NCBI GenBank assembly: GCA_035251465.1
Contig: DATFEF010000028.1
Coordinates: 715 to 64,714 of the forward strand
DNA length: 64,000 bases
Direction: 5' to 3'
DNA from: Rhizomicrobium sp.
GTDB taxonomy: Bacteria; Pseudomonadota; Alphaproteobacteria; Micropepsales; Micropepsaceae
Made by a program: the position numbers and the translations under genes. The notes beneath the pieces are model-generated. The model worked only from the letters and a program-made list of their open reading frames with translations, did not search any database and was not told the DNA's origin. This document shows positions 1-64,000 of this stretch, in pieces. The first letter of the stretch is position 1. Every line of letters starts with the position of its first letter.

Positions 1-269
1 AGACGGGCGCCCTTGAAGGGTTTCTTTGAGAGGCTGGTAATCGCGACACCGGCAAGACGCCCGATGAAATCGTCCAGGGCCGGGTCATAGTCGTAGCACC
101 AGATAATCCGCAGCTGAGCCTTTATCGCATTGGGCCGGATGTCGTTCCAGCTGGGCAAGCGGGGGGGCGAACAAATCTGGCGCCAATACTGTGCAACCTC
201 CTTGAGATCCGGCGACGCAATCGAACTTTCGAATTGCGCGAACGCTCGCTCGAACTCGCTGGTCGTCAC
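1..269 (-). CDS. Stand-alone PAS_5-type domain protein, runs off the left edge
   Basis: Absent from the ORF track. Manual minus-strand translation from GTG at 269 gives MTTSEFERAFAQFESSIASPDLKEVAQYWRQICSPPRLPSWNDIRPNAIKAQLRIIWCYDYDPALDDFIGRLAG..., open to position 1. The YW...LPSWNDIRP...RLAG pattern resembles PAS_5. Confidence 0.65.
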   Translation of the reverse strand, partial: MTTSEFERAFAQFESSIASPDLKEVAQYWRQICSPPRLPSWNDIRPNAIKAQLRIIWCYDYDPALDDFIGRLAGVAITSLSKKPFKGAR

Positions 270-346
270 CGAATCGCATCCCTGAGGGCGCCACACCCTA
301 CTCCAAGGTGCCCCGCCCGCAACCCGCTTCCGCAAGGGCGCCCAGG

Positions 347-511
347 CTAGTGTCGTGGTTTCGAAGCTCGCCACATCATCGGCATCAGGCTCTTGGCGAA
401 CGTCGAAACCAAAACGACACTAGGAATCAATAAGTTGCTGGTGTCCTTACGATTCCGAAATTCCTAGAACCCGATGCATGTATCATGCGAATTTCGGAAT
501 CGGGACACTAG
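347..511. repeat. CTAG-bounded double-palindrome MITE/REP-like element
   Basis: Two hairpins: ctagtgtcgtggtttcgaagctcgcc...ggcgaacgtcgaaaccaaaacgacactag (347-423) and ctggtgtccttacgattccgaaattc...gaatttcggaatcgggacactag (438-511). Outer ends CTAGTGTC/GACACTAG are inverted repeats. Confidence 0.8.
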
Positions 512-739
512 CGTGCTTGCGCCGGGAATACCGCAATCCAGGGCGTATCCGCCGCGTCACTTGTTTTTGTAAAGGCTTCCGAAAGGTTAATCTTCCGGGG
601 GCTGACAATATGTCAAAGCCTCCCACCGGGAATGCCAGGCGAAAAATGTTCCACCGCTCTTCACAATTGGTCTGGTTTGCAGTTCCGGAACAACTGCTGC
701 ACGCTGCGTGATCTAAGCTTCGCATGGATCGGCGGTCAT

Positions 740-3700
740 ATGGTGAGGCCAATCGGGACCCTTAGATATGCGCGCATCGGCATATTCGCGGTCATCCTGA
801 TTTGCGGCGTCGCGCTGGCCGGCTGGCAACTGGAAATTCCCGTCCTGACCAGTTTCGTGCCCGGCTGGCCGCGCATAGCGCGTATTGTACTCTTTTGCTT
901 TGTGTTGTGCTCCGCCGGCGTCCTGGAACTGACCCTGCCGGCCAGGCACCGATTCCTTTTGCTAGCGCGGATCGCCGGCGCAAGCCTGGTATTGGCGATC
1001 AGCGTCTCTGTGCTGATCGACTTTGCCGCTGCGGGCGGCCCTGACGCCCGCATACCGGCGTTCCGCGATCTTTTTGGCCCCCGGCTGGAGCGCCCACACC
1101 CGGCCAGTGCCTTCAATTTTCTGATGGCCGCCACGGCCTTGCTGCTGCCGCGCACCGAGCGGTTCGGACGGATTTTCACCGGCCTGATCACGCTGGGCCT
1201 CATTGTCACCGCCTTTAATTTCGTGGGCTACGCCTATGGCATCGCGGCGCTCTCCCGGGGACCAACCATCTCGGCAATGGCGCTGCCCACGATGATCGCA
1301 TTCATCCTGTTCTTCTTATCGGCGCTGCTGGCAAGATCCGGGTCCGGCTGGACCGCCGTCATCCTGGCGCGCGACAGTGGCGGCATCACGGCGCGCCGCC
1401 TCTTTCCGGTCGTTCTGGCCTTTCCGTTCATGACCAACGGGATCATTCTTTTGGCGCACCGCTCTCATCCATTCGAGGCGCCGTTCGGTTTCGCCATCCT
1501 GGCGGTGATCACCGCGATCGGCCTGGGCACCATCACTATTGTCATTGCCGATTGGGTCGCCCGCGGTGAAGAGGGGCGGCAGCGAAGCCAAGCCTTGCTG
1601 GAGGCGGTGGTCGATAACAGCATGGCGATGATCCATGTCAAAGACCTTGCGGGCCGCTATCTCATGGTCAACCGCCGCTATCTGGATATTTTCCATGTCG
1701 ATCGGAAGGCGGTGATCGGCAAGACTGATTACGACATCTTCCCCAAACAGGAGGCCGACGCCTTTCGCGCCACGGACGAACAGGTGGTCCGCACCGGCCA
1801 TCCGCTGACCGCGGAGGAATGGGCCACGCAGGCGGATGGGGTCCACGCCTATGTTTCGATAAAGGCTCCGCTGCGGGACGCTGGGGGGCGCTCCTACGCC
1901 ACATTCGGAATCTCCACGGACATCACCGAAAGCAAGCGGAGCGAGCGAGCGTTGGCCGCAAGCGAAGAGCGCACGCGCCTGATCGTTGAGACGGCGTTGG
2001 ACGCCGTGGTCAGTATCGATCGGGGCGGCGCGATCACCGGCTGGAATCCGCAAGCCGAGAAAATCTTCGGATGGACGCGTCAAGAGGCCCTTGGCCGGCC
2101 GATTGAAGAAACCATCATGCCACAGCGTTTCCGCGCGGCCCACAAGAACGGGCTGGCCCGCTATCTCGCCACCGGAGAGGCCAGGGTTCTCGACCGGCGC
2201 ATCGAGTTGACCGCGCTTCACCGCGACGGTTGTGAATTCCCCGTCGAACTTTCGATCACGCCGACGGGCACCGGCGATGCGGCGGGATTCAGCGCTTTCT
2301 TGCGCGATATCACCGAGCGCAAAGGCTCCGAATCCCGGCTGCAATCGCAATTGGCGCGCCTGGCGCTGCTGGAGCGGATTACCCATGCCGTCGGCCAGCG
2401 CCAGGACTTGCGCAGCATCTTCCAAGTGGTCGTGCGCACCCTGGAAGACCGGCTGCCGGCGGATTTTGTCTGCATCGGATCCTATGATTCGACCAAGAAC
2501 GAAATCACGATCGGCCATGTCGGCGCCAACAGCACGCGTTTGGGGCACGAGCTGGGCATCGCCGAGCGCGCCACCATAGCGGTGGACGGCAACGGCCTGT
2601 CGCGCTGCATGCAAGGCGTCCTGGTTTATGAACCGGACATCGCGGCGGTCGATTATCCCTTCGCGCGCCGGCTTGCGGGCCAGGGGCTGCGATCCCTGGT
2701 GATCAGCCCCTTGATGATCGAGCAGGATATTTTCGGGATTCTGGTGGCGGCGCGCCGGAATGAACGCGCCTTCAACAGCGCCGATTGCGAATTCCTGAGA
2801 CAGCTTGGCGAGCATGTCGCCCTGGCCGGCCACCAGGCGCAACTGCGAAACAGCCTGGAGACCGCCTACAACGATCTCAAACAGACCCAACAGACCATCA
2901 TGCAGCAGGAGCGGCTGCGGGCCCTGGGACAGATGGCGAGCGGCATCGCCCACGATATCAACAACGCCATTTCGCCGGTCGCCGTCTACACCCAATCGCT
3001 GCTTGAGCGGGAGCCGGACCTTCCCGCCCAAGTGCACCGCTATCTGGAAACGGTCGATCGCGTGGTGAAAGACGTTTCCGCCACGGTCGGCCGGATGCGC
3101 GATTTCTATCGCCGCAACGACGCCGACAGCGAGCTGAGAGCCCTCAATCTCAACACATTGATTCCGCAGGTCGTGGAACTGACGCGGGCGCGCTGGAACG
3201 ACATGCCCCAGCAGCGCGGCATCGTGATCCGCATCGTGACGCAGCTGGAGAATGATCTTCCCCTGGTGTTGGGCAACGCGGCGGAACTGCGCGAAGCCGC
3301 CACCAACCTCATCTTCAATGCCGTGGACGCGATGCCCAAGGGCGGCACCATCACCATTCGCACCGTCGCGGCCCCCGATCCGTCCCGGCCCGGCGCAGGC
3401 CGGGTGCGACTTGAGGTCGAAGACAGCGGCGTGGGCATGGACGAGGACACACGCCGCCGCTGCCTGGAGCCGTTCTTCACCACCAAGGGCGAACGCGGCA
3501 CCGGCTTGGGCCTGGCCATGGTCTATGGCACGGCCCAACGCCACAAGGCGAAGCTGGATATCCAAAGTGCGCCGGGAAAAGGAACCGGCATGATCCTGAG
3601 CTTTGCGGCGACGGAGGAACGCCAGGAACAGGAGCAGAGGGCCAAGGCGCCCACGGTCCCGGTCTTGCGTATACTGCTTGTCGACGACGACCCTTCGGTT

Positions 3701-4072
3701 CTGGAATCGACGCGGTATGTGCTGGAGCTTGACGGGCATAGCGTGGTGCCGGCGGATGGCGGTCGCGCCGGCATCGATGCCTTGCGGGAAGCAAAAAAGG
3801 ACAATCGGCCTTTTGATGTGCTGGTGACCGATCTTGGAATGCCCTATGTCGACGGCAATGCGGTCGCCCGCGCCACCAAGGAACTTTTTCCCGCAACAAT
3901 GGTCGTTCTCTTAACCGGCTGGGGAATAAAAATGGGGGAAGACGGCAAGCGCAAGGCGCATGTCGATCATGTGTTGCCCAAGCCCTTTGACCTCAATGAA
4001 TTGCGGGCGGTATTCCTGCACCATCCCAAGGCGCAATTGGCCGACGGGGCACAAAAGCAGACCGGCGCGTAG
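740..4072 (+). CDS. Membrane hybrid histidine kinase (multi-TM, PAS, PAS, GAF, HisKA, HATPase, REC)
   Basis: Hydrophobic N-terminal ~270 aa, two PAS folds, GAF, H-box GIAHDINN, N-box NLIFNAVDAM, FFTTK..GTGLGL, REC with VDDD/TDLGMP/KPF. Start chosen at ATG 740; the ORF is open from 632. Confidence 0.9.
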   Translation: MVRPIGTLRYARIGIFAVILICGVALAGWQLEIPVLTSFVPGWPRIARIVLFCFVLCSAGVLELTLPARHRFLLLARIAGASLVLAISVSVLIDFAAAGGPDARIPAFRDLFGPRLERPHPASAFNFLMAATALLLPRTERFGRIFTGLITLGLIVTAFNFVGYAYGIAALSRGPTISAMALPTMIAFILFFLSALLARSGSGWTAVILARDSGGITARRLFPVVLAFPFMTNGIILLAHRSHPFEAPFGFAILAVITAIGLGTITIVIADWVARGEEGRQRSQALLEAVVDNSMAMIHVKDLAGRYLMVNRRYLDIFHVDRKAVIGKTDYDIFPKQEADAFRATDEQVVRTGHPLTAEEWATQADGVHAYVSIKAPLRDAGGRSYATFGISTDITESKRSERALAASEERTRLIVETALDAVVSIDRGGAITGWNPQAEKIFGWTRQEALGRPIEETIMPQRFRAAHKNGLARYLATGEARVLDRRIELTALHRDGCEFPVELSITPTGTGDAAGFSAFLRDITERKGSESRLQSQLARLALLERITHAVGQRQDLRSIFQVVVRTLEDRLPADFVCIGSYDSTKNEITIGHVGANSTRLGHELGIAERATIAVDGNGLSRCMQGVLVYEPDIAAVDYPFARRLAGQGLRSLVISPLMIEQDIFGILVAARRNERAFNSADCEFLRQLGEHVALAGHQAQLRNSLETAYNDLKQTQQTIMQQERLRALGQMASGIAHDINNAISPVAVYTQSLLEREPDLPAQVHRYLETVDRVVKDVSATVGRMRDFYRRNDADSELRALNLNTLIPQVVELTRARWNDMPQQRGIVIRIVTQLENDLPLVLGNAAELREAATNLIFNAVDAMPKGGTITIRTVAAPDPSRPGAGRVRLEVEDSGVGMDEDTRRRCLEPFFTTKGERGTGLGLAMVYGTAQRHKAKLDIQSAPGKGTGMILSFAATEERQEQEQRAKAPTVPVLRILLVDDDPSVLESTRYVLELDGHSVVPADGGRAGIDALREAKKDNRPFDVLVTDLGMPYVDGNAVARATKELFPATMVVLLTGWGIKMGEDGKRKAHVDHVLPKPFDLNELRAVFLHHPKAQLADGAQKQTGA

Positions 4073-4110
4073 CGGCAGGCATGCGCCTGCGAAAAACCGC
4101 CGCCCGCGCC

Positions 4111-4136
4111 AAGACAAATCGCGAAGACAAATCGCG
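4111..4136. repeat. Perfect 13-bp tandem direct repeat upstream of the ETR1-like gene
   Basis: aagacaaatcgcg occurs twice (4111-4123, 4124-4136). Confidence 0.8.
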
Positions 4137-4223
4137 GCAATCGGGGTAGACTGTGTTCGCTATGAGTTCTGGCTGGGGACGGCGCCGCATCGTCCCTGTT
4201 CCGCGAAAACGGGGGAGAGCTTG

Positions 4224-4637
4224 ATGGATATGCCGTCGCACGATGTGGTGCAGGGGTTTCTCAACGCGCATAGCTGGTACCGCATCGACACGCCGTTGGA
4301 CTATCTGCGCGCCGGTCTTTGGTGCGTTTCAAACCTCGCCACGGCGCTGGCCTATTTCTTCATCCCCAATGAGCTTCGCTATTGGCGACGGGTGCTGCCC
4401 TTTGCCGCCTCCACGCTGCTGGGGACCCTCTTCATCGCCTTCATTGCCTTTTGCGGCCTGTCGCATCTGTCGATGCTGGCGATCATGCAGACCGCGCCCT
4501 GGTGGGCGATCCTGCTGATCTATCTTCCGATGGCGATCGTGTCGGTCGCCACCGTCATCGTGATGCGCAAGGATCGCGCGCTCATCCTGTCGGTGCTGGA
4601 AAGCATCAGCAAGGCCCTGACGGCCAAACGCTCATGA
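4224..4637 (+). CDS. Stand-alone ethylene-receptor (ETR1-type) transmembrane sensor domain protein, 137 aa
   Basis: GGAG RBS 6 nt before ATG 4224. Three hydrophobic helices SNLATALAYFFIPNELRYW, FIAFIAFCGLSHL and MAIVSVATV match ETR1 SDFFIAIAYFSIPLELIYF, FGAFIVLCGATHL and TAVVSCATA. Confidence 0.85.
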   Translation: MDMPSHDVVQGFLNAHSWYRIDTPLDYLRAGLWCVSNLATALAYFFIPNELRYWRRVLPFAASTLLGTLFIAFIAFCGLSHLSMLAIMQTAPWWAILLIYLPMAIVSVATVIVMRKDRALILSVLESISKALTAKRS

Positions 4638-6109
4638 CGCCGGATAGCGCGGACCCGGCACCAACCGCGCTTCCCGACGAAGCGCAAGACGAGCGGGAAT
4701 CCCTATGGGAAGACGCGCGCAGGGCCGTGGCCAGCCTGGAAGCGGCGGTCGATACCACGCCGCGCTGGATAGCCGCCATGCTGGCGTTGATTGCCGCTCT
4801 GCTGTTCCTGCTCGGCTCCTATGGCGTCAACCGCCTCAATGCCGGCCGGACGCGGGAGGCTCTCGATCAGGTTCAGCGCAACAGCGCGGTGATCGACCAG
4901 ACTGCCAGCGCCAATCTGGCGATGTTGCGGGTCGATGTTGCCATGCGCGGCTATGCCCTGACGGGCACCGACCTGCATGCCGAGGCCTATCTGAGGAACC
5001 GGGCGGCGCTGACCGCGCGATTCGACGAATTGGCCAAGCTGGTTTCCGGCAATGTCGCTCAGAGCAAAAGGATGGCGCAGCTAAAGGCCGAGATCGGAAA
5101 ATATTTCGCCGATTACGACTCAGCGGGCGGACGGTCCATTCCCGACAGGCAGGATCTCGCCCGCAGGCTTTCCGGGCCCTCGGTGCCGCAACGCGACAGG
5201 CAATATGGCTTGCGCGTGCGGGCGCTGTTCGATGCTATCGCCAATGCCGAACGCGATACGCTGGCGATACGGCGAAGCGATGCGGACGCAAACCGAAGAT
5301 CGATGCAGCTGATCGCCGATATCTGCATCGTCCTGGCGATCCTGTCGGGGGCGGCCGGCCTTTTGCTGATGCAGAGGGAGCGGGGCAAGAGCAAGCTGCG
5401 CGAATTGCATCTGGAATACATGCACACCCAGCGCCTGGCGCTGATGGGCCAGACGTCGGTGGCGATCGCCCATGAGGTCAAGCAGCCGCTGACGGCGGCG
5501 AGCAATTACCTGGCCGTGCTGCGGAACCTTTCCGCCGGGGGCGCGCATCTGCCGCCCGAACGCGCCAAGGAGATCCTGCCGAAGATCGAGATTCAGATCC
5601 ACCGCGCCGGCGAGATCGTACAGCGGCTGCGCAACTTCCTGGCCATGCGCGGCGGCGAGCGCGTCAGCGAGATGCCGAAAATCCTGATCGCCGACGCGGT
5701 GGACCTTTTGGGCACCCTGGATGCGGCCATCAAGCTGGAAACCCATGTCGAGCTTGGCCTGCCTGCCGTCCTGGTCGACCGGGTGCAGGTTCAGCAGGTG
5801 CTGGTCAATCTGATGCGCAACGCCCTGGACGCGATGAAGGACAAGCCGCAGCGGCGGCTGGTTCTCAAAGCCGCGGCGGCACCGGGCAGCAAAGTCAAAA
5901 TCACCATCGAGGATAATGGTTCGGGCCTGTCCGATCAGATCGCCAAAAATCTCTTCAAGCCGTTTGTCAGCAGCAAGCATGGCGGCATGGGCGTTGGCTT
6001 GTCGATCTGCCATACCATCATCACCGCCCATGGCGGGCGGATATGGGCGGACGCCCTGCCCTCGGGCACCGCATTCCATTTCACCTTGCCCACCGCGCGC
6101 CAGGCGTGA
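4634..6109 (+). CDS. CHASE3-domain sensor histidine kinase with FixL/NtrB-like kinase core
   Basis: ATGA overlap with the upstream stop. TM-CHASE3 (MRGYALTG)-TM, then IAHEVKQPL, QQVLVNLMRNA, DNGSG and GMGVGLSIC. Confidence 0.88.
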   Translation: MTPDSADPAPTALPDEAQDERESLWEDARRAVASLEAAVDTTPRWIAAMLALIAALLFLLGSYGVNRLNAGRTREALDQVQRNSAVIDQTASANLAMLRVDVAMRGYALTGTDLHAEAYLRNRAALTARFDELAKLVSGNVAQSKRMAQLKAEIGKYFADYDSAGGRSIPDRQDLARRLSGPSVPQRDRQYGLRVRALFDAIANAERDTLAIRRSDADANRRSMQLIADICIVLAILSGAAGLLLMQRERGKSKLRELHLEYMHTQRLALMGQTSVAIAHEVKQPLTAASNYLAVLRNLSAGGAHLPPERAKEILPKIEIQIHRAGEIVQRLRNFLAMRGGERVSEMPKILIADAVDLLGTLDAAIKLETHVELGLPAVLVDRVQVQQVLVNLMRNALDAMKDKPQRRLVLKAAAAPGSKVKITIEDNGSGLSDQIAKNLFKPFVSSKHGGMGVGLSICHTIITAHGGRIWADALPSGTAFHFTLPTARQA

Positions 6110-6395
6110 CGCATTGCCGGAACTTCATCTGCCGAGCTGGCGTCGCCGGGGGGGTAACTCCCAGGAAGACCATACCGTCTGAAAGCCCGCGGGCATGGTC
6201 GCTCTGTTTTCTGGTCGCGCCGGCAGGCCCTGCGCGTCTGCTTCGCAGCCGCTTCGGGTTGCCGGTCGCTCCCCGTGCTGCACTAGCGAAGGATGCGTTG
6301 GCGGCCAAGCCAACGGAACGTGCGGCAACATCGCGTTGCGGCTGTCACGCACTTACGTCATCATCCTGACCAACCAAACGCCAGGGGAGACACAC

Positions 6396-6935
6396 ATGCA
6401 CACCGCTATCAAATATGCCCTCACGGGAGTCATTGCCGCAGGCCTGGGCGCCGCCGGTTTCGCGGCCATCGCACAGACCGATCCCAAAGTCGGCGTCACC
6501 GTCAATGATCCGGTCGGCCCCGTGCCCGATCCCGCCCGTGTGGGCTTTACATTGTCCAAGGACCTCAAGTGCACCGGCACCGAAGGCAAAATGCAGATGT
6601 GCTACCTGTATGGCGATCCGAAAAAGCCGGGTCCCTATACCGTGATGTACAAATGGTGGCCGGGCAATTTCTCCAAGCCGCATTATCACAACAATGAACG
6701 CTGGGCCTATATCGTTTCCGGCACCTGGTGGACCGCCTCCACCACCGTCTATGACGAGCGCACCACCTATCCGGTCCCTGCCGGCTCGGTGGCGGTCGAC
6801 AAGCTGAAGGGCATTCATTGGGACGGCGCGCGCAAGGGCGAAAAGGAGCCCACCGTACTGATCCTGTCAGGCACCGGCCCCCACACCAGCCAGCTTGTGG
6901 ACGAGAATGGCAAGGACCTGGGCCCCCCCTTCTAA
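6396..6935 (+). CDS. Secreted cupin-domain protein
   Basis: GGAG RBS, signal-peptide-like N-terminus, cupin motif PHYHNNERWAYIVSG and a later H (GIHWDG). Confidence 0.75.
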   Translation: MHTAIKYALTGVIAAGLGAAGFAAIAQTDPKVGVTVNDPVGPVPDPARVGFTLSKDLKCTGTEGKMQMCYLYGDPKKPGPYTVMYKWWPGNFSKPHYHNNERWAYIVSGTWWTASTTVYDERTTYPVPAGSVAVDKLKGIHWDGARKGEKEPTVLILSGTGPHTSQLVDENGKDLGPPF

Positions 6936-6960
6936 GACCCGTTAAGAAGTGGAACACATG

Positions 6961-6997
6961 GCGTTACGCCGCCCGAACCGCTCGGGCGGCGTAACGC
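6961..6997. terminator. Perfect 16-bp-stem hairpin after the cupin gene
   Basis: gcgttacgccgcccga-accgc-tcgggcggcgtaacgc. No strong U-tract follows. Confidence 0.5.
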
Positions 6998-7040
6998 TGT
7001 GGAAGCATCGGTGGGCGGCCGGACTAAGGAGGGCGCAGTT

Positions 7041-7235
7041 TTGAAAAAATTCCAGCCAGTCTATTTGTTTCTGCTGATTCCCTATGCCGCCTGGGTCTGG
7101 GTGCCGTTCTACAACCGCCTGGAGCCCAGCCTGTTCGGTATTCCCTTTTTCTACTGGTCGCAGATCGCGGGCATTTTCCTGACCGCGCTGTGCATCCTGC
7201 CGGTCTACCTCCACCAAGAAAGCCGCCGCAAATGA
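7041..7235 (+). CDS. DUF3311-like small membrane partner of a solute symporter
   Basis: AGGAGG RBS, TTG start, VPFYNRLEPSLFGIPFFYW motif, ATGA overlap with the symporter. Confidence 0.85.
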   Translation: MKKFQPVYLFLLIPYAAWVWVPFYNRLEPSLFGIPFFYWSQIAGIFLTALCILPVYLHQESRRK

Positions 7236-8776
7236 ACAGCACCGTCATCGTCTTCCTGGCGCTGTTCGTTTTCGTCGCGCTGCTGGGCCTGTTCGGATCG
7301 CGCTGGCGCGCCGGCGATCTGTCCCAGCTGCATGAATGGGGTTTGGGCGGGCGCAGCTTCGGCACGATTATCACCTGGTTCCTGCTGGGCGGCGATATCT
7401 ACACCGCCTACACCTTCATCGCGGTGCCCGCTTTGATGTTCGGCGCCGGCGCGCCCGGCTTTTTCGCCGTGCCTTATGCCGCGTTGATGTATCCCTTATT
7501 GTTCCTGGCCTTTCCGAGGCTTTGGTCGGTGTCGCACCGCCACGGCTATGTCACCGCCGCCGATTTCGTGCGCGGGCGCTTCGGCCATCGCGGCTTGGCG
7601 CTGGCCATCGCCGTGACCGGCCTGGTGGCGGTGATGCCTTATATCGCGCTGCAATTGGTGGGCATGCAGGTGGTGATCGCGGCGCTGGGACTGGACTATG
7701 CCGTGCATCTGCCGCTGGTGGGCGCGGTGTCGGTGCCGCTGATCGCCGCCTTCGTGGTACTGTCGGCCTTTACCTATACATCGGGCCTGCGCGGCACCGC
7801 CTTGATCGCGGTGGTGAAGGATTTGCTGGTCTATATCACCGTGCTGGCAGCGATCATCATCATCCCCTCGGAGCTGGGCGGTTACGGCAAAGTGTTCGCC
7901 GCCATACCGCCACAGCAATTGCTGCTGCCGCCGGCGCCGAAAGGAAGCTTGGGGCCGGCCTTTGCCTATATCACCCTGGCGCTGGGTTCGCTGCTGGCGC
8001 TGTTCCTCTATCCCCATTCGGTAACCGGCTTGCTGTCATCCTCCGGCCGCCATGTCATCCGCCGCAACGCCATGGTGCTGCCCGCTTATTCGGTGGCTTT
8101 GGCGCTGATCGCGTTGCTGGGCTATATGGCGTTGGCCTCGGGGGTGAAGGCGATGCCCGAATATGCCGCCGGCTTTAAAAGCTTCGGCAACAATTTCGCG
8201 GTGCCGGCGCTGTTCCTGCACATGTTTCCCGCTTGGTTCGCTGGGCTTGCCTTCGCCGCCATCGCCATCGGCGCGCTGATGCCCGCTTCGATCATGGCGA
8301 TCGCCTGCGGCAATCTTTTCACCCGCAATATCTTCAAGGAGTTCATTTCACCCAACTGCACGCCGCAAGCCGAAGCCAAGGTCGCCAAGCTGGTGGCCTT
8401 TGTCGCCAAGCTGGGGGCGCTGTTCTTTGTCCTGGGATTGCAGACTACCTACGCCATCCAGCTGCAATTGCTGGGCGGCATCTGGATCTGCCAGACGGTG
8501 CCGGCGGTGCTGCTGGGTCTGTATGTGCGGCTGGACCCGCGCGCACTGCTGGTAGGCTGGGCCACGGGCGTCGGCCTGGGCACCTGGATGGTGCTGCAGC
8601 TGGGCTTCAAGAGCAGCACCTATCCGCTGCACATTTTCGGACTGACGGTGCCCTGTTATGCCGCGGTCAGCGCCCTGCTGGCCAATCTTGCGGTCAGCTG
8701 GCTGCTGACCCTGGCACTGCGCGCCGCCGCCCGCACAGCTGAGACCGACGAGACGCGGGCGGAAGATTACGTGTAA
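7232..8776 (+). CDS. mctP: Sodium:solute symporter family monocarboxylate permease (MctP-like)
   Basis: EWGLGGRSFGTIITWFLLGGDIYTAYTFIAVP motif and many TM helices. Confidence 0.85.
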   Translation: MNSTVIVFLALFVFVALLGLFGSRWRAGDLSQLHEWGLGGRSFGTIITWFLLGGDIYTAYTFIAVPALMFGAGAPGFFAVPYAALMYPLLFLAFPRLWSVSHRHGYVTAADFVRGRFGHRGLALAIAVTGLVAVMPYIALQLVGMQVVIAALGLDYAVHLPLVGAVSVPLIAAFVVLSAFTYTSGLRGTALIAVVKDLLVYITVLAAIIIIPSELGGYGKVFAAIPPQQLLLPPAPKGSLGPAFAYITLALGSLLALFLYPHSVTGLLSSSGRHVIRRNAMVLPAYSVALALIALLGYMALASGVKAMPEYAAGFKSFGNNFAVPALFLHMFPAWFAGLAFAAIAIGALMPASIMAIACGNLFTRNIFKEFISPNCTPQAEAKVAKLVAFVAKLGALFFVLGLQTTYAIQLQLLGGIWICQTVPAVLLGLYVRLDPRALLVGWATGVGLGTWMVLQLGFKSSTYPLHIFGLTVPCYAAVSALLANLAVSWLLTLALRAAARTAETDETRAEDYV

Positions 8777-8778
8777 CG

Positions 8779-8878
8779 AGCGCAGCGGATTTTGGCCGCT
8801 GGCCAGGCGCGAGGAGCGAAGTGGGCTTAAAGCCTATGAGCGACGAGCAACGCCGCCAGAGGGCAAAAGACGCGCGCT
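8779..8878. repeat. Palindromic intergenic element between convergent mctP and pstB
   Basis: agcgc...ggcgcgaggagcgaagtgggcttaaagcctatgagcgacgagcaacgccgccag...gcgct, with imperfect inverted ends filling the whole gap. Confidence 0.55.
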
Positions 8879-9722
8879 AGCCGAAACGGCCGGTGATGTA
8901 CTGCTCTGTGCGCTTGTTATCGGGCGCGGTGAAGATTTTCTCCGTCGCGCCATATTCGATCAATTCGCCCAAATACATGAAGGCGGTATAGTCGCTGGCG
9001 CGGCTGGCCTGCTGCATATTGTGGGTGACGATCACGATGGTGTAATCGGCGGCCAGCTCTTCGATCAGCTCCTCGATCTTGGCGGTGGAGATCGGGTCCA
9101 GCGCCGAGCAGGGCTCATCCATCAGAATCACTTCAGGCCGCGTCGCCACGCTGCGCGCGATGCACAGCCGCTGCTGCTGGCCGCCCGACAGCGACAGGCC
9201 GCTGGCATTCAGCTTGTCCTTGACTTCGTTCCATAGCGCGGCGCGCGACAGCGCGTGTTCGACGCGGCCGTCCATTTCCGAGCGCGGAATGCGTTCATAG
9301 AGTTTGATGCCGAAAGCGATATTGTCATAGATCGACATCGGGAAAGGCGTGGGTTTCTGAAACACCATGCCGATACGGGCGCGCAGCAGATTGAGATCCT
9401 TGGTCTTCAGCAGATTCTCGCCGTCCATCAGGATTTCGCCTTCGGCCCGCTGGTTGGGATAGAGCTCGAAGATGCGGTTGATGGCGCGCAGCAAGGTGGA
9501 CTTGCCGCAGCCGGAGGGACCGATGAATGCGGTCACTTTGCGGTCCATCAGCGGCAGGCTGATATTCTTCAGCGCCCTGTTGGCGCCGTAATAGAAGCAC
9601 AGATCCTTGATCTCGACCTTGGCCTTGTCCGCGGGCGCGGCGTGCCCCGACGCGACCGGCCCCGGTGCGGTGTGCCCCGGTGCGGCGTCATGGTCTGGCG
9701 TCATGTGAACTGCGGTGTCCAT
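8877..9722 (-). CDS. pstB: Phosphate ABC transporter ATPase
   Basis: [41 protein letters not shown]. Confidence 0.97.
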
Positions 9723-9725
9723 GGA

Positions 9726-10583
9726 TCAGGTCCGTTTCTGGTTTTCGAGAATGCGGGCAGCGATGGAAAGCACCAGCACGGTCGCGGTGATCAGCAGCGC
9801 CCCAGCCCAGGCGAGGGCATGCTGATCTTCATAGGGCCCGGTGGCGAAGGAATAGATCACCGCCGGCAGGCTGGCCATGGGCTCGTTCATGGCGCTGGCG
9901 CTCCAACTCCATCCGCTGTTGCCCAGGGCGGTGAAGAGAAGCGGCGCAGTCTCGCCGGAGATGCGCGCCACCGCCAGCAGCACGCCGGTGATGATGCCGG
10001 CGCGGGCCGCCTTCCAGGTGACGGATTTGATGACAAAATTTTGCGGCGCGCCCAGCGCGCTGGCGGCTTCGCGCAAGCCATTGGGCACCAAGAGCAGCAT
10101 ATTCTCGGTGGTGCGCACCACCACGGGGATCACGATCACCGTCAAGGCGGCGGCACCCGCCCAGCCGGAAAAATGCCCCATCCGCACCACCAGAAGTTCA
10201 TAAATGAACAAGCCGATGACAATGGAAGGGGCCGACAACAGGATGTCGTTGACGAAGCGCACAACAAAAGCGAGCCGTCCGTGACGGGCATATTCCGCCA
10301 GATAGGTCCCGGCAAAAATCCCGATGGGCGTGCCCGCCAAGACCGCGATGGTACTCATCAGAATGCTGCCGCCTATGGCATTGGCAAGCCCGCCCTTGCT
10401 GCCCGGCGGCGGCGTGATCTCGGTGAATAGCGTGGGTGACAGGGCCGAAATGCCGTCCACCAAGAGCCCGCCCAGAATGAAGGTCAGCCAGACCAGGCCA
10501 AACAGGGCGGCGCTCATGGACAGGCCGATAAAGACCGTGTTGGTGAGCCGGCGGCGGAAATAGAGCGCGCGATTTGCCAGCAT
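9726..10583 (-). CDS. pstA: Phosphate ABC transporter permease
   Basis: [34 protein letters not shown]. Confidence 0.96.
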
Positions 10584-11567
10584 CTAATGCCCCTTGCTCC
10601 GTTCCATCCGCAGCAGCATGAACTGAGCGCAGGCCAGGACGATGAAGGTGATGACAAAGAGAAGCAGCCCGAGTTCGATCAGCGCCGAACGGTACAATTC
10701 CCCGGTCGCTTCGGTGAATTCGTTGGCGATGGCGGCCGAGATCGAGGTGCCCGGCGCGAACAAGGAAGGTGCAATCTTGTGCGCGTTGCCGATCACGAAT
10801 GTGACCGCCATGGTCTCGCCCAGGGCGCGGCCCAAGGCCAGCATGGCACCGCCCATCACGCCGGTCTGGCAGAAGGGCAGACAGACTTTCCACATCACTT
10901 CCCAACTGGTCGCCCCCAACCCATAAGAAGCTTCCTTCAACACGCTGGGCACGGTCTCCAGCACGTCACGGGTCACCGCCGAAATGAAGGGCAGGATCAT
11001 GATGGAAAGGATCAGGCCGGCGGTGAGCGTGCCGATCCCGAAGGTGACGCCGCCGAACAGCGTGCCGAGCACCGGAATATCGGCAACGGCGGTGGCCACC
11101 GGTTCTTGCACATGAAGCTGGAACCAGGGCGCGAACACGAAGAAGCCCCAAATGCCATAGATGATGGAGGGAATGCCGGCGAGCAGCTCGACGGCGATGC
11201 CGATGGGGCGGCGCAGCGGGCGCGGGCAAAGATCGGTGAGGAAGATGGCAATGCCGATGCCGACCGGCACCGCGATGAGCATGGCGATCAGACTGGTGAC
11301 CAGCGTGCCGTAGATCGGAGCCAGCGCGCCGAACCGTTCGCGGGTGGGACTCCAAATTTCCGTGGTGATGAAGCCAAAGCCAAAAGCCTTGAAGGCCGGC
11401 ATAGCGCCGATGATCAGCGAGGTGATCACGCCCGCGAAAATCGCCAAGACCGTCAGCGCCGCCGCAAGCGCGGTCAACCGGAAACGCACATCGCCCGCCC
11501 CAGCCCGGCGGGCAGTCTCGACTCGGGCGGAGAGGGCAGCAGGTTCGCGCAAGCTGATATCGGTCAA
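10584..11567 (-). CDS. pstC: Phosphate ABC transporter permease
   Basis: ELLAGIPSIIYG and LGRALGETMAV. TTG start with GAGG RBS chosen; the ORF is open to 11678. Confidence 0.95.
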   Translation of the reverse strand: MTDISLREPAALSARVETARRAGAGDVRFRLTALAAALTVLAIFAGVITSLIIGAMPAFKAFGFGFITTEIWSPTRERFGALAPIYGTLVTSLIAMLIAVPVGIGIAIFLTDLCPRPLRRPIGIAVELLAGIPSIIYGIWGFFVFAPWFQLHVQEPVATAVADIPVLGTLFGGVTFGIGTLTAGLILSIMILPFISAVTRDVLETVPSVLKEASYGLGATSWEVMWKVCLPFCQTGVMGGAMLALGRALGETMAVTFVIGNAHKIAPSLFAPGTSISAAIANEFTEATGELYRSALIELGLLLFVITFIVLACAQFMLLRMERSKGH

Positions 11568-11625
11568 AGACGGCCTCGGAAAGACGTGGATGGGAGGCAA
11601 TTCACACTCCGTCCACGCCACGAAC

Positions 11626-11654
11626 ATCACAGTCTTGCAAAGCTTTTGTGACAG
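11626..11654 (-). promoter_or_regulatory. Candidate Pho box upstream of pstC
   Basis: Minus strand CTGTCAC-aaaa-gctttgc-aaga-CTGTGAT: two PhoB-like half sites 22 bp apart, on the 11-bp period. Confidence 0.6.
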
Positions 11655-11826
11655 GCGGCCGGATGTTATTATAAGCATATGATATATAATAGATATTTCT
11701 ACTCCAGGGGGCGCCGGCAGCGACGCTTTGGGGTTAAACGGCTCGGTTCAGCCTTTAAACGTTTCTGAACGGTGGATACGCGACACTGCCGCCGGCAAAA
11801 ACCCGGCAATAAGGCTGATATTTTTG

Positions 11827-14039
<2,213 letters not shown>

Positions 14040-14043
<4 letters not shown>

Positions 14044-15368
14044 TGGATTCGGCGCGCCGGCGCTACACCTTCCGCGATTATCTCAATCCCCGCGTCCTGA
14101 CCATGCTGGCGCTTGGCTTTTCGTCGGGGCTGCCCTTCAACCTGGTCGGCAACACGCTTGGCTATTGGCTTAGGGATGAGCAGACAACCCTGAAAGCGAT
14201 CGGCTTTATCTCTTGGGTCGGCATTGCCTATTCGCTGAAGTTTCTATGGGCGCCGCTGCTCGACCGCACCCCGGTGCCGGTGCTGGGCCTATTGGGTCAG
14301 CGGCGGGGCTGGATCCTGTTGACCCAGCTCCTGGTCGGTTGCGGCCTGATCGCCATGGCAATTCTCGGCACCGGCCACGGCCTCGGCGCTTTGGGCGCGG
14401 TGGCGCTGGTTGTGGCCTTCTCCGCTTCCACCCAGGACATCGCGGTCGATGCCTGGCGGATTGAAAGCGCGAGAGACCGCGACGATTTGGGCCTTCTGAC
14501 CTCGGCCTACACCATGGGCTTTCGCGGCGCCCTGCTGGGAACGGAAGCTATCATCCTGCCCATCGCCCAACGCATCGGCTGGAATGCCTCCTACGCGGTT
14601 TATGGCGCGCTGATTGGCGTGGGCATCATCGCCTGCCTCGCCGCTGCCGAGCCGGTCGAAGGCGACAAGGTGATTGCGGAGAAGCGAGCCAGCAAGCCGA
14701 TTTCCACCCCGCGCGGCGTCTTTGACGCGATTGCCGGACCCTTTATCGCCTTCTTCAAGGCGCATGGCGCCAATGCCGTTCTGATGCTGCTGGCGATCAG
14801 CCTTTTCCAATTGCCCAACTTTGTCAGCGGACCGATGTACAACCCCATGTATGTCGATATGGGTCTGACCAAGGATGTGGTCGGGGCGGTGCGCGGCAGT
14901 TTCGGGATGGTGGGCGTGTTCCTGGGCGTGGCGATGGGCGGGTATCTCTCCCTGCGGCTGGGGTTGATGCGGGCCGTGATCGTCGGTTGCTTTGGCCAGA
15001 TGTTCGGCACGGCGCTTTATGCGGTTCTGCCCTACGCCCACGACCCGGTGACGTTCGCGGTGATCATGGGAGTAGACAATTTCGCCATCGCCATGGCGGG
15101 GGTCACGCTGGTGGCCTACATGTCCAGCCTGACAAGTCTGGGTTACACCGCGACGCAGTATGCGCTTCTGTCTTCGACCTATGCCTGGGCCGGCAAAATC
15201 TTGAAGGGCTTCTCCGGCGCGGCGGTGGAAAGCCTGGCTGCCCAGTTTGGCCTGATGAACGCCTATGCCGCTTTTTTCATCGGTTGCGGGGCGATTGGGG
15301 TTCCTGCCCTGATCTTGTTCATGCTTCTGGCGCGGCGGCAGCCCCCGTTAAGCGTTAACCCCACGTAA
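14040..15368 (+). CDS. ampG: AmpG-family MFS muropeptide permease
   Basis: LGFSSGLP, KFLWAPLLD, SASTQDIAVDAWRIE, YTATQYALLSS. Confidence 0.9.
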
Positions 15369-15510
15369 TTTCACAAATTTTTACCAAGCCCTTGGATTGT
15401 GACAGCCGCTTGGGCTAAAATTGCCAAACTGTCGCACAAGGGGTTTAAGCCCTGACAGGAACAGCCCGGCGAGTCGTGGGGATTTTCACCGGGACGAATA
15501 GGAAGCAATC

Positions 15511-16353
15511 GTGGTCAATATCTACGAAGCCGGACCTTTCGAGGGACGCTTGGAGCAATGGCCCGTATTGGCGGTGTCCGGCGCGTTGGAAGTGCGCCTT
15601 GCCGAAACCGAATACGAGGTCGAGCAGGCGCAGCGCCTGCGCTACACCGTCTTCTATCAAGAGATGAGCGCGATCCCCTCGCCCCAGATGCGCGAGAGCG
15701 GCCGCGACTTCGACAAATATGACGATGTCTGCGACCACCTGCTGGTGGTGGACCGCGATGCCCATGACGAGGACGGCCAGCCGCTGGTGGTGGGCACCTA
15801 CCGGCTGACGCGCAAGAAGGACGCCGACAAGGTCGGCGGCTTCTACACCTCCAGCGAGTATGACCTGGCGCCCATGCTGGGGGGCCTGCCCGCCGACACC
15901 AAATATCTGGAGCTGGGCCGTTCCTGCATCCTCAAAAGCTATCGCGCCCGTCCCGGCACCATGCAGCTTCTCTGGAAAGGATTGATGGCCTATGTCGCGC
16001 GCTTCGACATCGACCTGATGTTCGGCTGTGCCAGCCTGCCCGGAATCGATGTGAGCGAGATGGCGCTGCCGCTGTCCTATCTGCATCACTTCCATGCCAT
16101 GCCCGAACATCTCAAGGTCAAGGCGCGGCCGGAATTGTTCGTGGCCATGAGCCGCATGCCCAAGGAAACGATCGATGAGCGCGAAGCCATTCGCAGCCTG
16201 CCGGCCATGCTGAAAGGCTATGTGCGCGCGGGCTGCTGCATCGGCGAGGGCGCCGTGATCGACCGGCAATTCGCCACCACCGACGTCTTCATTTATTTCC
16301 CGCTATCGGGCCTGGACCCGCGCTACAAGAGCCGCTTCGGCCTGGTGAAGTGA
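15511..16353 (+). CDS. olsB: Ornithine-lipid N-acyltransferase (GNAT)
   Basis: AQRLRYTVFYQEM, DFDKYDDVCDHLLV, VGTYRL, LELGRSC, MFGCAS, LKGYVRAG. Confidence 0.85.
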   Translation: MVNIYEAGPFEGRLEQWPVLAVSGALEVRLAETEYEVEQAQRLRYTVFYQEMSAIPSPQMRESGRDFDKYDDVCDHLLVVDRDAHDEDGQPLVVGTYRLTRKKDADKVGGFYTSSEYDLAPMLGGLPADTKYLELGRSCILKSYRARPGTMQLLWKGLMAYVARFDIDLMFGCASLPGIDVSEMALPLSYLHHFHAMPEHLKVKARPELFVAMSRMPKETIDEREAIRSLPAMLKGYVRAGCCIGEGAVIDRQFATTDVFIYFPLSGLDPRYKSRFGLVK

Positions 16354-16460
16354 CATCGCGCCAAAGCGCGATGTCATCCCGTGAGCTTCGGCGCCCGTAG
16401 GGCGTGAGCATGTCCAGTGGACATGCGAAAGATGCGAACGCCGCGAGCGGCAGGCGCGGC
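16351..16460 (+). repeat. Hairpin plus GTCCAGTGGAC-core palindromic element
   Basis: tgacatcgcgc-caaa-gcgcgatgtca (16351-16376), then gtgag...gcatgtccagtggacatgc...gaacgccgcgagc. Confidence 0.75.
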
Positions 16461-16485
16461 GGGGAAATGGGCCCCATTCCAATAA

Positions 16486-17184
16486 TCAGGCCAAATCAAA
16501 CAGCAGCACTTCGCTCGGCGCGTTCGATTTGACCGCGATCTCGGTCAGATCGCTGATGGCGGCGGCATCGCCCGCCTTCAGCACGTCCTCGCCCAACTTG
16601 ACCTCGCCCTTGGCGACTTGCAGCCAGGCCTTGCGGCCCTGCGCCAAAGGATGGATCGCCTCGACTCCGGCATCCAGCTTGGCGGCCCAGATTTCCGCAT
16701 CCTGCACCAGCCGCACTTCATTCTCGCGCGGGTCCGGCGCGGCGATGCGGGCGAAATGATTGTGCACGCTTTGCGGATCGATGGCCTTTTGTTCATAGCC
16801 GGGCGCAATGCCGCGCTGGGACGGCACGATCCAGATCTGCAGCAGATGGCAAGTCTCGCTCGCGCTGGCATTGAACTCGGCATGGACGATGCCGCTGCCG
16901 GCGCTCATGCGCTGGATTTCGCCGGGCCGGATGGTGCCGCCGCCGCCGGTGGAATCCTTGTGGGCGATGGCCCCGTCCAGGATATAGGTGACGATCTCCA
17001 TGTCGCGATGGGGGTGGGGCGGAAAGCCCGCCCCGCCCTTGATCCAATCCTCATTGATCACGCGCAACGCGCCAAAGCTTTCATGCGCCGGGTCGTAATA
17101 GTCGCCGAAGGAGAAGGAATGGCACGATTCCAGCCAGTCCATCTTGTTATAGCCGCGGTCTTCTGACTTGCGTACCGTAATCAT
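16486..17184 (-). CDS. Pirin family protein (YhhW-like)
   Basis: [35 protein letters not shown]. Confidence 0.93.
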
Positions 17185-18122
17185 TTGCGCCTTCTTTCAA
17201 TGGCATCCCAGACCAGAGCCGCGATATCGGCGCCGCCAAAACGCTTGATCTCGTGAATGCCGGTCGGGGAGGTAACGTTGATCTCGGTCATATAGTCGCC
17301 GATCACGTCAATACCAGTGAAGATAAGCCCGCGTTTTTTCAACTCCGGTCCGATGGCGGCGCATATCGCCTTCTCGCGCGCCGTCAGTTCGGTGGCTTCG
17401 GGTCTGCCCCCCACATGCATGTTGGAGCGGGCCTCGCCGGAAGCCGGGACGCGGTTGATGGCGCCGGCATATTCCCCGTCCACCAGGATGATGCGCTTGT
17501 CGCCCTTGCGGACCTCGGGAATATAGCGCTGCACGATCACCGGTTCGCGGTAGAACAAAGTGAACATCTCCATCAAGGCGCCGAAATTTTCATCGTCTTG
17601 CTTGAGCCGGAATACGCCGGCCCCGCCATTGCCATAGAGCGGCTTGATGATGATGTCCTTGTGCTCGTCACGGAAGGCGCGGATCTCGCGCAGGTCCGAG
17701 GTGATCAAAGTGGGCGGGATGAAATCCGCGAACTCGGTGACAAACAATTTTTCCGGCGCGTTGCGCACATGCCTGGGATCGTTCACCACCAATGTCTGGG
17801 GGTGAATGCGCTCCAGGATATGCGTGGCGGTGATATAGGCCATGTCGAAAGGCGGATCCTGGCGCATCAAGACCACATCCGCCGCCGACAGGTCATAGAC
17901 AAAGGCTTCGCCCAGCGCGAAATGATCGCCTTTCACCGCGCGCAGATTCAAGGGCCGCACATGGGCCGTGACCATGCCGTCGCGGAAGGAAAGATCGCGC
18001 GGTCCGTAATAGAGCAGGCCATGGCCGCGCTTTTGCGCTTCCAACGCCAGGGCAAAAGTGGAATCGCCGCCGATATCGATCTTCTCGATCGGGTCCATCT
18101 GGATCGCGACGGTCAATGCCAT
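17181..18122 (-). CDS. gshB: Glutathione synthetase
   Basis: [36 protein letters not shown]. Confidence 0.97.
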
Positions 18123-18170
18123 GAAAGCCTCTTTTTTCGATGGGCGGTCCGGCTTTCGCCTAACGCCCTG

Positions 18171-18533
18171 TTATGGCCGCCACGCGTCCCGGTGATGCAC
18201 CGGCAAGGCATGGGGCGCGATGGCGACAATATCAAAGCGGCTGCCGCGCCGGGCCAGTCCCGGACGGCTGGCGAGATATAAGGAGGCGGCGCGGGCAATG
18301 CGAGTCTGCTGGGCCGGTCCCACCGATTCCGCCGCGGTTCGCGCCAAACCCCGCGCCTTGACCTCGACAAAACAGACCGGGCCGAAGGGGGCGGTGGCCA
18401 CCAGATCGATTTCCCCGGCCCGGGTTTTCAGCCGCCGCGCCAGGATGCGGTAGCCCTTGAGCCGCAGCCACAACGCCGCGACGGTTTCGCTGCGATGGCC
18501 GCGCCGTTCGGCGGCATGACGATCAATCGCCAT
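18171..18533 (-). CDS. yraN: YraN family protein
   Basis: GYRILARR, GEIDLVA, FVEVKAR, RFDIVA. Confidence 0.92.
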   Translation of the reverse strand: MAIDRHAAERRGHRSETVAALWLRLKGYRILARRLKTRAGEIDLVATAPFGPVCFVEVKARGLARTAAESVGPAQQTRIARAASLYLASRPGLARRGSRFDIVAIAPHALPVHHRDAWRP

Positions 18534-19407
18534 CTTTCAACTCCAGCGCGCGGGCATACAAAGCCGTGCGCGAGCCATCGGTGAGGCCGGCGATCATCTC
18601 GGCCGCCGCCTTCACCGGCATGAAGGCCAAAGCCGCTTTCAACGCCGCATCGATCCGGACGCTGTCAGGCGAAGCCGCCGCATCGGGCGGCGCAACTAAC
18701 AAAGTCACTTCCCCCTTGGGGGCCTTGGCGTAATGCGCCGCCAGCTCGCGCAAACTTCCGCGCCGCACTTCCTCATGCAGCTTGGTCAACTCGCGCGCCA
18801 CCACCGCTTGCCGGTCACCCAACACCTCCGCCAGCGCGGGAAGCGAGTCCTCCAGCCGCTGGGCGGATTCAAAAAAGATCAGGGTGGCGCGCACGCCGCC
18901 CAATTCCTCCAGCATGCTTTTGCGCATTCCCGCTTTGGACGGAAGAAAGCCCGCGAACAAAAAGCGGTCGGTGGGCAGCCCGCTCAAGGTCAGGCCCGCC
19001 AACACCGCCGACGGTCCCGGCAGGGCGACGATATTGGCGCCCGCCGCGATCGCCTCGCGCACCAGCTTGTAGCCTGGGTCCGACACCAGCGGCGTGCCGG
19101 CATCCGAGACCAGCGCCACGGCCTGGCCTTGCTCCAGCCGGGCCAGAATTTTGGGCCGCATCAGCGCGCCGTTATGGTCGTTATAGGGGATCAGCGGCTT
19201 GGAGATACCGTGAATGGCCAGCAGCTTGGCGGTGACGCGGGTATCCTCGGCGGCGATCACATCGCAACCTTTCAAGACCTCCAGCGCTCTTAAGGAAATA
19301 TCGCGGGCATTGCCGATGGGGGTGGCGAGGATATAAAGCCCTGCCGCCAAATGAGACTCATCCGGTGATTTACCGCCTGTGTCCGAAGGCTTAGATTTGC
19401 GCGTCAA
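18523..19407 (-). CDS. rsmI: 16S rRNA C1402 2'-O-methyltransferase
   Basis: LYILATPIGN, AEDTR, VSDAGTPLVSDPG, ARELTKLHEE. Start uncertain. Confidence 0.95.
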   Translation of the reverse strand: MTRKSKPSDTGGKSPDESHLAAGLYILATPIGNARDISLRALEVLKGCDVIAAEDTRVTAKLLAIHGISKPLIPYNDHNGALMRPKILARLEQGQAVALVSDAGTPLVSDPGYKLVREAIAAGANIVALPGPSAVLAGLTLSGLPTDRFLFAGFLPSKAGMRKSMLEELGGVRATLIFFESAQRLEDSLPALAEVLGDRQAVVARELTKLHEEVRRGSLRELAAHYAKAPKGEVTLLVAPPDAAASPDSVRIDAALKAALAFMPVKAAAEMIAGLTDGSRTALYARALELKDGD

Positions 19408-19418
19408 AGGATTTTCCG

Positions 19419-20648
19419 ATGCCTGTTTCTGCCACGTCCCTGAGCCGCTTTTGTGCCATTGCCTTAAGCGTTGCGATAGCCGCCTGCACGCCCAAGCCGC
19501 AAGGCCCGGCGCCCGCCACCCAGGCGCCCGTCCCGCAGGGTCCTGTTGCCGCCGATCCGCTGGACCGCGATCTGCCCAGCTATCTGCGCCTGCCCGGCAC
19601 GCCCGCCGATGTGACCCCGGTGCGGGTGGGGATCATCCTGCCCTTTACCAGCAGCTCGGCACCGACCCGGGCCCTGGCCGCCTCGATGATGAAGGCGGCG
19701 CAACTGGCGATGTTCGATTCCGGCAATGACAAAATCCTTTTGATGACCGCCGACGAGGGCAATGGCGGCGCCGGTGCCGCCGCCGCCGCGCAGCAGCTTC
19801 TGGCGCAGGGCGCCGAAGTGATCGTGGGCCCCTTGTTCGGGCCGTCGGTGTCGGCGGTGGCTCCGATCGCGCGCGACCGCGCCGTGCCGGTGCTGGCCTT
19901 CTCCACCGAAAAGACCGTGGCGGGCAACGGCGCCTATCTGCTGAGTTTCATGCCTCAGAACGAAGTGGGCCGGGTGATCGGCTATGCCGCCAGCAAAGGC
20001 CATAAGCAGTTCGCCGCTTTGGCGCCGCAGACCCCCTATGGCGATGTCGCCAAGGATGCTTTCAGCGAAGCCGTCGCCGCCGCCCATGGCAATGTGGTGG
20101 ATGTGGAACGCTATCCGCCCAATGCCGGGGCGATCGCCGCGCCCGCCGGCGCCGTGGCCAAGAGCGGCGCCGACGCGGTGCTGATCGCCCAGGGCGGTGT
20201 GATCCTGCGCGCCATCGCGCCCACTTTGTCTTTGGAGGGCGCGACAAGGGACAAGGTCAAGCTGCTGGGCACCGGCTTGTGGGACGATGACGCCCAATTG
20301 ATGCGCGAAGCCAGCCTGCTGGGAAGCTGGTACGCCGCGCCCGCCCCCAATGCCGATGCCGAATTCGCCGGCAAATATCGCGCCGCCTTCGGCGCCGCGC
20401 CGGCGCAATTGGCAAGCCTGGCTTACGATGCGGTGTCTCTTGTCGCGCTGCTGGCGCCGGGCAGGCCCTATCACCGCTTCACCACGGCCGCCCTGATGGA
20501 CCCCAATGGTTTTGCCGGGGTCAACGGCATCTTCCGCTTCAAGGCCGACGGCACCTCCGAGCGCGGCTTGGCGGTGCTGGAAGTCACCGCCACCGGCCCG
20601 GTGGTGGTGAGCCCCGCGCCGACGACGTTTCTGGGGAAGAATAGCTAA
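19419..20648 (+). CDS. LpoA/LppC-like lipoprotein (periplasmic binding protein fold)
   Basis: Lipobox IAAC, VIVGPLF, ASLAYDA, GFAGVNGIFRF. Divergent from rsmI. Confidence 0.85.
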   Translation: MPVSATSLSRFCAIALSVAIAACTPKPQGPAPATQAPVPQGPVAADPLDRDLPSYLRLPGTPADVTPVRVGIILPFTSSSAPTRALAASMMKAAQLAMFDSGNDKILLMTADEGNGGAGAAAAAQQLLAQGAEVIVGPLFGPSVSAVAPIARDRAVPVLAFSTEKTVAGNGAYLLSFMPQNEVGRVIGYAASKGHKQFAALAPQTPYGDVAKDAFSEAVAAAHGNVVDVERYPPNAGAIAAPAGAVAKSGADAVLIAQGGVILRAIAPTLSLEGATRDKVKLLGTGLWDDDAQLMREASLLGSWYAAPAPNADAEFAGKYRAAFGAAPAQLASLAYDAVSLVALLAPGRPYHRFTTAALMDPNGFAGVNGIFRFKADGTSERGLAVLEVTATGPVVVSPAPTTFLGKNS

Positions 20649-20660
20649 GACCAAGCTTCA

Positions 20661-20735
20661 CTTGTCATGCCCACGAAAGTGGGCATCCATCGGGCCGTTT
20701 GAAAGATGGATTCCCGCTTACGCGGGAATGACAAG
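20661..20735. repeat. GTCAT..CCC/GGGAATGAC REP-like palindrome
   Basis: cttgtcatgcccacgaaagtgggcatccat...atggattcccgcttacgcgggaatgacaag. Confidence 0.85.
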
Positions 20736-20755
20736 AAACAGAAATACAATTCAAG

Positions 20756-21925
20756 CTAAACCAGCAGTTCTTCGATCACGCGGTTGAGCAGCAGGCGCCC
20801 ATTCGGCGTCGCGGTCAGCCGATTATTCGCACGCGTCAGAAATCCCTGTTCGGCCAAGGTGGCGATCTTTGCCGCGTCCAAACCCCTGCCCCAGCGCTTT
20901 TCATAAGCCGCAAGATCGAGGCCTTCCGCCAGCCGCAGATTCATCAGCAGATGTTCGCGCGCCGCTTCTGCGTCCGAGACCGGCGTCCTATCGGAAAAAC
21001 CGTGACCGTTCCTCGCCACCGTATCGCGCCAGCGTTCCGGCAGCTTGATCGCGGCGGTGGCGGTACGCTGACCACCCAGATTGATCCTGCCATGCGCGCC
21101 CGGCCCCACCCCGGCATACTCGCCATAGCGCCAATAGATCAGATTGTGGCGGCTTTCCTGACCGGGACGGGCGTGATTGGAAATCTCATAGGCCGGCAGG
21201 TCCGCCGCTTCGGTCATCTCTTGCGTGGTTTCATAAAGCCCCGCCGCCAAATCCTCGCCGGGAATCTGCAATTGTCCGTTTTTGTGCAGCAGGGCATAGG
21301 GGGTCTCCGGCTCGATAGTCAGCTGATACAGCGACAAATGATCGGTGCCGAAGGCCAAAGCCTGTTTGAGTTCTTCGCGCCAAGCCGCGTCGCTTTGATC
21401 GGGACGGGCATAGATCAAATCCAGGGAAACCCGGCTGAAAAGTCCCATCGCCATCTTCAGCGCCGCCTTGGCTTGCGCCACGTCATGCAACCTGCCGAGT
21501 TTTTTCAGGTCGGCATCGTTCAGCGCCTGCACGCCCAGCGACACGCGATTGACACCGGCGGCCTGGTAATCGGCGAAGCGCGCCGCATCGGCACTGGCAG
21601 GATTGGCTTCCAGCGTGATTTCCGGATCATTCGCCAACGGCCAGAGCGCGGCGATTTTTGCGAGGATGCGTCCAGCGGATTTCCCCGCCATCAAAGAGGG
21701 TGTGCCGCCACCGAAGAAAATGGTTTCCACGACCGGACGTACTTTATTGTTGGTCGCTCCGGCGCTCGCCGACGCTCCCTGATTTGCGGCGACCCAATCC
21801 AGCTCGGCGAGAATGCCGTCCACCCAGCCGTCTTCATCGATCGCGGCGCGGACATGGGAATTGAAATCGCAATAGGGGCACTTGGCGGCGCAGAAAGGCC
21901 AGTGGACATAGACGCCGAAGCTCAC
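20756..21925 (-). CDS. hemW: Radical SAM heme chaperone
   Basis: YVHWPFCAAKCPYCDFNSH, FFGGGTPS, YEISNHA. Confidence 0.95.
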   Translation of the reverse strand: MSFGVYVHWPFCAAKCPYCDFNSHVRAAIDEDGWVDGILAELDWVAANQGASASAGATNNKVRPVVETIFFGGGTPSLMAGKSAGRILAKIAALWPLANDPEITLEANPASADAARFADYQAAGVNRVSLGVQALNDADLKKLGRLHDVAQAKAALKMAMGLFSRVSLDLIYARPDQSDAAWREELKQALAFGTDHLSLYQLTIEPETPYALLHKNGQLQIPGEDLAAGLYETTQEMTEAADLPAYEISNHARPGQESRHNLIYWRYGEYAGVGPGAHGRINLGGQRTATAAIKLPERWRDTVARNGHGFSDRTPVSDAEAAREHLLMNLRLAEGLDLAAYEKRWGRGLDAAKIATLAEQGFLTRANNRLTATPNGRLLLNRVIEELLV

Positions 21926-21940
21926 AGCGTTGCCCCATAC

Positions 21941-22059
21941 TTGTCATTCCCGCACCCCGGTCCGCGCGCAGCGCGGCCGGAGTGTAAACTCCAGCGGGAA
22001 TCCAACTTTGACGGGGTAGCGTGGCAGAAGATGGATTCCCGCGTACGCGGGAATGACAA
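21941..22059. repeat. GTCATTCCCGC/GCGGGAATGAC REP-like palindrome
   Basis: ttgtcattcccgc...gcgggaatcca...tggattcccgcgtacgcgggaatgacaa. Confidence 0.85.
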
Positions 22060-22066
22060 AGAAGAA

Positions 22067-22674
22067 TTAGAAAGACTCATGGAAAATGCCGGAATGCAGC
22101 AACTTCTCGAACGCCTTGGCGCGGTGGCTCATGGCATGTTTGCGGGCCGGTTCGATCTCCGCGAAACTCTGCTCCATGCCATCGGCGATGAAAATCGGAT
22201 CATAGCCGAAGCCGTGTTCGCCGCGCGGCGGGAATGCCAGACGGCCGTGCACCTCGCCTTCAAAGGTCTGCATCTCACCAGACGGCAACGCGACGCACAA
22301 AGCGCAGACGAACTTCGCCGCGCTGCTTGTCAGACCCTTGTGGCGCAGCTCGTCATGAATGCGGGTCATCGCGATACGGAAATCCTTGGCCGGTCCGGCC
22401 CAGCGCGCCGAATAAATGCCAGGCGCGCCATCCAGGGCATCGACGCAAAGGCCCGAATCATCCGCCAGCGCCGCATGACCGCTGGCTTTGGCGCAAGCCA
22501 GCGCCTTGATTTGCGCATTGGCCGCGAACGTCGCGCCGGTCTCTTCCGGTTCCGGCAGGCCCAGCGATCCGGCGCTTATTGGATGGATACCATGCGGACC
22601 CAGCAGCGCCTTGATCTCGCGCACCTTGCCTTCATTGTGGGAGGCGACGACAAGTTGACTGCCGCGCGGCAGTC

Positions 22675-22678
<4 letters not shown>
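22067..22678 (-). CDS. rdgB: Non-canonical purine NTP pyrophosphatase
   Basis: [39 protein letters not shown]. Confidence 0.96.
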
Positions 22679-23388
<710 letters not shown>

Positions 23389-23517
23389 GGAGCCTCATAT
23401 ATCGGTCTGCTAACGTTGGGGCGTTACCTAGCGTCAGCCGCCCGCCGGAAGCAACCGGAAAGCAGAAATATCAGGAATATCAGTATCTTGGCCTTGGAAC
23501 CGCATGCCCCCTTCGTG

Positions 23518-24537
23518 ATGCCGCAAGGCTTTACCGACCGGCCCCGGGAGGTTTTCCGCCATCTGGTCGAGGCTTTTCTGGCCAGCGGCGAGCCGGTGGG
23601 CTCGCGCACTTTGTCCCAGCGCCTGCCCAATGCCCTCTCCCCGGCCTCCATCCGCAATGTGATGGCCGACCTGGAAGCCATGGGCCTGCTCTATGCCCCC
23701 CATACCAGCGCCGGACGGATTCCCACCGAAAAAGGCCTGCGTCTATTCGTGGACGGGCTGCTGGAAATCGGCCAGCTGGCGCCGGACGAACGCATCGCCA
23801 TCGAAGCGCGCATGTCGGGCAGTGGCCAGCGCATCGAGGATGTGCTGACCCAGGCGGCCCAGAGCCTTGCCGGCCTGTCGCGCTGCGCCGGGCTGATGCT
23901 GACGGCCAAACAGGACAGCGCTCTCAAGCATGTGGAGTTCGTCGCCGTGGCGCCCGGCAAGGCGTTGGTGATCATGGTCAGCGAAGACGGCCAGGTGGAG
24001 AACCGCGTGATCGACACGCCCGCCGGCCTTCCGGTTTCGGCCCTGTCGGAGGCCAGCAACTATCTGGGCGCGCGGCTGCGCGGCCGCACCATCGATGCGG
24101 CGCGGGCCGAGATTCTGGCCGAACTGGACAGTGAAAAGATAGAACTCGATGCCCTGACCGCCAAGCTGGTGGCGGCGGGACTGGCGACCCTGGCGGGGCC
24201 GGAAAAGGTGCTGATCGTGCGCGGCACCTCACACCTGCTGGACAGCCAGGCCGACCTGGATCGTATCCGCACCCTGTTCGACGATATCGAGCGCAAGGCG
24301 GACCTGATCCGGCTGCTGGAATTGGCCCAGGAAGGCGAAGGGGTCCGCATCTTCATCGGTTCGGAAAACCGGCTGTTTTCCCTGTCGGGATCCTCGATTG
24401 TGGCCGCCCCCTATGCCAATGCCCAGGGCAAGATCGTGGGCGTGATCGGGGTTCTGGGGCCGACCCGGCTGAACTATGGCCGTATCATCCCCATGGTCGA
24501 CCATACCGCCAAAGTCATTGGACGATTGCTCGCTTAA
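23518..24537 (+). CDS. hrcA: Heat-inducible transcription repressor
   Basis: EPVGSRTLS, SPASIRNVMADLE, PHTSAGRIPT, GPTRLNY. Confidence 0.96.
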   Translation: MPQGFTDRPREVFRHLVEAFLASGEPVGSRTLSQRLPNALSPASIRNVMADLEAMGLLYAPHTSAGRIPTEKGLRLFVDGLLEIGQLAPDERIAIEARMSGSGQRIEDVLTQAAQSLAGLSRCAGLMLTAKQDSALKHVEFVAVAPGKALVIMVSEDGQVENRVIDTPAGLPVSALSEASNYLGARLRGRTIDAARAEILAELDSEKIELDALTAKLVAAGLATLAGPEKVLIVRGTSHLLDSQADLDRIRTLFDDIERKADLIRLLELAQEGEGVRIFIGSENRLFSLSGSSIVAAPYANAQGKIVGVIGVLGPTRLNYGRIIPMVDHTAKVIGRLLA

Positions 24538-24585
24538 GGTTTATGCACCCGCCCCGAGAAATGCCCGTAAAACATGAGTTGATGC

Positions 24586-25152
24586 ATGATGACTGACGAA
24601 CCGACCCAGCTTCCCGATTCCGAGAATCCGCATGCCGCGGAATTCGCCGTGCTCCAGTCCCTGCAAGCGGAGGTGGAATCCCTCAAGGACCAGCGCCTGC
24701 GCGCTTTGGCCGAGGCGGAAAATATCCGCCGCCGCGCCGAGAAGGAAAAGAACGAAGCCAGCCAGTATGCGGTGACCAAATTCGCCCGCGACATGCTGGG
24801 CATTGCCGACAATTTCGCCCGCGCCCTGGCGGCGGTGCCCGCCGATGTGCGGGCCGCCGCCGACCCCCAAGTCCAAGCGGTGCTGGACGGCGTGGAGGCC
24901 ACCGACCGCCAGCTGCTGCAGACCCTGGAGCGTTATGGCGTCAAGGCGGTGGATACCAGCGACGGCAAGTTCGATCCCAATCTGCATCAGGCCATCGCGG
25001 AAGTGCCGGCGGGCGGCAAGCCGCCGGGCTCGATCGTGGATGTGGTGCAGTCCGGCTTCATGATCGGCGACAGGTTGCTGCGTCCCGCCATGGTCACGGT
25101 TGCAAAAAAAGACATGCCTGCGCAGCCTGCCAGCGTGGATACTAAGGCTTGA
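24586..25152 (+). CDS. grpE: Nucleotide exchange factor
   Basis: RALAEAENIRRR, FDPNLHQA, RLLRPAMVTV. Confidence 0.96.
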   Translation: MMTDEPTQLPDSENPHAAEFAVLQSLQAEVESLKDQRLRALAEAENIRRRAEKEKNEASQYAVTKFARDMLGIADNFARALAAVPADVRAAADPQVQAVLDGVEATDRQLLQTLERYGVKAVDTSDGKFDPNLHQAIAEVPAGGKPPGSIVDVVQSGFMIGDRLLRPAMVTVAKKDMPAQPASVDTKA

Positions 25153-25174
25153 GTCGGCCTGAAAGGGGCGTTCG

Positions 25175-25981
25175 ATGTCTGAGCTGAAGATCGTCGTCAC
25201 CGGCGCGTCCGGGCGCATGGGCCGGACCTTGATCCGCGAGATCGCGCAAGGCTCGGGCATCACGCTGTGCGGCGCGCTGGAGATGGAAGGCCATCCCAAT
25301 CTGGGGCTGGACTCCGGCACCCTGGCGGGGATGCAGCCCAATGGCATCAAGCTGACCGCCGATCCTTTGCCGTTGCTGGCGCAGGCCCATGCGGTGGTGG
25401 ATTTCACCACGCCGATGGTCTCCACCATGCTGGCGGAACTGGCGGCCCAGGCGCGCATCGTCCATGTCATCGGCACCACCGGCTTTGACGAAAAGAGCGA
25501 GGCGCGGATCGGCGCGGCCGCCCGCCATGCCGTGATCGTGAAGTCCGGCAATATGAGCATGGGCGTCAATCTGCTGGCGGCTTTGGCCGAGCGCGCCGCC
25601 AAGTCCTTGCCCGATTACGATGTCGAGGTGCTGGAAATGCATCACCGCAACAAGGTCGACGCGCCGTCGGGCACCGCCTTGCTGCTGGGCGCGGCCGCGG
25701 CCAAGGGCCGTGGCGTGCCGCTGGACAAGCATTGGGTCAAGGCGCGCGACGGCCACAATCTGGGCCAGCGCGCCGAAGGCAGCATCGGTTTCGCCACTTT
25801 GCGCGGCGGCAGCGTGGTGGGCGAGCATTCGGTGATCTTCGCCGGCACCGGCGAACGCATCACCCTGTCGCATTCGGCGGAAGACCGTTCGATCTTCGCG
25901 CATGGCGCACTGACGGCGGCCAAATGGGGTCATGGCAAGAGGCCGGGGCTGTATGCCATGACGGATGTGCTTGGTCTTTGA
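25175..25981 (+). CDS. dapB: 4-hydroxy-tetrahydrodipicolinate reductase
   Basis: [28 protein letters not shown]. Confidence 0.97.
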
Positions 25982-25988
25982 AAGCTGC

Positions 25989-26057
25989 GCCCCTCATCCT
26001 TCGACAAGCTCAGGATGAGGATGAGTCCTCATGGTGAGCCTGTCGAACCATGAGGGC
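25989..26057. repeat. CTTCGACAAGCTCAG-family palindromic repeat
   Basis: ccctcatccttcgacaagctcaggatgagg...cctcatggtgagcctgtcgaaccatgaggg. Confidence 0.85.
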
Positions 26058-26065
26058 TGGCGCTG

Positions 26066-26758
26066 ATGGCCAAAGCGTTTTCCACGGCCGAAGCCGAAGA
26101 GTTTTTCGCCCGGCTGAAGAAACTCGATCCCGAACCCAAGACCGAGCTGCAATACGTCAATCCTTATACTTTGCTGGTGGCGGTGGTGATGTCGGCCCAG
26201 GCCACCGACAAGGGCGTCAACAAGGCCACCGCGCCGCTGTTCAAGGCCGTGACCACGCCGCAACAGATGGTGGCGCTGGGCGAGGAAAAACTCGCGCAAG
26301 CGATCAAAACCATCGGGCTTTATCGCGGCAAGGCCAAGAATGTCGTCGCGCTGTCCAAAATCCTGATCGAGCAGCATGACGGCCAGGTACCCAAAGACCG
26401 CGTCGCGCTGGAAGCCTTGCCGGGCGTTGGGCGCAAGACCGCCAATGTGGTGCTGAATGTCGCTTTTGGTGAGCCGACCATCGCCGTGGACACCCACATT
26501 TTTCGCGTCTCCAACCGCACCAATCTAGCGCCGGGCAAGAATGTGGTGGAGGTGGAGCTGAAACTCGAAAAGGTGGTGCCGGAACATTACAAAAGCCACG
26601 CCCATCACTGGCTGATCCTGCATGGCCGCTACACCTGCGTCGCGCGCAAGCCGCTCTGCCCGACCTGCGTGGTGCGCGATCTTTGCCGCTTCAAGGACAA
26701 GACGAAGGAAGCGGCGCTGGCAAAGGCGAAAGCGCCAATTTCTAAATCCCGTCATTGA
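26066..26758 (+). CDS. nth: Endonuclease III
   Basis: SAQATD, LPGVGRKTAN, VDTH, C-x6-C-x2-C-x5-C. Confidence 0.97.
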   Translation: MAKAFSTAEAEEFFARLKKLDPEPKTELQYVNPYTLLVAVVMSAQATDKGVNKATAPLFKAVTTPQQMVALGEEKLAQAIKTIGLYRGKAKNVVALSKILIEQHDGQVPKDRVALEALPGVGRKTANVVLNVAFGEPTIAVDTHIFRVSNRTNLAPGKNVVEVELKLEKVVPEHYKSHAHHWLILHGRYTCVARKPLCPTCVVRDLCRFKDKTKEAALAKAKAPISKSRH

Positions 26759-26797
26759 AAACACGAAGTCGATGGTCAGCCTCGCGCTGCTCAACCA

Positions 26798-26940
26798 ACC
26801 CTCCCCTTGAGGGAGGGTCGAAAAATCGAAGCGCAGCGAAGATTTTTCGGGGAGAGGTTCCGAGCTGCCGAGCCATGACCCCTCCCCGAAATTTGTTCGC
26901 TCAACGCTCACAAATTTCGACCCTCCCTCAAGGGGAGGGT
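26798..26940. repeat. CCCTCCCCTTGAGGGAGGG-family palindromic repeat
   Basis: Ends accctccccttgagggagggtcgaaa and tttcgaccctccctcaaggggagggt are long inverted repeats. Confidence 0.88.
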
Positions 26941-26945
26941 AAAAT

Positions 26946-27320
26946 CTATGAAGCTTTCGAAACCCGCAAAGCGGTAAGACACTCCATGTCCGCGGCGCTC
27001 TGGGCGCCATGCGGCAGGGTCTCGACATGGCGCACCGCCAAAGGCGATCCATAGAGGAAAAAGAAAGCGCGGCAGGCCGCCCCGTCATAACGCCACATTT
27101 CGGTGCTGCCGTCCTTGCGCACAAAAGCGGGACGCCCGAAAGCCGCCTGCAAGCTTGGGGCCGCCATGTTGAGATACAGCCCGGGCTCGCCGCGCGGCGG
27201 CGCCGGCGGGATGGATGCGATGCCCGGCGCTGCGGACGGCGCGGGTGGAGGCGGCGCGACCTTGGTGGCGCAACCGGCAACGGCCAGCGGCATCAGCAAT
27301 AGTGTCAGGCGGCGCATCAT
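26946..27320 (-). CDS. Hypothetical lipoprotein
   Basis: MMRRLTLLLMPLAVAGC lipobox, Pro-rich linker, FGRPAFVRKDG..MWRY....C..FFFLY. Confidence 0.75.
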   Translation of the reverse strand: MMRRLTLLLMPLAVAGCATKVAPPPPAPSAAPGIASIPPAPPRGEPGLYLNMAAPSLQAAFGRPAFVRKDGSTEMWRYDGAACRAFFFLYGSPLAVRHVETLPHGAQSAADMECLTALRVSKAS

Positions 27321-27434
27321 CTTTCGCCTTCTGCACCAGCGCAATGCGTACGACAAGCCGAAAAGCTTGCGCCTGGGCCGCCGCCGCGTGTAAGCGGAGC
27401 CTTCTATTTTGTGGACAAGCCTTGCGGGGGTCGC

Positions 27435-28451
27435 ATGACACATCGGCAATATGACGTAGCCAGTCTGGGAAACGCCATCGTGGACATCATCGCCCCGGTG
27501 GACGACCGCTTTCTCCTGACGCATCGCATCGCCAAGGGCACCATGACCCTGATTGACGAGTTCCGCGCCAAGGAGCTGCTCAAGGCGCTGGCCGACCATC
27601 ACCAGACCATGTCGTCCCTGCACGAAGTCGCGGGCGGCTCCGCCGCCAATACCATGGCGGGCCTGGCGTCGTTGGGCGGCAACGGGCTGTTCCTGGGCAA
27701 GGTTGCCGGCGACCGGCTGGGGGCGGTGTTCGGCGATTCCATGGCCGCCACCGGCGTGACCTTCCACAACGGCACCGGCAAGACCAACGCCTCCACCGCC
27801 TCGTCCATGATCGCGGTGACGCCGGACGGCCAGCGCAGCATGAATACCTTCCTGGGCGCCTGCCGTGAAATGATCCCCGATGACGTGGACGAAGCACAGA
27901 TCGCGCGGGCGCGCATTCTCTATATCGAGGGCTATCTGTGGGACGAGGAAAGCGCCAAAGAGGCTTCGCGCAAGGCCATGGCGGCGGTCAAAGGCGCGGG
28001 CGGCCGCATCGCCCTGACGCTGTCGGATCCCTTCTGTGTCGGGCGGTTCCGCGACGAATTCCTGCACTTGCTGGAGAGGGATGTGAACATCCTGTTCGCC
28101 AATGAGGACGAAGCCAAGGCGCTGTGCCAAGCCGAGGACTTCGCCGATGTGGTGAAGGCGGCCCAGAGATGGGGCGGCATCGCCGCGCTGACGCGCTCGG
28201 CCAAAGGCTGTGTGATTGTCGAAGGCGGCGTGGTGCATGAGATTGCCGCCGCGCCGGTTGCCCAGGTGATCGACACCACCGGCGCGGGCGATCAGTTCGC
28301 CGCCGGATTTCTCTATGGCCTCACCCATGGCAAGGGCCTGGCGGATTGCGGCCGGTTGGGCGTACTGGCGGCGGCGGAAGTGATCTCGCACTATGGCGCG
28401 CGGCCGGAAGTCTCGCTGAAGGAATTGGCTACCAAAGCGGGGCTGATTTAG
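27435..28451 (+). CDS. PfkB-family adenosine kinase
   Basis: GNAIVD, GGSAANT, LFANEDE, DTTGAGDQFAAGF. Confidence 0.92.
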   Translation: MTHRQYDVASLGNAIVDIIAPVDDRFLLTHRIAKGTMTLIDEFRAKELLKALADHHQTMSSLHEVAGGSAANTMAGLASLGGNGLFLGKVAGDRLGAVFGDSMAATGVTFHNGTGKTNASTASSMIAVTPDGQRSMNTFLGACREMIPDDVDEAQIARARILYIEGYLWDEESAKEASRKAMAAVKGAGGRIALTLSDPFCVGRFRDEFLHLLERDVNILFANEDEAKALCQAEDFADVVKAAQRWGGIAALTRSAKGCVIVEGGVVHEIAAAPVAQVIDTTGAGDQFAAGFLYGLTHGKGLADCGRLGVLAAAEVISHYGARPEVSLKELATKAGLI

Positions 28452-28482
28452 GGCCGATGTGATCAACGTTATCCGACACAAA

Positions 28483-28658
28483 ACCTGTCATCCCCGGCCG
28501 AGCGCAGCATTGCTGCGCGAGGGGAAGGGGACCCAGGCGGTGGTCAACATGCCGAGATTAAAAGAACGGTGATGGTGCTGCTAAACCATCTGGGTTGAGA
28601 CACCTGGGTCCCCTTCCTTCACACTCGCTATCGCTCGTGCTCGCCGGGGATGACAGGT
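28483..28658. repeat. GTCATCCCCGGC/GCCGGGGATGAC palindromic repeat
   Basis: acctgtcatccccggc...gaaggggacccagg...cctgggtccccttc...gccggggatgacaggt. Homologous to 56176-56307. Confidence 0.88.
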
Positions 28659-28664
28659 GAGAAT

Positions 28665-29133
28665 TTACTCCCCGATCAGATGCAGCATCACTTCGCGCCG
28701 GTGCGGCGCGTCGCGGTGCTCGAACAGATAAAGCCCCTGCCAGGGTGAGCCGGGATGAGCGAAAGGTCCAGTGGACCTTTCGCCCCGGCGAACGCCGCAG
28801 CGGCGCGCATCTCCGCGCGCCGCGAGGCCGGGACTGCCCGCAAGGAATCGGGCCTGCTGAAACACCCCGCCGCTCGCCCAAGCTCGCGGCGCTCGTCGCT
28901 CGCAATGGTCCACTGGACCATTGCGTTTGCTTCGCAAACCGCTCCTCGCCCCTCTGCACATCCGGATCGGCATTTTCCTGGATCAGCAGTGAGGCGGAGG
29001 TGTGGCGAACAAAGCAGGTGAGAAGCCCGTCGGCGATCTTCTCGCCGCGCACAAAAGCCACGGCTTCAGCGGTGCATTCATACAGGCCCGGCCCCCTGGT
29101 TGGTACCGCCAAGGTGTGAAAGGCTTGTTTCAT
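28665..29133 (-). pseudogene. yjbQ: yjbQ (UPF0047) disrupted, central part replaced by a repeat element
   Basis: The N-terminal 61 codons (HTSASLLIQENADPDVQR) and C-terminal 25 codons (WQGLYLFEHRDAPHRREVMLHLIGE*) lie in different frames. The conserved middle is absent. Confidence 0.85.
28743..28951. mobile_element. Composite MITE-like element of two inverted GGTCCAGTGGACC-core units
   Basis: Ends GGGTGAG and CTCGCCC; cores gcgaaaggtccagtggacctttcgc and cgcaatggtccactggaccattgcg. Confidence 0.75.
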
Positions 29134-29618
29134 GACTTCTTTCGCAAATAGACGTATAGCGCGCCGCCGCCGCCATGCTTGGCATGGGCGGGACGCACAG
29201 CGGCGATCAACCCCGCCAGCTCGGCTTCGGCCAGCCAGCGCGGCACCATTTGTTTCAAGACGCCATGCGGCGACATCATCCAGGGCGCGTTTTCGTCATT
29301 CTTGGGATTTCCCTTGCCGGTAATCACCAGCACCAGCCGGTGCCCGCTTTTGTGCGCCGAGGCCAGCCAGGTGCGCAGGGTGCGATGCGCCGCCTGCTGG
29401 GTCATGCCATGCAAATCGATGCGGGCGTCGGGCTCGATCAGCCCGCGCCGCAAGCGTTCCTGGGTAGCGCCGTTAATCCCGCTGGGGCCACTGCTCTTGG
29501 ATTTTTTTACCGCCGCCTTCTTGGCCGCCGCCGTTTGAATCGGCCGCCCCTCCTTGAAGGTCTGCTCGAACAGTTTGCGCTCGTCATCGCTGGTGACCCG
29601 GCTGGTACGGCGGCTCAT
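29130..29618 (-). CDS. Smr/MutS2 domain protein
   Basis: RIDLHGMTQ, VLVITGKG, HGGGGALYVYL. Confidence 0.92.
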   Translation of the reverse strand: MSRRTSRVTSDDERKLFEQTFKEGRPIQTAAAKKAAVKKSKSSGPSGINGATQERLRRGLIEPDARIDLHGMTQQAAHRTLRTWLASAHKSGHRLVLVITGKGNPKNDENAPWMMSPHGVLKQMVPRWLAEAELAGLIAAVRPAHAKHGGGGALYVYLRKKS

Positions 29619-30811
29619 GGTGGATAATCGCGCCCCGCGCCGATCTTTTCCGCCAGCCCGTTGGGCAGCAGCAAATACAGCCTGCCCGGTGCCTTCATCG
29701 CCCCGGCACGGCGTTCGGCCTCGTCCCCGAAACCGAAAAACATGTCGCCGCGCGCCGCACCCCGAATGGCGCCGCCGATATCCTGCGCCACCATCACGTC
29801 ATGCACCGGATCGGGCCCTTCGGCCGCAACATAGAAGGGCGCGCCCAGGGCATGGATGCGGCTGTCGACCGCAAGGCTGGCCAAGGGCGTGAGGTTCGTG
29901 CCCAGCGATCCGATGCTGCCCAGCGCGGGATCGCCGGTTATATTTTCTTTTAGGGGCACTTCCGCGAAGAAAATATAGCTGCGGTTGGTTTGCATCACGG
30001 CCTGCGCCCGGTCGGGATGCGCCGCCAGCCAGGCGCGGATGGATTGCAGCGATACTTCTTCGCGCGCCAGCGCGCCAGCGGCGATCAAGGTGCGGCCGAT
30101 GGCGGTATAGGCCTGGCCGTTTTCCCCCGCATAGGCGATACGCGCGGCACTTCCATCGTCAAACACCACCCGCCCGGATCCCTGAATCTGTAGAAAGAAA
30201 AAGGCGATTGCGTCATCGGTGTAAAACAGGATCGGGGCGCTGGCGATGCCATCCCTATCGATCCGGGCGCGGTCGGCATAGGGAACCAGGGCATGACCAT
30301 CGACCTTGCCGGAAACATGCTCGCCTTTCAGCTTGGTGTTGAACAGGCTAAGATCGACGCGCACCAGATCGGACGGCAGGCCATAGACCGGCGTCTGAAA
30401 GGCGCCCGCGCGGGTCCGGCTGCCACGGATCTGCGGTTCGTAATAGCCGGTGAACAGGGCTTCGCCGCCGACCGCGAAAGGCGTGAAATTCTTCTCGAAG
30501 AAATCCCGGGCTGGGCCCTTGGCGCTGTCGCACACGGCGCGCCAGTCCGCCACGGTTCCGGCATAGCCGCTACCGCTGAGGACCATGCTGTCGGGCTTGG
30601 CCATCAACACCGCGCAACTGCGCTGGAAGGAAAGTTGCGCTCTGTCTCGATCGGCGCCGCTCCATTGCGGCAGGTCCGCGAAGCTGGCTTTGGAAAGATG
30701 CAGGCCGGCCCGCGCTGGTGTCTGCGGCTGCTGCGGCGGCGTGGTGCAGCCCGTTACGGCCAGCAAAAGTAGGGCGAACCATATTCTGGTCGGAGCGGCC
30801 GTCTTACCCAG
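29615..30811 (-). CDS. mltA: Membrane-bound lytic murein transglycosylase A
   Basis: Lipobox AVTGC, FTGYYEP, FFLQIQGSG, AQDIGGAIRG. Start uncertain (CTG at 30811 proposed). Confidence 0.92.
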   Translation of the reverse strand: MGKTAAPTRIWFALLLLAVTGCTTPPQQPQTPARAGLHLSKASFADLPQWSGADRDRAQLSFQRSCAVLMAKPDSMVLSGSGYAGTVADWRAVCDSAKGPARDFFEKNFTPFAVGGEALFTGYYEPQIRGSRTRAGAFQTPVYGLPSDLVRVDLSLFNTKLKGEHVSGKVDGHALVPYADRARIDRDGIASAPILFYTDDAIAFFFLQIQGSGRVVFDDGSAARIAYAGENGQAYTAIGRTLIAAGALAREEVSLQSIRAWLAAHPDRAQAVMQTNRSYIFFAEVPLKENITGDPALGSIGSLGTNLTPLASLAVDSRIHALGAPFYVAAEGPDPVHDVMVAQDIGGAIRGAARGDMFFGFGDEAERRAGAMKAPGRLYLLLPNGLAEKIGAGRDYPP

Positions 30812-31376
30812 GCAGGTCGCCTTCCGGCAGGTCGCCCGACGTCCCCACCAGCACCCAGGTGGGATCGGCGGAATCCAGATTGCGCTCGAAGGTCCACACA
30901 TCGACAACATTGCCGGTTGCGAATTCGGCCGTGAAGGCGACGGTGATTTCCGCACGCCGTCCACGCAGCGCCGAGCCGGTGATGCGGGCGTCCCGCAGTT
31001 TCACCAAGGCGGCCGCGGGCTCGGTTCGTGCCGCAATGCCGGCATCGAAGGCGGCAAAGACGTCCGGCGACAACAGCGGGCGGAATTCCTCGCGCTTGCC
31101 TTGGATGAAGGCGGTGACGATGAGGGTATAGGCTGCGCGCGCGCCGTCCAGGAATCTCGATGTATCGAAGCTGCGGTCGGCCAATTGAATGTCCACCAAC
31201 CCGCCCGAAGCGGGCGCGCTTGGTTGCGCCGGCTGCGGCAGGGCAGCCGGCCTGGTTGCGGGCACGGGCGACGGCTCGTGCCCGGTGCGCCGTCCCAGGA
31301 CGGAGTAGAGGCGAAAACAGATGATCCCGGCCACCATGGCGGCGACCACAAGTCCCAATGTTTGAGAATCCGGCAT
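30804..31376 (-). CDS. Tim44/TimA-like domain protein
   Basis: RLYSVLGRRTGHE, FLDGARAAY, DVWTFER...PTWVL. Confidence 0.9.
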   Translation of the reverse strand: MPDSQTLGLVVAAMVAGIICFRLYSVLGRRTGHEPSPVPATRPAALPQPAQPSAPASGGLVDIQLADRSFDTSRFLDGARAAYTLIVTAFIQGKREEFRPLLSPDVFAAFDAGIAARTEPAAALVKLRDARITGSALRGRRAEITVAFTAEFATGNVVDVWTFERNLDSADPTWVLVGTSGDLPEGDLPG

Positions 31377-31566
31377 GATAAACCCTTGAAAACGGCCGCC
31401 CAGCCGTGCCCGAACCTAATCCTTATTCGGCACCGCTGAAAAGCGGCTTTTACCGTCTTTGCGGCCGGCGCGTCCCTTAGCTTGTCAGCGCCAAGCAATC
31501 CATGGTAGCGCCCAGTTCCAATTCAGTCCCGATCTAGAAACCCCGCATTCCAGCGAAAGAGCAATT

Positions 31567-32058
31567 ATGAGCGGCGAAGGAACCCCCGTATCCGGCAATC
31601 AAACCCAGCCGGCCGCACCCAACCTTCAGGTTGTGGGCCAGTATATCAAGGATCTTTCCTTCGAAAATCCCGGCGTCACCGCGGGTATCACCGACCGGCC
31701 GCAGATCGAGCTGGCGGTGGACCTCAACGCCACCCGCCTTGGCGACAAGGACATGTTCGAAGTGGAACTGAAAATCCGCGTCGATGCCAAGAGTGACGGC
31801 AGGCCCCTGTTCCTGCTGGAACTTGCCTATGCCGGTGTTTTCCGCCTGACCAATGTTCCCGATACCGGCACCCAGCAGTTGATCCTGCTGATCCAAGCGC
31901 CGCACATGCTGTTCCCCTTTGTGCGCCGGATCGTCGCGGACGTGGTGCGCGACGGCGGCATGCCGCCTTTGATGATCGAGCCGATCGATTTCATGGCGCT
32001 GTACCAGGCCCGGGTAGCGCAACAAGCCGCAAATCAGCAGCCGCAGGGCAACGCCTGA
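31567..32058 (+). CDS. secB: Protein-export chaperone
   Basis: QYIKDLSFENP, ELAYAGVF, PPLMIEPIDF. Confidence 0.96.
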   Translation: MSGEGTPVSGNQTQPAAPNLQVVGQYIKDLSFENPGVTAGITDRPQIELAVDLNATRLGDKDMFEVELKIRVDAKSDGRPLFLLELAYAGVFRLTNVPDTGTQQLILLIQAPHMLFPFVRRIVADVVRDGGMPPLMIEPIDFMALYQARVAQQAANQQPQGNA

Positions 32059-32080
32059 ACATCTGAGAGAAGCTGAGCCC

Positions 32081-32147
32081 CTCATGCTTCGACGGGCTCA
32101 GCATGAGGATCTTTCTATTCCTCACCCTGAGCTTGTCGAAGGGTGAG
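32081..32147. repeat. CTTCGAC..GCTCAG-family palindromic repeat
   Basis: ctcatgcttcgacgggctcagcatgagg...cctcaccctgagcttgtcgaagggtgag. Confidence 0.85.
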
Positions 32148-32156
32148 ATTGCGCGG

Positions 32157-32840
32157 CTACGCGTTCCAGATCGACTTGTCGCCCAACTCCTTGGCGACAA
32201 AGGCGGCGTGGATTTCCAGTTCCGCCGTCGTAACCAAAGGGCTGAGTTTTTCAGGACGCTGGCGCGCGGCCCGCACCGCCTCGGTCGCGGCGGCGGCGAT
32301 CTCGACCGGCGCCAGCATCAAGCCGCGTTGCCGCCCGCCGATCAGTTCCAGATAGATTTCCGCCGTCAATTGCGCGTCCAGCAGCGCGCCATGGAGCGTG
32401 CGGGCCGACAGATCGACGCCGAACCGCTTGCACAATTCGTCCAGGGAATAGCGCGCGCCCGGAATCTTGCGCTTGGCGATTTCGATTGTGTCCACCGCGC
32501 GCGACAGCGGGATGGGGGCGCGGCCCACCCGGCTCAGTTCGGCATTGATGAACTTGATGTCGAAGCTGGCATTGTGGATCACCAGGGGCGCGTCGCCGAG
32601 AAACTCCAGGAACTCGTCCACCACATGCGCGAACAGCGCCTTGTCGGCCAGGAATTCCGCCGTCAACCCGTGCACGCGCTGGGACTCAATGGGGATATCG
32701 CGCTGCGGGTTCAGATAAAATTGCAGGGTGCGGCCGGTGGGGAAATGGTCCATCAGCTCGACACAGCCGATTTCCACGATGCGATGACCGTCGCCAGGCT
32801 CGAAGCCCGTCGTTTCTGTGTCGAAGACTATTTCACGCAT
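32157..32840 (-). CDS. dnaQ: DNA polymerase III epsilon subunit
   Basis: FDTETTG, HNASFD, HGALLDA. Confidence 0.96.
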   Translation of the reverse strand: MREIVFDTETTGFEPGDGHRIVEIGCVELMDHFPTGRTLQFYLNPQRDIPIESQRVHGLTAEFLADKALFAHVVDEFLEFLGDAPLVIHNASFDIKFINAELSRVGRAPIPLSRAVDTIEIAKRKIPGARYSLDELCKRFGVDLSARTLHGALLDAQLTAEIYLELIGGRQRGLMLAPVEIAAAATEAVRAARQRPEKLSPLVTTAELEIHAAFVAKELGDKSIWNA

Positions 32841-33426
32841 CTAATTTCGCCCGAATATCCGCCAGGATCATTTTCACCTGATCGCGGGCGTGATCCAAGC
32901 CCTTGTCGGTGGTCACCAAGTAATCTGCCTGTGCACGCTTTTGCGCGTCGCTCATCTGGCGCGCGGCCAGGGCGTTGAATTTGGCCTCGGTCATGCCGGG
33001 CCGGGCCAGAACCCGCTGGCGCTGTACCGCTTCCGGCGCGGTCGCCACCACCACCGCATCCACCTCGGTGCCGGTTTCCAGCAACAGGGGAATGTCCAGC
33101 ACCACGATCGGCGCTTTTGCTCCGGCGAGAAATTCTTCCCGCCGCTCGGCGACCAGGGGATGCATGAGCGCTTCCAGTCGTGCCAGGGCCGCTGCATCGC
33201 CGGTCACCAGCCGCCCCAGCGCGCCACGGTCCGCCGCGCCATTCTTGGTCGATCCGGGAAAGGCCGCCTCGATCATCGCCGCCGCCTCGCCGGCATAGAG
33301 ATCGTGAATGGCGGCATCGGCATCGAACACCGGCACGCCCTCGGCGGCAAAAAGTTTGGCGGTTTCGCTTTTGCCCATGCCGATCGCGCCGGTCAGGCCG
33401 ATCACAAAAGGCCTATTGGCGCTCAC
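32833..33426 (-). CDS. coaE: Dephospho-CoA kinase
   Basis: GLTGAIGMGKS, FDADA, LDIPLLLE. Confidence 0.95.
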   Translation of the reverse strand: MSANRPFVIGLTGAIGMGKSETAKLFAAEGVPVFDADAAIHDLYAGEAAAMIEAAFPGSTKNGAADRGALGRLVTGDAAALARLEALMHPLVAERREEFLAGAKAPIVVLDIPLLLETGTEVDAVVVATAPEAVQRQRVLARPGMTEAKFNALAARQMSDAQKRAQADYLVTTDKGLDHARDQVKMILADIRAKLDA

Positions 33427-34270
33427 GCAGAACCTTTTCCAATGTTTCGCGCAGAGCCGGCGTGACCTGCGGCCTGATGCCGAAGAACGCCTCGAAAGAC
33501 GGTACCGCCTGATGCATTAGCATACCCAGCCCGTCGATGGTCTTGTGGCCGCGTGCCGCCGCATCTTTCAGCAGCTTGGTTTCCAGGGGATTGTAGACGA
33601 TGTCGCAGACCGCGGCGGCTTTGGGCAGCGCCGCCAGATCGATATCCAAAGGCGGATTGGCGCTCATGCCCGCGCTGGTGGAATTGACAAGCAGCGCCGC
33701 CTCTCCCGCGCGGCTTGTCCAATCGCCCAATGTGCCCGGACTTATCGTTACTCTGACATGGGGCCCGAGTGCCGCCGCCAGCGTTTTGGCGCGGCCGGCA
33801 TCGCGATTGAGCAGATGGATTTTCCTCGCCCCCAGCATCTGCAGAGCCAGGACCGCGCCGCGCGCCGCGCCGCCCGCCCCCAGCAACACCGCCGCCTTGC
33901 CATCCAAACCGCCGATGGTCTCACGCAGAGACTCCGCCAGACCCAAACTGTCGGTGTTGCGGGCTTGGATTTCCCGCCCGTGGAAAATCAACAGATTGGC
34001 GGCGCCCGCCACGGCTGCGGCTTCGTCGGCACGGTGCGCCAGCGCAAAGGCCGCTTCCTTATGCGGCACGGTGACATTCACGCCCTGAAATCCCGCCCGG
34101 CGCACGCCATCGATAACCGCCGCAAAATCTTCTGTTTTTGCCGCCAGCGGGATCATCGCCCCGTCAATGTCATAGGCCTTAAGCCAGTGGCCATGCAGCA
34201 CCGGCGACAGCGAATGGCTTACCGGCCAACCGATGATCCCCGCGATCCTGCCTTGTCCCGTCAAACTCAT
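33413..34270 (-). CDS. aroE: Shikimate dehydrogenase
   Basis: HSLSP, NVTVPHK, GAGGAA, DIVYNP, GLGMLMHQA. Confidence 0.96.
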   Translation of the reverse strand: MSLTGQGRIAGIIGWPVSHSLSPVLHGHWLKAYDIDGAMIPLAAKTEDFAAVIDGVRRAGFQGVNVTVPHKEAAFALAHRADEAAAVAGAANLLIFHGREIQARNTDSLGLAESLRETIGGLDGKAAVLLGAGGAARGAVLALQMLGARKIHLLNRDAGRAKTLAAALGPHVRVTISPGTLGDWTSRAGEAALLVNSTSAGMSANPPLDIDLAALPKAAAVCDIVYNPLETKLLKDAAARGHKTIDGLGMLMHQAVPSFEAFFGIRPQVTPALRETLEKVLRERQ

Positions 34271-34854
34271 GACGCCAGTAAGCCTTCCTTGCGCAGCTGG
34301 GCCAGAACCGCGAGCAGCGGCAGCCCCAGCACCGAAAAATAATCGCCATCGACTGTAGCGAACAATTGCGCCCCGCGCCCTTCGAAATGATAGCAGCCGA
34401 CCGAGGAAAGGATCGCCGGTCCTTCCTGGGCAAGATAATCATCCAGGAATTGCGGGCTTAATGCGCGCATCGTCATCCGGCAGGGGCTGGCATGCGTCCA
34501 TAGCAGGGCCCCGTCGCGCGCCAGCGCCGCCGCCGAGACCAACAGATGCGTCTTGCCGGACAGCCGCGCCAACAGCGCGCGCGCCTGGTCCATGGTCGCG
34601 CATTTGCTGAGGTAGTCCCCCTCAAAAGCGATCACGCTGTCGCCGCCCAGCACAAGCTGTCCGGGATGGCGGCGCGCTACGGTCAGGGCCTTTTGTTCGG
34701 CCAGGCTGCGGGCCATGACTTCGGCGCCAACATCCTTGAATTCTGCCATCAGGGCGGCTTCGTCTAGGTCGGCGGGGTCGGCGGTAAAGCGCACGCCAGC
34801 TGCGGTCAGGAGCATTTTGCGGCTGCCGCTGGCGGATGCCAGGATCAGATTCAC
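34267..34854 (-). CDS. maf: Maf-family nucleoside triphosphate pyrophosphatase
   Basis: ILASASGSR, LGGDSV, LSGKTH, VLGLPL. GTG start overlaps the ppsR stop. Confidence 0.92.
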   Translation of the reverse strand: MNLILASASGSRKMLLTAAGVRFTADPADLDEAALMAEFKDVGAEVMARSLAEQKALTVARRHPGQLVLGGDSVIAFEGDYLSKCATMDQARALLARLSGKTHLLVSAAALARDGALLWTHASPCRMTMRALSPQFLDDYLAQEGPAILSSVGCYHFEGRGAQLFATVDGDYFSVLGLPLLAVLAQLRKEGLLAS

Positions 34855-35672
34855 CCGGTTTTTTCCTTGCGTTCGGCCAACAGGTTCATCACCGCCGCCG
34901 CCGTCTCTTCGATCGAACGGCGCGAAACATCGATCATCGGCCATTCCTGGTTTTCGAACAGCTGACGGGTGGCGGCGATCTCGGCCCGCACCGCATCCAG
35001 TTCGACATAGTTGCTGTCGCGATCCTCGCCCATGCTGGTCAGTCGGTTGCGCCGCACCTGCACCAGCCGGTCGGGCGAAACCCACAGACCCACGATCAAA
35101 GGCCCCCTGGCATTGAGCAGTTGCGGTGGCGCCGGCACGCCGGGGATCAGGGGAACATTGGCCGCCGGAATGCCGCGAATGGCGAGATAGACACAAGTCG
35201 GGGTCTTGGAGGTGCGGCTGGCGCCGGTCAGGATCACTTGCGCGCCCTGGATGGAATCCAGCGACTGGCCGTCATCATGGGCGATGGTAAAATTCAGGGC
35301 CTCGATCCGGTCGAGATAGCGCGCGTCTACTTCATGCTGGCGGCCCACCTTGTGGGTTTCCGCCCGGCCTAGGAACTGGCGCAGGGCCGTCACCGGGCCT
35401 TCCAGAACGTCAATGCAGCGTACCTGAATGTCGGCACAGCGGGCCATCAGCTTGTCGCGCAGCCCCTGATTGGCCAGGGTGAAGAACACAATCCCGGGCA
35501 TGATGGCAATATGATCCAGAGCGCGGGTCAATTGGGCCTGGGCCCGCACCAGGGCATAGGGATGGACCATAACATCGACATCATCGAACTGAGCCAAGGC
35601 GGCATTGGTCATGGCGTGCAGGGTTTCGCCGGTGGAATCCGAAACCAGATGAATATGAAATTTACGATCCAC
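34851..35672 (-). CDS. ppsR: Pyruvate,phosphate/water dikinase regulatory protein (DUF299)
   Basis: HLVSDSTGET, HDDG, SRTSKTPT, SIEETAA. Confidence 0.94.
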   Translation of the reverse strand: MDRKFHIHLVSDSTGETLHAMTNAALAQFDDVDVMVHPYALVRAQAQLTRALDHIAIMPGIVFFTLANQGLRDKLMARCADIQVRCIDVLEGPVTALRQFLGRAETHKVGRQHEVDARYLDRIEALNFTIAHDDGQSLDSIQGAQVILTGASRTSKTPTCVYLAIRGIPAANVPLIPGVPAPPQLLNARGPLIVGLWVSPDRLVQVRRNRLTSMGEDRDSNYVELDAVRAEIAATRQLFENQEWPMIDVSRRSIEETAAAVMNLLAERKEKTG

Positions 35673-35957
35673 AGAAGTTATCCAACTTGTCCGTCCAGCC
35701 TGTGATTCAGTCGGGATTAAAGCCGAAACCGGTCACAGGCTCCTAACGGGGAAACCAACCCGCGTGCAAACACGTATGGTTTGGGGATGCTTAGACCCGC
35801 CCACCAACATAGCATGCCCTCCCAGCCCAGCCGCTACAATTCCCGCAAGTGCTTGAGTCTGTGCCCGCCTTCGCTTAAGCCAAATCCGGTTTCACAGTTT
35901 GACCCACAACCCACAGCCCTAACATCTACACCATCATCTTAGAGTCTTAGGAGTCTT
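35665..35957. other. oriC: Chromosomal replication origin oriC
   Basis: Lies between divergent DUF299 and hemE, as Caulobacter Cori does. DnaA-box-like cgatccaca (35665), ttatccaac (35678) and tgacccaca (35900); ccacagccc followed by an atc/cat triplet tract; four GANTC sites (35704, 35855, 35942, 35951). Confidence 0.8.
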
Positions 35958-36983
35958 GTGTTGAAGAGTGATCGTAAGCTCGTGCGTGTGCTCGAAGGTT
36001 CAGTGGAGAAGGTGCCACCGATCTGGCTGATGCGCCAGGCGGGACGCTATCTGCCGGAATACCGGGAGCTGCGCGCCAAGGCCGGATCTTTCTGGGCCAT
36101 GGCGCTGACGCCCAAATATGCCGCTGAAATAACTTTGCAGCCGATACGCCGCTTTGATTTCGACGCCGCGATCCTGTTTTCCGACATCCTGACGGTGCCG
36201 GAGGCTTTGGGTCAGAAGGTGACTTTCACCGAAGGCGAAGGCCCCAGCCTAAAACCTGTGACATCCATCCAGGGCTTCAACGAGGATCGTGTGCAATGGG
36301 CAAATTATTTCGAGCCGGTCTATGAGGCGCTGCGGTTGACCCGGGCTGGGCTGACGCCGGGGACCGCCTTGTTGGGTTTTGCGGGCGCACCCTGGACCCT
36401 GGCGACTTATCTGGCTGCGGGCGTGGGCGGTGATGATCAGAAGGCGGCCAAGTTGTGGGCTTATCGCGATCCGCAGGGCTTTGGATATCTTTTGGATATC
36501 TTGGCGGATTGTGTCGCTTTTCATCTGATCCGCCAGTTGGAAGCCGGCGCCGATGCGGTGCAGATTTTCGACAGCTGGGCTGGCGGGGTACCGGCATCTC
36601 TGTTTGAGCGGGTGGTGATTGCACCGGCCAAGAAGATTGTTGCCGCCGTACGCGCCGCCCGGCCTGATGCGAAGATTATTGGATTTCCTCGCGGGGTCAC
36701 ACTGGCCGGGTATCAGGATTATTTGCAGGCAACCGGCGTCGATGCCTTGTCACTGGACAGTGCCACACCGATGCCCTGGGCGGCGGCGAATTTGAACCGT
36801 GCCCTGCAGGGCAATCTGGACCCCATCGCCTTAATCGCGGGCGGCGCAGCGCTGGACCGGGCGGTGGACGAGATTCTGCAAGCCGCCAATGGCAAACCCC
36901 ATATTTTCAATCTGGGTCACGGCATTTTGCCCGAGACCCCCATCGCCCATGTCGAACAGTTGCTGAAGCGCATTCGCGGATGA
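35958..36983 (+). CDS. hemE: Uroporphyrinogen decarboxylase
   Basis: PIWLMRQAGRYLPEY, FSDIL, QGNLDP, FNLGHG. Confidence 0.97.
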   Translation: MLKSDRKLVRVLEGSVEKVPPIWLMRQAGRYLPEYRELRAKAGSFWAMALTPKYAAEITLQPIRRFDFDAAILFSDILTVPEALGQKVTFTEGEGPSLKPVTSIQGFNEDRVQWANYFEPVYEALRLTRAGLTPGTALLGFAGAPWTLATYLAAGVGGDDQKAAKLWAYRDPQGFGYLLDILADCVAFHLIRQLEAGADAVQIFDSWAGGVPASLFERVVIAPAKKIVAAVRAARPDAKIIGFPRGVTLAGYQDYLQATGVDALSLDSATPMPWAAANLNRALQGNLDPIALIAGGAALDRAVDEILQAANGKPHIFNLGHGILPETPIAHVEQLLKRIRG

Positions 36984-38002
36984 GACTGGCCATTATCCTG
37001 TTCAACCTGGGCGGGCCGGATTCTCCGGAAGCTGTGGAACCGTTTCTGCGCAATCTGTTTTCCGATGCCGCGATCATCTCACTACCCGCGATCTTGCGGT
37101 TGCCTTTGGCCAGAATGATCGCCCGGCGGCGCGCCCCGGTGGCGCGCAAGATTTATGACCATATCGGCGGTCGGTCGCCGATTTTTGAGGAAACGCGCAG
37201 GCAGGCCAATGCCCTGGAAGCGGCGCTGTCGCGCGACGGCGTGGAGGCCAAGGCCTTTATCGCCATGCGCTATTGGCATCCCTTCAGCGATGGCGCGGCA
37301 CGGGCGGTCAAAGCTTTTGCCCCGGACAAGATCGTGCTGCTGCCGCTCTATCCGCAATACTCCACCGCCACCAGCGCATCGTCGCTGAAGGACTGGGCGC
37401 GGGCGGCGAAGAAGGTGGAGCTAAAAGTGCCCACTTCGCTTGTGTGTTGTTATCCCTATGACCTAAGTTTTGTCGCCAGCGCGGCGGCGCGGATCCATGA
37501 GGCGGCTCGCGACTTAAAGCCGGCTACCGGCTATCGCCTGCTTTTGTCGGCGCACGGCCTTCCCAAGCGCACCATCGCCAGGGGCGATCCCTATCAGTGG
37601 CAGGTGGAACAAAGCGCCGCAGCAGTGGTCAAGGCGCTAAATCGGCCCGAATGGGAAACAGTGGTCTGTTACCAAAGCCGGGTTGGTCCGCTGGAATGGA
37701 TCGGCCCCGGCACCGACGCGGAAATCCGCCGCGCCGGGCGTGACGGCAAAGGCGTGATCCTGGCCCCCATCGCTTTTGTCAGCGAACATTCCGAGACCTT
37801 GGTGGAACTGGATATCGAATACCGCAAGCTGGCGGCCGAGGCCGGAGTGCCCGACTATCGCCGCGCCGCTACGGTGGGAACGCAGCGTGATTTCATCGAT
37901 GGGTTGGCGGGGCTTGTGCGGGCCGCCCTGGACGGCAAGACTATCACCTGCGGTAACGGGCGTATCTGCCCGTCCGAACACAAATGCTGCGGATACAATT
38001 AA
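36980..38002 (+). CDS. hemH: Ferrochelatase with Cys-rich C-terminus
   Basis: FNLGGP, PLYPQYS, SAHGLP, FVSEHSETLVELD; tail CGNGRICPSEHKCCG. Confidence 0.96.
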   Translation: MRLAIILFNLGGPDSPEAVEPFLRNLFSDAAIISLPAILRLPLARMIARRRAPVARKIYDHIGGRSPIFEETRRQANALEAALSRDGVEAKAFIAMRYWHPFSDGAARAVKAFAPDKIVLLPLYPQYSTATSASSLKDWARAAKKVELKVPTSLVCCYPYDLSFVASAAARIHEAARDLKPATGYRLLLSAHGLPKRTIARGDPYQWQVEQSAAAVVKALNRPEWETVVCYQSRVGPLEWIGPGTDAEIRRAGRDGKGVILAPIAFVSEHSETLVELDIEYRKLAAEAGVPDYRRAATVGTQRDFIDGLAGLVRAALDGKTITCGNGRICPSEHKCCGYN

Positions 38003-38012
38003 GGAAACGCCG

Positions 38013-38471
38013 ATGGACGCGCTGCGCAACGAATTGTCCAATTATATTCCCTGGCTGTTGGCGGCCCATCTGATCGCCGTAATCGCCTGGATGTCGGCCA
38101 TGCTCTATCTGCCGCGCCTGTTTGTCTATCACACCGAAGCGGCGCCGGGATCGGAATCCAGCGAGCGCTTCAAGGTGATGGAACGCCGCCTGCTGAAAGC
38201 CATCATGAATCCGGCGATGATCGCGGTATGGATTTTGGGGCCGCTGTTGGCCTGGCTGACCGGCGCCTATCTGGACACCTGGCTGCAGGTCAAATTCGTG
38301 CTGGTGATCATCATGAGCGGCATGCACGGGCTGTTCGTGCGCTGCTGGCGCGCCTTCGCGGAAGACCGCAACACCCATTCGGCGCGCTTCTACCGCATCG
38401 CCAATGAGGTGCCGGCGCTGCTGATGGTGCTGATCGTGATCTTGGTTAAGATCCAGCCTTTTGGGGAGTGA
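38013..38471 (+). CDS. hemJ: Protoporphyrinogen oxidase HemJ
   Basis: LYLPRLFVYH, MERRLLKAIMNP, RIANEVP. Confidence 0.94.
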   Translation: MDALRNELSNYIPWLLAAHLIAVIAWMSAMLYLPRLFVYHTEAAPGSESSERFKVMERRLLKAIMNPAMIAVWILGPLLAWLTGAYLDTWLQVKFVLVIIMSGMHGLFVRCWRAFAEDRNTHSARFYRIANEVPALLMVLIVILVKIQPFGE

Positions 38472-38549
38472 GGAGCGGCGCGCAAAGCGGGCGAGCAGGT
38501 CCAGCGGACCTGCGAGAGCGACGAACGCCGCGAGCCTAAGCGAGCGGCC
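38466..38549 (+). repeat. GGTCCAG.GGACC-core element overlapping the hemJ stop
   Basis: gagTGAggagcggcgcgc...gcaggtccagcggacctgc...gacgaacgccgcgagcctaagcgagcggcc. Confidence 0.85.
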
Positions 38550-38786
38550 ACATGAACTGCCTGAAACATTAATTGCGCGCACCCCAAACGGCCCGGCGAT
38601 AGAGATATTTGCAAGCCCCACAAATCAGGCTATAAACAATCCGTCTGATTGACCTGCGCGGGCCCCGGTTAAGGGGACGCGGACCGCAAAACGGGTAACA
38701 GGTCGGAACCAACCTCTTCGATGATCGCGTCCGGGCGCAACGCCTTCGTTCATCGATAGCCCCCCTTTCGTTTAGGTGCCCTCCCC

Positions 38787-40070
38787 ATGACAGTCCAAGA
38801 CGGCTTGCAGGCGATGAAGCTGCAGGACCTTAAGAACAAAAAACCCGCAGATTTGCTGGCTTTCGCCGAGGAACTCGAGATTGAGAACGCATCGTCCATG
38901 CGCAAGCAGGACATGCTGTTCGCCATCCTCAAGGAACTTGCGGAGCGCGAGGTCGAGATCACCGGAACCGGGGTGGTGGAAATCCTCCAGGACGGCTTCG
39001 GCTTCCTGCGCTCACCGGAATCCAACTACCTGCCCGGTCCGGACGATATTTATGTTTCCCCCTCCCAGATCCGCCGCTTCGGTCTTCGCACCGGCGATAC
39101 CGCCGAAGGCCCGATCCGCGCCCCCAAGGAAGGCGAGCGCTATTTCGCCCTGCTCAAGGTCACGACCATCAATTTCGAGGACCCCGAGCAGATCAAGCAC
39201 AAGGTGCATTTCGACAATCTGACGCCGCTCTATCCCACCCGCTGGCTGAAGATGGAACTCGACGATCCCACCATCAAGGACAAGACCGGGCGGGTGATCG
39301 ATATCGTGGCGCCGCAGGGCATGGGCCAGCGCGCCTTGATCACCGCGCCGCCGCGCACTGGCAAGACGGTGATCCTGCAGAATATCGCCAAGGCGATCGC
39401 CGCCAATCATCCCGAGGCCTTCCTGATCGTGCTTCTGATCGACGAACGTCCCGAGGAAGTCACCGACATGCAGCGCACCGTGAAAGGCGAGGTGATCTCC
39501 TCCACCTTCGACGAACCGGCGACGCGTCACGTCCAGGTCGCCGAAATGGTGATCGAAAAGGCCAAGCGCCTGGTCGAGCATAAGCGCGACGTGATCATCC
39601 TTTTGGACTCCATCACCCGCTTAGGCCGCGCCTACAACACGGTTGTTCCCTCGTCCGGCAAGGTGCTGACCGGCGGCGTGGACGCCAATGCCTTGCAGCG
39701 CCCCAAGCGCTTCTTCGGCGCGGCGCGCAATATCGAGGAAGGCGGCTCGCTGACCATCATCGCCACAGCTTTGATCGATACCGGCAGCCGCATGGACGAA
39801 GTGATTTTCGAAGAGTTCAAGGGCACCGGCAACAGCGAAATCATCTTGGACCGCAAGGTCGCCGACAAGCGCGTCTTCCCCGCCATCGATATCATGCGGT
39901 CCGGCACCCGCAAGGACGAGTTGTTGATCGACAAGGGCACCCTGGCCAAGACCTATGTTCTGCGCCGCATCCTGGCGCCGATGGGTACCATCGACGCCAT
40001 CGAATTCCTGCTCGACAAGCTGCGGTCGGCCAAGAACAATGCGGACTTCTTCGAGAGCATGAATACCTGA
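38787..40070 (+). CDS. rho: Transcription termination factor Rho
   Basis: [42 protein letters not shown]. Start may be 38814. Confidence 0.98.
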
Positions 40071-40095
40071 GGGTGTTCCGCGGGAAGAAGAGCTT

Positions 40096-40545
40096 ATGAA
40101 CGCGCTTGTTCGTGCCGCGGGGCTTCATGATCTCGACTTGGTGGTTCCTCTGTTTGATGGTTATCGGCAATTTTATGGCCGAACGTCAGACGAGATTCTG
40201 GCGCGCACATTTCTGCGGGAGCGGATGGGCCGGAAGGAATCCGTCATATTTCTAGCAGAAGCCGATGGCCGCGCCGTGGGTTTTACGCAGCTCTATCCCA
40301 GCTTCACCTCGACCGGGGCCGCGCGGATCTGGATACTGAATGATCTTTTTGTCGACCCCCAGAGCAGGGGGCGCGGCATCGCCAGTCTGTTGCTGGATGC
40401 TGCCGTGACGTTTTCCAAAGAGACAGGCGCGATCAGGCTTTCGCTTTCTACCGCGGTAACAAACCGTGCCGCACAGGCTTTGTATGAGCGGCGCGGCTGG
40501 AAGAAAGACACGGAGTTCCTGCATTACACTTTGGCCAATCAATAG
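40096..40545 (+). CDS. GNAT family N-acetyltransferase
   Basis: LFDGYRQFY, GFTQLYPSF, WILNDLFV..SRGRGIA. Confidence 0.9.
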   Translation: MNALVRAAGLHDLDLVVPLFDGYRQFYGRTSDEILARTFLRERMGRKESVIFLAEADGRAVGFTQLYPSFTSTGAARIWILNDLFVDPQSRGRGIASLLLDAAVTFSKETGAIRLSLSTAVTNRAAQALYERRGWKKDTEFLHYTLANQ

Positions 40546-40562
40546 CCCCCATAGGGGCTTTT
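40544..40562 (+). terminator. Short intrinsic terminator candidate
   Basis: agcccc-cata-ggggct followed by ttt. Confidence 0.4.
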
Positions 40563-40574
40563 GCCATTCTGGCC

Positions 40575-41549
40575 TCACGGAATCAAAATGGTTGCCCCAG
40601 TCGTCTGCTTGCCGGTCAGCGCGTCATGCGCCTGGGCCGCATCCATCAGCGCAAAGCGCTGGTTGATCGCGACCTTCACCGCACCCGATTGGATCACCGC
40701 AAACAGGTCGTCGGCGGTTTCCTGAAGCTCCTGCTTGGTGCTGGTGTAATGCGCCAACACCGGCCTTGTGACGAACAGCGAGCCCCTGGCAGCCAAGGCG
40801 GAGGGCGGGAAGGGATCGACCGGACCCGAAGCATTGCCATAGGTCACCATGATGCCGCGCGGCTGCAGGCAATCCAACCCGGCCAGGAAGGTATCCTTAC
40901 CGATGGAGTCGTACACCACCGGCACGCCCTTGCCGCCGGTGATCTCGCGCACGGTCTTTTCCCAGCCCGTATCCTTGCTGTTCAGCACATGGGCGCAGCC
41001 ATTGGCGCGCGCCAGCGCCACCTTGCCCGGCGAGGTGGTGGTGCCGATCACGGTGGCGCCCAAGTGCCTGGCCCATTGGCAGCCGATCTGGCCCACCCCG
41101 CCGGCGGCGGCATGAAAGACGATGGTCTCGCCCGCCTTCACCGGATGAATCCGCCGCAGCAGATATTGCGCCGTCATGCCTTTGAGCAGGATGGCGGCGG
41201 CCAGTTCGTCGCTGATCGCGTCGGGCAGATGCACCAATTTTTCGGCAGCCACATTGTTGGCCTGGGCATAGGAGCCGATGGCGCCGCTGCAATAGCCAAC
41301 CCGCTCGCCAAGCTTGAAACCGGCGACGCCTTCGCCGACCGCCGCCACTATGCCCGCCGCTTCCGAACCTATGCCCGACGGCAAAGGCAGCGGATAAAGG
41401 CCGGTGCGGTGATAGGTGTCGATGAAGTTCACGCCGATGGCGGCATGGCGGACCTGCACCTGGCCCTTGGCCGGCGGCGGCAGGTCGTAATCCACATATT
41501 GCAGCACATCGCTGCCACCGGTTTTTTCAAAACGGATGGCCTTGATCAT
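40575..41549 (-). CDS. qor: NADPH:quinone oxidoreductase
   Basis: GVNFIDTYHRTGLY, LKGMTAQY, HAAAGGVG, YGNASG. Confidence 0.93.
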   Translation of the reverse strand: MIKAIRFEKTGGSDVLQYVDYDLPPPAKGQVQVRHAAIGVNFIDTYHRTGLYPLPLPSGIGSEAAGIVAAVGEGVAGFKLGERVGYCSGAIGSYAQANNVAAEKLVHLPDAISDELAAAILLKGMTAQYLLRRIHPVKAGETIVFHAAAGGVGQIGCQWARHLGATVIGTTTSPGKVALARANGCAHVLNSKDTGWEKTVREITGGKGVPVVYDSIGKDTFLAGLDCLQPRGIMVTYGNASGPVDPFPPSALAARGSLFVTRPVLAHYTSTKQELQETADDLFAVIQSGAVKVAINQRFALMDAAQAHDALTGKQTTGATILIP

Positions 41550-41551
41550 GT

Positions 41552-43615
41552 CTAGACGCGTGCGGGTTGCTGTTGGGCCTGCTGCTGGGCCTGTTGTTGT
41601 ATCTGGGCGCGCAATTGCACCGGCAAGGTCAGCGCGAAAGCCAGCTCATTGCCATTGATAATGCCGTCGGAACAGTTGCCGGCCTGGCAGATATAGGCGG
41701 TGGGATGGCCGCCCTGCATGCCGCGCCCCGTTGCGGGATGGCCCTGCGGCAGGGGCGCGCCCGGCTCCATCTGCACCAGCATGCCGTTGGGCACCGGCCT
41801 GCTCCAATAGGCCCGCATCAATTCCTGGGTCTTGGTATGGCCCTTATGGCCGATCACCACAATCACCAGGCTGTTGAGCAGATATTCCAGGCCCGCCAGA
41901 TAAGTGCCCGCGCCGTTCAGCATGCGGTTGGCTTCATTACCGAAGGTGTTGGCAAGCGTGGAGGCGCGGCCCATATATTCGGCGGCGCCGGTCAAAAGCG
42001 CCAGCCGTGTCAGCACAAATAGCATGGTGCCGTTCACGCTGGGGCCGGGATTGTCGAACATCATGCGCGGCCGCACGAACAGCTGTTCGGCATTGTCGGC
42101 ATAGAAGCAATAACCGTTGATCTGGTTGTTCCAGAAATGCGCGTCCAGCACCTGGGCCCAGGCCTTTGCCTGTTCCAGGAAGCGCGGGTTGCCGGTGACT
42201 TCGAACAGCTGCAAGGCGGCGCGGGACATGTCGGCATAGTCATCGGCCACGCCTGGCGAGCCCGCAACATGAGAAAGCGTATGGCCCTCGCCGCCCAGAT
42301 TTTTCACGACCGCGTCGAAGGCGGCGGCGGCGGCCTGCACCCAATCGGGCCTTTCCAGCACCATGCCGGCACGCGCCAAGGCGGCGACGATCAGTCCATT
42401 GCCGTCCGCCATGACGCGCTCGTCACGCAGGGGACGGGCGCGCTTGTCGCGCAAAGCCAGCAGCATCTCGCGCTGTTTGGACAGCAGGACATCATCGGCC
42501 TCGCTGGCGGGCGCGGGATTGCCCAAGCGGCGCGGCAGATTGCGGCCCATCACATTGCCATCGCGGGTGATGCCATAGACCTGCTTGAAGCGGGCCGAGA
42601 AAGTGCCCGCCAGCCCGGCGTCGATCTCCGCCTCGCTCCAGGTATAATATTTGCCATCCTCGATCTGGGAGCCGGAGGAAATGGACGAGGCGAATGCATC
42701 GCCCACCTTCATCTCGCGCATCAGGAAATTGACGGTTTCGACAACCCGCTGGCGGCACAATTCGTTACGGTTGAACTGCCAGACCGAGGTGCAGAAGTCG
42801 ATCAGCAGCGCCTGGTCATCGAGCATCTTCTCGAAGGAAGGCTCGGTCCAGCGTTCGTCCATAGCGTGGCGGAAAAACCCGCCGCCGACATGGTCATACG
42901 TGCCGCCGAACAGGATCGCGTCCAGGGTGACGAAGATGATCTGGCTGAATTGCGGCGTGCCGGTGCGCAGGAAGGCCCGCCACAACACCTCCAGCAAAAG
43001 CGCGTTGGGGAATTTGATCGCGCCTTGCATGCCGCCGAAGAAAATATCGTAACGCTGAGCGATGCGCAGAGCCGAAAGATCCAGGTTCATGTTTTCCTGG
43101 GGCACGCTCATGTCGCGGTTGTAGAGATTTTCCACCGCTTGGCGGATCTGGGCGGCGGTGCTTTCGGCCCGGGCGCGTTCGTTTTTCCACAAATTGCTAT
43201 TGTCGGCGATCAGGCGGCGGAAGCTTGGCTGTTCCGGCGCGTCCTGCAGGGACAAATAGCCAGTGACCCAGAAGGGCGCGCCGTCCGGGGTGAGAAAGAT
43301 ATTCAGCGGCCAGCCGCCGGTATGGCCCATCAGGCCCGCGGCGCCCTGGTAGAGCATGTCCAGGTCCGGACGCTCGTCCCGGTCGGCCAGGACCGGGATG
43401 TAATTGTCATTGATCAGGGCCGCGGTCTCGGCGTCGCTGAACGCCTCCTGGTTCATCACATGACACCAATGGCAGCCGATATAGCCCAGGCTGAGCAGGA
43501 TGGGCTTGTCCTGGGCCCTGGCTTCCGCGAGCGCCTCGGGGCCCCAGAGACGCCAGCGGATGGGATTATCCTTATGGGAGAGAAGAAAGGGGCTGGTCGC
43601 GTTGCTCAAGCTCAT
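41552..43615 (-). CDS. YyaL/SPATA20-like thioredoxin-domain protein (DUF255)
   Basis: SPFLLSHKDNP, CHWCHVM, DRDERPDLD, GGWPLN, FEKML. Confidence 0.9.
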   Translation of the reverse strand: MSLSNATSPFLLSHKDNPIRWRLWGPEALAEARAQDKPILLSLGYIGCHWCHVMNQEAFSDAETAALINDNYIPVLADRDERPDLDMLYQGAAGLMGHTGGWPLNIFLTPDGAPFWVTGYLSLQDAPEQPSFRRLIADNSNLWKNERARAESTAAQIRQAVENLYNRDMSVPQENMNLDLSALRIAQRYDIFFGGMQGAIKFPNALLLEVLWRAFLRTGTPQFSQIIFVTLDAILFGGTYDHVGGGFFRHAMDERWTEPSFEKMLDDQALLIDFCTSVWQFNRNELCRQRVVETVNFLMREMKVGDAFASSISSGSQIEDGKYYTWSEAEIDAGLAGTFSARFKQVYGITRDGNVMGRNLPRRLGNPAPASEADDVLLSKQREMLLALRDKRARPLRDERVMADGNGLIVAALARAGMVLERPDWVQAAAAAFDAVVKNLGGEGHTLSHVAGSPGVADDYADMSRAALQLFEVTGNPRFLEQAKAWAQVLDAHFWNNQINGYCFYADNAEQLFVRPRMMFDNPGPSVNGTMLFVLTRLALLTGAAEYMGRASTLANTFGNEANRMLNGAGTYLAGLEYLLNSLVIVVIGHKGHTKTQELMRAYWSRPVPNGMLVQMEPGAPLPQGHPATGRGMQGGHPTAYICQAGNCSDGIINGNELAFALTLPVQLRAQIQQQAQQQAQQQPARV

Positions 43616-43749
43616 TGTTCCATTCCATGGGCGCACGGAAGGAAGCTTCCCGCCGGCCCGCTTCTGTGATGTTTTTGGGGCGGGGTTACTTACATCGGAA
43701 GATGGGCATCGAAAAGGTGGCCCCCGAAACCTTATTCAGAGGCGCCGCC

Positions 43750-44001
43750 ATGAAGGTGAATATCGAGATGGACATGACCCCGGAAGAGGCCCGCGCCTTC
43801 ATGGGCTTGCCTGATGTCGCCCCCATGCAGAAGAAGCTGCTGGAGGATCTGCAGGCCCGGATGAAACAGGCCTTCGACGCCAACGATCCGGAAGGGATGA
43901 TGCGGGCCTGGATGCCGCTTGGCGGGGCAGAGGCGTTCCAGAAGTTTCAGAAGGCGATGTGGGACAGCGCCTCCGCCATGGTCAAAAAGGACGGCAGGTA
44001 G
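43750..44001 (+). CDS. Small conserved protein (DUF6489-like)
   Basis: MKVNIEMDMTPEEARAFMGLPDV. Confidence 0.8.
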   Translation: MKVNIEMDMTPEEARAFMGLPDVAPMQKKLLEDLQARMKQAFDANDPEGMMRAWMPLGGAEAFQKFQKAMWDSASAMVKKDGR

Positions 44002-44032
44002 CTTTGCCGTCCGCCACCATGAATCCTTGGCC

Positions 44033-45331
44033 ATGAAGCCCAGTATTTTCGCGCTGGCCAGCGCGCCCGGCCGGGCCGGCGTGGCGGTGGTGCGGATTTC
44101 GGGCCCGCAGGCGGGTGACTGTGTCCGGGCCCTGGCCGGGCCCCTGCCCCCGCCGCGCCAGGCGGTGTTGCGGCGGCTGGTCCATGGGGGAGCCGAGATC
44201 GACCAGGCCTTGCTGCTGTGGTTTCCCGCCCCCCACAGTTTCACCGGCGAGGACGTTGCCGAATTCCACCTTCATGGCGGCCGCGCCATCCGGGAGGCCT
44301 TGTTCTCGGCGCTGACCGCCTTGGGCTTGCGCCCCGCCGAGCCGGGTGAGTTCAGCCGCCGGGCGGTGGAGAATGGCAAGCTGGACCTCACCCGGGCGGA
44401 AGCCGTCGCCGACCTGGTGGATGCCGAAACCCCGGCTCAGCTCCGCCAGGCGCTGCGCCAGCATGATGGCGCCCTGGCCGACCTCTATGAGGGCTGGCGC
44501 ACCGCCCTGATCGCCGCGTTGGGCCGGGCGGAAGCGGCAATAGATTTTTCCGATGACGGGGTGGGGGATGCGGAATTTGCCGCCGCCCGCCGTGCGGCGT
44601 CGAAAATATTGCAGGAAATACAAGGGCATACAGATGATTCGGGGCGCGGCGAGAGCCTGCGGGAAGGCCTGCGCCTGACCATTCTGGGGCCGCCCAATGC
44701 CGGCAAATCGTCGCTGATCAATGTCTTGGCGCGGCGCGACGTGGCCATTGTCTCGGACCGTCCCGGCACCACCCGCGATGTGGTGGAGGCGCGGCTGGAT
44801 CTGGGCGGCTATTTGCTGCAGGTGGCCGATACCGCCGGGGTGCGCGAGACGGCGGAACCCATCGAGGCGGAGGGAATGCGCCGCGCCCTGGCCCATGCGC
44901 GCGGCGGCATGACCTTGTTGCTACTGGACGGCGCCGCGGAAAATCCCCGCGCCGGATTGCCCGCCGGACTGCCCGAACCCGACCTGATTGTTTGGAACAA
45001 AGCGGATCTGGGTTTTGCGCGCGAAGGGCTTTGTATTTCCCTGAAGACCGGGGAAGGAATCCCGGAATTGCTGAAAATGCTGCAGCAAAAAGTGCAGCAT
45101 AAATTGGAGAGCAAGGACGGCGCCGTGCCCCTGACCAGGCCGCGCCATCGCCATGCCTTGCAAGAAGCGGTCGCGGCCCTGCAACATGGCCTGGCAGCGC
45201 CGGCGGATCGTCCGGAGCTGCTGGCGGAGGATTTGCGCTTGGCGATGCGCGCCATCGGACGCATCACTGGGCGGGTGGATGTGGAAGAGCTGTTGGATTT
45301 TGTGTTTCGGGATTTCTGTATCGGCAAATAG
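44033..45331 (+). CDS. mnmE: tRNA modification GTPase
   Basis: SFTGEDVAE, GPPNAGKSS, PGTTRD, DTAG, NKAD, FCIGK. Confidence 0.97.
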   Translation: MKPSIFALASAPGRAGVAVVRISGPQAGDCVRALAGPLPPPRQAVLRRLVHGGAEIDQALLLWFPAPHSFTGEDVAEFHLHGGRAIREALFSALTALGLRPAEPGEFSRRAVENGKLDLTRAEAVADLVDAETPAQLRQALRQHDGALADLYEGWRTALIAALGRAEAAIDFSDDGVGDAEFAAARRAASKILQEIQGHTDDSGRGESLREGLRLTILGPPNAGKSSLINVLARRDVAIVSDRPGTTRDVVEARLDLGGYLLQVADTAGVRETAEPIEAEGMRRALAHARGGMTLLLLDGAAENPRAGLPAGLPEPDLIVWNKADLGFAREGLCISLKTGEGIPELLKMLQQKVQHKLESKDGAVPLTRPRHRHALQEAVAALQHGLAAPADRPELLAEDLRLAMRAIGRITGRVDVEELLDFVFRDFCIGK

Positions 45332-45348
45332 CAAGTTGGGAGGGAGCC

Positions 45349-45939
45349 ATGAGAAAAGTCGGTTTTGTGGGGCTTTTCACGCTGCTGACAACCGTCACGG
45401 CGGCACAGGCCGATTTGCGTGACGATGCCTTGGCGGCAGTGCAGCGCTGTTCCGGTGTGAGCGACAAGGCGCAGCGGCTGGCCTGTTTTGATTCCGCGGC
45501 GGTCCAGGTGCCTGGCGCTCTCAATGCGCCGGTGACGGCCTCCGCCGAGCCGGCCCGGCCCCAACCGCGCCAGCGCGGCAATTTCTTTTCCCGGATGTTG
45601 GGTTTGGAAAACCAGCGCCCGCCCCAAACCACGGTGGCCCAGTTTGGCAGCGAAAGCATCGCCAATGGCGGTATGACCGCTTTCCCCACCAAAATCTCCG
45701 GCGATACGGTCCATCAAATCCGCGCCCGGCTGACGGCTTACGAATTCACCGGCGGCTATGTGACCGTGACATTGGACAATGGCCAAGTGTGGCGCCAATC
45801 CGCCAGCGACTCGCCGTTAGGCGGCTTGGTCAAGCCGGCGCCCTCTTATGCGGCGGCGATATCGCGCGATCGGGGCGGCAGCTATGCCATGAAGCTGAGC
45901 GGGCTCGCGGGCACCATCGCGGTCCGGCGGCTTCAATAG
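45349..45939 (+). CDS. Secreted hypothetical protein
   Basis: GGAG RBS, signal peptide, [15 protein letters not shown] and LDNGQVWRQ motifs. Confidence 0.75.
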
Positions 45940-45997
45940 CGCAGAGCTCCCTCGGCGGGGCTTGTGGATGGATTTGGCGGCGCGTATTGAGCCGCTG

Positions 45998-47872
45998 ATG
46001 CGCTACGATGTCATCGTCATTGGCGGGGGACATGCCGGCTGTGAAGCGGCGGCGGCCTCGGCACGCTTTGGCGCCAGGACCCTGCTGCTCACCCATAGCT
46101 TTGAGACCTTGGGCGAAATGTCCTGCAATCCCGCCATTGGCGGGGTGGGCAAGGGCCATCTGGTGCGCGAGATCGACGCCCTGGACGGGCTGATGGGCCG
46201 GGTCGCGGATGCGGCGGGCATCCAGTTCCGGCTGCTCAATCGCCGCAAGGGGCCAGCGGTCCGGGGTCCGCGCGCCCAGGCCGACCGGACCCTCTACCGC
46301 GCAGCAATGCAATCCATGCTGCGCAGCATTTCTAACCTGGACATTCGCTCGGCCAGCGCCGAAGACATTGTTTTAAAAGGAGGAATTGTCGCCGGGGTGT
46401 TGACCGCCGACGGCGATGAGATTGCTGGCGGCAAAGTGGTGTTGACCACCGGCACCTTCCTCAACGGCTTGATCCATATCGGCGAGACGAAGATTCCCGC
46501 CGGGCGGATGAAGATCGCGGAGGGAGTCGAAGCCCCTAGCATCGGCCTGTCCAAAACCCTTTATGGCTTCGGCCTCAGGATGGGCCGGTTGAAGACCGGC
46601 ACGCCTCCACGCTTGGACCGGGAGACCATAGATTGGGCAAGCCTGGAAATGCAGCAAGGGGACGATCCGCCCTCGCCCTTTTCGTTTCTGACCACCAAGA
46701 TCACCACACCGCAGATCGCCTGCGGCATCACCCGAACCACCCTTGCGACCCACGCCGTGATCCGGGCCAATCTGCACCGCTCGCCGATGTATTCGGGGCA
46801 GATCGCCTCCACTGGCCCGCGCTATTGCCCCTCCATTGAGGACAAGGTCAACCGCTTTGCCGACCGCGAATCGCACCAAATTTTCCTTGAACCAGAAGGG
46901 CTTAGATCAAATCTGATCTATCCCAACGGAATTTCGACCTCCCTGCCCCAGGATGTCCAGCTAGCGCTTCTTAAAACCATTCCAGGCTTGGAAAAGGCCC
47001 GTGTACAGCGCATGGGCTATGCCATCGAATATGACTATGTCGATCCCCGGGAGCTGTCCCCCGCTTTGGAGGTGAAGGCGGTACCGGGGCTTTATCTGGC
47101 GGGGCAGATCAATGGCACCACCGGATACGAGGAAGCCGCCGCCCAGGGATTAATGGCGGGATGGAATGCGGCCCGGGCAGCCGGCGGATCGGAGCCCGTC
47201 ATTCTGGATCGGGCCCAGGCCTATATTGGGGTAATGGTGGACGATCTGGTCACCAAGGGTGTGTCCGAGCCCTATCGCATGTTCACCAGCCGGGCCGAAT
47301 ACCGCCTCACCCTGCGTTCGGACAATGCAGATCAACGCTTGACTCAATTGGGCAAGCAGAATGGGATCGTCGGGTCCGAGCGGGCCCTGGCATTGTCCGG
47401 CAAGCTGGAAAAGCTGGCGGTTTCACGTGAAACGATGGCCTCTCTCTCCCTTACCCCCAATGAAGCCGCAAGGCATGGCCTGGCGATCCGGTTGGACGGG
47501 GTCCGGCGGAATGCCCTGGAACTGCTTTCCCTGACGGATTTCCCGAATTTGGTGCGGATATGGCCGGAACTGGGGGCCCTGGAGCCGCAGACCGTCGAAC
47601 AGCTGGAGATTGACGCCCAGTATGCCGGCTATCTCGACCGCCAGGATGCCGACATCCTGGCCTTTCGGAGGGATGAAGGCCGCGCCCTGCCCCCTGAGCT
47701 GGACTATGGCGCGGTGATCGGCCTGTCCAACGAGGTGCGCCAGAAGCTGGAGCGTATCCGCCCGGCGACCCTGGGTCAGGCGGCTCGGATCGAAGGGGTC
47801 ACGGCGGCGGCCCTGACCCTGGTTCTGGCCTATGTGAAGGGCGCCCAGAAAATAAAAGCCGCCCGTGCCTGA
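45998..47872 (+). CDS. mnmG: tRNA uridine 5-carboxymethylaminomethyl modification enzyme
   Basis: [42 protein letters not shown]. Confidence 0.98.
47419..47434. other. parS: parS site within mnmG
   Basis: gGTTTCACGTGAAACg palindrome. Confidence 0.9.
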
Positions 47873-48542
47873 TTTTGGCCCCGAGGAATTTGCCGCCAAA
47901 ACCGGTGTTTCACGTGAAACGCTCGCCCGCCTGAAGGCCTATGCCGATATCCTGGCGGACTGGAATGCCCGGCACAATCTGGTGGCAAAAAGCACCCTGC
48001 CCGATCTGTGGCACCGCCATTTCTGGGACAGCGCCCAGCTCGCGCCTCTTATCCCTTCGGCAGCCCGCAGCCTGGCCGATCTGGGCTCCGGGGCCGGGTT
48101 CCCAGGGCTGGTCCTGGCCGCCATGCTGCCAAGCCTGTCCGTCACCCTCCATGAGGCGACCACCAAGAAATGCGCCTTCCTTCAGCTGGCGGCGGAGCGG
48201 ATGGCCGTGCCGGTGACTATCCAGAATGCCCGATTGGAAGACCTTCCCCCCAGCCAATTTGATGTCGTGACGGCGCGCGCCCTGGCGCCCCTGCCCCAGC
48301 TTTTGGGATATGCCCAGAATTTCGTAGGCCCGAACGGCGTTTGCCTATTCCTGAAAGGTCAAAATGTAGGGGCTGAATTGACGCAAGCCCATAAATATTG
48401 GAACATCAAAGCCTCTCAAGTCCCAAGCCAAACCGATCCTTCGGCTGCTATAGTGATTGTGAGAGAGTTGGGCCCCCGTCATGTCGCACCCCAAAAAACC
48501 CCGTATCCTGGTCGTCGCCAACCAAAAGGGCGGCGTCGGTAA
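47865..48542 (+). CDS. rsmG: 16S rRNA m7G527 methyltransferase
   Basis: [25 protein letters not shown]. Confidence 0.95.
47906..47921. other. parS: parS site within rsmG
   Basis: tGTTTCACGTGAAACg, encoding VSRET. Confidence 0.92.
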
Positions 48543-49287
48543 GACCACCACGGCGATCAATCTGGGAACCGCCCTCGCCGCCGTGGGCGAGCCGACCTTG
48601 GTGATTGACATCGATCCGCAGGGCAATGCCTCCACCGGGCTGGGCATCCATCGCCAGGACCGCAAGCTCACCACCTATGAGGTGCTGACCGGCCAGGCCA
48701 AACTGGCCGAGGCTATTGTGAAGACCCGCATCCCGGGCCTGTCGCTGGTGCCGGCCACCGTGGATCTGTCGGGCGCCGAACTGGAACTGGCCGATTTTCC
48801 CCGGCGCAATTTCATCTTGAAGGATGCCTTGGAAGAATACTCCGTACACGGAGAAAATGCCTTTTCGTATATTTTGATCGACTGTCCCCCTTCCCTCACC
48901 TTACTGACCTTGAATGCGATGGCGGCGGCGGATGCGGTGATGGTGCCGCTGCAATGCGAGTTCTTCGCGCTGGAAGGTTTAAGTCAGTTGATGAAAACCA
49001 TCGAGCTGGTGCGCAACAAGCTTAATCCCACGTTAGACATTCAGGGCATCGTGCTGACCATGTTCGACAAGCGCAACAAGCTGTCGGATCAGGTCGCCGC
49101 CGATGTCCGCGAGACTTTGGGCGAAAAGGTCTACACCACGGTCATTCCCAGAAACGTGCGTATTTCCGAGGCTCCCAGTCATGGTGTGCCGGCGCTGGTC
49201 TATGACCTGCGCTGTCCCGGAAGCCAGGCCTATATCAAGCTGGCGGGCGAATTGATTCAGCGCGAACGGCTCAGGGCCGCGGCATGA
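48481..49287 (+). CDS. parA: Chromosome partitioning ATPase
   Basis: [36 protein letters not shown]. Confidence 0.97.
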   Translation: MSHPKKPRILVVANQKGGVGKTTTAINLGTALAAVGEPTLVIDIDPQGNASTGLGIHRQDRKLTTYEVLTGQAKLAEAIVKTRIPGLSLVPATVDLSGAELELADFPRRNFILKDALEEYSVHGENAFSYILIDCPPSLTLLTLNAMAAADAVMVPLQCEFFALEGLSQLMKTIELVRNKLNPTLDIQGIVLTMFDKRNKLSDQVAADVRETLGEKVYTTVIPRNVRISEAPSHGVPALVYDLRCPGSQAYIKLAGELIQRERLRAAA

Positions 49288-50147
49288 ATCCCAATCAGGA
49301 TCGCCCGCGCGGCTTGGGCCGCGGGCTCTCGGCTTTGATCGGCGATGAAGTCGCGGCGGTGAAAGGTGAACCGGTTGCTAAGAAAGATTTGCGCTCGCTG
49401 CCGGTGGCGTTCCTGCAGCCAGGGCGTTTTCAGCCGCGCATGAGTTTCGACGAGCAGCCGTTGGCCGAGCTGGCGGCGAGCATCAAGGAGAAGGGCGTCT
49501 TGTCGCCGATCCTGGTGCGGCCCATCGGTCCCGACCGCTATGAGATCGTGGCGGGTGAGCGCCGCTGGCGCGCCGCCCAGATCGCCAAGTTGCATGACGT
49601 GCCGGTGGTGGTGCGCGAGCTGCCGGACGACCAGGCGCTGGAGCTGGCGATCATCGAGAATGTCCAGCGCGCCGACCTGAATGCGATAGAGGAGGGGGCC
49701 GCTTACGAAGAGCTGATCACCAAGTTCGGCCGCACCCAGGAAGACGTGGCGCGGGAGGTCGGCAAGAGCCGTTCCCATGTGGCCAACACCGTTCGGCTGC
49801 TCAGGCTGCCCAACCAGGTTAAGGCGTGGATTCGGGAGGGCAAATTGACGGCGGGCCATGCCCGAACACTGTTAGCTGAGGCCGATCCGGAGGCTAGGGC
49901 GCGGGAATTGATTGAGGGCGCGTTGACCGTTCGTCAGGCCGAACAGCGTTCGGTTTCTAAGAAGAAGCCCGGTGGAAAACCCGCCAAAGACCCCAATATT
50001 GCGGATCTGGAAGCCAGTATTTCCAATCGCTTAGGCCTAAAAGTCCAGATTGTCCACAAAGGGGATAAAGGTGGGGAAATGCGGATTTCCTACAAATCCC
50101 TGGAGCAGCTGGACGAACTGACCCGGCGGCTAAGCAAATCGGGGTAG
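49284..50147 (+). CDS. parB: Chromosome partitioning protein
   Basis: RGLGRGLSAL, AGERRWRA, ENVQRADL, GKSRSHVAN. Confidence 0.97.
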   Translation: MNPNQDRPRGLGRGLSALIGDEVAAVKGEPVAKKDLRSLPVAFLQPGRFQPRMSFDEQPLAELAASIKEKGVLSPILVRPIGPDRYEIVAGERRWRAAQIAKLHDVPVVVRELPDDQALELAIIENVQRADLNAIEEGAAYEELITKFGRTQEDVAREVGKSRSHVANTVRLLRLPNQVKAWIREGKLTAGHARTLLAEADPEARARELIEGALTVRQAEQRSVSKKKPGGKPAKDPNIADLEASISNRLGLKVQIVHKGDKGGEMRISYKSLEQLDELTRRLSKSG

Positions 50148-50154
50148 GGGGAGT

Positions 50155-50226
50155 CCCCACCCTTCGACAAGCTCAGGGTGAGGATAGCGGTAGAATCCTC
50201 ATGCTGAACTTGTCGAAGCATGCGGG
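50155..50226. repeat. CTTCGACAAGCTCAG-family palindromic repeat
   Basis: cacccttcgacaagctcagggtgagg...cctcatgctgaacttgtcgaagcatg. Confidence 0.85.
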
Positions 50227-50231
50227 CGTGC

Positions 50232-50954
50232 TCAGCTGGTCCGCCGCAGTGCCTCGGCCACATCGATGCGGCCGTCATACAGCGCCCGGCCCACCACCAC
50301 GCCTTCGATGCCCGGCTCCTTTGCCGCCAGCAGAGCATCGATATCGGCGATGGAGCCGACCCCACCAGAGGCAATCACCGGAATGGAAAGACCACGGGCG
50401 AGGGCGGCGGTCGCGGCAACATTCACGCCCTTGAGCAACCCGTCGCCGTCAATGTCGGTGAACAGAATGGCGGCGACCCCGGCATCCTCGAACCGCTTGC
50501 CCAATTCCAGCGGGGTCAGTTCGCTCACCTCGGCCCAGCCTTGGGTAGCGATCTTGCCGCCCTTGGCGTCGGCGCCCACCACGATCCGGCCGGGACATTC
50601 TTTTGCAGCTTCCTTTACGAAGGCCGGATCCTTGAGAGCGGCCGTACCAAGAATGATGCGGTCAATGCCCGTCTCCATCCAGAAACCCACGCCCAGCATG
50701 TCTCTGATGCCGCCGCCAAGTTGAATAGGAAGATTAGTTGCCTGCCGAATTGCCGATATAGCTTCTGCGTTGACACTTTTGCCTGCGAAAGCACCATCTA
50801 GATCAACACAGTGTAGCCACTTAAAGCCCTGGGATTCGAATATCTGTGCTTGGTTTGCGGGTTTGGTGTTGAACACTGTGGCGTCGTCCATCACGCCCTT
50901 TTTCAGGCGGACGCAGACACCGTCCTTCAGGTCGATAGCGGGGAATATGATCAT
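50232..50954 (-). CDS. hisA: ProFAR isomerase
   Basis: [35 protein letters not shown]. Confidence 0.96.
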
Positions 50955-50973
50955 GGCTTTTGCACTCGTGGCT

Positions 50974-51120
50974 TCATGCTTCGACAAGCTCAGCATGAGG
51001 ATTTTTATCTATTTCCTCACCCTGAGCCTGTCGAAGGGGTGAGGAGTGGCGCGCAACGCGCGTGAGCAGGTCCGGTGGACATGCGAAAACGACGAACGCT
51101 GCGAGCTTAAGCGAGCGGCC
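50974..51120. repeat. Fused CTTCGACAAGCTCAG repeat and GGTCC.GTGGAC-core repeat
   Basis: tcatgcttcgacaagctcagcatgagg...cctcaccctgagcctgtcgaaggggtgag runs directly into gagtggcgcgc...gcaggtccggtggacatgc...gcgagcttaagcgagcggcc. Confidence 0.85.
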
Positions 51121-51132
51121 GGAGACAATCAT

Positions 51133-51783
51133 CTAAGGCCGCCAGCGCAAAAAATTCTCAAGCAGCTTCAGCCCGGTGGCCTGGCTCTTTTCCGGATGAA
51201 ATTGCGTGCCGACCATATTCTCATTGCCCACCATGGCTGTCAGCGCCCCGCCATAATCGCATGTTGCGATCAGATCGTCCGGCAGCACCGGCTTCAGCTG
51301 AAAACTATGGACGAAATAGGCATGGGCCCCCGGCGCGATGCCATTGAGCAAGGCGTGATCCTGCTCGATCTTCAGTTCATTCCAGCCCATATGCGGGATT
51401 TTGAGAGCGGGCCCACCTTCAATTGAAGAGGACGGCGCGATCTTGATCACTTCGCCCGCGATCCAGCCCAGCCCGGCATGACGGCCGAACTCAACCCCCA
51501 CCGTGGCCATCAACTGCATCCCGACGCAGATGCCCAGGAAGGGGGCGCCTTCCTTCAGCACCTTCTCGCGCAGGGCCTCGATCATGCCGGGCACGGCGGA
51601 TAGGCCCTTCATGCAATCGGCAAAGGCGCCGACTCCAGGCAGCACCACGCGTTCGGCGTCCAACACGGCCTGCGGATCGGCGGTGGTGACGATCTCGAAT
51701 TTGCTGCCGGCGGCGCGCGCCAAGGCCTTCGCCGCGCTGGCGAGGTTGCCGGAGCCATAGTCGATCAGGGCCACACTGGACAT
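51133..51783 (-). CDS. hisH: Imidazole glycerol phosphate synthase glutaminase subunit
   Basis: IDYGSGNL, LPGVGAF, LGICVGMQ, PHMGWN, QFHPEKS. Confidence 0.97.
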   Translation of the reverse strand: MSSVALIDYGSGNLASAAKALARAAGSKFEIVTTADPQAVLDAERVVLPGVGAFADCMKGLSAVPGMIEALREKVLKEGAPFLGICVGMQLMATVGVEFGRHAGLGWIAGEVIKIAPSSSIEGGPALKIPHMGWNELKIEQDHALLNGIAPGAHAYFVHSFQLKPVLPDDLIATCDYGGALTAMVGNENMVGTQFHPEKSQATGLKLLENFLRWRP

Positions 51784-51915
51784 GGCGGGTCGTATAAAGG
51801 CTGGAAACGGATTTGTCGAAACCGATTTCGGCCAGGGCAGGGTAGCGAGAGTTTGGCCCCTCACTAAAACCAAGGCGCTCGTGATAGAAATTCTGGCTTT
51901 CTAAGGAAACAAACG

Positions 51916-52679
51916 ATGGGGCTTCCCAAAGCAGATACCGATCCTGACCCGGCGGGGCTCGGAAAATGGAACAAATTTCTCGATTTTTGCAATCAACACG
52001 CCAAAGCAAATCGATGGTTTAGAGGCGTAACCGATGCCTCCCATACTCTTGTACCCAAGATTGGTCGCATGCATCAGCACATCGCTCACAAATGGGACGA
52101 GACAGTTAAAAGCCATAAGCGAGAAATCAATCTAGGAAATCGAGAAAAAAGATTGCTCGATGCCTTCAAGCGACGCGCCCTTCTCGATTTGAAATTTGTG
52201 CCAACAACAGAATTTCAATGGCTAGCCCTGGCACAACATCATGGTGTACCTACTCGTCTCCTTGATTGGACTACTAATCCACTGATGGCCGCATGGTTTG
52301 CAGTCAGAAACAATAGCAAAGACGCCAATCACGTTGCCAAGGTGTACGTTCAGTTTGTTTCTTCGCGCCGAAAGGCTCATGAAGAAAACTTTGATCCATT
52401 CAAAGTGAAAGAGCCGGTTTTCGTTATATCTCCACAGTGGCACCCCAGAGTGCGCGCTCAGCGCGGATGCTTCTCGATACATCCTGAGCCGCACCGCCCG
52501 CTGGAACCGACTAAAGGCTCTGAAGCGTTCGAGATACCTCAACCCTGCTGGGCAGATTTCCGAAGAAGACTCTATTACTTTGGAATTGATGCTTCGACGG
52601 TTATGTCAGACTTGGCAGGCCTTGGCGAAGCGCTGACTTGGCAATTCGAAAATGAAATCGGCGTTGGCCAAGTGGGCTA

Positions 52680-52683
<4 letters not shown>
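51916..52683 (+). CDS. FRG domain protein (lower GC, accessory)
   Basis: [46 protein letters not shown]. Confidence 0.88.
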
Positions 52684-54482
<1,799 letters not shown>

Positions 54483-54547
54483 TTGCGGGGGGTGTTAGCA
54501 GAAGCCCCGCCCCCCTCCAACAGCGTTTTTCCGGCTATAACCGCCCC

Positions 54548-55387
54548 ATGCTGCATTATCTCTATCTGGATTATGGGGGCCTGGCCCGCTACCGGCGGGA
54601 ACTGAAATACAGCCTGATCTCGCTGCGTCAGGAGCTGGGGGGCGCGCCAGAGGCCCGGATCGCGGTCTATACCGACGCGCCATCGGTCTATGCCCGCTGG
54701 CCGGTGGAGGTGGTGGACATTGCGGGCCAGATCCAGGACTGGTCGGGCTCCGGGCTTTACCATCACCGCATCAAGCCGGCGGTGGTGCTGGATGCCCTGA
54801 AGCGCTTTGCCGGCCCGGTCTGTTTTGTCGACAGCGACTCCATCGTCAAGCCCGGCTTCCATGCCGAGGTGGTGGAGAAAATGGCGCCGCAGGAGGCCTG
54901 GTCCACCACCAAGGGTGCCGTGGTGATGAACCATTTCGAGCTGCGCAACCCCTTTGCCCCGCTCAAAGGCTTTCGCACCCGGCTACCCCATCTGGGCTCA
55001 TACCGCTACGACACCGCCAACAGTTGGATGTTCAATTCCGGCCTGATCGGGGTGTTGCCCGTGCATGTCCCGGTGATGGAGGATGTGCTGGCCTTCATCG
55101 ATGCCTTAATCGGACGGGCGCGTAAATTCCCCACCATCGAGCAGTTTGCGCTCAGCGAAGTGGCGCGTCTGAACCAGATTCCCATCGCCGAAGTGAAGGA
55201 TACATTCCTGCATTACTGGCAGGGGCGGCGGCGCATCTATATGGCCAGCCAAATCCAGAAAAGTCTGTCGCACGATTGGAACGACCTGACGCCGCCGGCG
55301 GAATGGGCACAGATGAACTATTGGAAGATTCGCGCCTATAACTATTACTATGGCATCACCAACGTCTTCTCTGGCTGGTCGAAATGA
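54548..55387 (+). CDS. Hypothetical GT-A-fold glycosyltransferase-like protein
   Basis: YTD, HRIK, FVDSD (DxD), FNSGLIG, EQ, HYW. Confidence 0.55.
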   Translation: MLHYLYLDYGGLARYRRELKYSLISLRQELGGAPEARIAVYTDAPSVYARWPVEVVDIAGQIQDWSGSGLYHHRIKPAVVLDALKRFAGPVCFVDSDSIVKPGFHAEVVEKMAPQEAWSTTKGAVVMNHFELRNPFAPLKGFRTRLPHLGSYRYDTANSWMFNSGLIGVLPVHVPVMEDVLAFIDALIGRARKFPTIEQFALSEVARLNQIPIAEVKDTFLHYWQGRRRIYMASQIQKSLSHDWNDLTPPAEWAQMNYWKIRAYNYYYGITNVFSGWSK

Positions 55388-56175
55388 AGAACGCAGCAGC
55401 AGAATTTTGGCCGGGGCAGTCGGTGCCGCTGCTCAAGGCCCTGCACATCCTCACCCACAATGGCGGACTGAACGCCGATTCCCGGCGCAAGCTGAAGCAA
55501 GTTCAGCACCTGGCGCAGCTGATCAAGCCCGCCATCGATGACGCGTTGAAAGAGAAAGAACAGCCGGTTCTGGCCGATCTGGGTGCGGGCAAGTCCTATC
55601 TGGGGTTCATTCTCTACGATCTCTATTTCGCAGCCGCCGGGCGGGGCAGGGTGGTTGGCGTGGAGGCCCGCCCCGATCTGATCGAGACCGCCCGCAGAAT
55701 CGCCGCCGAGAGCAATTTCGGCCGCATGGAATTCGTGTCCGGCAAGATCGCCGAGGCCGCTATGGGACCGGCGGATATCGTCACCGCTTTGCATGCCTGC
55801 GACACCGCCACCGACGAGGCTATTCTGTTCGCGCTTCGCCATGAGGCGAAATTTGTCGCCTTGGTGCCCTGTTGCCAGGCGGAAGTGGCGCGCGCGTTGG
55901 AAGCCCTCAAAAAAGCTCCATTGGATCAGATGTGGCGGCACGGCATCCAGCGTCGGGAATTCGGAGCACAACTGACCAATGTGCTGCGCGGGCTGTTTTT
56001 GGAAGCCCACGGTTATAAGGTGCGGGTGACCGAATTCACCGGCTTCGAACATACCCAAAAGAATGAGATGATCTTCGCCGAGCGCCACCAGCGCTCCAAC
56101 CCCCGCGCCAGGGGGGAGTTTGAAAAACTGGCAAAGGAAATTGGGGCAAGTCCGAAGCTACTCAGCTTTTCCTGA
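55384..56175 (+). CDS. SAM-dependent methyltransferase (Methyltransf_32-like)
   Basis: DLGAGKSYLGF, ALHACDTATD, LVPCCQ. ATGA overlap with the upstream gene. Confidence 0.88.
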   Translation: MKNAAAEFWPGQSVPLLKALHILTHNGGLNADSRRKLKQVQHLAQLIKPAIDDALKEKEQPVLADLGAGKSYLGFILYDLYFAAAGRGRVVGVEARPDLIETARRIAAESNFGRMEFVSGKIAEAAMGPADIVTALHACDTATDEAILFALRHEAKFVALVPCCQAEVARALEALKKAPLDQMWRHGIQRREFGAQLTNVLRGLFLEAHGYKVRVTEFTGFEHTQKNEMIFAERHQRSNPRARGEFEKLAKEIGASPKLLSFS

Positions 56176-56307
56176 CTGTCATCCCCGGCGAGCGCGAACG
56201 CAGTGAGCGCGAGGGAAGGGGACCCAGGTGGAAGGACCGGCCTCGCTCTGACTACCTAGGTTCCCTTCCCCTCGCATGGCTTCGCCATGCTCGGCCGGGA
56301 ATGACAG
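56176..56307. repeat. GTCATCCCCGGC-family palindromic repeat
   Basis: ctgtcatccccggc...gggaaggggacccagg...cctaggttcccttccc...gccgggaatgacag. Confidence 0.88.
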
Positions 56308-56312
56308 GTGGG

Positions 56313-58718
56313 CTAAGAACGAAGCGTCGCGCCCAGCTTAAGCGCCGCAGCGATGATCTTCTGCGCCAGGGCTTCGATTTCGGCATCGGTCAGCGTGGCG
56401 TCCTTGGGTTGGATGCGCACCGCCACCGCCACCGATTTCTGGCCCTGCGGCACACCTTTGCCTTCATAGACATCGAACACCGTCACCGTGTCGATCAGAT
56501 TGCGGTCGGCCAGTTTCACGGCCTTGACGATGTCGCCCGCCGCGACTTTGGCATCGACCACAAAGGCAAAGTCGCGCTCGATGGCCTGATAGGGCGAGGG
56601 CGCGAATAGCGGCTTGGCCTTGCCTTTGGTTTTGGTGTCGGGAATGGCGTCCAGGAAGATTTCAAATCCGGCGGCAGGACCTTTGAGGTCGAACGCCGCC
56701 AGAACCTTGGGATGCAGCTCGCCGAATTGCGCAATAACCTTAGGGCCCATGGCGATGGTGCCGCTGCGGCCCGGATGATACCAGCCGGGGGCGCCCTGGG
56801 TGATGGGCGCGGACATGGGCGCGCCGGTGATGGCTTCGAGACTCCCCAGCAGATCGGCCTTCGCCGCGAATAGGCCGCACGTTTCGCCACCCTTTTGCCA
56901 ATGGCGCTCGGCGTTGCCGGTGCGGATGGCGGCGGCGACAGTCTTCTGGGCCTCCGGCACGCCGCTGTCGAACGCCGCGCCGATTTCGAACAGTTGCAGA
57001 TTGGCAAAGCCACGCGCCGCATTGCGTGATGCGGCACCCAGAAGCGACGGCAGGATCGACGGCCGCAACGCATCCAGGTCCGAGGCGATGGGGTTGGAAA
57101 GCTGGCGCGCTTCATCGCCGCCGCCGAACAGCCTGGCCTGATCGCGGGCGATGAAGGAAAAACTCACGGTCTCGTTGAAGCCGCGTGTGGCCAGGGCGCG
57201 GCGGGCGGTGCGGCTGCGGCGCTGGGCCCTGGACAGAACCGGCATCGCGACAGCGGACAAGCGTGTCAGCGCCACCGACGGCACATCGGCCAAACCGTGA
57301 ATACGCACCACTTCTTCCACCAGATCGGCCGGGCCGTCCACGTCATGGCGCCAACTGGGCGGCACCACGTGCAAAGTGCCGTGGTCTTCGACCACAAAAC
57401 CCAAATCTTCCAGAATGCCGATCACTCGTTCGCGGGCTACCCGGATGCCGCCAAAGCTTTCGACCAGGGCCGGATCGAACAGGATCGGCTTGTGCGGCGG
57501 GGGCAACGCGCCCGCGATCACCACATCCGACGCTTCGCCGCCGCACCATTCCAAAATATATTGGGTGTAAAGCTCCAGCCCGGGCAGCACGAATTGTGGG
57601 TCCACCCCGCGCTCGAAACGGTAGCGCGCGTCCGAGATGATGGCTTGCTTGCGCCCCGCGCGCGCGATGCGCGCCGGATCGAACCAGGCGGATTCGATAA
57701 AGACATTCTTGGTGTCTTCAAAGCTGCCGGTGTCCATGCCGCCCATGATGCCGGCAATGCCGCGCGCGAAACTGTCGTCGGCAATGACGATGGTTTCACC
57801 GTCCAGCACATAGGTCTTTTCGTCCAGCGCCAACACCTGCTCATGATCCTTGGCCATGCGGGCATGCAGATTGCCGCTGAGCTTATCGGCGTCGAACACA
57901 TGCAGGGGGCGCCCACGATCCTGGGAAATCAGATTGGTGGCATCCACCAGGGCCGAGATCGACTTCATGCCCACGCTTTTCAGCTTGTCCTGCACCCATT
58001 TTGGGGCGGGGCCGTTCTTGACGCCGCGGATCAGCCGCCCGGCGAAAATCGGGCAGGCGCTCTTATTCTCGGACGTGAAATCCAAGGTGATCTTTTTGGG
58101 CGAAGGAAATTTGCCCGCCACCGGCCGAACCTTATCGGTCTTGAGCCGGCCCAGGCCGCTGGCGGCGAGATCGCGCGCGATGCCATAGACCGATGCCGCG
58201 TCGCCGCGATTGGGCGTGATGGAAACATCGAACAAGGGATCGTTGGCCAGCAGGCCCGCATCCACCAGCGCCGTCACCACCGGCGCGCCGGCCTTGGCGC
58301 CCGCCTTCAGCTCGATGATGCCGTCATGGTCCTCGCCCAAGAGCAGTTCGCGCGCCGAGCACATCATGCCACGGGACTCCACGCCCCGGATGGTGCCCAG
58401 CTTGAGCACATCGCCCGTGGCGGGAATGGTGGTGCCGGGCCTGGCCAGCACCACCTTGATCCCGGCCCGCGCATTGGGCGCGCCGCAGACGATCTGGAGT
58501 GTATCTTTGCCGTCACTAACCCTGCACAGGCGCAGCTTGTCGGCATTGGGATGCTTCTCGGCGGCAACGACTTCGCCGACGATAAAATCCTTCAGCGCCG
58601 CGCCCGGATCGGTGATGCTTTCCACTTCCAGCCCGATGGCGGTCAGCCGCTCGCCGATGGTTGCGGCATCGGCGTCGGTGTCGAGATGCTCTTTGAGCCA
58701 GGAGAGGGTGAATTTCAC
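56313..58718 (-). CDS. pheT: Phenylalanine-tRNA ligase beta subunit
   Basis: KFTLSWLKE, HPNADKL, VCGAPN, TPNRGD, RFERGVD. Confidence 0.97.
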   Translation of the reverse strand: MKFTLSWLKEHLDTDADAATIGERLTAIGLEVESITDPGAALKDFIVGEVVAAEKHPNADKLRLCRVSDGKDTLQIVCGAPNARAGIKVVLARPGTTIPATGDVLKLGTIRGVESRGMMCSARELLLGEDHDGIIELKAGAKAGAPVVTALVDAGLLANDPLFDVSITPNRGDAASVYGIARDLAASGLGRLKTDKVRPVAGKFPSPKKITLDFTSENKSACPIFAGRLIRGVKNGPAPKWVQDKLKSVGMKSISALVDATNLISQDRGRPLHVFDADKLSGNLHARMAKDHEQVLALDEKTYVLDGETIVIADDSFARGIAGIMGGMDTGSFEDTKNVFIESAWFDPARIARAGRKQAIISDARYRFERGVDPQFVLPGLELYTQYILEWCGGEASDVVIAGALPPPHKPILFDPALVESFGGIRVARERVIGILEDLGFVVEDHGTLHVVPPSWRHDVDGPADLVEEVVRIHGLADVPSVALTRLSAVAMPVLSRAQRRSRTARRALATRGFNETVSFSFIARDQARLFGGGDEARQLSNPIASDLDALRPSILPSLLGAASRNAARGFANLQLFEIGAAFDSGVPEAQKTVAAAIRTGNAERHWQKGGETCGLFAAKADLLGSLEAITGAPMSAPITQGAPGWYHPGRSGTIAMGPKVIAQFGELHPKVLAAFDLKGPAAGFEIFLDAIPDTKTKGKAKPLFAPSPYQAIERDFAFVVDAKVAAGDIVKAVKLADRNLIDTVTVFDVYEGKGVPQGQKSVAVAVRIQPKDATLTDAEIEALAQKIIAAALKLGATLRS

Positions 58719-58743
58719 AGCGCGTTCCTCCGACCACCTTCTT

Positions 58744-58832
58744 GGCCGCTCGCTTTAGGCTCGCGGCGTTCGCCGCTCGAAATGGTCCACTGGACCATTT
58801 CGCCCTCGCATCTGCTCGGTCGCGCCTCACTC
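58744..58832 (-). repeat. GGTCCAGTGGACC-core element between pheS and pheT
   Basis: Minus strand gagtgaggcgcg...cgaaatggtccagtggaccatttcg...gaacgccgcgagcctaaagcgagcggcc. It begins in the pheS stop codon. Confidence 0.85.
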
Positions 58833-59910
58833 ATCGCGACAGCCCGCCATCCAAGGTCGGAATGTCGAGCGCCGCAAAGCCGTAATGTTTCAGCCAGCGC
58901 AGGTCGGATTCAAAAAAGCTGCGGATATCGGGCATGCCGTATTTCAGCATCGCCATGCGGTCCAGCCCGAAACCGAAGGCAAAGCCCTGATATTTGGCGG
59001 AATCGATGCCGCAATTCTCCAGCACCTTGCGATGGACCATGCCCGAGCCGCCCAGCTCCAGCCAGTCATTGCCGCTGCCGAAGGTGATCTTGCCCGGCAC
59101 GCTGCGGTCGCAGCGCATGTCCCATTCCAGCGACGGCTCGGTGAAGGGAAAGAAGCTGGGGCGGGCGCGCAGCTCGATCTGGTCGATTTCAAAGAACGCC
59201 TTGCAGAACTGCTCCACCGTCCATTTCAGATGGCCCAGATGAATGCCCTCATCCACCACCAGCGCCTCGACCTGATGGAACATGGGCGAATGGGTGGCGT
59301 CGCTGTCGACACGATAGGTGCGTCCCGGCGAAATGATGCGGATGGGCGGTTTGGTGTTCAGCATGGTGCGCACCTGCACCGGCGAGGTGTGGGTGCGCAG
59401 CACGTGCGATGAGCCGTCCGCTTGCGGCGCCACGTAAAAAGTATCCTGCATCTGGCGCGCGGGATGGTCGGGCGGAATGTTCAGCTTGGTGAAGTTGTAA
59501 TCGTCATATTCCACGTCCGGGCCTTCGGCGACGCCAAAGCCCAGATCGGCGAAGATCGCGACCACCTCTTCCAGAACTTGGGAGATAGGATGGACGGTGC
59601 CGCTGTTCTCAGGCCGGGCGGGCAGGGTGACGTCGAGCTTTTCCGATGCCAGCCGCGCATCCAGCGCCATGTCGGCCAGCGCGGCCTTGCGCGCGGCGAT
59701 GGCTTCGGTGACGGCGTCTTTCAAGCCGTTGAATTTGGGGCCCTGAACCTTGCGCTCGTCCGGCGACAGACCGCCCATGGTGGCGAGCAATGCACTGACC
59801 GATCCCTTCTTGCCCAGGGCCGCCACGCGCACGGCTTCCAGCGCGGCCTCATCGGCGGCGCCGGCCACGGCGGCGAGTATCTCGGACTGAAGGGCGGCGA
59901 TATCGGTCAT
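58831..59910 (-). CDS. pheS: Phenylalanine-tRNA ligase alpha subunit
   Basis: [31 protein letters not shown]. Confidence 0.97.
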
Positions 59911-59973
59911 GCAAACTCCGGGTGGGACTGACCGGCGGGCGCAAGGGCCCGCCGAATCTCCGGTGAAGTCTGC

Positions 59974-60324
59974 TTAGGACTTTGAAGCCTGATCCACCAG
60001 AGCCTTGAACGCGGCGGGCTCGTGGATCGCCAGATCGGACAGGACCTTGCGGTCGATCACGATCCCGGCGCCGGCGAGCCCGGCGATAAATCGGCTGTAG
60101 GTGACCCCATGCTCACGCACGGCGGCGTTGATGCGCTGGATCCACAAGGCGCGGAAGTTACGCTTCTTTTCCTTGCGGCCGATATAATTGTGCTGCAGCG
60201 ACTTATCGACCGCGGCATTGGCCGTGGTGATGTTGTTCTTGCGGCGGCCGCGCATGCCCTTGGCCTGCTTGAAGACCTTCTTGCGGCGGGCGTGGCTCGG
60301 AACGGAACGGGGTGAACGGCTCAT
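59974..60324 (-). CDS. rplT: 50S ribosomal protein L20
   Basis: [27 protein letters not shown]. Confidence 0.97.
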
Positions 60325-60327
60325 GGT

Positions 60328-60534
60328 TTAGATCCCCCCGCCATACGGCATCCAGCGCTTGACGCGCCTGGTTTCGGACTCCGACAGGGCGTCCATGCCG
60401 CGCAGGTCGCGGGTGCGGGCCGGCGAATTGTTGATCAAGCGGTGGCGTTTGCCGACCTGATGGGTCTTGATCTTTCCGCTTTTCGTGATTTTGAAGCGCT
60501 TCTTAGCGCCCGATTTGGTCTTCATCTTGGACAT
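60328..60534 (-). CDS. rpmI: 50S ribosomal protein L35
   Basis: MSKMKTKSGAKKRFKIT, GKRH, AAGGA RBS. Confidence 0.96.
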   Translation of the reverse strand: MSKMKTKSGAKKRFKITKSGKIKTHQVGKRHRLINNSPARTRDLRGMDALSESETRRVKRWMPYGGGI

Positions 60535-60851
60535 TTTGCTTTTCCTTGTGGGGCATTTAAGCCCGGGTAGCGTTTGGGGCTGCCACGGCATGTCCGGCCG
60601 GGCCGCCCGAAAGAGCGCGCCTTCTATAAGGGGATTGGCCAAGGTGCAAGGCAAAATGGGCGCAAGCCTGAAAACGCGCCCTTTGCGCGGCTTTGGCGGT
60701 CTTGGCGGACACTCACGGCCCGCCCGCCCCGGCCTTTCGCAGACGGCTTTTTTGCTGTTTAAAAACAATAAGTTATAGGATAGTCATGGTTTGCGGGTAA
60801 GCATCCCAGGCGCGCCATAATTTCAGCCCAATCCTCACGCTATCGGGACCG

Positions 60852-61247
60852 ATGTTTTTTCACGGAATATTTCTGCCCTGGATCCGGCGCCTCGGCGCGA
60901 TCCTGTTCTGGCCGGCACTGGCGGTGGTGATCTGGGGCGAACTGACGCCGCATCCGCCAAAACTGGCGGGCCCCTGGATATGGGACAAGCTGGATCACTT
61001 CACCGCCTATTTCGGCCTGATGCTACTTTCGGCCTTGGGCTGGGGTCTGCGGCGTTCCCTGGCCTGGGTCTTCCTGGGCGTGATGGTCTTGGGAGGGGGA
61101 TTGGAAATCCTACAAACCCTGATGGGACGGGACGGGGAATGGGGCGATTTTCTCGCCAATGACCTGGGCGCGCTGACCGGATTGGCCGTGGCAGCCGCCT
61201 ATCTGGCGATGCCGCGGCGGCTTGTTGAGAAGCCGCCGCGCGATTAG
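60852..61247 (+). CDS. VanZ-like membrane protein
   Basis: DKLDHFTAY, LEILQ...GRDG..DFLAN. Confidence 0.75.
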   Translation: MFFHGIFLPWIRRLGAILFWPALAVVIWGELTPHPPKLAGPWIWDKLDHFTAYFGLMLLSALGWGLRRSLAWVFLGVMVLGGGLEILQTLMGRDGEWGDFLANDLGALTGLAVAAAYLAMPRRLVEKPPRD

Positions 61248-61278
61248 CCTCGGAGCATCTGGAAAAAGGATGACGGCC

Positions 61279-61698
61279 ATGTCCCTGTTCACGGAATTCA
61301 AGAAATTCGCCGTGCGCGGCAATGTGGTCGATCTGGCGGTCGGTGTGATCATCGGCGCTTCCTTCACCGGCATCATCACCTCGCTGGTCAATGACGTGCT
61401 GATGCCGCCGGTCGGCCTGGCGCTGGGCGGGGTCGATTTTGCCAATTTCTTTCTGGTGCTCAAAGGCGATTCCTCGGTGGAAACACTGGCCGCCGCCAAG
61501 GCGGCCAAGGCCGTCACGCTCAATTACGGCCTGTTCGTCAACGCCGTGATCAATTTTCTGATCGTCGCTTTCCTCTTGTTCCTCGTGCTGCGCCAGTTGA
61601 ACAAGCTGGTCGCGCCGCCCGCCGCGCCGCAAGCGCCTGCGCCATCGGAAGAAGTACTGCTGCTGCGCGACATCCGCGATTCCCTTAAGTCGCGGTGA
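61279..61698 (+). CDS. mscL: Large-conductance mechanosensitive channel
   Basis: EFKKFAVRGNVVDLAVGVIIG, LLRDIRDSL. Confidence 0.96.
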   Translation: MSLFTEFKKFAVRGNVVDLAVGVIIGASFTGIITSLVNDVLMPPVGLALGGVDFANFFLVLKGDSSVETLAAAKAAKAVTLNYGLFVNAVINFLIVAFLLFLVLRQLNKLVAPPAAPQAPAPSEEVLLLRDIRDSLKSR

Positions 61699-62243
61699 TG
61701 AAACATATTCTGGCGGCTATTCTGCTGCTGATCCCGGCAGGGCTGAAGGCGCAGCCGGCCGGCGATCCGGCCGCGGCAGTCAGTGCCTTTTATGCGGTCT
61801 ATGCCAGCCAGCAGACACAGGGCGGCGGCATTCCTGATGCGACGGGACGGGTGCGCTACGCCCCGGTCTTGTCACCGCGGCTCAACAAGCAGCTTGCCGC
61901 CGCGGCGGGCGCCCAGGCGCGCTTGACCGCCAAGGTGAGGAACGCGGTGCCGCCCATGCTGGAAGGCGATATTTTTTCGTCTCTGTTTGAAGGCGCAACC
62001 GCCTGGAAGGTGGGCGCCTGCCTGGGCAATGCCAAGACCGCGCGCTGCCCGGTGGTGCTGAGTTATGCGCCTGGACCGTCCCAGAAAGCGCCCAAGCCGG
62101 CGAATTGGAGCGACACGATACTGTTGGAAAACACGCCGCAAGGCTGGAAGGTGGATGACGTGATCTATGACGCCGGATTTGCCTTCGGCAATACCGGCCG
62201 CCTCAGTTCCATGCTCCAGATGGTCATCGCGGCCAACCCGTAG
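61695..62243 (+). CDS. Secreted DUF3828/YbjP-like protein
   Basis: Signal peptide, AFYAVY, EGDIFSSLFEG, WKVDDV. Confidence 0.65.
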   Translation: MMKHILAAILLLIPAGLKAQPAGDPAAAVSAFYAVYASQQTQGGGIPDATGRVRYAPVLSPRLNKQLAAAAGAQARLTAKVRNAVPPMLEGDIFSSLFEGATAWKVGACLGNAKTARCPVVLSYAPGPSQKAPKPANWSDTILLENTPQGWKVDDVIYDAGFAFGNTGRLSSMLQMVIAANP

Positions 62244-62296
62244 GGGAACTGTAACGCTTTGCCGGCCAGGACGTATTGGGACAGAGAGGAAAGCCC

Positions 62297-62686
62297 ATGA
62301 AAACCAACAGCACAGCCGGCACCCGCCAACTGACCCCCGAACAGCACCGCGTGCTGCGCGAGCGTGGCACCGAGCGCCCGGGTTCCAGCCCGCTCAATTA
62401 TGAAAAACGCCCGGGTGAGTTCCAATGCGCCGGCTGCGGCGCCGAACTGTTCGATGCCCGGACCAAGTTCGACAGCGGTACCGGCTGGCCCAGTTTCTAC
62501 GATACCAAGCCGGGGGCGGTGACCACCACCACCGACACCAGCCATGGCATGGTGCGCACCGAGTTCAACTGCGCCAATTGCGGTGGCCATTTGGGCCATG
62601 TCTTCAAGGACGGTCCCGGACCTACCGGTCTGCGTTATTGCACGAACGGCTGTGCTCTGGACTTCCAGCCAAAGGACAAAGGCTGA
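62297..62686 (+). CDS. msrB: Methionine-R-sulfoxide reductase
   Basis: GTERP, CAGC, KFDSGTGWPSF, CANC.GHLGHVF.DGP, RYCTN. Confidence 0.96.
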   Translation: MKTNSTAGTRQLTPEQHRVLRERGTERPGSSPLNYEKRPGEFQCAGCGAELFDARTKFDSGTGWPSFYDTKPGAVTTTTDTSHGMVRTEFNCANCGGHLGHVFKDGPGPTGLRYCTNGCALDFQPKDKG

Positions 62687-62759
62687 GCTGCACAGCCGTT
62701 CGATTACTTTTGGTCGCGTGCGTCGGGCGCTGACAGGCAGTCAGAGGCGGGGCTCAAAG

Positions 62760-62790
62760 AAAAAACGCCGCGGCTTGTGAAACCGCGGCG
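62760..62790 (-). terminator. Intrinsic terminator of the Lys-rich gene
   Basis: cgccgcgg-loop-ccgcggcg, preceded by an A-run on the plus strand (U-tract on minus). Confidence 0.65.
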
Positions 62791-62809
62791 CTATCGCACG
62801 GACTGTCCG

Positions 62810-63052
62810 TTAGAACAGAGGGCCAGGCGAGGTCATGACCGGGGCCTCGCTCGGGGCGGGCGCCGGGGCTGCCATGGCCGGGGCTTTCTTTTTGGCCTTC
62901 ACGGCTTTCTTTTTCGCAGCCGGTTTCTTTGCCTTCTTGGGGGGCTTCTTCGCGGCTTTCTTGGTTTTCTTTTTGGATTTCTTGGCGGCGGCCTTCTTCG
63001 CCTTTTTGGGCTTGGCCGTCTTCTTAGCCTTCTTCTTTTTCTTCGCTGCCAT
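62810..63052 (-). CDS. Histone H1-like Lys/Ala-rich small protein, 80 aa
   Basis: GGAG RBS, MAAKKKKKAKKTAKPKKAKK..., own terminator. Confidence 0.75.
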   Translation of the reverse strand: MAAKKKKKAKKTAKPKKAKKAAAKKSKKKTKKAAKKPPKKAKKPAAKKKAVKAKKKAPAMAAPAPAPSEAPVMTSPGPLF

Positions 63053-63173
63053 GTCATTCACTCCATGGTTTTGTGTTTGACACAAAAACTCTACGCGTCT
63101 TCGCGCCAATGCGCGAGCGCTTGCTTCGTTCCGGAGCGAATTTCTTTTGCGCCATCCTGGCACGCCGGTCTGT

Positions 63174-64000
63174 TTACGAACTGGCCATGGCCAGCCGCTC
63201 CATCAGCCAGGATGCGCCGGGGCCGGGTGGCGTGTCGCTGCGATAGACGGTGTGAAAGGGATAGGACAGTTCACCCAGTGTCTCCACCTTTAGCGCCACC
63301 AGGCGTCCGCGCTTAAGGTCGTCATTGATCATCGGCTTGGGCATGTTGCCCCAGCCCAGCCCCGCCAGCAGCAGGGCATGCTTGGCTCCCAGATCGGCCA
63401 GCCGCCAGCATTTTACCGATATCACGCCGAAGTCGCGCCCCTGGGTGAGCGAGGAGCGGTCGGTCAGGACAAGCTGAATGTGATCGCGCGCCATCGCGAT
63501 ACCGATCGGTCCCTGGATCAGCGCCAAAGGATGATCGGGCGCCGCCACCGCCAGCAGCTTCACCGATCCGGCGGGGCCGCGGGTCAACAGGCCGCTAGCC
63601 ATCTCCAGCGGACCGCTGATACCGAAGCAGGCCCGCTCTTCCAGGATCGCCTGGGTCACGGCGCCCAAGGCTTCGGCATGCAGACGCAAGGCGATGGTGG
63701 GAAAGGTCTTGCGGAAATCGTCCAATGCCCGGGCCAGCTTCTTGGCCGGCAGCATCACATCGACCACCAGCGAAACCTCTGCTTCCAGCCCGGCGGTCAA
63801 GCCGCGGGTCTTGGCCAGCAATCCGTCCAGCGCCATCGCCAAGGCGCGGCTGTCGGAAAGAATGGCGCGGCCCGCATCGGTCAGTTTGGGCCGGGTGGTG
63901 CTGGCGCGCGCGAACAAGCGGACGCCCAACTGGTTCTCCAGATTGGCGATGGCATAGCTGACCACAGAGGTGGCGCGGCCCAGGCGCCGGGCCGCGCCCG
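63174..64000 (-). CDS. LysR-family transcriptional regulator (5' end outside the window)
   Basis: VSYAIANLENQLGVRLF, LTDAGR, GLGWGNMP. Confidence 0.92.
   Translation of the reverse strand, partial: GAARRLGRATSVVSYAIANLENQLGVRLFARASTTRPKLTDAGRAILSDSRALAMALDGLLAKTRGLTAGLEAEVSLVVDVMLPAKKLARALDDFRKTFPTIALRLHAEALGAVTQAILEERACFGISGPLEMASGLLTRGPAGSVKLLAVAAPDHPLALIQGPIGIAMARDHIQLVLTDRSSLTQGRDFGVISVKCWRLADLGAKHALLLAGLGWGNMPKPMINDDLKRGRLVALKVETLGELSYPFHTVYRSDTPPGPGASWLMERLAMASS

Follow-up and report, generated by a model that had tools for sequence, protein, structure and literature searches.

A stand-alone ETR1_N membrane protein encoded in overlap with a CHASE3 histidine kinase in Rhizomicrobium sp., a candidate accessory sensing subunit

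The 64,000-nucleotide stretch of a Rhizomicrobium sp. contig analyzed here (the window) encodes a small membrane protein related to the sensor domain of ethylene receptors, and the stop codon of its gene overlaps the start of a histidine kinase gene. The features of this gene pair are as follows.

4211 to 4219, forward strand: Shine-Dalgarno-like purine run before the sensor gene (sequence; GGAG or GGGG runs precede most of the homologues displayed)
4224 to 4637, forward strand: gene for a stand-alone ETR1_N membrane protein of 137 aa (open reading frame including the stop codon, Pfam, AlphaFold2, dN/dS)
4332 to 4334, forward strand: Asn37, at the position of ETR1 Asp25, a natural D25N (alignment)
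4452 to 4487, forward strand: Cys77-x3-His81, matching the Cys65/His69 copper pair of ETR1, then Met84 and Met88 (alignment, AlphaFold2 helix 61-87)
4521 to 4532, forward strand: Tyr100 (Lys91-equivalent) and Met103 (Thr94-equivalent) in helix III (alignment)
4575 to 4631, forward strand: C-terminal cytoplasmic helix, residues 118 to 136 (AlphaFold2 helix; contact role putative)
4634 to 4637, forward strand: ATGA overlap of the sensor-gene stop and the kinase start (sequence)
4634 to 6109, forward strand: partner histidine kinase of 491 aa (Pfam, NCBIfam, hydropathy, AlphaFold2 of residues 1 to 259)
4706 to 4741, forward strand: conserved cytoplasmic N-terminal helix of the kinase, W-x2-A-R-x5-L-E (alignment, AlphaFold2)

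The sensor gene is real and conserved. A purine-rich run, GGGGGAGAG, lies at positions 4211 to 4219 with its GGAG core 6 nt from the ATG, in agreement with the initial annotation, which had described a 137-aa protein with its own ribosome binding site. The reading frame is open upstream to position 3960, and homologues begin at the Met encoded at 4224. Conservation extends over 60 aligned homologues, and dN/dS values of 0.036 to 0.118 against six close homologues indicate purifying selection. A homologue search restricted to proteins of 75 to 240 aa returned 72 matches, all of 77 to 155 aa and 70 of them of 130 to 155 aa; the named matches were Rhizomicrobium or Proteobacteria metagenome-assembled genomes. 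No sigma-70-type promoter was matched between positions 3900 and 6500, where terminator-like hits were near the chance level.

Several other genes lie near the pair. A hybrid kinase with a PAS-PAS-GAF-HisKA-HATPase-receiver layout is encoded upstream on the same strand (632 to 4072) and is not conserved beside the pair; it was rejected as the partner of the sensor protein, since it occurs there only in the near-identical locus L002 and as a relic in L104, which retains only its receiver end. The region from 6396 to 8776 encodes a cupin-like protein with a signal-like N terminus (a weak Pfam match), followed by a DUF3311 protein and the monocarboxylate permease MctP (669 bits, over the cut-off). 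Three reverse-strand genes (8877 to 11678) resemble, by eye, pstC, pstA, and pstB of a phosphate ABC transporter. In a related locus, L143, the sensor/kinase pair lies just after phoU-phoB.

The sensor protein matched the Pfam family PF25487 (ETR1_N) over residues 32 to 114 with 44.2 bits (cut-off, 27; E 2.3e-11), confirming the resemblance to the ETR1 N terminus that had first been noticed by eye. The same cut-off was passed by all 15 genomes of the host order that carry the stand-alone form, and the sensor gene was the only ETR1_N match in the host genome, which is 70% complete. AlphaFold2 placed helices at residues 24-57, 61-87, 93-116, and 118-136 (mean pLDDT, 79), and the protein is predicted to have three membrane helices with the N terminus outside and the C terminus inside. 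The distribution of Lys and Arg (three in loop 1, none in loop 2, and six in the C-terminal tail) suggests this orientation, and the three transmembrane helices proposed initially are supported by the model. Searches of the PDB by sequence, using the protein and its profile, returned nothing relevant and no ethylene receptor, and fold searches against the PDB and viral models gave no match at an E value of 0.001 or below.

To define how general the absence of an output domain is, loci were gathered from genomes (80 of 162), from regions of relatives (20), and from metagenomes (80 of 140), with 11 duplicates dropped. In the close clade, all 56 complete loci, some of which are near-identical contigs, stop 57 to 77 residues past the Cys and none is fused; four further loci run off the contig end. 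The claim of a sensor domain without an output domain therefore holds throughout the complete loci of the clade. Among more distant ETR1_N loci, 106 were fused, four were stand-alone, and one was cut. Within the host order, the stand-alone gene was present in 15 of 301 genomes and fused ETR1_N in 10 others (L094 to L101, G138, and G179, all of the host family and with Asp-type ETR1_N in longer frames); no genome among the 301 had both, with about 0.5 expected by chance. In the five longer-frame Asp-type proteins that were scanned, a HisKA_2/HWE-type kinase is part of the same chain. Elsewhere in the phylum, 400 sampled genomes gave 29 full matches, all in frames of at least 401 aa, and one 48-aa partial match, so the stand-alone form is rare in bacterial chromosomes. 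No longer, fused relative of the stand-alone clade was found among 7,994 scored candidates, which is weak evidence.

The kinase is composed of an N-terminal helix, TM1 (residues 46 to 64), a periplasmic CHASE3 domain, TM2 (226 to 244), HisKA, and HATPase. Its core is likest FixL, the best NCBIfam match, at 217 bits, which is far under the cut-off of 850. The ATGA overlap is likely to couple translation of the two genes. When the neighbors of homologues were tabulated, as had been proposed at the outset, 43 of 47 bacterial-type loci, and 14 of the 15 carrier genomes of the host order, encoded one overlapping or abutting kinase partner bearing the N-terminal motif. The partner is offset from the sensor-gene stop by −4 in 38 of these 43 loci, by −1 in three, and by +1 and +6 in one each. 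Of the other four loci, two have a partner truncated where the contig ends, L116 retains a 26-aa remnant with the motif, and L115 lacks a partner.

All 43 coupled partners have W-x2-A-R-x5-L-E before TM1. Twelve of the 14 partners scanned with Pfam are CHASE3-HisKA-HATPase kinases and two have MASE3, with the motif present in all 14; the partner in L143 is a MASE3-GAF-kinase-receiver protein, and that in L010 is a MASE3 protein ending at 262 aa. Because CHASE3 and MASE3 partners both keep the motif, it tracks the small gene and not the sensor domain of the kinase. A motif-plus-TM1 profile was run on the 301 genomes of the host order, with 20 to 22 candidates scored per genome. Strong matches (E of at most 8e-14) were found in 14 genomes, all directly behind the small gene, in a test that is partly circular, as these 14 are the sequences used to build the profile; the partner gene of the 15th carrier is cut by a contig end. 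The 19 other matches were weak (E of at least 2e-5) and mostly covered only the transmembrane segment. The overlap and the motif helix are still kept where the N-terminal region of the partners has diverged to about 20 to 30% identity. The flanking genes vary among loci (SHMT, pgsA/moaE, a TonB receptor, PhoU/PhoB, FecCD, or the hybrid kinase), and the pair thus travels as a unit. The 43 loci are not independent, because all carriers form one related lineage.

Among 55 scanned neighbors of the pair, stand-alone response regulators were limited to one PhoB-like gene, next to phoU in L143, and no copper-handling gene family was found; the kinase in the window has no adjacent response regulator of its own. 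Some loci carry additional kinases: in L092 (11315 to 12874) and L133 (4951 to 6360), another kinase gene stands in tandem behind that of the partner, and the tandem second kinase in G037 matches the profile weakly, through the TM1 of the partner only.

In the AlphaFold2 model of kinase residues 1 to 259, the motif lies in a helix (15 to 39) ahead of TM1 with a hydrophobic moment of 0.49. This helix and the tail helix of the sensor protein are both predicted to be cytoplasmic. Residues 118 to 136 of the sensor protein are where fused receptors run on into GAF, PAS, or kinase domains, and in the model this helix is a candidate contact surface toward the partner, as the W-x2-A-R-x5-L-E helix is a candidate docking site for the small protein. 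A complex prediction with two copies of kinase residues 18 to 259 and two of the small protein gave a score of 0.02 (mark, 0.32), a value that speaks neither for nor against contact.

We favor, with moderate confidence, the reading that this is a free-standing ETR1_N protein, likely copper-binding, that likely serves as an accessory sensing subunit of the overlapping CHASE3 kinase. The initial suggestion of a free subunit acting in trans stands as the best reading, with the kinase as its candidate partner from gene context, though not in the form of an intact ethylene binder. Under this proposal, coupled translation would give matched amounts of the small protein and the kinase. The ETR1 domain is dimeric. 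The small protein, probably a dimer, would pack against the membrane helices of the kinase, and its cytoplasmic C-terminal helix would meet the cytoplasmic W-x2-A-R helix. A change at the metal site could then shift kinase activity, and the small protein would be a second, in-membrane input beside the periplasmic CHASE3 input. Against a subunit role, a subclade has an intact small gene with a decaying partner: the partner is absent in L115 (1173 to 1586), is only the 26-aa remnant in L116 (531 to 1020), and stops after MASE3 in L010 (7411 to 8199). A kinase with its own CHASE3 sensor also may not need a subunit.

By analogy, the small protein most likely works as do kinase accessory membrane proteins of the LiaF or YycH/YycI kind. 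LiaF of LiaFSR, YycH/YycI of WalK, and DctA with DcuS are described as separately encoded membrane proteins that tune a kinase in trans. No homology of LiaF, YycH/YycI, or DctA to the sensor protein was found, and we know of no accessory of this type that is a metal-cofactor sensor domain elsewhere fused to kinases. Co-encoding with one kinase is the accessory-subunit feature seen here. The closest bacterial systems, AzoEtr1 and SynEtr1 (Slr1212), likewise link ETR1_N to a histidine kinase and involve overlapping genes (PMC11819568, PMC6682694). There, however, the domain shares a chain with PAS/GAF and kinase modules, and the response regulator gene is adjacent or otherwise known, whereas here it has a gene to itself, a periplasmic CHASE3 or MASE3 domain gives the kinase a sensor of its own, and no dedicated regulator gene adjoins the pair. 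Fused receptors, and neither stand-alone nor phage forms, were found in the literature considered, which includes PMC11819568, PMC6682694, and PMC7700396; other surveys and supplements may already list output-less domains.

The likeness of the sensor protein to ETR1 consists of the PF25487 match, the three membrane helices, and the Cys-x3-His of helix II. Y44, P48, E50, F70, I74, C77, and H81 are invariant in the 60 aligned homologues, and position 47 is occupied by Ile in 41 of them and by Leu in the other 19. We take Y44, I47, P48, E50, F70, and I74 to correspond to ETR1 Y32, I35, P36, E38, F58, and I62. Of what we take to be the seven residues needed for ethylene binding, six are retained, and the Asp25 position is Asn. 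The number of required residues is given as seven in PMC11819568. The gapless alignment to ETR1 at an offset of +12 made in the initial annotation agrees with the published numbers D25, C65, and H69 (PMC11971883 and PMC10266040), and the conserved CxxxH on which it relied is present in all 60 homologues; its I47 match is not general, being L in the 19 noted. Asn occupies the Asp25 position in 60 of 60 stand-alone homologues, while Asp does so in 33 of 35 fused relatives. Asn is also found in 24 of 64 longer cluster representatives, a set picked by an Asn-type profile.

Positions in helix III, compared between 43 bacterial clade rows and 35 fused rows, were mapped by anchoring on the helix III Ser, with the numbering of K91 and T94 presumed to follow that of ETR1. 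The Lys91 position is Tyr in 42 of the 43 clade rows and K/R in none, compared with K/R in 31 of 35 fused rows. At the Thr94 position, 30 of the 43 clade rows have Met, and all 35 fused rows have Thr. With Asn37 and Tyr100, the relay from Asp25 through Lys91 to helix III is absent from the sensor protein. The sensor family also differs from ETR1 in its invariant Met84, Met88, and His16, in an N-terminal N-x-H-x-W-Y motif, and in the absence of GAF, kinase, and receiver domains from the chain, and the score of 44 bits is low beside the 107 to 126 bits of Asp-type bacterial ETR1_N domains. Judged from its residues, the protein is a member of the ETR1_N family in which three defining features of an ethylene receptor (the seven residues, the Asp-Lys relay, and the fused output) do not hold. 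The intact ethylene-binding site implied by the initial annotation was therefore not borne out, given the replacement of Asp25 by Asn, Lys91 by Tyr, and Thr94 by Met.

Work on ETR1 gives these changes a direction. The low-affinity ETR1 D25N variant, which shares its Asn with the sensor protein, is reported to bind ethylene with about 100-fold lower affinity (PMC11971883). According to PMC10266040, D25N binds only minimal copper in vitro and, in the standard yeast assay, shows no saturable binding of ethylene; in plants, D25N is described as holding metal in vivo, signaling, and responding to ethylene. The same source reports that Asp25 pairs with Lys91 of helix III and that D25N combined with K91R or K91A gives ethylene-insensitive plants, and T94M is described as disrupting ethylene binding (PMC6913735). 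Because D25N cuts the affinity of ETR1 about 100-fold, high-affinity sensing is doubtful here; Asp25, Lys91, and Thr94 are all replaced, and ethylene is therefore probably not bound with an affinity like that in plants. The signal may tentatively be weakly bound, fast-exchanging ethylene or a similar small gas, and it is just as tentatively none at all (a ligand-free structural regulator) or something else; copper or metal status is a more doubtful candidate.

It is possible, but in our view unlikely, that the pair is a low-affinity ethylene receptor split into two genes, with Cu(I) at C77/H81, a fast off-rate, and ethylene as a rhizosphere cue; this would be an ethylene-specific subset of the accessory-subunit reading. 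The six retained residues are consistent with it, the isolated 130-aa AzoEtr1 domain is reported to bind ethylene alone (PMC11819568), and natural Asn variants, making up 3.67% of 1,221 ETR1-like sequences, have been proposed to have fast kinetics (PMC10266040). However, D25N, K91Y, and T94M occur together in the sensor protein, and each is tied to weak binding or lost signaling in ETR1. In the tree, the Asn-type stand-alone group is apart (100/99) from all sampled fused receptors, same-genus ones among them, and its sister sequences lie in phage-like DNA, where ethylene sensing has no obvious role. Asp-type stand-alone genes in L017, L032, L066, and L158 are better candidates for true split ethylene receptors because they keep Asp and Lys/Arg. 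These adjoin unrelated membrane kinases and fall among fused rows in the tree, which indicates that splitting of sensor and kinase occurred more than once. The records for these four loci are from Bdellovibrionota, Gammaproteobacteria, and Bacteroidota; the Asp-type genes within the regions L017 (6914 to 9071), L032 (6908 to 9525), and L066 (6917 to 9027) encode 149 to 186 aa, and genes that look receiver-like by eye come after the kinase in L017 and L032.

The phage-borne relatives bear on a different explanation. Nine deeper complete members of the clade (about 40 to 50% identity) have no kinase alongside, and so the small protein can exist without one. The stand-alone genes of L134 and L135 come after GH108 endolysin and spanin-like genes, and L139 resembles L134; that of L140 comes after a tail fibre gene, L141 is the same as the IMG/VR contig L183 with a portal gene, and those of L142, L145, and L146 are upstream of a T4-type primase. 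L136 and L138 were labelled phage-context in the trees, although these contigs are short and carry little, if any, direct sign of a phage. Most deeper members are followed by a gene for a small coiled-coil plus TM protein, and more distant stand-alone relatives adjoin lysis genes in L186 and L188. The phage proteins of L134/L135, L183, L186, and L188 are from the same or the next clade, share the size and the Asn for Asp25, and are usually followed by an overlapping membrane-protein gene; they differ in that this next gene is not a kinase. ETR1_N genes in phage lysis or late regions lie within L135 (1118 to 3315), L134 (2 to 1488), L188 (1622 to 4408), and L186 (5971 to 7751) and in L140 and L183. 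In L186, a 93-aa ETR1_N gene overlaps a TM-coiled-coil-PAS gene that is followed by an M15 endolysin, and a 279-kb IMG/VR contig, L185 (5911 to 7026), carries a fused ETR1_N plus HWE histidine kinase.

An exhaustive search returned 220 clusters; among the best 150, 86 are of at most 170 aa, some of which may be fragments, and these 86 have the Cys in 80 and the His in 82. Uroviricota was the commonest known phylum among the top Atlas clusters. A tblastn search of GenBank phages with one phage-type member gave no match, and viral scans with single proteins gave one locus and none. In a quick tree, the bacterial group fell within the phage-context rows. In a more careful tree of 30 rows the base was not settled, and a single phage clade was not rejected by the AU test (p 0.596); a phage-to-bacterium direction is therefore not claimed. 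An origin of the kinase N-terminal helix in phage partner proteins was rejected, as seven phage-side neighbors scored −1.7 to 4.8 bits, no higher than shuffled maxima, and the phage next-gene proteins have no measurable likeness to the kinase motif.

These relatives raise the possibility, which we consider slightly less probable than a split receptor, that the protein is a captured phage membrane gene (a lysis accessory or holin-like protein) with a role unrelated to the kinase, for example in the envelope or against phages, and that the overlap reflects operon history. The closest outside relatives lie beside endolysin/spanin-like, tail fibre, portal, and T4-type primase genes, Uroviricota is the phylum most often recorded for the top Atlas clusters, the small gene of L115 has no kinase, and a holin family, phrog_198, was matched weakly (E 0.0064); the holin family PF07332 reached 13.2 bits against a cut-off of 28.4. 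However, the overlap and the kinase helix persist despite divergence of the partner and changed chromosomal sites, no phage genes were found among the scanned neighbors of the 47 bacterial-type loci, and the GC content is in line with the surroundings. The gene in the window is not in a lysis cassette; it lies among chromosomal signaling and transport genes. The accessory-subunit reading can be combined with such an origin: a soil lineage of Alphaproteobacteria may have captured a copper-site sensor of phage lysis cassettes and turned it into a plug-in subunit of a kinase, which gained a docking helix, a scenario that we put forward as rather unlikely.

Still less probable is a copper or soft-metal sensor or buffer, in which C77, H81, M84, and M88, with C34 and H16, would bind Cu(I) and their occupancy would regulate the kinase. 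Cu(I) is usually bound by Cys, His, and Met. Cys77, His81, Met84, and Met88 are each invariant in 60 of 60 homologues, and their i, i+4, i+7, i+11 spacing predicts that they share one helix face; H16 is invariant in all 60 and C34 is present in 59, and from their conservation H16, C34, M84, and M88 are possible additional metal ligands. The loss of the Asp-Lys relay would weigh less if metal were sensed, which favors this explanation. Against it, M84 is substituted in the phage-type subgroup, and the 55 scanned neighbors of the pair are without copper-handling gene families.

That the gene is an artefact or relic, either what is left of a fused receptor or part of a single chain continued into the kinase by programmed frameshifting, is highly improbable: 41 of 43 loci do have the kinase starting in the −1 frame at the stop, but a slippery-type heptamer occurs at only 1 of 43 junctions with no shared site, two loci are in other frames, and the kinase possesses a start and two membrane helices of its own, on which grounds programmed frameshifting was rejected, while the homologue lengths, the 56 of 56 conserved stops, the dN/dS of 0.036 to 0.118 (about 0.1), the lack of a fused clade member among 106 fused loci or (weak evidence) longer proteins, and the placement of same-genus fused ETR1_N kinases in a different clade rule out a frameshift fragment and speak against a relic.

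The ethylene receptors characterized in the literature, as far as the sources cover it, have the sensor fused to its output, and the passage of a signal through ETR1_N has been modelled and not solved, neither sequence nor fold searches of the PDB having given a match. At 137 aa and free of any output domain, this natural version offers a small object for structural work and metal chemistry, and it combines the D25N, K91, and T94 changes, known as mutants from plant work, in a single chain. If it binds no ethylene, it is a warning that a match to PF25487 does not by itself denote an ethylene receptor. If the small protein controls the kinase, an ETR1_N domain can signal across chains, and the pair would give a measurable output by which to study stand-alone ETR1_N proteins more widely, a large and apparently undescribed group with many phage-borne members. 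Should the phage-capture scenario be correct, the ethylene-receptor domain would be a mobile, detachable sensing module whose ligand is not high-affinity ethylene, and the pair would offer a kinase readout for what the phage versions sense.
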